Below are positions 1 through 30,646 of a stretch of 30,646 nt of DNA, one piece after another. The stretch comes from Patescibacteria group bacterium (GTDB lineage Bacteria > Patescibacteriota > Microgenomatia > UBA1400 > MFAQ01), in contig JBBTWQ010000041.1 of NCBI GenBank assembly GCA_038062695.1, positions 1 through 30,646 on the forward strand. The letters are read 5' to 3'. Each line of letters begins with the position of its first letter. The first letter of the stretch is position 1. The position numbers were made by a program, and so were the translations under genes. Under the pieces are notes generated by a model. It made no database searches. It was not told the DNA's origin and saw only the letters and a list, made by a program, of their open reading frames with translations.

Positions 1-49
1 CGGAATCCCGCCTTGGCGGTGATTGGTCGGTGCTCATAAAAGTTTAATT

Positions 50-123
50 TGGTCGGGGTGCGGAGAATTGAACTCCGGCCGAACGACCCCCAGCCGTTCA
101 TACTACCGTTATACGACACCCCG
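50..123 (-). tRNA. tRNA-Pro(GGG), CCA encoded
   Basis: Reverse complement CGGGGTG...CACCCCG-A-CCA forms a cloverleaf; anticodon arm AACGG-CT-GGG-GG-TCGTT; T-loop GTTCAATTC; extended -10 TGGTAAAAT just upstream on the minus strand (133-141). Confidence 0.95.
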
Positions 124-198
124 TACTCGCATATTTTACCACGGTTAGCTTCATTTACACCTCTTGCAAAGATAACCCGAAGGGTCTAGTCTTTACTT

Positions 199-1254
199 AT
201 GCCAAAAAAAGCCAAAGCCGAAAAAACAGTTGCCAGACACGCCGACCGCGACCATCGTCTGCTGGCCATCAAGATCGCCATGGCCCAAATCGAGAAACAA
301 TTTGGTGCCGGAGCAATTATGAAGATGGGAGATGAACATATCAATCAAAAAATCTCCGTCATCTCCACCGGTTCGATTAGTTTGGACATGGCTCTCGGCG
401 TCGGCGGTCTTCCCCGCGGCCGCGTCACTGAAATTTACGGCCCCGAAGCATCCGGGAAAACCACTCTGGCTCTTCATGTCATCGCCCAGGCTCAAAAAGC
501 CGGCGGTGCCGCCGCCTTTATCGATGCCGAACACGCCCTTGATCCCAAACGCGCCCATGGTATTGGGGTGAAGCTTGAAGACCTGCTCCTTTCCCAGCCG
601 GACAACGGCGAACAGGCCTTGGAAATTGCCGAAACTCTGATCCGCTCCGGTGGCGTTGACGTCATTGTCATCGACTCGGTCGCCGCTTTGGTCCCCAAGT
701 CAGAAATCGAAGGTGAGATGGGTGACTCAGTCATGGGGCTCCAGGCCCGTTTGATGAGTCAGGCCTTAAGGAAAATGACCGGCGCTATCAGCAAAAGTAA
801 ATGCGTCGTTATTTTTACTAATCAACTGCGCGAAAAGATCGGCGTCATGTTCGGCAATCCGGAGGTGACTACCGGCGGCCGGGCCCTCAAGTTTTACGCT
901 TCCGTCCGGATTGACATGAGAAAGATCGGCAATATTCAGGAGGGCGAAGAAATAGTCGGCAGCCGCCACCGGGCCAAGATTGTCAAAAACAAAGTCGCTC
1001 CGCCCTTCAAAGTGACCGAGTTTGATATTTTGAATGATGGCGGCATTTCCGCCACCGGCGATCTTTTAGACGTTGCCATCAACACCGGAATTATCGAAAA
1101 AGCCGGTGCCTTCCTGAAGTACAAGGGTAAGCTCCTGGCCCAGGGCCGAGAAGCCGCCCGAAAACTTCTTGGCCAAAAACAAGAGTTGTTCGACGAAATC
1201 AAGGCCGCTGTTATCGCCAATGGACCAGCCCATGCTGCCGCCCCAGTCGAGTAA
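199..1254 (+). CDS. recA: Recombinase RecA
   Basis: GPEASGKTT Walker [41 protein letters not shown] motifs. Confidence 0.99.
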
Positions 1255-1708
1255 CCCAAAAGCAGTCCTGGAAAGTACCGCTATCCACTTCCTTTCATAT
1301 CGACCGCGCTTCACCGCGGAGGTAATTAATCGTCTGGTCAAGAAGGCCAAAGAGCTCGGTCTAGCCGATTCCCCTACTTTAATTAATCAAATTATCGCCT
1401 CCCTGGAAAAATCCGGTTTTCTCGACGACAAAAAACTTCTCGAAAGCTACATCCGTTCCCGGCTGGTCGAAAAGAAAAAAGGGCCCTACTGGATTAGACA
1501 ACATCTAGTGCGCTTCGGTCTTTCGAAGTTCGAAATTGACGCCGCACTGGCAAAATTTGCCGACAAACCATCCCAGCTGGCGGTAATCAGAAACTATCTC
1601 GAGCAGTACTTGACTATTGACCTCAAGACCAAAGCCGGGGTATTCCGCCGCCTCGTCGGTCGCGGCTTTTCCGCCTCTCTGGTGGCGGAAGCGTTTGACG
1701 AGAGGTAG
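1220..1708 (+). CDS. recX: Regulatory protein RecX (start at 1220 or 1232)
   Basis: Directly downstream of and overlapping recA; [34 protein letters not shown] helical-repeat motifs typical of RecX. Confidence 0.85.
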
Positions 1709-1724
1709 CTCCTCGAAGTATAAT
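1695..1724 (+). promoter_or_regulatory. Sigma70-type promoter upstream of the structured RNA and rny
   Basis: TTGACG (1695-1700), 18-nt spacer, TATAAT (1719-1724). Confidence 0.75.
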
Positions 1725-1733
1725 CAACTACTA

Positions 1734-1845
1734 GATCAAATCACAAAGCCGGGCAATCTAAATCACATGACTTTTAACTCTTTGCCAAACCTAGGAACCC
1801 TTTCCAAGAACCCCGCCTAGCGGGACTGCTTTGTCGGATTTGATC
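1734..1845 (+). ncRNA. Candidate structured RNA (6S-like or rny leader)
   Basis: GATCAAATC-ACAAAGC (1734-1749) pairs with GCTTTGT-cg-GATTTGATC (1828-1845); begins about 10 nt after a consensus -10; lies upstream of rny, a common 6S RNA location. Confidence 0.5.
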
Positions 1846-1870
1846 ACATTACTATTTGTGATCATCTACC

Positions 1871-3364
1871 ATGTCCTTACTTTCAATTCTTAAAGCCAAG
1901 ACAGCTCAAGCCAGGCCCCCTGCCGCTCCCGCCCCCGTCACCAAGCCGACCGTTACCAGCCCCGACCTGGCCCAGATCCAGTCCACTGCCCGCGAAATCA
2001 TCCTCGAGGCCAAGGATGAGGCCATCAGGATCAAAGACCAGGCGGTCAGGGATGCCAGAGAGCGCCTGTCGGAAATCGAGGCCCAAGCGAAATCACTGAC
2101 CCAAAAACAACAGGAACTAACGCGGCAGGAGCACGAGGTCAATCGGACCAGGTTAACCCTCGAAGATGAACAAAAAAAAGCCGAAAAAATGGGCACCGAC
2201 CTGATAGCGAAGCAGGAAGAACTGGTCAAAAAGCTCGAAAAAATTGCCTCCCTGACCACCGATGAAGCCCGGGAAATTCTCCTAACCGAGGTCCGGAAAA
2301 AATCGACCGCCCAAATCGCCAAATCGATTAAAGAAGCTGAAGAAAAAGCCAAGTCGGAAGGCGATGAACTGGCCAAGGAAATCTTGGTCGATGCCATGCG
2401 CGCCGGCGCCACCGACTATGTCGCCGAATTTACCGTTTCCACCGTGGCCATTCCCGACGAGGAAACCAAGGGCCGCATCATCGGCAAGGAGGGCCGCAAT
2501 ATCCGCGTTTTCGAAAAAGTCTCCGGCGTTGATATCAGTATGGACGAAACCCCGGGCGAGATTCGTCTTTCTAGCTTTAACTCGGTTCGCCGTGAAATTG
2601 CCCGCGTCGCTCTAACTCGTCTGATCAAAGACGGTCGCATCCAGCCGGCTCGGATCGAGGAATATCTCGAGCATGCCCGACTCGACGTCGAACGGATTAT
2701 GTTCCAGGAAGGTGAGCGGCTTTGTCACGCCGTTGGCGTTTACAACCTTCCCCGCGAGATTATCGCCATGCTGGGCAAATTCAAGTTCCGCTCTTCCTAC
2801 GGTCAGAACATGATCGCCCACACCCTGGAAGAAACCCAAATCGGTATTCGTCTGGCCCAGGAGGTCAAGGCCAATGTTGACACCGTCCGTCTTGGTTGTC
2901 TGCTCCATGACATCGGCAAGGTCGTCGACGATATCGAGGGTAGCCACGTCGAGCTCGGGGTCAACTTCTTGAAGAAATTCAACCTCCCCCAAGCCGTCAT
3001 CGATACGGTTGAGCAACACCACGAAGACCGTGAGTTTACTAGCAAAGAGTCGGTTTTAGTCTACATTGCTGACGCTATTTCCGGTTCTCGTCCGGGCGCC
3101 CGCCACGAAAACGTCGAGGACTACATCAAACGGCTTAACCGACTTGAAGAGATTGCCAATAGTCACGAAGGTGTGGCCGAGTCATTCGCTATTCAGGCCG
3201 GTCGGGAACTCCGCGTCGTCGTCACTCCGGAAGAGATCGCCGATGACCAACTGCCGATTCTGGCCAGCGCCATCAAAGACGAAATCCAAAACAGTCTTAC
3301 TTACCCCGGCACCGTCAAGGTGACCGTCATCCGCGAGACCCGGGCCATCGACGTGGCGAAATGA
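1871..3364 (+). CDS. rny: Ribonuclease Y
   Basis: Coiled coil, KH domain (KGRIIGKEGRNIR), HD domain (LLHDIGK), C-terminal AIQAGRELRV...YPGTVKVTVIRE. Confidence 0.97.
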   Translation: MSLLSILKAKTAQARPPAAPAPVTKPTVTSPDLAQIQSTAREIILEAKDEAIRIKDQAVRDARERLSEIEAQAKSLTQKQQELTRQEHEVNRTRLTLEDEQKKAEKMGTDLIAKQEELVKKLEKIASLTTDEAREILLTEVRKKSTAQIAKSIKEAEEKAKSEGDELAKEILVDAMRAGATDYVAEFTVSTVAIPDEETKGRIIGKEGRNIRVFEKVSGVDISMDETPGEIRLSSFNSVRREIARVALTRLIKDGRIQPARIEEYLEHARLDVERIMFQEGERLCHAVGVYNLPREIIAMLGKFKFRSSYGQNMIAHTLEETQIGIRLAQEVKANVDTVRLGCLLHDIGKVVDDIEGSHVELGVNFLKKFNLPQAVIDTVEQHHEDREFTSKESVLVYIADAISGSRPGARHENVEDYIKRLNRLEEIANSHEGVAESFAIQAGRELRVVVTPEEIADDQLPILASAIKDEIQNSLTYPGTVKVTVIRETRAIDVAK

Positions 3365-3376
3365 CAAAAAGAGGAC

Positions 3377-3406
3377 TTGCATAATAGCGAACTCTGGTGG
3401 TAGTAT
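3377..3406 (+). promoter_or_regulatory. Promoter for HU-miaB-miaA-AI-2E
   Basis: TTGCAT (3377-3382), 18-nt spacer, extended -10 TG-g-TAGTAT (3398-3406). Confidence 0.55.
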
Positions 3407-3433
3407 CAGTCAAAATTATTATTAAAGAAAGTT

Positions 3434-3709
3434 ATGACCAAACAAGACGCCATCAACATCGTTGCCAAAAAAGCCCACCTCACCAAAAAAGCCGCCAAGG
3501 AAGCCATCGAAACCTTTTTTAGCGAGGTTATCACCGCTCTCAACAAAGGCGACAAAGTTGTTATCTCCGGTTTTGGTACCTTTTATGTCGCCAAGGTCGC
3601 CGATAAACAGGTCGTCCCTTTCGGCAATGAAAAGGCTCGTCAGACGATCAAGGGTCACAAAGTGATCAACTTCCGCGTCGGCAAACCTCTGAAGAAGAAG
3701 GTTTGGTAA
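3434..3709 (+). CDS. HU/IHF family DNA-binding protein
   Basis: MTKQD.I..VA, GDKVVISGFGTF and F..GK.LK motifs; 91 aa, basic. Confidence 0.93.
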   Translation: MTKQDAINIVAKKAHLTKKAAKEAIETFFSEVITALNKGDKVVISGFGTFYVAKVADKQVVPFGNEKARQTIKGHKVINFRVGKPLKKKVW

Positions 3710-4854
3710 TGAAGAGGTATTTCCTAAAGACATTTGGCTGTCAAGCCAATAAATCCGATTCCGAACGGATCGCCGGCGATTACCAGTCGCGGGGGTGGGA
3801 ACCCTCCGACCGCTGGCAGGATGCCGCTGAAATCGTCATCAATACTTGTTCGGTTCGGGAGCGCGCCGAAGACCGGGTCAAAGGTTTTCTTCTCAATGTC
3901 GAAAAGCATTTTCACGGCCGGCGCCGGCCGAAGATCATTCTCACCGGCTGCATGCTCCACCACGGGGCGGGGAAAATAAAAGCCGCCTTGCCTCTTGTTG
4001 ACGAAATTCTGCCCATCGGTGAAGTCGGTTTCAATTCCCCCGCCGTCAGAGGCGACAAAACTCACGCCTTTGTCCCCATCTCCACCGGCTGTAATTCTTT
4101 TTGCACTTTCTGTATCGTCCCTTACTCACGGGGGCGGGAAAAAAGCCGCCGGTCTTCCGACATCCTGGCCGAAGTCAAGGGACTTGCCGCTACCGGCTAC
4201 ACCGAAATTACCCTCCTTGGCCAAAACGTCAACTCCTATGGACTGGAAAAAGCGGGCATCGGCTACCGGAAGTTGCTTATGAGCCGCGAAGGCTTTAGCC
4301 TGAAAGATATCCCCAGCAACCAATCACAATATTTCCCACCCGATGGCGTTCCCCCCTTCGTCACTTTGCTCCGCCAGATTAGCCAGATCGCCGGTATCGA
4401 GAAAATTAACTTTATGACCAGCAATCCTTGGGACTTCGCCGACGTTCTGATCGCCGAGATTGCCGCTAACGGCAAAATCAGCCGCTTTGTCCATTTGCCG
4501 GTTCAGTCGGGCAGCGACCGGATTTTATCCCTCATGAATCGCGGCTATACCCGCGCCGATTTCCTCACTTTAATTAATAAAATCAAAAAGGCAATTCCCG
4601 ATGTTACCTTTGGCACCGACATCATCGTTGGTTTTCCGGGAGAAACGGATACCGACTTTAAAGAAACAGTCGATTTAGTTAAACAGGTCGATTTTCAGAT
4701 CGCCTTTGTCGCCCAGTATTCTCCCCGTCCCGGTACCGCCGCCTGGCGCATCTATCCGGACGATGTTCCTGCTAAAGTAAAGAAAGAGCGCTTCCGCATT
4801 TTAGAAGAACTGACCAACCAGGCCCACCTGCACCACCGACCCCATGTCCCCTAA
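3709..4854 (+). CDS. miaB: tRNA methylthiotransferase MiaB-like radical SAM enzyme, no TRAM domain
   Basis: TFGCQAN, NTCSVR, TGCM (UPF0004 domain); GCNSFCTFC CxxxCxxC; HLPVQSGSD; DIIVGFPGET; TAATG overlap with the HU stop; adjacent to miaA. Confidence 0.9.
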   Translation: MKRYFLKTFGCQANKSDSERIAGDYQSRGWEPSDRWQDAAEIVINTCSVRERAEDRVKGFLLNVEKHFHGRRRPKIILTGCMLHHGAGKIKAALPLVDEILPIGEVGFNSPAVRGDKTHAFVPISTGCNSFCTFCIVPYSRGREKSRRSSDILAEVKGLAATGYTEITLLGQNVNSYGLEKAGIGYRKLLMSREGFSLKDIPSNQSQYFPPDGVPPFVTLLRQISQIAGIEKINFMTSNPWDFADVLIAEIAANGKISRFVHLPVQSGSDRILSLMNRGYTRADFLTLINKIKKAIPDVTFGTDIIVGFPGETDTDFKETVDLVKQVDFQIAFVAQYSPRPGTAAWRIYPDDVPAKVKKERFRILEELTNQAHLHHRPHVP

Positions 4855-5764
4855 ATCCCGCGTCCTCATCATCGCCGGCCCTACTGCTTCAGGTAAGACC
4901 GCTCTCGCTCTTCGCCTCGCCGAAGTCTCGACGAAGGCGGGCCGGCGGCCCACCTCGATCATTTCTGCCGACTCCCGTCAGGTTTATCAGGGCCTCGACG
5001 TCTTGACCGGCAAGGATATCCCCGCCGAAAAAGCCAACCTCCGTTTGTTCGGCCTCGATCTCATCGCTCCTGATCAGACAATGAATGCCGCCCAGTATTC
5101 TGACTACGCCCGAAAAGTTATCGCGCTTGAAATCAAAGAGCACCGTCAAGTCATAATCGTCGGCGGTACCGGTTTTTATCTCCAGGCCCTGGTCGGCCCG
5201 GCCAGCCTCGCCGCCGTCGCTCCCAATGACCGCCTCAGACAGGAATTAAACCGGCTCCCGCTGGGAGAGCTTCAACATAGACTAAAAGAGATCGACGCCA
5301 AAAGACTGGCCGCCATGAACCAGTCCGACGTCGCCAATCCCCGCCGCCTCATTCGCGCCATCGAAATCGCTCTTGCTCCTACAAGGACTGTCCTCGTAGG
5401 GGGATTGGGCTACGAGGACAGTCCTTGTAGGTTTACCTGGATCGGCATTAGAGTTCCTCTTACAATTCTTAAAGAAAGAATCGCCGCCCGCGTCGAAGCT
5501 CGTCTTGATGCGGCTGTAACTGAGGTCCAAGACCTCCTCGCCGCCTACCCCGACCGGTCTCTTCCTATTTATACCTCGCTTGGCGTTGCCCCCATCTCGC
5601 GCTTTCTGGCTGGCGCAATTAGCCGCGGGGAAGCCCGACAACTCTGGACGACCGAAGAAGTCCAGTACGCCAAACGCCAATTGACCTGGTTTGCCAAACA
5701 GCAACAAATAATTTGGTATGATCTAGATGAGGTTAGTAAATTAAATTTAGATAAACTCGTATGA
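4844..5764 (+). CDS. miaA: tRNA dimethylallyltransferase
   Basis: GPTASGKT, SADSRQVY, IVGGTGFYL, NPRRLIRAIEI, YAKRQLTWF. Confidence 0.96.
   Translation: MSPKSRVLIIAGPTASGKTALALRLAEVSTKAGRRPTSIISADSRQVYQGLDVLTGKDIPAEKANLRLFGLDLIAPDQTMNAAQYSDYARKVIALEIKEHRQVIIVGGTGFYLQALVGPASLAAVAPNDRLRQELNRLPLGELQHRLKEIDAKRLAAMNQSDVANPRRLIRAIEIALAPTRTVLVGGLGYEDSPCRFTWIGIRVPLTILKERIAARVEARLDAAVTEVQDLLAAYPDRSLPIYTSLGVAPISRFLAGAISRGEARQLWTTEEVQYAKRQLTWFAKQQQIIWYDLDEVSKLNLDKLV
5378..5431. repeat. Perfect 22-bp inverted repeat (54-bp REP-doublet-like hairpin) in frame inside miaA
   Basis: CCTACAAGGACTGTCCTCGTAG (5378-5399), loop GGGGATTGGG, CTACGAGGACAGTCCTTGTAGG (5410-5431). Confidence 0.95.
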
Positions 5765-6789
5765 GCAGCAAAAAAATAACCGTCGATCTATCTTTCCGCA
5801 GTTACATTCTGGCGGTTATCGTCCTTCTCTCCATTCTCTTCTTCCAGAACATTCTCGGTATTTTGATACTGGTCTTTGTCTCTTTTCTCATCACTGTCGC
5901 CGTCGTCCCCTTTGTCGATTTTCTCGAGAGAAAACGTATTCCCCGAGGGCTGTCCACTTTTATCATCCTCCTTTTGATCTTTTCCGGCATCATTACCCTA
6001 GCTGTTTCCATGATCTCACCCTTGATTTCGCAAACGATCGGTTTCCTTCAACAGCTCCCCCCCCTGATTGCGCGACTCGCTCCCTACAATATCGACCTCT
6101 CGGGAGCCTTGACCCCCCAAATCACCTCTGTCCCGGGTAACGTCCTAAAACTAGCCGCCGGCACCTTTTCCAGCCTCTTGGCCCTTTTCACCGTCATTGT
6201 CATTAGTTACTATCTGGTCGCCGAGCGTTCTCACCTCAAAACCCGCCTCGAGTCTTGGTTTGACGCCGCCCGCGCCAAAAGATACCTTCATTCGGTCGAA
6301 GAACTCGAAAAACGTCTCGGTTCCTGGGTCAGGGGTCAAATTTTCCTCATGTTTCTGGTCGGTTTCCTAAGTTATATCGGCTTTGTCTTCATCGGCTTGC
6401 CGTCAGCCGTGCCCTTGGCCGTGATTGCTGGCGTTCTCGAACTGCTCCCGAACGTTGGTCCGACCGTTGCCGCCGTTCCGGCCGTGATTGTTGGTTTCTC
6501 AATCTCACCCACCCATGGCCTCCTCGCCCTCGGCTTGACCATCCTGATCCAACAGCTGGAAAATAATGTCTTTGTTCCGAAAATCATGCAGCACGCCACC
6601 GGCCTTCACCCCGTCGCCACCATCCTCGTTTTGATGATCGGTTATCGCCTGGGTGGTCCCCTTCTGGCCGTCCTTGCCCTGCCCCTGGTCCTCAGTTTGC
6701 TGTTAGTTATCTCCCACCTCCACACTCCGACAAAAGAGGGTCTGGGTGAGGAAATCAAAGAAGAAATCAAGAAAGATCTTTCCCTTTAA
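5761..6789 (+). CDS. AI-2E family transporter
   Basis: Multiple TM helices; WVRGQ, ELLPNVGP, IQQLENN...PKIM, GLHP motifs. Confidence 0.93.
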   Translation: MSSKKITVDLSFRSYILAVIVLLSILFFQNILGILILVFVSFLITVAVVPFVDFLERKRIPRGLSTFIILLLIFSGIITLAVSMISPLISQTIGFLQQLPPLIARLAPYNIDLSGALTPQITSVPGNVLKLAAGTFSSLLALFTVIVISYYLVAERSHLKTRLESWFDAARAKRYLHSVEELEKRLGSWVRGQIFLMFLVGFLSYIGFVFIGLPSAVPLAVIAGVLELLPNVGPTVAAVPAVIVGFSISPTHGLLALGLTILIQQLENNVFVPKIMQHATGLHPVATILVLMIGYRLGGPLLAVLALPLVLSLLLVISHLHTPTKEGLGEEIKEEIKKDLSL

Positions 6790-6803
6790 TAAATCTGGTC
6801 AAA

Positions 6804-7126
6804 GTGTTAACAACCAAGCCTCATAAGCCGGATTCTGTTTAAGAAGATATCTGTCTATGCCTTTAAACTTTAGGTCGGGGAAAAGACACCCATAGACCAA
6901 TTCGAAAGTTGCAGCGGGGCGGGTTGCCACCCCCAAATCATTTCTGACAAGGGGTCTCCCGCTATTGCGGGAACGTTTCACCTTTAATCGTCTCTGTGGC
7001 CCTATCGCGGTCCGATACTTGCGTACCGGACGACCGCCTTTCGGGGGTCACCCTGTCTTTTAGCTGTCCGGACTTTCCTCCCCCCGCCAAGGCGGGGGGC
7101 ATCTTCCCGGGCCAGTTTGTTAACAC
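6804..7126 (-). ncRNA. rnpB: RNase P RNA (bacterial type A-like, reduced)
   Basis: Minus strand has GAGGAAAGTCCGGAC and ACAGAATCCGGCTTAT (P4 strands), P1 GTGTTAACAA/TTGTTAACAC, P2 GAAGAT/ATCTTC, P6 AAAAGACA/TGTCTTTT; extended -10 TGaTATAAT at 7132-7140. Confidence 0.95.
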
Positions 7127-7231
7127 CCCATATTATATCAAGTTTTAACGACCCTCGCCTTGGCAGGATCACCTTAGCCTCACTTTTGCTCTGAATATAA
7201 CCGTTCATTATCACTTGTGATAGGATAAACC

Positions 7232-7930
7232 ATGACAGATAACTTTTTTCTCAATGTCCAGAACTCGCTTTTGACGGCCGCTGTCTCCATTTTGACCAGC
7301 ATCGTCTCCTACATTCCGACCCTCCTGGCCGCCCTGACCGTCTTCGTCATCGGCCTGGTCTTGGCCAACTGGCTGAAACTCCTGGTTATCAAATTGCTTA
7401 ACCTGCTCCGCCTTTCCGATCTTCTGGGCAAGAGCGGCGCTAAACAGTTTTTAGCCAACGCCGATGTTACCCAGAAAGTGGAGATCGTCATTGGCCAATT
7501 GGTCCGCTATATCGTCATTCTCATCTTCGCCGTCGCCGCCATTAATCTTCTTGGTCTCAACACCGTCACCCAGGTGTTAAATGGGCTACTTAGCTACATC
7601 CCGAATATTCTGGCCGCCGTCTTTATCCTCGGCGCCGGCGTCGTTCTGGCCGGTTTCTTGGAAAAAGTCGTCAAGGGCTCGCTTGGCAGCCTTGACTTGA
7701 AGCTATCCCGTCTCATGGCCAAAGCCACCAGTTATTTAATCGTCGTCTTTGCCACCCTGGCGGCTATTTCTCAGTTGGGGATTGCCAAAAACTTTATCGA
7801 CACCCTTTTCGTCGGCTTCGTCGGCATGCTCGCCCTCGCCCTTGGCCTCTCCCTCGGCTTGGGCAGTAAGGATCTGGTCAAAAGCATTCTCGAAGATTGG
7901 TATAAAGGTTTCAAGAAAGAACTAAAATAG
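7232..7930 (+). CDS. Conserved TM-helix repeat membrane protein (CmpX / MscS-associated TM_helix type)
   Basis: Two repeats of YIP(N/T)(I/L)LAA followed by hydrophobic helices; LSLGLGSKDLV C-terminal motif. Confidence 0.75.
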   Translation: MTDNFFLNVQNSLLTAAVSILTSIVSYIPTLLAALTVFVIGLVLANWLKLLVIKLLNLLRLSDLLGKSGAKQFLANADVTQKVEIVIGQLVRYIVILIFAVAAINLLGLNTVTQVLNGLLSYIPNILAAVFILGAGVVLAGFLEKVVKGSLGSLDLKLSRLMAKATSYLIVVFATLAAISQLGIAKNFIDTLFVGFVGMLALALGLSLGLGSKDLVKSILEDWYKGFKKELK

Positions 7931-7993
7931 GCAGTGGCAGAATGGGCCATATCATTGTGATATAAACTTGGCAGATAAGAGTTTCGACAAAAC

Positions 7994-8821
7994 ATGACTG
8001 ATGAAATTGAGGTAATGGGGCCTACAAAAGATTTTGAAGATCTGAAGCAGGTTGACAAGAATGGAATTGAATATTGGATGGCTCGCGAGTTGACGTCTCC
8101 TTTAGGATATACACAATGGAGGAGTTTTGAAGATGTAGTTAAAAGAGCGATGCAAGCGTGTTTGAACAGTGGTCAATTTGTGGAAAACCATTTTGCGGAC
8201 GCCAGCAAAATGGTCGAAATTGGGTCCAGTACGGTGAGGGAAGTAAAAGACTGGAAATTAGATCGGTATGCATGTTACTTGATAGCCCAGAACGGTGACT
8301 CTAGAAAAAGGGAAATTGCACTGGCACAAACTTATTTTGCATTACAGACAAGAAGGCAAGAACTAATCGGATCCATGACTGACGACCAGAGGAGAGTTTT
8401 TATAAGAGGAGAAGTCGCAAATGAAAATAAAAAGCTTTTCTCTACGGCAAGAAAGGTTGGGGTAAATCATTTTGGTTGGTTCAATGATGCCGGGTATAGA
8501 GGGTTGTATGGAAAAGGGATTGGTGAAATTGAGGTCTCAAAAGGTTTAAAGAAAGGCGAACTACTCGATAGAGCTGGTTCAACAGAATTGGCGGCCAATT
8601 TGTTTAGAATTACGCAAACTGATGAAAAGTTGAAAAAAGGAGGAATATCTAGCGAATCTCAGGCTACCTATGTTCATCTTTCGGTGGGGAGGGAAGTGAG
8701 AGAAACCATTAAAAAGATTGGCGGTGAGTTGCCGGAGAACTTACGACCAGAGAAACATATTAAGGAAGTCAAGAAGGAGCTAAAAAAAGTATCTAGATTG
8801 GTTGGCGAAACAGGAAACTAG
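7994..8821 (+). CDS. dinD: DNA-damage-inducible protein D-like (BRO-N domain)
   Basis: EYWMAREL..LGY..WR.F, DWKLDRYACYLIAQNGDSRK..IALAQTYFA.QTRRQE, FNDAGYRGLY, ELAANLFRITQT; AT-richer than its flanks. Confidence 0.88.
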   Translation: MTDEIEVMGPTKDFEDLKQVDKNGIEYWMARELTSPLGYTQWRSFEDVVKRAMQACLNSGQFVENHFADASKMVEIGSSTVREVKDWKLDRYACYLIAQNGDSRKREIALAQTYFALQTRRQELIGSMTDDQRRVFIRGEVANENKKLFSTARKVGVNHFGWFNDAGYRGLYGKGIGEIEVSKGLKKGELLDRAGSTELAANLFRITQTDEKLKKGGISSESQATYVHLSVGREVRETIKKIGGELPENLRPEKHIKEVKKELKKVSRLVGETGN

Positions 8822-8846
8822 TTATCCAAGGTTCGTGTCCCACAAA

Positions 8847-8880
8847 AAACCCGAGTGAAGGAAAACCTATCATCGGGTTT
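8847..8880. terminator. Probable bidirectional intrinsic terminator between convergent dinD and DUF5679
   Basis: AAACCCGA-g-TGA-AGG-aaaa-CCT-a-TCA-TCGGGTTT hairpin, with an A-run on the left and TTT on the right. Confidence 0.6.
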
Positions 8881-8890
8881 CTTGGTCGAG

Positions 8891-9031
8891 TTATTTAGCT
8901 CCAATTTTGAACATTTTGGTGCCGCAAACGGGACAAATAGCGCGGGCAGCCGGTTTACCATTTTTCATGGTAAGGGTTTCAAATTTTTCTACGTCTCTCT
9001 TAGCGCGACACTTAACACAGTACATTGTCAT
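8891..9031 (-). CDS. Small zinc-ribbon protein, DUF5679-like (46 aa)
   Basis: MTMYCVKCRAKR...MKNGKPAARAICPVCGTKMFKIG; SD-like GGGGGTG upstream of the ATG at 9031. Confidence 0.8.
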   Translation of the reverse strand: MTMYCVKCRAKRDVEKFETLTMKNGKPAARAICPVCGTKMFKIGAK

Positions 9032-9063
9032 AAGATCATTCACCCCCTTTCGAGTGCCGGAGG

Positions 9064-9276
9064 TTAGCGCGCTAGATAAAGCCAAAGCGCTATCTCCAAA
9101 GCTAGAGCAAGCATAGTGAGAACAATTACCTTTGTCAAGTCAGACCGGAAATATTTAGCTTCAACCCCCTCCTTTTTAACCGCCCTCTCTTTTGTTTTGG
9201 AGCCATCCATCGCACCAAAAGCCACTTTGAAGCCCGAAGCCTTTATTTTTTGCGCCCGGGTTCTTTTTTTTGCCAT
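9064..9276 (-). CDS. Small membrane protein (basic N-terminus, C-terminal TM helix)
   Basis: 70 aa; Lys/Arg-rich start; hydrophobic VIVLTMLALALEIALWLYL; -10 TAGAAT 6 nt before the ATG. Confidence 0.7.
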   Translation of the reverse strand: MAKKRTRAQKIKASGFKVAFGAMDGSKTKERAVKKEGVEAKYFRSDLTKVIVLTMLALALEIALWLYLAR

Positions 9277-9316
9277 AAGCCTATTCTAAGTCATTTTTGG
9301 TACAATCGTCTTTGTT

Positions 9317-9778
9317 ATGTCCGATCCGAATGTCTACTATCTTTTTCTCGGCCTGGTTGGTTTTTGGCTCCTGATTCTCTCGTTTACCGTCTTCCGTCTC
9401 TTTTTCCACTATCAATCCCTGACCAAGGGACTTTCTCAGAAGGACCTTATCAGCGCCCTCAACAACTTTATCGCCAAAACCCAAACCAACCAGGAAGCGA
9501 TTGAAAGCGTTCGGGCTCATCTGACCAAAGAGGTGGCCGACAACAAACTTCACCTCCAAAAAGTGAGTTTTATGAGGTTCAATCCCTTTACCGACACCGG
9601 TGGTAATCAGAGCTTTATTTTGAGTTTACTAGATGAAAATGGGACCGGGGTTGTGATAAGCTCATTGCATAGTCGGGAAAACACCCGCATTTATGCCAAG
9701 GCCATCGACAAAGGCCAGTGCCCGGACCAAGTCCTAAGTAAAGAAGAACGCCAAGTCATCAAAGATAGCCTTAAATAA
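9317..9778 (+). CDS. DUF4446 family protein
   Basis: N-terminal TM, coiled coil, RFNPFTDTGGNQSF..SLLD..GTGVVISSLHSRENTRIYAK, LSKEE. Confidence 0.88.
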   Translation: MSDPNVYYLFLGLVGFWLLILSFTVFRLFFHYQSLTKGLSQKDLISALNNFIAKTQTNQEAIESVRAHLTKEVADNKLHLQKVSFMRFNPFTDTGGNQSFILSLLDENGTGVVISSLHSRENTRIYAKAIDKGQCPDQVLSKEERQVIKDSLK

Positions 9779-10951
9779 ATGAACAAAAAAATTATCTATC
9801 TTGCCTCCCTGGTCATCGCCTACCTCCTCGGCTTGGGCATCGGTTACGCGATCTTTCCGAAAGCGAGCCCAGAAGGCCTTGTCTCCCCTGCCCTTGAAGA
9901 GGGAGTGACGAAGGCCGGCAAGTCCCTGGTCGCCATCGATCCCTCCGAACCGAAAAATCAGACCTGTCCCCTCAATGGCTTGGCTTACACCACCACCGAA
10001 AAGAATCTCTGGGAAAGGCGCCGCCCGCTGACGGTCATGATCGAAAATCACCAGGAAGCCCGCCCTCAATCCGGCCTCAGCTCGGCCGATATTGTCTATG
10101 AAACCGTCGCCGAAGGCGCGATTACCCGTCTGCTAGCCGTATTTTACTGTGACACCGCCGCTACCGATCTGATTATCGGACCGGTCAGAAGCGCTCGGAC
10201 TTACTTCCTCGACTGGGCCAGCGAATATGGCAAGTATCCGCTTTATGTCCACGTCGGCGGCGCCAATACCCCCAACAAGGCCAATGCCCTGGGCCAGATC
10301 AGAGACTATGGTTGGCAAGGGCTAAACGACCTCAATCAATTTGGCTTAGGGGTCAAGGAATGCTGGCGCGACTATACTCGCGTCGGCCACGAGGTTGCCA
10401 CCGAACACACCATGTATTGTTCCACCGAAAACCTCTACAAGGCGGCCCAAAAGCGTGGTATTACCAACCTGGACAAAAAGGGCGACTCCTGGACCAAGTT
10501 TTTCGTCCCCTGGAAGTTCGGGGAAAAACCTGACGGCAACACCGGCAAACCGGCGGCTACCGTCGATTTTGACTTCTGGAAGGACTATGCTCAGTACCAC
10601 GTCACCTGGACTTTTGACAGCAACGCCAAGGTTTACAAACGCGTCAACGGCGGCCAGGCCCACAAGGATAGAAATGCCGATAACCAAATTGAAGCCAAAA
10701 CAGTTATCGTCCAATTCGTCACCGAGACCGGCCCCATTGACGAAGAAAAGCATATGCTCTATGGCACTACCGGTAGCGGCAACGCCCTTGTTTTTAGCCA
10801 AGGCCAGGTTTTTTCAGCCACCTGGAGCAAGAAAACCCGGCTCGATCGTACCGTCTATAAAGATAGTAAAGGTAAGGAATTCCAGTTTGTTCCGGGCAAG
10901 ATCTGGGTCGAGATCCTCTCCAAAGCCAATACCTCCGTCTCCTACCAATAA
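9779..10951 (+). CDS. DUF3048 (YerB-like) membrane-anchored protein
   Basis: RPLTVMIEN..EARPQSGL..ADIVYE..AEGAITRLLA, GPVRSARTYF; N-terminal TM anchor. Confidence 0.9.
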   Translation: MNKKIIYLASLVIAYLLGLGIGYAIFPKASPEGLVSPALEEGVTKAGKSLVAIDPSEPKNQTCPLNGLAYTTTEKNLWERRRPLTVMIENHQEARPQSGLSSADIVYETVAEGAITRLLAVFYCDTAATDLIIGPVRSARTYFLDWASEYGKYPLYVHVGGANTPNKANALGQIRDYGWQGLNDLNQFGLGVKECWRDYTRVGHEVATEHTMYCSTENLYKAAQKRGITNLDKKGDSWTKFFVPWKFGEKPDGNTGKPAATVDFDFWKDYAQYHVTWTFDSNAKVYKRVNGGQAHKDRNADNQIEAKTVIVQFVTETGPIDEEKHMLYGTTGSGNALVFSQGQVFSATWSKKTRLDRTVYKDSKGKEFQFVPGKIWVEILSKANTSVSYQ

Positions 10952-10978
10952 AGGGTTTGGTTGGTATAAACTATTCTA

Positions 10979-12418
10979 ATGCTTTCTTACGGCTTGGACT
11001 TTGGCACGACAAACACCTCTATAAGTATCTTAAAGGATGGCAAACCTTACCTCTTCCCCGTCGACGAAGTGGCTCCTAGTCCTGACGTCATCCGTTCGGC
11101 TTTATATTTCTTTCCACGAAAGTTTGTGGTTCACACAAACGTCCCTAAAGAGGCTATCCAAGCTCAAACATTTAAAGCAGATCAGTTTCATTATGAAGGA
11201 GAGATAAAAACCATTATTGGAAACAGAGCGGTTCAAGCTTATCTAGATGATAATAAATCCCGCCATTCAGGTATCAAAAGAAAAATTTTCACCGGCAAGA
11301 TCATTCCCAATATCATCCTCTGGACCAACCCATACAGTGGCAGGGTCTATACCGCCGACGTCCCCGAATACTACGAAGAAATCGATTATGGCACGGGCCG
11401 CTTGTTTCACGCATTGAAATCCGCCCTGAAGTCGCCTCTTTTTAAGGGAAATCGCGTTTTCGGCAATTATTATGAGTTAGAGCAACTTATTGGACTCTTA
11501 CTTAGCCAGATCAAGCGCCGGGCCGATGAAATTTCAGGCGAAAAAATTGACTCTGTTGTGTGCGGCCGGCCGAGATATTTTTCAACTGACCCCCATAAAG
11601 ATCAGGCAGCCGAAGATCGACTTAGGGCAGCTCTTAACCAAGCTGGTTTCAAAGACATCAAATTTGAGTTTGAGCCGGTTGCAGCAGCGAAGTATTATCT
11701 CTCCCGCTTTCCACAGAGAAAACAGAAAGTTTTTGTTTTTGACTTTGGCGGTGGTACTCTCGACACTACCATTATAGAACAGACCGATAAGGGATATCAT
11801 GTCATCGCCACAGACGGAGTATATATCGGCGGCGACCTTTTGAATTCTGATATTTTCTACCATAAACTTGGCCCGCTCTTTGGGACTAAACTTACTTGGG
11901 GAGATCGCCAGATGCCCATGCCCAACCACATTATTGATGATCTGCGTTCTTGGTATGGCATTCCCAATCTAAACAACCAAAGGGACATCGAGTTTCTTAC
12001 CGGTGATATTCGTTATCAGAATTCAGATCTTCCGGCGGTTGATAGACTTCTCCACTTGATTCGAAAAAACCTCGGTTTTGAGGTTTATGAAGCGATTGAA
12101 AAGGCCAAAAAAGACCTGACTTACCAAGATAGATCAAAGATTGAGTTCAAAGACGGCCCAATCGACATCGGACTCGAGATTTCAAAAACGGAGTTTGAAG
12201 AATTGATTTCTCCTCGGATTGAAGAAGTCAAAAAAACAGTTCTCCGCACTCTCGAATATGCCAACCTTGAACCGGAGCAGATCGACATTGTTGTTCGCAC
12301 GGGTGGATCATCTTTAATTCCGGTCTTCGAACAAATGCTTGTTAAGATTTTTGGAGGCGGCAGGGTTACCGAATTCGATCCTTTCACGTCTGTGGTGGCG
12401 GGACTATCGATTAGATAA
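10979..12418 (+). CDS. Hsp70-family protein, YegD-like (no substrate-binding domain)
   Basis: GLDFGTTN, FEPVAAA, VFDFGGGTLD, IGGD, TGGSSLIP; 479 aa. Confidence 0.88.
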   Translation: MLSYGLDFGTTNTSISILKDGKPYLFPVDEVAPSPDVIRSALYFFPRKFVVHTNVPKEAIQAQTFKADQFHYEGEIKTIIGNRAVQAYLDDNKSRHSGIKRKIFTGKIIPNIILWTNPYSGRVYTADVPEYYEEIDYGTGRLFHALKSALKSPLFKGNRVFGNYYELEQLIGLLLSQIKRRADEISGEKIDSVVCGRPRYFSTDPHKDQAAEDRLRAALNQAGFKDIKFEFEPVAAAKYYLSRFPQRKQKVFVFDFGGGTLDTTIIEQTDKGYHVIATDGVYIGGDLLNSDIFYHKLGPLFGTKLTWGDRQMPMPNHIIDDLRSWYGIPNLNNQRDIEFLTGDIRYQNSDLPAVDRLLHLIRKNLGFEVYEAIEKAKKDLTYQDRSKIEFKDGPIDIGLEISKTEFEELISPRIEEVKKTVLRTLEYANLEPEQIDIVVRTGGSSLIPVFEQMLVKIFGGGRVTEFDPFTSVVAGLSIR

Positions 12419-12449
12419 TTAAAAGTTGGTGGTAGGCTATTCCGAGTTG

Positions 12450-12477
12450 TTGCTTTCCGTTAACCCCGTGTTATACT
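12450..12477 (+). promoter_or_regulatory. Promoter for wHTH-NTase/AbrB
   Basis: TTGCTT (12450-12455), 16-nt spacer, TG-t-TATACT (12469-12477). Confidence 0.55.
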
Positions 12478-12498
12478 GCAGACAATAGTTGTTCATGT

Positions 12499-13080
12499 AT
12501 GGCTAAACTTACCGATTTCATGGTCAGTCGCGTCCGGGCGAAACTCATAAAAATATTCCTTTCCCGTCCGACTGAAATGTATTACGTCCGCGAACTCACC
12601 CGCGCCGCCAAAGAAGAGATCAACGCTGTTCGCCGGGAGCTGGCCCGGATGGTGGAGAAGGGCATGGTCAAAAATGAAAAACGCGGCAACCGGCTCTACT
12701 ACCAATTTCGGCAATCCTATCCCTTTTACGAGCCGCTCCTGGAAATCGTCGTCAAAACCACCTCCCTCGGCAAGGATCTCATTACCAATCGAGGCAAGCT
12801 TGGCTTTATCAAATTCGCTTTCCTTTCCGGCAAGTTCATCCGGGGCCTCAAGCGGGGACCCAGCGATGTCGACCTGGTTGTTATCGGCCAGGTCATCTCG
12901 CCCCAGCTGGCCATCATCGTCAAAGAATACGAAGAGGCGGCCGGTACCGAGGTGAACTACTCGACCATGACCGAAGAAGAATTTGGCTACCGTCTCTCCC
13001 GCAAAGACCCGTTTATTACTGGCATTCTTATTCAACCCCGGGTCATGATCATCGGCGATGACGTCGATATGGTCGTATAG
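12499..13080 (+). CDS. Winged-HTH plus nucleotidyltransferase-like domain protein
   Basis: YVRELTR...INAVRREL..M...G.V....GNRLYY (ArsR-like wHTH); SDVDLVVIG DxD motif. Confidence 0.75.
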   Translation: MAKLTDFMVSRVRAKLIKIFLSRPTEMYYVRELTRAAKEEINAVRRELARMVEKGMVKNEKRGNRLYYQFRQSYPFYEPLLEIVVKTTSLGKDLITNRGKLGFIKFAFLSGKFIRGLKRGPSDVDLVVIGQVISPQLAIIVKEYEEAAGTEVNYSTMTEEEFGYRLSRKDPFITGILIQPRVMIIGDDVDMVV

Positions 13081-13103
13081 CATATGGTGAGCAGGGTCGA
13101 ACC

Positions 13104-13322
13104 ATGAACAAACAAAAAATAATCAAAGCGGGCAATTCGCTCGCCATCACCCTGCCATCACGATTGGTCAGGGCTTTGGGGCTCCGCGCTGGCGATCCGG
13201 TCACGGTCGGCCAGTCACTTGACCAAACCCAAATCGTCTGTCACTTTGATTCCCCCCGCCAGCTCTCTCTGACCCCGCCCGCCCCTCGGGAAGCCGAACC
13301 GCTCCTGGTGGGGAAGTCATAG
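13104..13322 (+). CDS. AbrB/MazE/SpoVT family DNA-binding protein
   Basis: KIIKAGNSLAITLPSRLVRALGLRAGDPV is a typical swapped-hairpin signature. Confidence 0.85.
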   Translation: MNKQKIIKAGNSLAITLPSRLVRALGLRAGDPVTVGQSLDQTQIVCHFDSPRQLSLTPPAPREAEPLLVGKS

Positions 13323-13335
13323 TACAATTCACTTC

Positions 13336-14721
13336 ATGCGTCAATCGCGCGGCCTTCTCTTTTTCATCTTCAGCCTGGTTCTTTTTTGCCTTTATTTAAA
13401 CCTCCCTTTTGATTTGCAGTTTTCCCGTAAAATTCTAAACAAAGAATTTGGCTTTAACTTACCCCGACCCCGGATTAATTTTCGCCTCGGCAACTCCGTT
13501 TTTAATCGCGACCTCAATTTCAAAAAGGGTCTCGATCTCTCCGGCGGTATGCAGGTCACTCTCCTAGCTGATATGGAGCAAATTGGCCAGCCAAGTCGGA
13601 CTACCGCTCTGGAGTCCGCCCGCTCGGTCATCAGCCGCCGCGTCGACCTTTATGGTGTCTCCGAGGCCACCGTCAAGACGTCGGTTACGGGCGCTGACTA
13701 TCGCCTTATAGTCGAACTACCCGGCGTCGACAAACCCCAGGAAGCCCTCGACCTCATTGGTCAAACCGCCAGTTTGGTTTTCGCCACCCCCATCTACCAG
13801 GCCGATCCGGCCTCACCGGGAGCAGAGCTCAAACTGGTTACCTTCGTACCCTCCGACCTTACCGGCAAAGATTTGAGCTTAGCCCAGGTGACTTTTGAAA
13901 CTCAAAACCGCCAACCCGCCGTCTCCATCAAATTCAAAGATTCCGGTCGGGACAAATTTGCCAAGTTAACCAAAGAATTCTTAGGTAAACCGCTCGCCAT
14001 TCTTCTTGATAACTCGCTTCTTTCTGCCCCCACCGTTCAGTCGGAAATAACTAGCGGCGACGCCATTATCTCCGGTAGTTTTACCCTTGACGAAGCCAAG
14101 TTTCTGGCTACCCAACTCAATGCCGGCGCCCTGCCGGTTCCCGTCAAAATTCTTGCCCAAAAGGTCATCTCGGCCACTCTTGGCGAAGACTCGATTCGTC
14201 AAAGCGTCCTGGCCGGCGCTATTGGTCTGGCCATCGTCGCCGCCTTTATGATTACTTATTACGGCTGGCTCGGGGTTATTGCCGTCATCGGTCTTTTAGT
14301 CTACGGTCTGATTACCGCCACTCTTTATCGCCTCATCCCCGTCACTCTGACTCTGCCCGGCGTCGCCGGTTTCTTGCTTTCCATCGGTATGGCCGTCGAC
14401 AGCAACATCCTCGTTTTTGAGCGTTATCGGGAAGAAATCCGGGCTGGGCGTTCCTGGCCGGTTAGTCTCGAGCTTTCCTTCGGCCGGGCCTGGAACTCGA
14501 TCAAAGATGCCAACTTGGCCACCATTATCACCGGTCTGATTCTCTTTAACCCACTCGACTGGTCATTTCTCAATGCTTCGGGGGCAGTCCGCGGCTTCGC
14601 CCTGACTCTCCTCCTTGGTATTTTCATTTCCCTCTTTACCGGTATTGTGGTCACCCGAACCCTGCTGCGTTTTTTCTACCATGGCACTAAGCAATCACCA
14701 AACCAGCCCCAACAATCATGA
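13336..14721 (+). CDS. secD: Protein translocase subunit SecD
   Basis: KGLDLSGG, RRVDLYGVSE, IVELPG, LNAGALPVP, ATLG, TLPGVAG..LSIGMAVDSNILVFER.REE. Confidence 0.97.
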   Translation: MRQSRGLLFFIFSLVLFCLYLNLPFDLQFSRKILNKEFGFNLPRPRINFRLGNSVFNRDLNFKKGLDLSGGMQVTLLADMEQIGQPSRTTALESARSVISRRVDLYGVSEATVKTSVTGADYRLIVELPGVDKPQEALDLIGQTASLVFATPIYQADPASPGAELKLVTFVPSDLTGKDLSLAQVTFETQNRQPAVSIKFKDSGRDKFAKLTKEFLGKPLAILLDNSLLSAPTVQSEITSGDAIISGSFTLDEAKFLATQLNAGALPVPVKILAQKVISATLGEDSIRQSVLAGAIGLAIVAAFMITYYGWLGVIAVIGLLVYGLITATLYRLIPVTLTLPGVAGFLLSIGMAVDSNILVFERYREEIRAGRSWPVSLELSFGRAWNSIKDANLATIITGLILFNPLDWSFLNASGAVRGFALTLLLGIFISLFTGIVVTRTLLRFFYHGTKQSPNQPQQS

Positions 14722-15503
14722 TCAATTGGATGAAACTTCGCTATCTCTACCTCGCCTTCTCGCTCCTGATCATCATCCCCGGCGTCGTCTCCCTCGCCCG
14801 TTACGGCCTCAAACTGAGTATCGACTTCACCGGCGGTTCCGTCCTTACCCTTTCCGACTCAACCATTATTCGTGAGAAAGATATTAGCCAACAACAAGCG
14901 GACGAAATGGTTGAGAAACTACGAGAGAAAAACAAAGACCTGAAAATTGTTTCCTTTGAAACCCTCGGCCCGGCCTTAGGTCAGGAAACGATCAAGAAGA
15001 CCATCTACGCCGTTCTTCTGGCTTCCCTGTTGATCTTGATTCACATTACCCGTGCCTTTAAGCAATTAAAGTTTGGCGTCTGTGCTCTCCTGGCCATGCT
15101 TCATGATAGCTTAGTGCTTTTGGGCATCTTTTCCCTTCTCGGTCACTTCGCGGGCATCGAAGTCGATCTTTTATTTGTCACCGCCACCCTGACCGTTCTT
15201 TCCTTCTCGGTTCACGATACCATTGTTGTTTACGACCGCATTCGCGAACTCCAAAAACGTCACTCAAATGAGTCTATCAGGCAGCTGGCCAACCAGGCCG
15301 TCAGCGAGACCATGATCCGCTCGCTCAATAACTCGCTCACCATCATCTTTATGCTTCTGGCTCTTTTCCTCCTTGGCGGCGTCTCCACCCGCTTTTTTGC
15401 CCTGGCTCTCCTTATCGGCACTATTTCCGGCTCCTATTCCTCGCCCTTCACCGCCGTCCCCCTCCTCGTCATCTGGGACGATCTCCGCCACCGCCGTCAA
15501 TAG
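14718..15503 (+). CDS. secF: Protein translocase subunit SecF (short periplasmic domain)
   Basis: SIDFTGGS, ETLGPALG, HD, SVHDTIVVYDRIRE, RSLNNS, GSYSSPF; ATGA overlap with secD. Confidence 0.96.
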   Translation: MINWMKLRYLYLAFSLLIIIPGVVSLARYGLKLSIDFTGGSVLTLSDSTIIREKDISQQQADEMVEKLREKNKDLKIVSFETLGPALGQETIKKTIYAVLLASLLILIHITRAFKQLKFGVCALLAMLHDSLVLLGIFSLLGHFAGIEVDLLFVTATLTVLSFSVHDTIVVYDRIRELQKRHSNESIRQLANQAVSETMIRSLNNSLTIIFMLLALFLLGGVSTRFFALALLIGTISGSYSSPFTAVPLLVIWDDLRHRRQ

Positions 15504-15516
15504 TCCCGCTACTGTG

Positions 15517-15529
15517 CACCTGGGGGGTG
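15517..15529 (-). repeat. Short palindromic REP-like unit CACC-N5-GGTG between convergent secF and cca
   Basis: Minus strand CACCCCCCAGGTG; 12/13 identical to CACCCCCGAGGTG at 24057-24069. Confidence 0.55.
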
Positions 15530-15533
15530 AACA

Positions 15534-16973
15534 CTACGCCAGTTCTTTGATCCGGCCGACTAGGTATTCGCGCTTGTTTTTACTCGTGTCTTCCAGCACT
15601 TCCTCAAAGAGGATATTGAGGACCCGGCCGATTTTCGGCCCCGGTTTGATGGCGAGAATTTCCATGACGTCGCGGCCGTTAACGGCCATATCGGATACCT
15701 CCATCGGCTCAAACAATTGCTCGCCGATTCTTTTTTGAAATTCCATCAATCGCCAACTGGTCGTTTTACTGCCGCCGCCCTTCCGGTCACCGATCCGCAG
15801 GTTAATCATATCGTTGATATTTTCCTTCCCCACCCGCCTGATGAAACGACGAATAGCGGCATCGGTCATTTCCGGCTGGTAGGCGAACATATGCCAGCGA
15901 ACCAGGGTCGTTAATTTGGCCTTTTCCTTGGCTGACAACTTGAGGTCGTCGGCAATTTTCACCGCCATTCTTTCACCGATTACCTCATGGCCATAAAAAG
16001 TTGTTGCACTGTGGGTCGCCTGTTCCGTCTGGCATTTCGGGCAACGCAAGTGATCATCGACCAGGTCACTTTGTTTAATCAAAGCGCCGCAATTGACGCA
16101 GTGATATCTCTTTGTTGCCGGCTTGCCGATGTCATGAAGCAGGGTAGCCAGTCGAACCAGGGGGTCGCGGCTGGGGCAGCCGGCCAGACTTTCAAGCATG
16201 TGGTCGAGGACATCCAGAGTGTGGTGCCCGGTCTGGTCCACTCCCCGGGCCGCCAAGACCTCAGGGATAATGTGTTCCATCAGGCCGGTCGAGATCAACA
16301 GGCGTACGCCATCGGCCGGATAGTCACTGCCGATTATTTTCAGCAGTTCGTCGCGCACCCTCTCCCGGCTAATGTTGGCCAATAACTGGGCCTTTTTTCC
16401 GATTGCCGCCAAAGTTTTTTCTTCGATCCGAAATGACAGCGTCGCCGCCAGCCGAATTGCCCGCATCATCCGCAAAGCGTCTTCGCCGAATCGCGCTTCG
16501 GGATCGCCAACCGTCCGAATAACCCCTTCCTCAAAATCGGCCAGTCCATCAACCAGATCGATCAGTTCATGGTTGCTCATCACCACTGCGCTGATCGTGA
16601 ACTCCCGGCGGGTGACGTCCTCCTCCAGCGTCCTCCCCCAGGCAATCTGGTCCGGATGGCGAAAGTCAGAGTAGCCTTTTTCCGACCGATAGGTCGTTAT
16701 TTCATAGACTTCATCGCCAATCGCCATGCCGACCGTCCCGAAATCGTTTTCGTAATACGGCTCGTACTCGGCGGTGATTTTCTGTATCTCCTCCGGCGTC
16801 GCGTCGGTGGTCAGGTCGCAATTGACCGGCATTTTAGCGATCAGGATATTTCTTACCCCGCCTCCTACCAGATAAATTTCTTTACCGGCATCAGTAAAAA
16901 GTTGGAAAATATGAACCAACTCTTTCGGGAAAAGAGCCTTTTCGTCCGCTAATAATTTGCGCCTCACTTCCAT
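15534..16973 (-). CDS. cca: CCA tRNA nucleotidyltransferase / poly(A) polymerase family with HD domain
   Basis: YLVGGGVRN, CDLTTDA, EITTYR, DVTRREFTI, RFGEDALRMMRAIR, ISRERVRDEL, LLHDIGKP, FYGHE. Confidence 0.92.
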   Translation of the reverse strand: MEVRRKLLADEKALFPKELVHIFQLFTDAGKEIYLVGGGVRNILIAKMPVNCDLTTDATPEEIQKITAEYEPYYENDFGTVGMAIGDEVYEITTYRSEKGYSDFRHPDQIAWGRTLEEDVTRREFTISAVVMSNHELIDLVDGLADFEEGVIRTVGDPEARFGEDALRMMRAIRLAATLSFRIEEKTLAAIGKKAQLLANISRERVRDELLKIIGSDYPADGVRLLISTGLMEHIIPEVLAARGVDQTGHHTLDVLDHMLESLAGCPSRDPLVRLATLLHDIGKPATKRYHCVNCGALIKQSDLVDDHLRCPKCQTEQATHSATTFYGHEVIGERMAVKIADDLKLSAKEKAKLTTLVRWHMFAYQPEMTDAAIRRFIRRVGKENINDMINLRIGDRKGGGSKTTSWRLMEFQKRIGEQLFEPMEVSDMAVNGRDVMEILAIKPGPKIGRVLNILFEEVLEDTSKNKREYLVGRIKELA

Positions 16974-17002
16974 AGGCCTATCTTAACATTTACAATATAG
17001 GC

Positions 17003-18478
17003 ATGTCCTACTCTGATTTGCTTGATGCGATCAAGCAAAATCAAATCAATGTCGACGAAAAACGTCTCCAAACGGTCTATGATTTTGCCGCCGCCGCTCA
17101 TCAGGGACAGGTGCGTAAGAGCGGCGACCCCTACATCAGTCATCCGTTGGCCGCCGCCGAAATTCTCGCCGGTTGGCGCCAGCCTCAACCAGTCCTCGAA
17201 GCCGCTCTGCTTCACGACGTCGTTGAGGACACCTCCCGCTCCCTCGAGGAAATCGAGCGTCTTTTTGGCCCCGAAATTGCCTTTTTGGTCGGCGGGGTGA
17301 CGAAAATCGGCCGGGTGAAATTGCGCGGCAGTACCGACACCGTTTTTGTCGAGAATTTGCGCAAGATGTTTGTGGCCATGGCCCGCGATATTCGGGTCGT
17401 CCTGATCCGTCTGGCCGACCGACTTCACAATATGCAAACCCTTGCTGCCGTTCCTCTGTCAAAACAGAAGCAAATCGCTCGGGAGACACTTGAAATTTAC
17501 TCACCACTGGCGGAAAGGCTTGGCATGGGTCAGCTGAAAGGGGATTTAGAGGATTTAGCTTTTCCTTTTTTGTACCCCAATGAGTATGAGCGACTTACGA
17601 AAGAAGCCGAAACCCGCATCAGGGTAGCAGAAAAAACCACCACCAAAGCAATTCAATCAATTAAAGAACTGCTCGCCGCCAACGACATCACCGCCGAAGT
17701 TCACGGCCGTCATAAACGGAAATACAGTCTCTACCGGAAGCTCAATCGCCCCGGCATTGATGGTGACTGGAGCAAAATCCATGACCTCGTCGCCCTCCGG
17801 ATCATTACCGCCACCAAACGCGACTGTTATGCCGCCCTCGGCCTCGTCCACGGCCTATGGCAGCCAGCCCCCGCTTTGGGCATTAGTGACTTTATCGCTC
17901 AGCCCAAACCTAACGGCTATCAGTCCATCCACACCAAGGTTTTCGACCACAAGGGCAACATCATCGAAGTCCAGATCAGGACACGGGAAATGCATGAAGA
18001 GGCCGAATACGGCGCCGCCGCCCACACCCATTATTCTGCCGCCAAAGAGACGGGTGCTTCTGACGAAAAATTAGAAAAGGGTCTTGCCTTCACTGTCAAA
18101 GAGAAAATCGATTGGATCCGGGAGCTGGCCAACTGGCAAAAAGAGACCGAAAGCAACGAGGATTATGTTAACGGCTTGAAACTGGACGCCCTGTCGGAAC
18201 GCATCTACGTTTTTTCACCCCACGGCGACGTTTACGATCTGCCCAAAGACGCCACTCCGGTCGATTTCGCTTTTGCTGTCCACAGCGATCTTGGCAACCA
18301 TATCCAAGGGGCGAAGGTCAATCAGAAAATTGTTCCTCTAAATTACCAACTTAAAAGCGGCGACCTGGTCGAGATCATCAAGTCGAAAGGAAAACACCTC
18401 CCCAATCGCGGTTGGTTACCCTTCGTCAAGACCAGCAAAGCTCGAAGTAAGATCACGAAACTCAACCGTCTTTCTTGA
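17003..18478 (+). CDS. rel: RelA/SpoT family (p)ppGpp synthetase/hydrolase (HD, synthetase and TGS; no ACT)
   Basis: RKSGDPYISHP, LLHDVVEDT, ADRLHNMQT, PKPNGYQSIHT, EVQIRT..MH..AEYG.AAH, TPVDFAFAVH. Confidence 0.95.
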   Translation: MSYSDLLDAIKQNQINVDEKRLQTVYDFAAAAHQGQVRKSGDPYISHPLAAAEILAGWRQPQPVLEAALLHDVVEDTSRSLEEIERLFGPEIAFLVGGVTKIGRVKLRGSTDTVFVENLRKMFVAMARDIRVVLIRLADRLHNMQTLAAVPLSKQKQIARETLEIYSPLAERLGMGQLKGDLEDLAFPFLYPNEYERLTKEAETRIRVAEKTTTKAIQSIKELLAANDITAEVHGRHKRKYSLYRKLNRPGIDGDWSKIHDLVALRIITATKRDCYAALGLVHGLWQPAPALGISDFIAQPKPNGYQSIHTKVFDHKGNIIEVQIRTREMHEEAEYGAAAHTHYSAAKETGASDEKLEKGLAFTVKEKIDWIRELANWQKETESNEDYVNGLKLDALSERIYVFSPHGDVYDLPKDATPVDFAFAVHSDLGNHIQGAKVNQKIVPLNYQLKSGDLVEIIKSKGKHLPNRGWLPFVKTSKARSKITKLNRLS

Positions 18479-18492
18479 TGTAAAATACCAAT

Positions 18493-19821
18493 ATGCAACG
18501 CACGCTCATAGCCGAAACAGTTAACCAAGTTGGCCAAACCGTTACCATCAAAGGCTGGGTCAATACCCGCCGCGACCATGGCAAAATCGTTTTTATTGAC
18601 CTCCGTGATCGGACCGGAGTCGTTCAGGTTGTCTGCACCGAAGCGGCCAATGATCTGCGCTCGGAATATGTCGTCTCCGTCACCGGAATAGTCAAAGCCC
18701 GGCCGGAGAAGTTGATCAACAAAAATTTACCGACCGGAGCAGTCGAGATTGCAGCGCAGGCAATAGAAATAATCAGCCCAGCCGAAGAACTGCCTTTTGA
18801 CATGGGCAAAGCAGTCCTGGACGTTGAGCTCCCCACCCTGTTGGACTATCGCGCTCTAACCCTCAGACACCCCCGGGTTCAGGCTATCTTCAAAGTCCAG
18901 GAGGTGGTAATTGATAGTTTCCGTGAAGCCCTCAAAGCCAAGGATTTCATGGAATTCCAGGCCCCCTGTATTACTCCGGCAGTTGCCGAAGGAGGAGCAG
19001 AGGTATTTCGTGTCAAATACTTTGAACACGAAGCCTACCTCAGCCAAAGTCCACAGCTATACAAATCGCTATTGGTGGGAGATTTTGAACGGGTTTTTAG
19101 TGTCAACAAAATTTTCCGCGCTGAACCCAGCGTTACCACCCGCCATCTGACCGAAGTAGTCAGTCTGGATGCCGAATTTGGTTTTATCGAGTCCTGGCTC
19201 GATGTCCTAGAAATGCAGGAATATGTCGTCAGGTTTATCTTTGGGCAGGTCGAGAAAAAATGCGCCAAAGAATTAGAATTGTACGCTGCCACTCTGCCGA
19301 AATTGGCCGACAAAATTCCCCTTATCAAGCTCCGAGATGCCCAGGAAATAATTTACAAACGTACCGGGCGAGATTGTCGTCAAGAAAAGGATTTATCTCC
19401 GGAGGACGAAAGAGAAATCTGCCGCTGGTCTTTGCAAGAGCGTGGTTCGGACTTAGTCTTCGTTTCCCATTTTATTACCAAAGAGAAGCCATTTTATATC
19501 TGTCCTGATCCCGAGGATCCCACTTACGTTCTTAGTGTCGATTTGATTGGCAGGGGAGTAGAGTGGTCAAGTGGAGGACAACGCCTGAATGATTACCAAC
19601 AGATATTAAAAAATGCCAAAGACTGGGGAGTAAAAGAAGAAGACGTGGAATTATATTTACAATCTTTTCGTTACGGAGTCCCCCCTCTTGGAGGATTTGC
19701 TCTCGGCGCCGAGCGGATGACCATGCATATTCTCGGGCTAAAGAATGTCCGTGAAGCTTCACTCTTTCCCCGCGATATGGAGCGCATCGACGTCCGCCTC
19801 TCCACCATCGAGGAGAAATAG
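18493..19821 (+). CDS. aspS: Aspartate--tRNA ligase, short archaeal/non-discriminating type
   Basis: OB fold GWV..RRDHGK..FIDLRD; SQSPQLYK; FRAEPS.TTRHLTE; SSGGQR; GVPPLGGFALGAER; 442 aa without a GAD insert. Confidence 0.9.
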   Translation: MQRTLIAETVNQVGQTVTIKGWVNTRRDHGKIVFIDLRDRTGVVQVVCTEAANDLRSEYVVSVTGIVKARPEKLINKNLPTGAVEIAAQAIEIISPAEELPFDMGKAVLDVELPTLLDYRALTLRHPRVQAIFKVQEVVIDSFREALKAKDFMEFQAPCITPAVAEGGAEVFRVKYFEHEAYLSQSPQLYKSLLVGDFERVFSVNKIFRAEPSVTTRHLTEVVSLDAEFGFIESWLDVLEMQEYVVRFIFGQVEKKCAKELELYAATLPKLADKIPLIKLRDAQEIIYKRTGRDCRQEKDLSPEDEREICRWSLQERGSDLVFVSHFITKEKPFYICPDPEDPTYVLSVDLIGRGVEWSSGGQRLNDYQQILKNAKDWGVKEEDVELYLQSFRYGVPPLGGFALGAERMTMHILGLKNVREASLFPRDMERIDVRLSTIEEK

Positions 19822-19842
19822 GTTTCTGCTAAGATTAAGTTC

Positions 19843-20781
19843 ATGAAAGTGAGTCCTTCTCCCCTCAAGTTTTTTAATTTTCTCGCCTTTTTGTCATTGG
19901 TTGTTGTTTTTGTTTTTCTCCCCACTATCCCCGGAAAAGAAGAACCAACCGTCAAGTCGGCCACCACCGCCAATCTTCTTTTGCCCCAGCCAAAACCCGG
20001 GTCGGTTGCCGCTCCATCGGTCTCTGCCCAAGCCGTTTACATTTTTGACCCCGATTCCGGCACCACCATCTACGAAAAAAATAGCGCTGACCGTTTATAT
20101 CCCGCCAGCACCACCAAACTGATGACCGCCCTGATCGCTCTCAAGATCTACGAACTTGATCAAGTTCTGACCGTCAAGACGGCGGCCAACGCCACCGGGC
20201 AAACGATGGATCTCGCCAGAGGCGACCAGTTGACGGTCGAAAACCTGCTCTACGGCCTGCTGGTTGACTCGGGCAATGACGCCGCTGTTGCTTTGGCGGA
20301 AAACTACTGCGCCCCGCAAAGCCCTCAGGGCGGCGTGGGGTCCTGCGGCTACAGCCAATTTATCGCCAAGATGAACGAAGAGGCGAAAAGGCTGGGACTC
20401 AGCGGTACCCATTTTGCCAACGTCACCGGTTTTGAGAATCCCGACCACTACACCACCGCCCGCGACCTGACGCTTATTGCTCGCGAGGCGATAAACAATG
20501 CCGTCATTAGAAAAATTGTTTCGACCAAAGAGGTTGTCTTTTATGACATTACCGCTAAAAAAAGATTTGCCTTCGAGTCCACCAATAAACTTTTGAGCCT
20601 CCCCGGGGTCCGCGGCCTAAAAACCGGTTGGACGCCGGCCTCGGGTGAATGTCTGGTTACTCTCGTTACCCGGGATGGTAAAAGCATTCTCCTCACCGTC
20701 CTCAATTCGGTCGACCGCTTCGGCGAATCGGAAAAGCTGATCAACTGGGTCTACGACAATTTTGACTGGAAAACAATCTAG
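19843..20781 (+). CDS. D-alanyl-D-alanine carboxypeptidase (peptidase S11)
   Basis: PASTTKLMT (SxxK), SGNDAA (SxN), GLKTG (KTG); N-terminal TM anchor. Confidence 0.95.
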   Translation: MKVSPSPLKFFNFLAFLSLVVVFVFLPTIPGKEEPTVKSATTANLLLPQPKPGSVAAPSVSAQAVYIFDPDSGTTIYEKNSADRLYPASTTKLMTALIALKIYELDQVLTVKTAANATGQTMDLARGDQLTVENLLYGLLVDSGNDAAVALAENYCAPQSPQGGVGSCGYSQFIAKMNEEAKRLGLSGTHFANVTGFENPDHYTTARDLTLIAREAINNAVIRKIVSTKEVVFYDITAKKRFAFESTNKLLSLPGVRGLKTGWTPASGECLVTLVTRDGKSILLTVLNSVDRFGESEKLINWVYDNFDWKTI

Positions 20782-20784
20782 CTC

Positions 20785-20808
20785 TGACACCGTGACACCG
20801 TGACACCG
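20785..20808 (+). repeat. Tandem repeat (TGACACCG)x3 between convergent genes
   Basis: Three exact copies fill the intergenic gap; a degenerate TGACACTG follows at 20820-20827. Confidence 0.9.
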
Positions 20809-21882
20809 TTACTTCCTAATGACACTGTCGGATACCGCGCTGACATAACCGACAAAACCGCGGTCGCCCAAGAAAAGGTAGATTGGCATGGCGTAGCTTT
20901 GCGAGGGCGAATCATAATAGCCCAGCAGTATTCTTCTGATCGTGATATTGCCCGTCTTCGGACCCTTGTCCGTTACCAAGCCGCCGCCGTTGCTGAATTC
21001 CTGCCAGGCCACCTCACCGGTTTTAATCGGGTAAGTTCCCATCTTCGCATAGTCGACGCTGGTGTAGTTATAGTCCAGGCCAATAATTTTGTCGGCCTGA
21101 TCTCTCGAACCGGAGACAATTGCCCGTACCAAACCGTAATCCGGTTCGGGTCGGTAGAAGGGGTAGCTGGCGAGAACCTTCTTGGTTTCCGCCTCAATTT
21201 CTTCATAATTATTTCTGAAAAAATCTATTTGGACAAAGTCCGCTTCCGAGAGAGAAATTGTCGGCGTCAATTGTCCGCCCACCGCCGCCAGGTAGGTTGC
21301 CTTTTGTTCTTGATCAATATCACCCCCGAGCAGGCCGCCCTTGCGCAGGTAATTGTTAATGTCCGTAATCACCTGCCGATCCGAAGTAAAACTGGACAAC
21401 GCCAACAAAGCCGGATTGGCCTGCCAGACCCTGGTCAGCTTAAAGTGACCGGAAACAATATCCATATTCAGTCGGGATGAGAGTTGGTCTTGGTTGGTCC
21501 AGATGTACTTGGTTTCCGTCGGCTGGTCCGGCTGAAAGAGGAATCCAAGCGCCCGGGCGGTTTCGATCGCCCTATCGGCATCGAGAAAGCCGCTCCTTTT
21601 GGTCGGGGCATAAAAGACTTTCATCCGGTCGGGAAACTCGGGAATCGCGCCGGTTGGCAGTTCCAGAGTTAGTTTTGGCCGCCCGGTTTCTTTAGGAAAG
21701 GCAATCGCAGGCAGCAACCCGAAATCCATCGTTGGCGCTGGCGGGGCGGGTGGGTTTAATGCTTGGTAATATCTGATTGCCGCGCCGCCTATAAACCACA
21801 ACAGCGTAATCGCCACAAAAGCAATTGCGCCATACTTAATGGCCTTTCTCGATACGACTGCCGTCTCGGTTAATGTCGCCAT
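20809..21882 (-). CDS. Hypothetical membrane-anchored protein
   Basis: 357-aa ORF from MATLTET; single N-terminal TM then Pro-rich linker; divergent from gltX. Confidence 0.8.
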   Translation of the reverse strand: MATLTETAVVSRKAIKYGAIAFVAITLLWFIGGAAIRYYQALNPPAPPAPTMDFGLLPAIAFPKETGRPKLTLELPTGAIPEFPDRMKVFYAPTKRSGFLDADRAIETARALGFLFQPDQPTETKYIWTNQDQLSSRLNMDIVSGHFKLTRVWQANPALLALSSFTSDRQVITDINNYLRKGGLLGGDIDQEQKATYLAAVGGQLTPTISLSEADFVQIDFFRNNYEEIEAETKKVLASYPFYRPEPDYGLVRAIVSGSRDQADKIIGLDYNYTSVDYAKMGTYPIKTGEVAWQEFSNGGGLVTDKGPKTGNITIRRILLGYYDSPSQSYAMPIYLFLGDRGFVGYVSAVSDSVIRK

Positions 21883-21911
21883 TCTTAAGTTCAAGTATAC
21901 TATTCTTCAGT

Positions 21912-23186
21912 ATGAGTCAGACTACAGTTCGTACCCGTTACGCCCCCAGCCCGACCGGCATCCCCCACATCGGTAATACCCGGACCGCTCTCTACGCCTT
22001 TTTGCTGGCCCGCAAATATGGCGGCAAATTCATTCTCCGCATTGAAGACACCGACCAAAAGCGGACCGTTCCCGGATCATTAGAAAAAATTTATGAAATT
22101 CAAAAATTCCTTGGCCTGACTCCCGACGAGGATCCCCAAAAAGGCGGACTATTTGGCCCCTACATCCAGACCCAAAGGCGCCAAATATATCAAAAATACG
22201 TCCAAGAGCTTGTCGCCAAGGGAGTCGCCTACGAAGATGAGGGCGCAATCCGTATCAAAATGCCAAAAGAGGGTTACACCACCTGGCACGATCTGGTTGC
22301 TGGAAAAATTTCTATCCCCAACAAAGAGGTGGATGACAAAGTTCTTTTAAAAAGCGATGGCGTTCCCACTTACCATCTGGCCGCCATGATTGACGATCAC
22401 CTGATGGAAATAAGCCATATTATCCGCGGGGTTGAATACATCGTCTCGACTCCGGTTCACCTGAAAATCTACGAAGCTCTCGGTTGGGAATTCCCCCACA
22501 TTGCTCACGTGCCGCTCCTTCTCGGGCCGGACCGGACGAAATTATCAAAACGCCACGGCGCCAAGTCGGTCCTTGAATACCGGGACGAGGGCTATCTGCC
22601 CGAGGCGATCAATAACTTTCTTTTTTACCTGGGCTTTTCTTACCAGGACAACTCGGCTCTTCTTTCCCTCGCCGACATGGCGAAAATCTTTGACGAGAAC
22701 AAGATCCAGAAACAAAATGCCATTTTTGATATCCAAAAACTAAATCACTTCAACAAAGCCTGGATCAAACGTCTTTCGGACGAAGACTTATTGGAAAGAA
22801 TTAAACCATTTTTGAAACATCAGGTCGCCGACGACACTCTTACGAAGATTCTCCCCCTAGTCAAAGAGCGCATCACCAAATTGGACGAACTGGACCAATT
22901 CATCACCTTCTTCTTTGACCGCCCGGAACCGCAAGTTCAAACCGACCAGACCAAAAAATATCTGGCCGACGCCCTCTCCGTTTTGGAAAAAAACGCTTGG
23001 ACCAAGGAAGCCATCGAAAGCGCTCTGGCCAATTCCGCCAATGAGAAAGGCTGGCACCGGGGCGACTATTTCATGGCTCTTCGCTTGGCCATTACCGGCA
23101 GTCGCGTCACTCCGCCCTTGACCGAATCAATGTTAATTATTGGTCAAGATGAAATCCTGGCCCGCCTAAAACAGAACTTAGCTTAA
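21912..23186 (+). CDS. gltX: Glutamate--tRNA ligase (short form)
   Basis: RTRYAPSPTG.PHIGN, ILRIEDTD, PTYHLA.MIDD, IIRGVE, KLSKRHG, RLAITG...TPPL; start MSQTTVR at 21912. Confidence 0.97.
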   Translation: MSQTTVRTRYAPSPTGIPHIGNTRTALYAFLLARKYGGKFILRIEDTDQKRTVPGSLEKIYEIQKFLGLTPDEDPQKGGLFGPYIQTQRRQIYQKYVQELVAKGVAYEDEGAIRIKMPKEGYTTWHDLVAGKISIPNKEVDDKVLLKSDGVPTYHLAAMIDDHLMEISHIIRGVEYIVSTPVHLKIYEALGWEFPHIAHVPLLLGPDRTKLSKRHGAKSVLEYRDEGYLPEAINNFLFYLGFSYQDNSALLSLADMAKIFDENKIQKQNAIFDIQKLNHFNKAWIKRLSDEDLLERIKPFLKHQVADDTLTKILPLVKERITKLDELDQFITFFFDRPEPQVQTDQTKKYLADALSVLEKNAWTKEAIESALANSANEKGWHRGDYFMALRLAITGSRVTPPLTESMLIIGQDEILARLKQNLA

Positions 23187-23187
23187 T

Positions 23188-24123
23188 ATGGATACCCCGG
23201 CCCTGGCCAGTTCTGCTCTCGGCGCTCTCCAAAGGAGAAAAGAGCTCCTTAACCAAAAACTTTTAAAACACAAAGCCGCCCGCAGTTTTTTTGGCAAGGC
23301 CTCCCTGATCGCCTACGACTTACGGCAGAAATCCACCCGTCTTCTCGCCGGCGCCGGTCTAACCGGGGCCCTTTTACTCTCTCCGATGGCCCTGCCTGCG
23401 TTGACCGGGCAAACGACCCGGGTAGTCAAAACCGAGACCACGGCCGCCGTCCTCATGCGCACCCTCGCCCCCATCACCCCCCATACCCCGGCCAAACTCG
23501 AAGAAGATCAAGCCAAAAAAATCGAATCTGCCATTTACGCCGCAACCGGTCTTCCCGCCAAAATGGTCCTAGAAGGCCAACAGCTCAATCACCAGGTCGG
23601 CTACATCGGTTACGAACAGCATTTACGCCGTTTTCCCGGTGATACCCTTCTTGAGCACGATGACGAGCAGATTGCCGGTATCGCTCCGGGCCTGGGAGCC
23701 TGGGGTTACTTCACCAGAAGCAAAAGCGAATTCACCACCCAGGATTACCTGCGGGAAAAATGGTATTCGGTTGCCCAAACTCTCTATCTGCCCAACTGGA
23801 ATACCGACTTTGTTCACCTGCGCGATTGGTACAAATATCGAAAGATTCTGGTCGTCAACCCGGCCAACGGCACCGCCGTCGTCACTGTTTTGGGCGATGC
23901 CGGCCCGGCCAAATGGACCGGCAAACAATTCGGCGGTTCCCCCGAAACGATGAAAGCCCTCAATCTGCACAAAGGGCCGCGCAAGGGCCTGGTGCTATTC
24001 TTATTCTTAGACGACCCGGAGAACCTCATCCCCCTGGGCCCGGTTACCCACGCCATCACCCCCGAGGTGGCCCGAAGGGATTCCTCGGGGGTGTCTGTTA
24101 TTCAACACAAAATAAACCCATGA
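23188..24123 (+). CDS. Hypothetical membrane-anchored protein with a possible RlpA-like double-psi beta-barrel C-terminus
   Basis: Hydrophobic LLAGAGLTGALLLSPMALPAL; VVNPANGTAVVTVLGDAGP resembles the RlpA V.N..NG..V.V...D.GP motif. Confidence 0.65.
   Translation: MDTPALASSALGALQRRKELLNQKLLKHKAARSFFGKASLIAYDLRQKSTRLLAGAGLTGALLLSPMALPALTGQTTRVVKTETTAAVLMRTLAPITPHTPAKLEEDQAKKIESAIYAATGLPAKMVLEGQQLNHQVGYIGYEQHLRRFPGDTLLEHDDEQIAGIAPGLGAWGYFTRSKSEFTTQDYLREKWYSVAQTLYLPNWNTDFVHLRDWYKYRKILVVNPANGTAVVTVLGDAGPAKWTGKQFGGSPETMKALNLHKGPRKGLVLFLFLDDPENLIPLGPVTHAITPEVARRDSSGVSVIQHKINP
24057..24093. repeat. REP-like hairpin at the 3' end of the 23188-24123 ORF
   Basis: CACCCCCGAGG (24057-24067) / CCTCGGGGGTG (24083-24093) perfect 11-bp arms; inner CCC-GAA-GGG. 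Confidence 0.85.
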
Positions 24124-24446
24124 GCATCCTCTTCTACGACCACCTGGTCGACAAAACCGAAGTCCTGCTTTTTATCGATCACCTGCCCGAGCCGGAGAAT
24201 CACAAGGGCAAGTTGAGACAGTTGGTGGATGACATTATTCACCAGGGCCTGATTGAATACATCCTCCAGAAACTCCATCCCCACCAGCACCACACCTTTC
24301 TAACCAGGCTCGAGGCCGCCCCCTACGACCCCGAACTTCTAAGTTATTTAAAGGACCACATCTCCCCCGAGTTTGAAAGCGAGCTCCAAAAAGAAGCCGC
24401 GAAACTAATCAGTATCATCAAAAAAGACCTCTCCACGCCTCTTTGA
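24120..24446 (+). CDS. Hypothetical protein (108 aa, helical)
   Basis: ATG at 24120 overlaps the upstream stop (ATGA); MSILFYDHLV...; codon style matches the core genes. Confidence 0.75.
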   Translation: MSILFYDHLVDKTEVLLFIDHLPEPENHKGKLRQLVDDIIHQGLIEYILQKLHPHQHHTFLTRLEAAPYDPELLSYLKDHISPEFESELQKEAAKLISIIKKDLSTPL

Positions 24447-24465
24447 GGTAAAATAGAGCCTGTAT

Positions 24466-24539
24466 TGCCGGATCGTCTAAAGGCAGGACAACAGGCTCTG
24501 AACTTGTTTATCTAGGTTCGATTCCTAGTCCGGCAGCCA
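24466..24539 (+). tRNA. tRNA-Gln(CTG), CCA encoded
   Basis: TGCCGGA...TCCGGCA-G-CCA acceptor; anticodon arm ACAGG-CT-CTG-AA-CTTGT; T arm CTAGG-TTCGATT-CCTAG; -10 TAAAAT at 24449-24454. Confidence 0.96.
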
Positions 24540-24626
24540 ACTTGGACACTGCAAGGTGTCCGTACTCTCTAAATGGACTCATACATCCTTCAAAAACCCT
24601 TATATTTTCTCTCAAGATTCGAACCG
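24532..24626 (+). repeat. 95-bp att-like module, copy 1 (overlaps the tRNA-Gln 3' end)
   Basis: Gapless alignment to 28315-28409, 72/95 identical by hand count. Confidence 0.9.
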
Positions 24627-24722
24627 TGACGATTACCCGAATAGCTGGAGGTTGAGCCTGTGGTGGGAAAAATATCGATTCCCTAGGAAAAATGTATACT
24701 TGCAACTTGAGTTTGCCTCCAG

Positions 24723-26873
24723 TTATTGAACCCAACCCCTCATTTTATAGTGCCTCAACCTCGATTTGTACATCCTGGATAGTACGGGTGTTAACTCGTC
24801 ATGATAATCGTAGATAATTCTGTTTTGGTTTCCTCTCTCGATTCTGCCAACGTATTGGATTAATTTACCTTCAAAAGAAAATGGATAGGCCAAAACAAGA
24901 GCGTCGAGAATCGGTAGGTCAAAACCTTCTCCCAATAGTTGACCTGTGGCTATTAGAATTTGGAAATTACCTTGCTGGATGGAAACCATCTTTTCTCGTC
25001 TGGATTTTACCGAATCATCACCAGTGAGGGTAATAATTTCGGCTTTCCCTCGTAGGTAGAGTGATAAAACATCTACATGGTCTTTTCTTTCGGTGAGAAT
25101 AATAGTTTTTTTGCCTTGTTTTACGAGCCCTAGAATATCTGAAACAATTTGTAGATTTCGGGTGTCGTTAAAAATGACTAGTTTTGACAATAAATCGTAT
25201 TGATCGACTCTGGGAGTAAAGGGAATATTTAGAGCAGTCGATCTAATTACTAGTTTTGTTTTTGGTTGAGAGTCACCTACTCCTGAGAATAGAGCACCAC
25301 TTACTGTGGGTTTTTGATCTAGAATGGCAACGATCGGACCAATATAGTGAAAGATAAGGGATTCGTCGTGATATTTTCGCTGTGGCGTAGCTGTGAGGCC
25401 ATAAATATATTTGGGATTAAATTGAACAATGACTTCTCTAAAAGTGGTGGCTGGAATATGGTGGCACTCGTCGATTACAATAGTGCCGACTTTGCTGGCG
25501 ATATCGGCTATCTCTGATTCATTTAATCTAGTTAGGGTCTGCATCATGGCCACAGTGATTTGCTTGCCAAGTTTCTTTTTGAAGCCACTAAATTGACCAA
25601 TTTCTTTCTTGGGTACTCCCAAGAATTGGGTAATTCTCTCTTTCCATTGAGAGAGTAGCTGGGCACGGTGAACTAAGATTAGGGCTGATAAGCTTTGTTT
25701 TTCGATTAGTGATAATCCGATGACTGTTTTGCCTCCTCCTGGAGGAGCGACAATCACGCCACTATCGTGATTTAGTGATTTATCGATAATTTCTTGCTGA
25801 TAGTCATAGGCTTCGATTTTCGATTTGAACGTAGTTTTTGGCAGATTTAGACGATCATCTTCTAGAACGTAATCAATGTTTTTTAAGTGACAGTATCCTA
25901 ATAACTGTGTTAAGAACCCACGGGGAAGGGATATCTGATCGGCTGATTCTTGAATGAGTTTGAAAAATCTTTCGGTTTTGTAAGTTGACAACCCCATTCT
26001 TTCTTTGATGACAAAACCAGGGTTGAGGAAATTAAGTTCTTTTTTGAGAAAGCTGGATAGCTCTGGAGCCAGGTCGGTTTTGGCGATGGAAATCATTTTT
26101 CCAAGATGAATGTTTAGTTTCCCGTTCTTCTTTCTGGTTATTCCCGACTTGCCTTTCAACAACTTGGTGTGCAACTTGTCGAGTTGTTTGAATGTAACTC
26201 TAGAAATACTTTTCAGATATCTCCACTGATCAGGATATGGTTCGAGAGTTTCAGGATCAACAAAAACACTTTTCCCCAATGGAATCAACGTTCCTTGTAA
26301 CGGTAGAGCAATTAAATTTCCCAAACCACCTTCCTCAAGAAAATCTTGATTTGGAAACATCCGATCGTAGCTATTTTCTTCTTGAGTTGAAAACTCAAAG
26401 GCCTGATCTAAAATTGTTTTTATGATTGTTCTGGCTTTAACTGCTGGATACCAGTCGGCAAAAAGGATCCAAACATGAGCACCATTGCCAGAACGAGAGA
26501 TCTCCAAACAAGGGACAAGACCATACTTTTGGGATTTCGCAACAAAGGCTGGAGCATCTGTTCTCCAGCTAGATTTATCAAAATCAACGACGAGCAAATG
26601 ACAATTCCCGTCAGCTCGTAGAGGATACATTCCAAGAGAATCTCTACCCTCTAAATGATTATTAATTGCTTCCATCGTTAATGGCAGAGTTGTTTTGTTG
26701 GCGAAACTGGCCATTGTGCCGCCTTTTTTCTTGTGCCCCAGAAATTCTGGCCAAGAAAATTGATAGGCTGGAGAATAACCACTTTTATCATTCTTTTCCC
26801 AACGTCTGGCGTAGACATCTCTTCTGCCAGTAAAGATCTCCATAAAAAGCTGGATTTGTCCGGTAGAAATCAT
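24723..26873 (-). CDS. AEP-like primase domain fused to a DEAD/DEAH-box (SF2) helicase (TOTE-type architecture)
   Basis: N-terminal FTGRRDVYARRW, GMYPL..., VVDFD, EISRSGNGAHVW, GNLIALPLQ; helicase motifs APPGGGKT, DECHH, TAT, QYVGRIER. Confidence 0.85.
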   Translation of the reverse strand: MISTGQIQLFMEIFTGRRDVYARRWEKNDKSGYSPAYQFSWPEFLGHKKKGGTMASFANKTTLPLTMEAINNHLEGRDSLGMYPLRADGNCHLLVVDFDKSSWRTDAPAFVAKSQKYGLVPCLEISRSGNGAHVWILFADWYPAVKARTIIKTILDQAFEFSTQEENSYDRMFPNQDFLEEGGLGNLIALPLQGTLIPLGKSVFVDPETLEPYPDQWRYLKSISRVTFKQLDKLHTKLLKGKSGITRKKNGKLNIHLGKMISIAKTDLAPELSSFLKKELNFLNPGFVIKERMGLSTYKTERFFKLIQESADQISLPRGFLTQLLGYCHLKNIDYVLEDDRLNLPKTTFKSKIEAYDYQQEIIDKSLNHDSGVIVAPPGGGKTVIGLSLIEKQSLSALILVHRAQLLSQWKERITQFLGVPKKEIGQFSGFKKKLGKQITVAMMQTLTRLNESEIADIASKVGTIVIDECHHIPATTFREVIVQFNPKYIYGLTATPQRKYHDESLIFHYIGPIVAILDQKPTVSGALFSGVGDSQPKTKLVIRSTALNIPFTPRVDQYDLLSKLVIFNDTRNLQIVSDILGLVKQGKKTIILTERKDHVDVLSLYLRGKAEIITLTGDDSVKSRREKMVSIQQGNFQILIATGQLLGEGFDLPILDALVLAYPFSFEGKLIQYVGRIERGNQNRIIYDYHDELTPVLSRMYKSRLRHYKMRGWVQ

Positions 26874-27163
26874 GGTGTGAATGATACCCCACGAGACTGA
26901 TCATAAGTAATGGCAACCGCGACGATATGCTCACAAATGCAATCGTAGCTGTATGTCACACAGGTACATGAATAGGCTGGTGACCCAATTTTGGCAAAAC
27001 CAATCGTGACTGGATAGTCACTTTTTGAGTGAACCATGGCACGGCAGCCGTTATTGAAACTTTGCAATAATTCCACCCGTTTGTTGTTTGCCAAATTTTT
27101 ACCTTCTAAGTAAATGTTCTCAACCAAATCAGAATAAATAACCGACAAGTAAGAGAAGGCCAT
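26870..27163 (-). CDS. Stand-alone SWIM zinc-finger protein
   Basis: SCTCVTYSYDCICEHIVAVA matches CxC...CxH; ATGA overlap with the helicase start. Confidence 0.75.
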   Translation of the reverse strand: MAFSYLSVIYSDLVENIYLEGKNLANNKRVELLQSFNNGCRAMVHSKSDYPVTIGFAKIGSPAYSCTCVTYSYDCICEHIVAVAITYDQSRGVSFTP

Positions 27164-27178
27164 AATTCAAAAATGTTT

Positions 27179-28231
27179 TTACTTGAAATAAGTATTGAGA
27201 GCAAACTTGTACTGGTCAGTAATGATTTGCTTGAGATAGTACAAACTATTTTGTTCGTAGAAGAGAACTAGAGCTTTTTTATAAAAAGTCTCATCGACAC
27301 TTCGGTAGGATAACGGGTAATAGTCGTGAGCCAACAAAACAGCATTGGCAAGCATACGGGCAGTTCTTTTATTTCCATCCGCAAAGGGTTGGATATAGGA
27401 AATCATAGCAATTGTAATCAGAGCTTTCTCTGGGGGGTAGGTTGCTTTATTGAGGCGAGTTACGAATTTATCCACAGCTTCCTGAATTTGCCACTGGTTG
27501 TCGAGTGGATGATAAGTAGTTCCTGTAATGCCAACAGCCTGTTTTCTTATACCGGTCGTCACGTTCAAGTCCCCGATTAAGATGTTGTGAAGTTGAGTAA
27601 TCTGGGAAAGGGTAATGTTTTTATAGTCATTTTTGTTGGCCAGTATAGTTTCAAAGGCGATTTTATGATTTAAGATCATAACAGCCTCTTCCCTTGGGTG
27701 TCCTTCTGCTTCGATCTTTTGCTTGATTAAGGTTTCGGTATCAAGTAGGGAATAGGTATTGCCCTCTATTTTTGAGGACTTCCAAGAAAGTTCGATAATA
27801 AATCTCTCGACCTCCTTCAAATAAATGTCTTTATTGGCAGCTTTTGACTCTTTATCAAAATTTTTGTAGATTTTATTTAGTTCAGATTGTTCCGCTGGTG
27901 TATACAGACCAGATAGATCTCCAAAAATATCTGAATTAAATGACTTTTTGACAAATTCCCTTTGATCCGGGTCAATCACAAAATATTTATCTAAATCAAA
28001 ATATCTCAGAAGTTTGTTCGAGTTTATTCCAGAATATTTGGTGTTTCTGCCTTCACCGTGGACAACAACCATTCCCATTTTTAGCAAATGCGCCAAGTCC
28101 CTAGCGATTGTGGGAGTGGAGGCTAGATAATCTATACCGAGCCTAGATCTAACTTCGAGCCTAGAAAGACCGTTCGACTTGTTTATTAGCTCGAGAATTT
28201 GTATTTGGCGAGGATTTATCGTATCATTCAT
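27179..28231 (-). CDS. Fic family protein with an N-terminal winged HTH
   Basis: RQIQILELI...TIARDL..L...G.V...GEGRNTKY; WKSSKIEGNTYS; IQPFADGNKRTAR Fic-like motif; start MNDT at 28231 fits the promoter. Confidence 0.92.
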   Translation of the reverse strand: MNDTINPRQIQILELINKSNGLSRLEVRSRLGIDYLASTPTIARDLAHLLKMGMVVVHGEGRNTKYSGINSNKLLRYFDLDKYFVIDPDQREFVKKSFNSDIFGDLSGLYTPAEQSELNKIYKNFDKESKAANKDIYLKEVERFIIELSWKSSKIEGNTYSLLDTETLIKQKIEAEGHPREEAVMILNHKIAFETILANKNDYKNITLSQITQLHNILIGDLNVTTGIRKQAVGITGTTYHPLDNQWQIQEAVDKFVTRLNKATYPPEKALITIAMISYIQPFADGNKRTARMLANAVLLAHDYYPLSYRSVDETFYKKALVLFYEQNSLYYLKQIITDQYKFALNTYFK

Positions 28232-28239
28232 GTACACTA

Positions 28240-28268
28240 ATCGTATCAAAATGATACGAATAGGTCAA
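28240..28268 (-). promoter_or_regulatory. Sigma70 promoter of the Fic gene with an overlapping palindromic operator
   Basis: Minus strand TTGACC (28268-28263), 17 nt, TACGAT (28245-28240) with TG extension; TCGTATCA-aaa-TGATACGA inverted repeat at 28241-28259. Confidence 0.75.
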
Positions 28269-28314
28269 GTCCTCGTTCTCCTGGAAACTGAAGCTAGGGA
28301 GAGAGTCTTTTTGT

Positions 28315-28409
28315 GGCAACCAACTTGGACATGGCCAACTGACCGTACTCTCTAAATAGATTGAAATAGCCTACTAAAACCTCTTTTAATTTGCTCAAGA
28401 TTCGAACCG
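28315..28409 (+). repeat. 95-bp att-like module, copy 2
   Basis: GGCAACCAACTTGGACA...CCGTACTCTCTAAAT...CTCAAGATTCGAACCG aligns without gaps to 24532-24626. Confidence 0.9.
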
Positions 28410-28669
28410 ACTAAATTCCCCAAAATACTCTCGAGATCTGAGGTGTCCTTTATCCTCAAGTAATTGATCCCGCAATGTCCAATTGCCCCATTTTTATCCT
28501 CGCTGTCATCTATAAGGACACACTCTTGTGGCAAGAGATTATTGGCTTTAAGGTATTGACTGAAGAACAAGCTTTCTCCATTTTCATCAAAATCACCCTT
28601 TAAAGCCCTAATGAGGCCCTTTACGAAAATCCTGAAAGTAAACTTTGGGTAAGACCGGCTAAAATGTTT
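28352..28669 (-). pseudogene. C-terminal remnant of a probable HAD-family hydrolase
   Basis: Open frame ...ALKGDFDENGESLFFSQYL...PQECVLIDDS resembles HAD motifs III/IV; no N-terminal DxD half and no ATG; the frame runs into repeat copy 2. Confidence 0.45.
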
Positions 28670-28743
28670 TTAGAAAAAGTAGAGATTAAAGGTAGAAAAG
28701 TTTCGCGCTTCAAATTTGTTGGAGAATAACACAACGTATCCAT

Positions 28744-29211
28744 TTATTTAAAGCAAATTGAGAGAAGTACGGCGTCGTGTACGCTGCCTCTTTTTGACAT
28801 ATTAGGGTCGGGTATTTGGACGCCGTTTTCGATAACAAAGTTATGCTCAACAAGCTTTGTATCAACCGCGGCCCGATCATAAGAGCTTGAATCTTCCAAT
28901 GACCCGGCTCTCATCTTCATCACTTTTTCGAGAGCACTTCCAGGTGTGATATTGGTAAAACGAAATGATATCGGCGCACCCAGTTGCTCAACCGTATAAT
29001 ACGTGACGTGGTTTACGAGAGTACCCTCGATTCCCGTCTCGGAATCTCCCTCCAATTTTTGGTCACCCGTTTGGTAGCAATTTCTATACGTCAGAAGACG
29101 TTTGAAATATGCTGGATTCATTCCCAAGTTATTGTCCAGAAAGTTAAGAACAAAAAATCCAACCACGGTTAATAAGACCAATAACATCATGATTGGGAAA
29201 AATTTCTTCAC
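28744..29211 (-). CDS. Hypothetical protein with an N-terminal TM/signal segment
   Basis: 155 aa; MKKFFPIMMLLVLLTVVGFFVL; starts 3 nt after the upstream hydrolase stop. Confidence 0.75.
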   Translation of the reverse strand: MKKFFPIMMLLVLLTVVGFFVLNFLDNNLGMNPAYFKRLLTYRNCYQTGDQKLEGDSETGIEGTLVNHVTYYTVEQLGAPISFRFTNITPGSALEKVMKMRAGSLEDSSSYDRAAVDTKLVEHNFVIENGVQIPDPNMSKRGSVHDAVLLSICFK

Positions 29212-29214
29212 TTT

Positions 29215-30144
29215 CTATAAATATTTCTTAACTACCTCGATATATCTATTATCCCCCTGACTAGCTCGGTAATACCAATACTCGAACCCCCACAGAAGAA
29301 TTTCAGTTACCCCTATAGATGATGCTCTTTTTAGATTACTTTCCAAAAGTTCAGGCGAGATGCTTTTAGGGTTTTCCGATAGATATCTTTCCATACCCAT
29401 TTCCCATGGTTCTGCCTGGAGCTCTGCAATAATCACCGGTATGGGAGATTTCTCAACAAATGCTCGCAAGCGATCATGACTTATTCTTGGTCCGGAGGTA
29501 GTATATGATTTTCCACTACCCCGGTAATAAAGGTCCAAACCAACCACGTCTGCCAGCGACAATATTTTAGGGGCCAACCCCCTTGTTTCCAAAGTCTTAC
29601 CCCAAAGAGTCAGAAGAATTGGCCGACTATCAAGGCTTCTCACCAATTCAACCTCTTCTTTAAGAAAATCAAAAGGAAACGCTAAATTTTCCGAACCAGT
29701 CGGATCAAGCGGTTCATTTTCGACTTGCCAATGGGTGATGCATTTAAATCTTTTTAAAGCTCCTACACATTCTTTTGTAAACAACAGGGTTCTTTTTCTT
29801 GCTTCCGGACTACCTAAGTTTTTCTCTGCCAAATATGTTGGCCAGTAAAATTCTGGATATCGGGGCGACTTTACTCCTACGTTCATGATCACCGGCTGTC
29901 CTACTCTTTCGCACCGACCCAATAGACCTTCCAAGACAGAAAAATCGTACACCCCCGGTTCTCTTTCTACCTCCGGCCAATAACTGCCAAATCTAATGTG
30001 TGAAAAACCAAAACCCAAAGCCAGTTCCAAAGCGTCGTTAACGGTGATTGGGGGATTATCAGGAGGTTTGACACAATCGAGGTAATTTAAATGAGTATGA
30101 CTAAACGTAATCCCGAAACGAGCAAAAGACATTTCTTTTGTCAT
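29215..30144 (-). CDS. Clan GH-A glycoside hydrolase-like TIM barrel (beta-galactosidase-like)
   Basis: IRFGSYW..VE.EPGVYDF, GVKSPRYPEFYWP, WQVENEP (acid/base), GLDLY, IAELQAEPW (nucleophile), LWGFEYW. Confidence 0.82.
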   Translation of the reverse strand: MTKEMSFARFGITFSHTHLNYLDCVKPPDNPPITVNDALELALGFGFSHIRFGSYWPEVEREPGVYDFSVLEGLLGRCERVGQPVIMNVGVKSPRYPEFYWPTYLAEKNLGSPEARKRTLLFTKECVGALKRFKCITHWQVENEPLDPTGSENLAFPFDFLKEEVELVRSLDSRPILLTLWGKTLETRGLAPKILSLADVVGLDLYYRGSGKSYTTSGPRISHDRLRAFVEKSPIPVIIAELQAEPWEMGMERYLSENPKSISPELLESNLKRASSIGVTEILLWGFEYWYYRASQGDNRYIEVVKKYL

Positions 30145-30153
30145 AAAAATATT

Positions 30154-30645
30154 TTACAGTAATTTTTCAATAACCTCGGCATAGACTACTTCTATTGATC
30201 CCGTCGCGTCGACATGGACCAACCTCCAGTTCGGCTGATTTCCAATAATGCTGGCCCTCTCTCCCAGGTGGTCGAAATATTTTGAAAGACGGGCTAAGAT
30301 CCCCTCGATGGTGTCATCATTTCTATTCCGTCCCGTCTCACCCATCAGTCGTTCGAAACTCATCCAGCCCGGGATACGCAGGTGAACTACACTAATCGGT
30401 AAGTTTAGGTTGGCTTTGGCCAACATCGCGGCGAAATCCTGGGTTTCCTCGAGAGTTCGCAGTCCCCCGTCGAGAACCAAACCGTCGGCAACGTCATTTT
30501 GGCTAAAACGATGGACCAGAATTTTCAGTAAGGTCGCCCCGTCAAGATACGCGTGATTGGCAAACATATTGCGGCATTCATCACCGAGCGACCCCCTATC
30601 ATTTTCAGCCAGGTCGCGGATAATGTCCCCGGTGGTAACGTAAGG
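30154..30645 (-). CDS. Adenylate-kinase-like nucleoside monophosphate kinase (5' end outside the window)
   Basis: The frame extends to the window edge: PYVTTGDIIRD...SLGDECR, LVLDGGLRT, GRNRNDDT..IL.RL..Y, VDA. Confidence 0.8.
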   Translation of the reverse strand, partial: PYVTTGDIIRDLAENDRGSLGDECRNMFANHAYLDGATLLKILVHRFSQNDVADGLVLDGGLRTLEETQDFAAMLAKANLNLPISVVHLRIPGWMSFERLMGETGRNRNDDTIEGILARLSKYFDHLGERASIIGNQPNWRLVHVDATGSIEVVYAEVIEKLL

Positions 30646-30646
30646 T

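Follow-up and report, generated by a model that had tools for sequence, protein, structure and literature searches.

A perfect palindrome read in frame within miaA of a Patescibacteria genome as a probable inverted dimer of REP-type hairpin units

A perfect 54-bp palindrome lies in frame within the miaA gene at positions 5378–5431 of the window (the whole stretch of 30,646 nucleotides that was analyzed). It is best explained as a head-to-head dimer of a REP-type hairpin unit, whose family co-evolves with genes for RAYT-like Y1 (HUH) enzymes in Microgenomates (family of Ca. Collierbacteria) and which resides here in a tolerant linker of the MiaA protein; we assign this reading a probability of roughly 0.7. 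The original prediction, made from the DNA letters of the window, was largely right on the kind of object (REP-like, RAYT-linked, and read in frame) and wrong on detail.

The two 22-nt arms of the palindrome (5378–5399 and 5410–5431) are 100% complementary and 10 nt apart, exactly as predicted (22/22 positions, 10-nt loop), and form by far the longest inverted repeat of the 30.6-kb window. Each arm carries the predicted motif AGGACWGTCCT, which occurs in the window exactly these two times versus an expectation of 0.03 in shuffled sequences; hand arithmetic puts the number of perfect 22-nt inverted repeats with short spacers expected in 30 kb at approximately 1e-7. Folding of positions 5378–5431 yielded −44.2 kcal/mol for RNA (z = −6.6) and −25.4 kcal/mol for DNA (z = −13), and an Rfam search of positions 5250–5560 with E-values up to 1 returned no known RNA family. 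Each arm represents a 23-nt near-palindromic unit, and the object is thus an inverted dimer of hairpin units. Unit 1 (5378–5400) is located on the minus strand, where it reads CCTACGAGGACAGTCCTTGTAGG (G·T wobble form), and unit 2 (5409–5431, plus strand, GCTACGAGGACAGTCCTTGTAGG) matches the reverse complement of unit 1 at 22/23 positions, all but the first. The 8-nt spacer between the units (5401–5408) forms, together with positions 5400 and 5409, the 10-nt loop of the long hairpin. In its general form, the hairpin unit is the 23-nt sequence CCTACRAGGACWGTCCTYGTAGG, or 25 nt with an R...Y closing pair, with a stem of 10–11 bp; single 23-nt units fold as stems of 9–11 bp. The dimer is translated as P179–R196 of MiaA: unit 1 contributes PTRTVLVG (phase 0) and unit 2 (G)YEDSPCR (phase 1), directly before a conserved Phe codon, TTT. 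As the GTAG variant of the unit contains TAG in one phase on both strands, just one of the three reading frames is open for the dimer.

Positions 4800–5800 of the window were matched with 0 differences by Logan contigs assembled from groundwater runs of two studies at a depth of 18–20, and these runs may include the source samples. A third Logan run contained a strain with 17 differences downstream and none within the palindrome, and a fourth a strain variant with the single change G5414A and the palindrome retained. This population variant converts the G·T wobble of unit 2 into an A-T pair and disrupts the corresponding pair in the long hairpin. Since independent contigs and strain variants reproduce the palindrome, it is real DNA.

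The host gene miaA encodes a tRNA dimethylallyltransferase in a 306-codon ORF on the plus strand (4844–5764; PF01715 IPPT, E = 2e-45). Judged by its sequence, it is an intact host gene, and every family-invariant residue is present in its product. The dimer is in phase with this ORF because its first base lies 534 nt, i.e. 178 × 3, behind the first base of the gene (5378 minus 4844); the predicted start on a codon boundary was confirmed, as was the encoded peptide PTRTVLVGGLGYEDSPCR directly after RRLIRAIEIALA. The gene miaB is located directly upstream and overlaps the start of miaA, and the miaA stop codon overlaps the start of a downstream gene for an AI-2E family transporter (ATGA, 5761–5764).

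The dimer occupies most of a hypervariable linker, I175–R196 (5366–5431, plus strand), which lies between the helix 166–177 and the strand 195–203 of MiaA. The length of this linker ranged from 15 to 58 amino acids among 110 homologues, so that the predicted variability of the site was borne out. An AF2 model of the protein had a mean pLDDT of 89.4, with values below 50 and coil geometry for residues 182–189; the dimer-containing linker is thus predicted to be disordered. With the dimer, the linker comprises 22 amino acids versus 18–21 in four of five sister lineages and 27 in the fifth, and the net gain over most sister lineages amounts to only approximately one to four residues. These near-equal lengths indicate that the dimer replaces the native linker rather than adding 18 residues to it. 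The clean insertion of 18 codons that had been proposed was accordingly rejected, with four of the five sister linkers just one to four residues shorter and one longer. Translational bypass and RNA excision were also discarded: the hairpin contains no stop codon, and its removal would leave a linker of four amino acids compared with a family minimum of 15.

A MiaA protein of 96% identity from another sample has an identical linker, whereas the dimer is absent from five sister MiaA lineages (73–77% identity, linkers of 18–27 amino acids) and altogether from 106 of the 110 homologues. Its presence in its own and the 96% lineage, together with its absence from the 73–77% sisters in the MiaA tree, indicates that it was gained or renewed on its own branch. 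The alignment of miaA orthologues suggested in the original prediction therefore gave the anticipated absence of the dimer in five sister lineages, but a replaced linker in place of an exact 18-codon gap.

The genome (G000; 578 kb in 78 contigs, 50% GC, 90.6% complete) contains four units of the miaA type at three loci, two of which are intragenic. All four units represent one oriented sequence, CCTACGAGGACAGTCCTTG[T/C]AGG, when read on the strand with G·T at positions 6/18, and the 16-mer of the unit, with four occurrences, is tied for the second most abundant of the genome. Outside miaA, a copy with one mismatch is located inside a ychF-like ORF, 60 nt from a contig end (C5:4546–4568), and a truncated copy (C44:4801–4818) lies between a TAA TAG stop on one side and a scaffold gap of 100 N on the other, directly adjoining both. 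The miaA palindrome thus belongs, as predicted, to a dispersed, REP-like family; the search for single and double copies that had been proposed yielded these two further single copies but no second doublet of the miaA-type unit. At the ychF site, orthologues read GKPAREILSGDEEWELAADL, and this genome reads GKPARTVLVG-GEVELAADL: the unit has taken the place of native codons, at a net cost of one codon. The native ychF site of a congener is 15/23 identical to a unit variant (counted by hand). The N-terminal half of ychF is absent from the assembly, and in the congener G002 the ychF contig breaks at the same place. Contig ends or scaffold gaps at or beside units were observed at C5:4546–4627, at C44:4701–4818, and at the end of contig C47 of G002.

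Of 44 genomes belonging to the same GTDB family, 11 contain the unit with at most two mismatches, most of them in one sister genus, and relatives have up to 13 units per genome; a reversed control gave 0 matches. Among GTDB species representatives, the exact degenerate pattern retrieved 86 distinct units in 67 stretches labelled Ca. Collierbacteria, Beckwithbacteria, Woesebacteria, or Microgenomates. Stem positions 4/20 are Watson–Crick paired in 72 of these units (G-C, T-A, and A-T pairs), and positions 6/18 are occupied by G-C in 35, by A-T in 32, and by the G·T wobble class in 19. Across the 86 units, the family conserves its hairpin through compensatory changes. GTAG is located inside the stem at both ends (CCTAC/GTAGG) and is substituted by GCAG or GAAG in most relatives. 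A logo of the flanks of 84 units revealed just the R...Y extension of the stem, with no target-site duplication and no conserved target or flank. Consistent with the in-frame residence inside genes that had been predicted, 59 of the 86 units (69%) lie within stop-free frames of at least 150 amino acids; the same applies to 85% of the bases in those loci. As frame-preserving copies alone survive in intact ORFs, a bias toward lengths of 3n, which had been put forward as a test, is unusable for this purpose. Comparison of unit-bearing ORFs with the orthologues of this genome revealed both clean additions of 8–10 amino acids and cases without a change in length.

Doublets elsewhere in the family have spacers of 4, 14, and 25 nt. 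The proposed REPIN-like nature of the miaA palindrome consequently holds for inverted REPs with a short spacer that form one long hairpin, but not for a doublet as the replicating unit, as this genome has no second doublet and the spacers differ elsewhere. Behind many units, part of their own 3′ half is repeated in tandem, e.g. ...GAAGGtcttgaaggt (L084, L103, L119, L123, and others; C13:87–125 in this genome), and one sub-family has extended flanks of the form GGGAACCGAG-unit-CGYAAYAGATAYRYA. An uptake-signal-like sequence was considered and dropped, with just tens of copies per genome.

The family is associated with genes for putative Y1 enzymes: 21 of the 86 units (24%) are located in, or at most 200 nt from, ORFs of approximately 230 amino acids with HUH and YxHxN motifs. 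In the usual arrangement, such a gene has one unit upstream, one or two in frame within the ORF (behind codon ~55 and immediately behind YIHRNP), and another at the stop codon. These ORFs matched PF01797 with 36–49 bits (cutoff 23) and contain the motifs NHFH and YIHxN; their best NCBIfam model was NF047646, REP-associated tyrosine transposase, with scores of 33–55 bits, below the cutoff of 80. A PDB sequence search with the RAYT-like protein gave no match at an E-value of 0.01.

Two PF01797 genes are present in this genome, on contigs C77 and C29; the search proposed for a nearby IS200/RAYT gene thus found such genes in the genome, but neither is near miaA. The C77 gene (L053:660–1375; gene 711–1355) carries a different, related hairpin (type B), TCWAGAGGTCSGACCTCTWGA, which lies upstream of the gene (668), in frame immediately behind YIHLN (1154), and at its stop codon (1353). 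Five lineages (C77 plus L158, L159, L048, and L041), other species of the genus among them, share this layout of three positions, each with its own hairpin. An identical layout with a different hairpin in each lineage indicates that hairpin and enzyme change together, as in REP/RAYT systems. With approximately 12 copies, TCWAGAGGTCSGACCTCTWGA is the most abundant 16-mer of the genome; several copies lie inside large ORFs, and type-B hairpins were located inside ORFs of 1188, 452, 249, and 222 amino acids. Type-B and related hairpins, two dimers included, occur at C2:5147–5188, C57:8784 and 9522, C61:3201–3245, C13:87, and C8:7440, in frame in ORFs of 1188, 249, 452, 222, and 491 amino acids. 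One translated hairpin is positioned between the HTPGS and GD/LF motifs of an MBL-fold protein. The in-frame location of these hairpins within large ORFs indicates that translated hairpins are general in this genome.

The C29 Y1 gene (L054:1267–1950; 227 amino acids, YVHLNPYTGSVVK...) is packed between acetyl-CoA synthetase-like and rsmI-like genes and has orthologues in congeners. No hairpins of the family flank this gene, which may have been domesticated. No cognate RAYT with the miaA-type hairpin was found beside miaA or elsewhere in the assembly, the hairpin of the C77 gene being different and the C29 gene having none; because the C77 hairpin differs, the miaA dimer is without a cognate enzyme in the 90.6% complete assembly. 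The predicted link to RAYT genes therefore stands for sister genera, where the 21 gene-associated units are found, but not for the miaA subtype in this assembly, and mobilisation in this genome is accordingly hypothetical.

The miaA linker is a recurrent site of palindromes. Two further MiaA clades (63% and 50% identity) contain inverted dimers of the same family at the same codon boundaries. In all three clades, the dimers start four codons past ...AIE, extend as CCTAC...GTAGG, and are followed by the Phe codon TTT; those of the 63% and 50% clades are built from other unit variants, with spacers of 14 and 25 nt. When the three dimers were compared, both members of 6 of the 22 arm pairs had changed, and all 66 pair cells were intact (0 broken). 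A MiaA tree calculated with the linker left out separates the three dimer carriers into different clades, and its well-supported branches require three changes or more. The dimers may be old, with arms evolving in concert and loss from most lineages, or each genome may have re-written the site time and again with its current variant.

At least four other palindrome families were found in the miaA linkers of relatives. A GTCATTSCGA...GSAATC family with 18–34 copies per genome is present in the linker of G010 and G020, a CACCCCTGGGG...CCCCAGGGGTG hairpin fills that of the congener G003 (L009), and further linkers contain tandem repeats or peptides typical of more palindrome families. In the relative G002 (76% identical MiaA), a single degenerate unit, CCTTCAGGGTCCGTCCCCGAAGG, lies in the linker and is read in the same frame. 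In the GTCATTSCGA...GSAATC family, the ends are conserved and the inner hairpin varies in a compensatory manner; this family occurs in the genome under study at C12:122, C21:27932, C37:2561, and C62:633, and all 18 copies of the closed one-contig genome G010 are on one strand. In the window itself, a perfect hairpin with 11-nt arms at 24057–24093, CACCCCCGAGG...CCTCGGGGGTG, resembles the hairpin in the G003 linker.

According to the preferred reading, the dimer sequence would have been copied into, or renewed at, miaA from another member of the family, either by RAYT action on single-stranded hairpin DNA or by short-patch conversion, and most of the native linker would have been overwritten in this process. 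The exactly inverted arms would then reflect either a young dimer or homogenisation of the arms through the hairpin. Persistence of the dimer would be explained by a linker that tolerates any sequence of at least approximately 15 amino acids and by a reading frame that is the sole one of three without TAG. The dimer most likely has no host function, and the 22-bp stem of its RNA form might, at most, delay translation or recruit RNase III. Against the preferred reading stand the presence of only three loci in the genome, the lack of a RAYT gene with this hairpin subtype in the assembly, and the missing target-site duplication, and the replacement of native codons, instead of an addition to them, differs from what simple transposition predicts. 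A Microgenomates REP/RAYT system that acts mainly inside coding sequence and by exchange instead of insertion, with the Y1 enzyme re-writing hairpin or hairpin-like sites with the current variant of the genome, is a tentative proposal that we consider possible but doubtful. If true, it would account for perfect dimers that recur at exactly the same codons of the linker in three MiaA clades, for genome-specific variants at the same sites of orthologous genes, and for copies that overwrite native codons at unchanged length. The Y1 enzyme's own ORF embeds its hairpin at fixed positions.

The compensatory dimers of three clades could alternatively point to long-term maintenance of the long hairpin, and hence to a function, instead of a neutral passenger. 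The hairpin would then be an old resident of the miaA linker kept base-paired for a role at this locus, either in RNA, as a 22-bp signal for RNase III or for ribosome pausing by which miaA and the overlapping transporter gene are tuned, or in DNA, as a binding or nicking site for the RAYT-like protein. The identical boundaries in the 96%, 63%, and 50% clades, the paired changes in the arms with no pair broken, a gene for RNase III in the genome, and the stability of the RNA stem (−44 kcal/mol) all agree with such a role, which we nevertheless regard as quite unlikely: nearly all MiaA homologues, the five nearest sister lineages included, do without the dimer, and unrelated palindrome families at the same place in other relatives argue for tolerance, not need. 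In addition, the spacers differ (10, 14, and 25 nt), the stem has no Rfam match, and G5414A breaks a pair of the long stem yet improves the unit hairpin. The distribution among homologues and this variant make a regulatory role of the RNA stem in particular unlikely.

A local origin would differ from the preferred reading in the last step only. An older single unit would have been copied in inverted orientation by fold-back (template-switch) synthesis, and hairpin-templated repair would keep the arms identical, so that no transposase would have acted on the doublet. Units 1 and 2 are exact reverse complements of each other, the three asymmetric positions included, the varying spacers of dimers at different loci argue against a fixed REPIN unit, the G002 linker contains its single degenerate unit in the same frame, and partial half-unit duplications adjoin many units. 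We consider this origin unlikely, as it leaves unexplained the first unit and the near-identical copies in ychF and on contig C44. Hardly any weight can be given to an assembly error or to native coding sequence that is palindromic by chance. The genome is a fragmented MAG of 78 contigs, and its two other copies are located at a contig end and at a gap edge, but the contigs of two studies and the two strain variants rule out an artefact, the negligible expectation for both the motif and the inverted repeat rules out coincidence, and related copies are found in many genomes.

The miaA dimer adds another case to a known but rare class of intragenic repeats. REP hairpins and their Y1 enzymes have so far been studied mainly in Proteobacteria, as extragenic elements; the results presented here show that REP-type hairpins and Y1 enzymes are present also in CPR bacteria with genomes smaller than 1 Mb. 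In the literature searched, no description of such elements in CPR bacteria was found. Since CPR genomes have almost no intergenic space, the hairpins reside in genes and are translated, which would account for odd low-complexity loops in annotated CPR proteins and, at the level of assembly, for contig breaks at hairpin sites. The miaA linker provides a natural series, with several palindrome families at one site and compensatory dimers in three lineages, that can be used to distinguish spread by transposition, by conversion, and by enzyme-guided replacement. These same-site compensatory dimers are the part most deserving follow-up.

Several known systems resemble the miaA dimer in part. In IS200/IS605 elements, subterminal hairpins are acted on by TnpA, a Y1 HUH transposase; the PF01797 match makes it likely that in the family described here, too, a Y1 enzyme recognises a hairpin on single-stranded DNA. 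Unlike in those elements, the hairpins are not the ends of a multi-copy insertion sequence that carries its transposase, and no conserved target tetranucleotide was seen. Rickettsia RPE-1, reportedly described by Ogata and coworkers in 2000, is said to be palindromic selfish DNA of approximately 100–150 bp that resides in frame in housekeeping proteins; it has no known transposase. Both elements are palindromic DNA translated in frame as extra surface segments of a housekeeping protein in a reduced genome, but the miaA element has 54 bp, is built from 23-nt units, and belongs to an unrelated sequence family. A MITE differs by its target-site duplication, which was not observed around 84 units.

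In REPIN–RAYT systems (Bertels & Rainey 2011, PMC3116915; Bertels et al. 2017, PMC5581495), hairpin and enzyme change together between lineages (PMC5581495). The family described here shares with them this joint change, the inverted REPs that form a long hairpin, and a low-copy Y1 gene flanked by its own hairpin. It differs in that no doublet with a fixed spacer is repeated, the elements are not extragenic, the RAYT-like genes score below the NCBIfam cutoff (33–55 versus 80 bits) and contain the hairpin inside their own ORF, and the RAYT-like gene of this genome carries another hairpin subtype.

The closest counterparts are the intragenic GTAG/CGTC-tagged REPs (Di Nocera et al. 2013, PMC3733652), 20–40 bp stem-loops that lie in frame inside ORFs, for example in Opitutus terrae and as RPE-4/-6 in Rickettsia conorii. 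More than half of these intragenic inserts are dimers that encode 20–30 amino acids, their sub-families are set by compensatory and G·T variants of the stem, and GTAG families are associated with RAYT genes; RPE-1 is cited there as well (PMC3733652). In contrast to these REPs, GTAG is located here in the stem at both ends (CCTAC...GTAGG), varies (GCAG, GAAG), and does not form an unpaired terminal tag; most members are intragenic (69%), whereas there they are a minority, and the family here is further distinguished by tens of copies per genome, a CPR host, and several copies that overwrite native codons. Common to both are a short stem-loop in frame within an ORF, its occurrence as a dimer, compensatory and G·T variants, and the link to RAYT genes.

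What the first reader, a model, noticed from the sequence alone, without database searches (positions are those of the whole stretch)
24532..28409. Tandem-accretion site at tRNA-Gln marked by a gapless 95-bp three-box module, with no integrase
Seen: copies at 24532-24626 and 28315-28409 (3,783 bp apart), 72/95 identical with no gaps. Identity is concentrated in box A CCAACTTGGACA (contains the palindrome CCAA-c-TTGG), box B CCGTACTCTCTAAAT and box C CTCAAGATTCGAACCG, while the fixed-length spacers diverge. Only 8 bp overlap the tRNA, so this is not a simple duplicated tRNA end. Fixed spacing with conserved boxes suggests protein-binding sites. Inference: the module is the left arm of a family of related elements that inserted one after another at the tRNA CCA end and are mobilised in trans. 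That would be an integron-like or satellite-like cassette platform.
Basis: partly seen in the sequence, partly recalled or inferred. Interest (0 to 1): 0.78.

Follow-up and report, generated by a model that had tools for sequence, protein, structure and literature searches.

The report
Recombinase-less island array at tRNA-Gln
The repeat is real and is the tRNA-side end piece of a family of mobile islands that insert one after another into the tRNA-Gln gene of these tiny-genome bacteria with a serine recombinase; in this genome both stacked islands lack that enzyme, so this is a new example of known 'tandem accretion', not a new kind of cassette system.

Summary
Copies at 24532-24626 and 28315-28409 are 72/95 identical without gaps, and the three exact boxes occur nowhere else in the window.

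The repeat belongs to a family of at least 13 copies in about 10 genomes of one order, which includes Ca. Collierbacteria. Every copy either abuts an intact tRNA-Gln or follows a degenerate roughly 20-nt tRNA 3' fragment.

In three genomes the module fills the 60-160 nt between the tRNA-Gln end and the stop codon of a converging CcrB-like large serine recombinase (LSR). In one of them a terminase-like gene follows.

A same-genus relative has an identical tRNA up to the discriminator base, no module, and the host gene that here lies 7.8 kb away. So the window holds two stacked low-GC units (3.8 and about 2.6 kb) of LSR-type elements.

Neither unit, nor the 90%-complete genome, encodes a serine recombinase. 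Public assemblies show no excised form.

The module shows no RNA structure and no codon periodicity, yet its conservation is significantly clustered in blocks.

Best reading: tandem accretion of decayed or cis-mobilisable elements, closest to the Dehalococcoides ssrA islands. Trans-mobilisation is possible but untested.

The parts
24466..24539 (+). tRNA-Gln(CTG) with encoded CCA. This is the integration target (attB side of attL).
   Evidence: ARAGORN and Rfam tRNA at 57 bits. The gene is identical to the same-genus G003 tRNA up to position 72 and differs from the discriminator base onward.
24532..24664 (.). Module copy 1: the tRNA-proximal arm of unit E1. It contains box A (24537-24548), box B (24560-24574) and box C (24611-24626).
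   Evidence: The sequence-only model R1 matches 24531-24664 at E 1.8e-28. It is 110/133 identical to the copy after tRNA-Gln in Ca. Collierbacteria G062, whereas the two tRNAs are only 51/75 identical.
24723..28249 (-). Cargo of unit E1, three genes in one direction: an AEP primase-polymerase fused to an SF2 helicase (24723-26873), a 97-aa protein (26870-27163) and a Fic-domain protein (27179-28249).
   Evidence: Pfam AEP-TOTE 1e-78, ResIII, Helicase_C and Fic. PADLOC PrimPol 4e-73, PDC-S62 and SoFic/PDC-S04. GC is about 0.40 against 0.53 upstream of the tRNA.
28240..28268 (-). Promoter-like site (TTGACC-17-TACGAT with TG) just upstream of the Fic gene. It lies outside the module.
   Evidence: Consensus scan. 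This is a pattern match only.
28298..28322 (.). Degenerate tRNA-Gln 3'-end-like stretch in front of copy 2. It is either a displaced older tRNA end or the P arm of E1.
   Evidence: Alignments A1 and A3: GAGTC...GGCAACCA is shared with tRNA-Gln 3' ends. Clearer equivalents occur in G005 and G028.
28315..28433 (.). Module copy 2: the arm of the older unit E2. It contains box A (28320-28331), box B (28343-28357) and box C (28394-28409).
   Evidence: R1 matches 28315-28433 at E 1.4e-25.
28744..30646 (-). Cargo of unit E2: a 155-aa protein (28744-29211), a 309-aa protein (29215-30144) and an adenylate-kinase-like P-loop kinase (30154 to the window end). The kinase continues past a scaffold gap to about C41:30890.
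   Evidence: Pfam ADK/AAA_17 for the kinase and no hits for the other two. The window ends at a 100-N gap. Beyond the gap lie a GH1 gene and then the syntenic CAP-domain host gene.

Best explanation
The 95-nt repeat is the core of a conserved arm of about 110-135 nt. This arm forms the tRNA-side end of a family of integrative, partly prophage-like elements found in this order of small-genome bacteria (the family includes Ca. Collierbacteria).

In intact members:
- A large serine recombinase (LSR) of the CcrB type sits at the element's edge. It is transcribed towards tRNA-Gln.
- The arm fills the gap between its stop codon and the tRNA end.
- The element brings its own copy of the last bases of the tRNA, so the tRNA stays whole after insertion.

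A later element that inserts into the regenerated tRNA pushes the earlier junction downstream. That junction is a tRNA-like fragment plus the arm. The result is a tandem array.

The window holds such an array of two units:
- E1 is 3.8 kb and carries a primase-helicase, a small protein and a Fic protein.
- E2 is about 2.6 kb and carries two unknown proteins and a kinase.
- Both lie inside a 7.8-kb low-GC insertion that a same-genus relative lacks.

Neither unit nor the genome has the recombinase. The units are therefore most likely decayed or recombinase-less (cis-mobilisable-type) remnants that are now fixed.

Shown: the repeat, the family, its tie to tRNA-Gln, the adjacent LSR in relatives, the insertion relative to a relative, and the absence of a recombinase.

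Inferred: that an LSR made these junctions, that the crossover lies between the T-loop and the discriminator base, and that the three blocks are DNA-level (protein-binding) sites.
For: - The repeat and its boxes are real and non-random.
- Family members directly follow an intact tRNA-Gln in G000, G062, G028, G060, G221 and G248.
- Orphan copies that follow a degenerate tRNA 3' fragment occur in G000, G005 (two copies, 600 nt apart), G028, G035, G283 and bin62.
- The LSR is adjacent to the module. In G028, Resolvase + Recombinase + Zn_ribbon_recom (437 aa) has its stop abutting the module, and a small-terminase-like gene comes next. It is CcrB-like by NCBIfam.
- In G221 the order is tRNA-Gln, module, then a 454-aa LSR that is 67% identical to the G028 one. 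G248 is similar.
- LSRs that converge on and overlap tRNA-Gln, tRNA-Asn or tRNA-Ser 3' ends are common in the order. 194 of 286 genomes have an LSR match.
- Insertion is shown by synteny. The G003 tRNA is identical up to the discriminator base, has no module, and its downstream CAP-domain gene lies 7.8 kb away in G000. GC falls from 0.53 to 0.40 at the tRNA end.
- Horizontal origin: module copy 1 is 83% identical to the G062 copy, while the two tRNAs are 68% identical and the cargo differs.
- The decay route is seen elsewhere. Only the last 77 codons (G035) or about 100 codons (bin62) of an LSR remain next to tRNA-Gln.
- An AEP-helicase homologue is cargo of an LSR element at tRNA-Ser in G044.
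Against: - No recombinase is present in the island or in the 90.6%-complete genome, so LSR action here is inferred from relatives only.
- Only 3 of about 13 module copies have an LSR beside them.
- Bxb1-type serine integrases use sites under 50 bp (abstract of PMC1470463). Boxes B and C lie 21-87 nt beyond the tRNA end, outside a standard half-site, and are not explained by this model.
- The far end (attR) of an LSR-bearing element could not be identified.
- The exact crossover point is unresolved. Orphan fragments point to the T-loop, while the comparison with G003 points to the discriminator base.
Confidence: 0.7

Rival explanations
1. Active trans-mobilised cassettes. The module would be a working attachment arm carried by recombinase-less units. 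An LSR supplied by a co-resident or infecting element of the same family would integrate and excise them. This would be a satellite-like or cassette-like platform at tRNA-Gln.
For: - The boxes are perfectly kept in four LSR-less copies from three genomes in two genera, while the spacers diverge.
- Cargo differs behind near-identical arms.
- G028 has a 7.1-kb recombinase-less unit directly upstream of an LSR-bearing unit with a roughly 90% identical arm, including 46 nt of exact identity.
- G005 has a unit of only about 600 nt (one 161-aa ORF) between two arms.
- The units are compact, with no visible pseudogene debris.
Against: - This genome has no LSR to act in trans.
- Logan contigs of four runs show no excised or empty form and a uniform depth across the island. 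Contigs do hide rare variants, so this is weak evidence.
- The two copies here are only 76% identical, so the events are not recent.
- LSR-stub relics in G035 and bin62 show that plain deletion produces the same picture.
Confidence: 0.2
2. The module is, by origin, the degraded 3' coding tail of the recombinase gene. Ancestral LSR ORFs ran through this stretch into the tRNA, as the G058-type and G029-type LSRs still do. The similarity between copies would then be inherited coding sequence rather than a binding platform. This concerns origin and is compatible with the main explanation.
For: - In all 3 LSR-linked copies the module's most open minus-strand frame (TVRI...FREYG...) is in frame with the LSR ORF. 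It is separated by 1 stop in G028 and by 3 in G221 and G248.
- That frame is open in copy 1, and from SVRI in copy 2, G062 and G028.
- Other LSR families in the order end inside the tRNA, with tails such as ...WLPD* and ...VAGLGLEP.
- LSR 3' stubs are retained next to the tRNA in G035 and bin62.
Against: - Substitutions show no three-base periodicity in any frame (p 0.12-0.76).
- Invariant runs of 9-11 nt (15-16 nt for the pair in this window) have no wobble variation.
- There are stops or frameshifts in G005, G221, bin62 and G060 (G060 and bin62 were hand-translated).
- nhmmer of the module against LSR 3' ends finds nothing significant, and neither does an HMM of the peptide against 229 ORFs.
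- In frame in 3 of 3 has a chance probability of about 1/27 only.
Confidence: 0.25
3. The module is a host-native feature of the tRNA-Gln locus, such as a 3' trailer, a small RNA or a terminator, and was duplicated locally.
For: It directly follows tRNA-Gln in several genera.
Against: - It is absent after the near-identical tRNA-Gln of the same-genus genomes G003 and G002.
- There is no consensus secondary structure on either strand and no Rfam match.
- No terminator-like or promoter-like site falls inside the module.
- The module is more conserved between genera than the tRNA itself.
- Orphan copies carry foreign-type tRNA fragments, for example G005.
Confidence: 0.03

Closest known systems
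Dehalococcoides ssrA-specific genomic islands (ssrA-GIs), PMC3146451
   Same: Both are tandem islands downstream of a small-RNA gene, bounded by the gene's 3' end and its direct repeats. In both, the insertion point is inferred in the T-loop and a CcrB-family serine recombinase of about 540 aa lies on the reverse strand next to attL. Both show extra nucleotide conservation in the roughly 85 bp around each repeat. Many islands (15 in that paper) lack the integration module and were discussed there as possible cis-mobilisable elements.
   Different: The target here is tRNA-Gln, not tmRNA. The repeated tRNA part is short and degenerate, whereas the conserved arm beyond it is long (100-130 nt) with three sharp blocks. 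There is no second small serine recombinase or six-gene integration module. The host is a CPR-type bacterium of about 0.6 Mb. This genome has no recombinase at all.
CIMEs and tandem accretion of ICESt1/ICESt3-type elements (Pavlovic 2004; Bellanger 2011; reviewed in PMC5704250)
   Same: A decayed element keeps attL and attR but loses its integration genes. [quoted passage not shown] The composite can be mobilised in cis.
   Different: Those systems use tyrosine integrases and conjugative transfer. Here the family recombinase is a large serine recombinase, at least one intact relative looks phage-like, and mobility of any unit is untested.
Serine-integrase prophage attP/attB (for example Bxb1, PMC1470463)
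   Same: The recombinase gene is next to the attachment site. In some copies an imperfect inverted repeat (GTCCAAG-N12-CTTGGAC in G005) is centred near the junction. I read that repeat by eye.
   Different: Bxb1 uses substrates under 50 bp and needs no flanking sites (abstract). That site size would not reach boxes B and C. Targeting a tRNA and restoring its 3' end is more typical of tyrosine integrases (this last point is from my own knowledge).
Integron (intI, attI, attC cassettes)
   Same: Units are short and promoter-poor, new insertions go in at the proximal site, and each unit has a conserved recombination arm.
   Different: There is no resident integrase next to the site and no attC-type imperfect hairpin, since no structure was found on either strand. 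Units carry their own promoter-like site and several genes. The family recombinase is a serine, not a tyrosine, enzyme.
Tycheposons of Prochlorococcus (bioRxiv 10.1101/2020.12.28.424599; details from my own knowledge, only the abstract was seen)
   Same: Both involve tRNA-targeting integrative elements that build islands in a streamlined genome, with partial tRNAs between units and recombinase-less cargo units. Primase/helicase genes are typical cargo.
   Different: The host phylum and recombinase families differ. I did not test this relationship here.

Membership tests
Tandem array of site-specific integrative elements at a tRNA gene (accretion / CIME type) | The block is an insertion relative to close relatives and interrupts conserved synteny. 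| tested here: met
   Same-genus G003 has the order tRNA-Gln, about 550 nt, then a CAP-domain gene. In G000 that gene lies 7.8 kb from the tRNA. GC is 0.40 inside the block and 0.53 outside.
Tandem array of site-specific integrative elements at a tRNA gene (accretion / CIME type) | Each unit boundary carries a direct repeat that includes the 3' end of the target gene. | tested here: met
   GGCA(G/A)CCA plus the arm is repeated at 24532 and 28315. A degenerate T-loop-to-CCA fragment lies before copy 2. Clearer fragments occur in G005, G028, G035, G283 and bin62.
Tandem array of site-specific integrative elements at a tRNA gene (accretion / CIME type) | A site-specific recombinase is encoded at the element edge in intact family members. 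| tested here: met
   A large serine recombinase is adjacent to the module in G028, G221 and G248.
Tandem array of site-specific integrative elements at a tRNA gene (accretion / CIME type) | A recombinase is present in this element or in this genome. | tested here: not met
   There is no PF00239 hit and no hit to three LSR types in G000 or in the island, including the part beyond the window. The only tyrosine recombinase is Xer-like. The genome is 90.6% complete.
Tandem array of site-specific integrative elements at a tRNA gene (accretion / CIME type) | Excision products exist (a circle and an empty site). | tested here: inconclusive
   Logan contigs of four runs show no joint between the copies. 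Contigs drop rare variants, and no raw reads were available.
Integron-like cassette platform | A resident integrase gene with an adjacent primary site, and attC-type folded recombination sites on the cassettes. | tested here: not met
   There is no integrase in or next to the array. There is no conserved hairpin in the module on either strand.
Serine-integrase attP/attL half-site | Imperfect inverted half-sites of about 20-25 bp flank a central crossover dinucleotide, and the LSR is sufficient for recombination. | tested here: inconclusive
   GTCCAAG-N12-CTTGGAC is perfect in G005, 6/7 in G062 and 5/7 in copy 1. It is absent in G221, G248 and G283 (read by eye).
Structured non-coding RNA | A conserved secondary structure with covariation, or a match to a known family. 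| tested here: not met
   RNAalifold gives 0 pairs on the + strand and 6 weak pairs without covariation on the - strand. Rfam finds only the tRNA.
Protein-coding sequence (live or recently dead) | An open frame shared by the copies, and substitutions concentrated at third codon positions. | tested here: inconclusive
   One minus-strand frame is open in 4-5 of 9 copies and is in frame with the LSR in 3 of 3 linked copies. There is no periodicity and no significant protein match.

The most novel reading that the evidence does not exclude
The three-block arm is a working, extended attachment and regulatory site. It would let small recombinase-less gene sets (down to a single gene in G005) be captured and moved at tRNA-Gln by the serine recombinases of temperate phages of these ultra-small bacteria. 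That would make it a satellite or cassette system built on a serine integrase, with boxes B and C as accessory protein-binding sites that ordinary serine integrases do not need.
Probability: 0.15. Interest if true: 0.65.

Novelty: new member of a known kind. Interest (0 to 1): 0.38.

Why it matters
Mobile elements and gene flow in candidate-phyla-radiation bacteria are poorly described. These bacteria have genomes of about 0.6-1 Mb and no obvious conjugation machinery.

This locus shows that tRNA-Gln is a recurrent landing site for serine-recombinase elements across a whole order. Defence-like cargo (primase-helicase plus Fic) and metabolic cargo enter there, and the arrays decay to recombinase-less blocks.

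The conserved arm is a practical marker for finding such islands in fragmentary metagenome bins.

If the blocks proved to be accessory binding sites, that would be unusual for serine integrases.

Tried and rejected
- **Structured RNA.** There is no consensus fold on either strand and no Rfam family.
- **Antisense pseudo-tRNA.** Box C reads GGTTCGAATC on the minus strand. I rejected this by hand because the flanking bases cannot form a T stem, and ARAGORN finds nothing there.
- **Eyeball match to G058-type recombinase tails.** I saw a resemblance to the tails (FE.., ST.., P.WLP). It was not significant by nhmmer or hmmsearch, the spacing differs (+28 against +22 codons), and I do not claim it.
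- **Exact-pattern scans of the public collections.** Scans with boxes B and C against GTDB species genomes and JGI metagenomes returned only the known copies, one new genome (bin62) and one chance hit.
- **Far end (attR) of the G028 LSR element.** I found no third copy in the remaining 31 kb of the contig.
- **Excision evidence.** Only assembled contigs were available, and they show no joints.
- **Weak model hits.** Hits in G015, G019, G024 and G026 (E 2e-4 to 9e-3) were left uncounted. The G015 hit looks like coding sequence.
- **Promoter and terminator scan.** Nothing falls inside the modules.

Full report
**1. The observation**

tRNA-Gln(CTG) lies at 24466-24539 on the + strand with an encoded CCA. 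The stretch 24532-24626 recurs at 28315-28409, 3,783 nt downstream. It does so without gaps and with 72/95 identity, or 80/110 when extended.

Among 200,000 random gapless 95-mer pairs from the window, the best was 48/95. In the whole assembly the second copy is the only other match (E 4e-16).

Boxes A, B and C each occur exactly twice in the window, at the same spacing. The clustering of identity into blocks is significant. A column shuffle gives p = 0.011 for the pair, and 0 of 20,000 shuffles reach the observed value for four copies from three genomes.

**2. The surroundings**

The window is the first 30,646 nt of a 38,404-nt contig. It stops at a 100-N scaffold gap. The assembly is 0.58 Mb in 78 contigs and 90.6% complete.

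GC falls from about 0.53 to about 0.40 exactly at the tRNA end. It rises again about 7.8 kb later.

Between the two copies lie three minus-strand genes:
- an AEP primase-polymerase fused to an SF2 helicase
- a 97-aa protein
- a Fic protein

After copy 2 come a 155-aa and a 309-aa protein without family matches, and then an adenylate-kinase-like kinase. Beyond the gap lie a GH1 glycosidase and then a CAP-domain gene.

The same-genus genome G003 has a tRNA-Gln that is identical up to position 72. It differs only from the discriminator base onward. It has no module. Its CAP-domain gene lies about 550 nt from the tRNA. The 7.8 kb in G000 is therefore an insertion.

**3. The module is a family tied to tRNA-Gln**

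Searches by BLAST, an nhmmer profile and a sequence-only covariance model found further copies.

Copies directly after an intact tRNA-Gln:
- G062, which the record title names as Ca. Collierbacteria bacterium GW2011_GWC2_44_18
- G028
- G060
- G221 and G248

Orphan copies, each preceded by a degenerate tRNA-Gln 3' fragment that starts around the T-loop:
- G000 copy 2
- G005, with two copies 600 nt apart and one 161-aa ORF between them
- G028 copy 2, 7.1 kb from copy 1, with 46 nt of exact identity
- G035, 4.2 kb from its tRNA-Gln
- G283
- bin62, 2.2 kb from its tRNA-Gln

Copy 1 and the G062 copy are 110/133 identical, although the two tRNAs are only 51/75 identical. The cargo behind them differs: nucleotide-metabolism genes in G062 and primase-helicase plus Fic here. 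The arm therefore travels horizontally with varied cargo. It is not a native feature of the locus.

**4. The recombinase**

In G028, copy 2 is followed at once by a 437-aa minus-strand gene with Resolvase, Recombinase and Zn_ribbon_recom domains. Its TAG stop abuts the module, and a small-terminase-like gene follows. NCBIfam places it nearest to CcrB.

Its closest homologues show the same order: tRNA-Gln, module, converging recombinase. These are 67% identical in G221 and 59% in G248.

More widely, 194 of 286 genomes of the order have a large serine recombinase (LSR) match. Several subfamilies converge on tRNA-Gln, tRNA-Asn or tRNA-Ser, and their last codons overlap the tRNA 3' end. One locus from an unpublished genome (G154) appeared in these lists.

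G000 has no serine recombinase by Pfam model or by three LSR queries, either in the island or elsewhere. Its single tyrosine recombinase is Xer-like.

**5. What the module itself is**

It has no consensus RNA structure on either strand. It has no Rfam match. No promoter-like or terminator-like site falls inside it.

Substitutions show no three-base periodicity in any frame, and the invariant runs have no wobble variation. The block pattern is therefore a DNA-level constraint, or it was inherited from constrained ancestors.

One minus-strand frame is open in several copies. That frame is in frame with the recombinase ORF in all three linked copies. This hints that the arm began as a coding tail, like the tails of other LSRs here that run into the tRNA.

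That origin is not supported by any significant match. I give it as a possible origin only.

Box A, together with the T-stem, forms an imperfect inverted repeat centred near the discriminator base. It is perfect in G005. This would suit a serine-integrase half-site, but it is missing in the G221 and G248 copies (by eye). Boxes B and C lie outside the site size known for Bxb1-type integrases (under 50 bp, abstract of PMC1470463) and remain unexplained.

**6. Mechanism**

The most likely mechanism (confidence 0.7) is serine-recombinase integration into the tRNA-Gln 3' end. The element supplies the tRNA's last bases plus the arm. Repeated integration gives a tandem array. In G000 the array has two units without a recombinase.

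Two relatives show how such units can arise by decay. In G035 only the last 77 codons of an LSR remain next to tRNA-Gln, and in bin62 only about 100 codons remain. Deletions that spare the essential tRNA would leave exactly such a stub or arm; this is my inference.

The rival view is that recombinase-less units are moved in trans. Evidence that fits it:
- the perfect boxes in LSR-less copies
- the G028 pair of an LSR-less unit next to an LSR unit
- the 600-nt unit in G005

Against it, there is no helper recombinase in this genome and no excised form in the contigs of four public runs. I put it at about 0.2.

**7. Comparison with what is known**

The closest described system is the set of ssrA genomic islands of Dehalococcoides (PMC3146451). 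Shared features:
- tandem islands
- a T-loop insertion point
- a CcrB-family serine recombinase on the reverse strand next to attL
- extra conservation around the repeats
- many islands without the integration module

The general concept is tandem accretion with cis-mobilisable elements (PMC5704250). The integron comparison fails on its defining features.

This is a new member of a known kind, in a little-studied lineage. The sharply blocked arm is the one feature not yet explained.

Noticed in passing
L145:6915-6945 and L145:8364-8394 (= contig C41:30914-30944 and 32363-32393, just beyond the window): A 31-nt exact direct repeat of the 3' end of the CAP-domain host gene flanks a low-GC GH1 glycosidase gene (454 aa). 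This looks like a separate insertion event at the far end of the same island, with duplication of a gene end rather than of the tRNA end.
   Followed up: partly
window 30593-30646 and contig C41:30647-30800 (L145:6594-6800): The window ends at a 100-N scaffold gap inside the kinase gene. About 54 nt are repeated on both sides of the gap, so the kinase gene is probably intact and the gap is an assembly overlap artefact.
   Followed up: partly
L004:1600-1720 (G003), with matches in G000 contigs C4, C18 (two), C61, C57 and C23: A unit of about 45 nt (GAGCTGGTCGAG..GTGTCGATC..TCAAATCGACCCG) is repeated twice after tRNA-Gln in G003. It occurs at 88-93% identity on at least six G000 contigs. It looks like a dispersed REP-like repeat family in this genus.
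   Followed up: no
L163:5030-12475 (G044 contig C3): A 538-aa large serine recombinase overlaps the 3' end of tRNA-Ser(GGA). Four small genes and a 745-aa AEP-helicase (34% identical to the window's) follow it. Primase-helicases of this type therefore ride on serine-recombinase elements in this order.
   Followed up: partly
L032:8566-16547 (G062, Ca. Collierbacteria contig LCIE01000014): Behind the module lies a dense cluster: two Ham1, two QueC-like, an aminotransferase, a thymidylate-synthase-like protein, a P-loop kinase, a dCTP-deaminase-like protein, a nucleoside deoxyribosyltransferase, PfkB, NUDIX and HAD. It looks like a nucleotide or DNA-base modification island.
   Followed up: no
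L035:8079-8852 (G028): Past the recombinase's TAG stop, the same frame stays open through the module and the tRNA-like fragment into a 223-aa ORF of the neighbouring unit. This may be chance, or it may be a trace of an ORF that spans the attachment site in the circular form.
   Followed up: no
window 24537-24539 compared with L004 (G003): The G000 tRNA-Gln has discriminator G73 and an encoded CCA. The otherwise identical G003 gene has A73 and CCC. The inserted element appears to have changed the discriminator base of the tRNA.
   Followed up: partly
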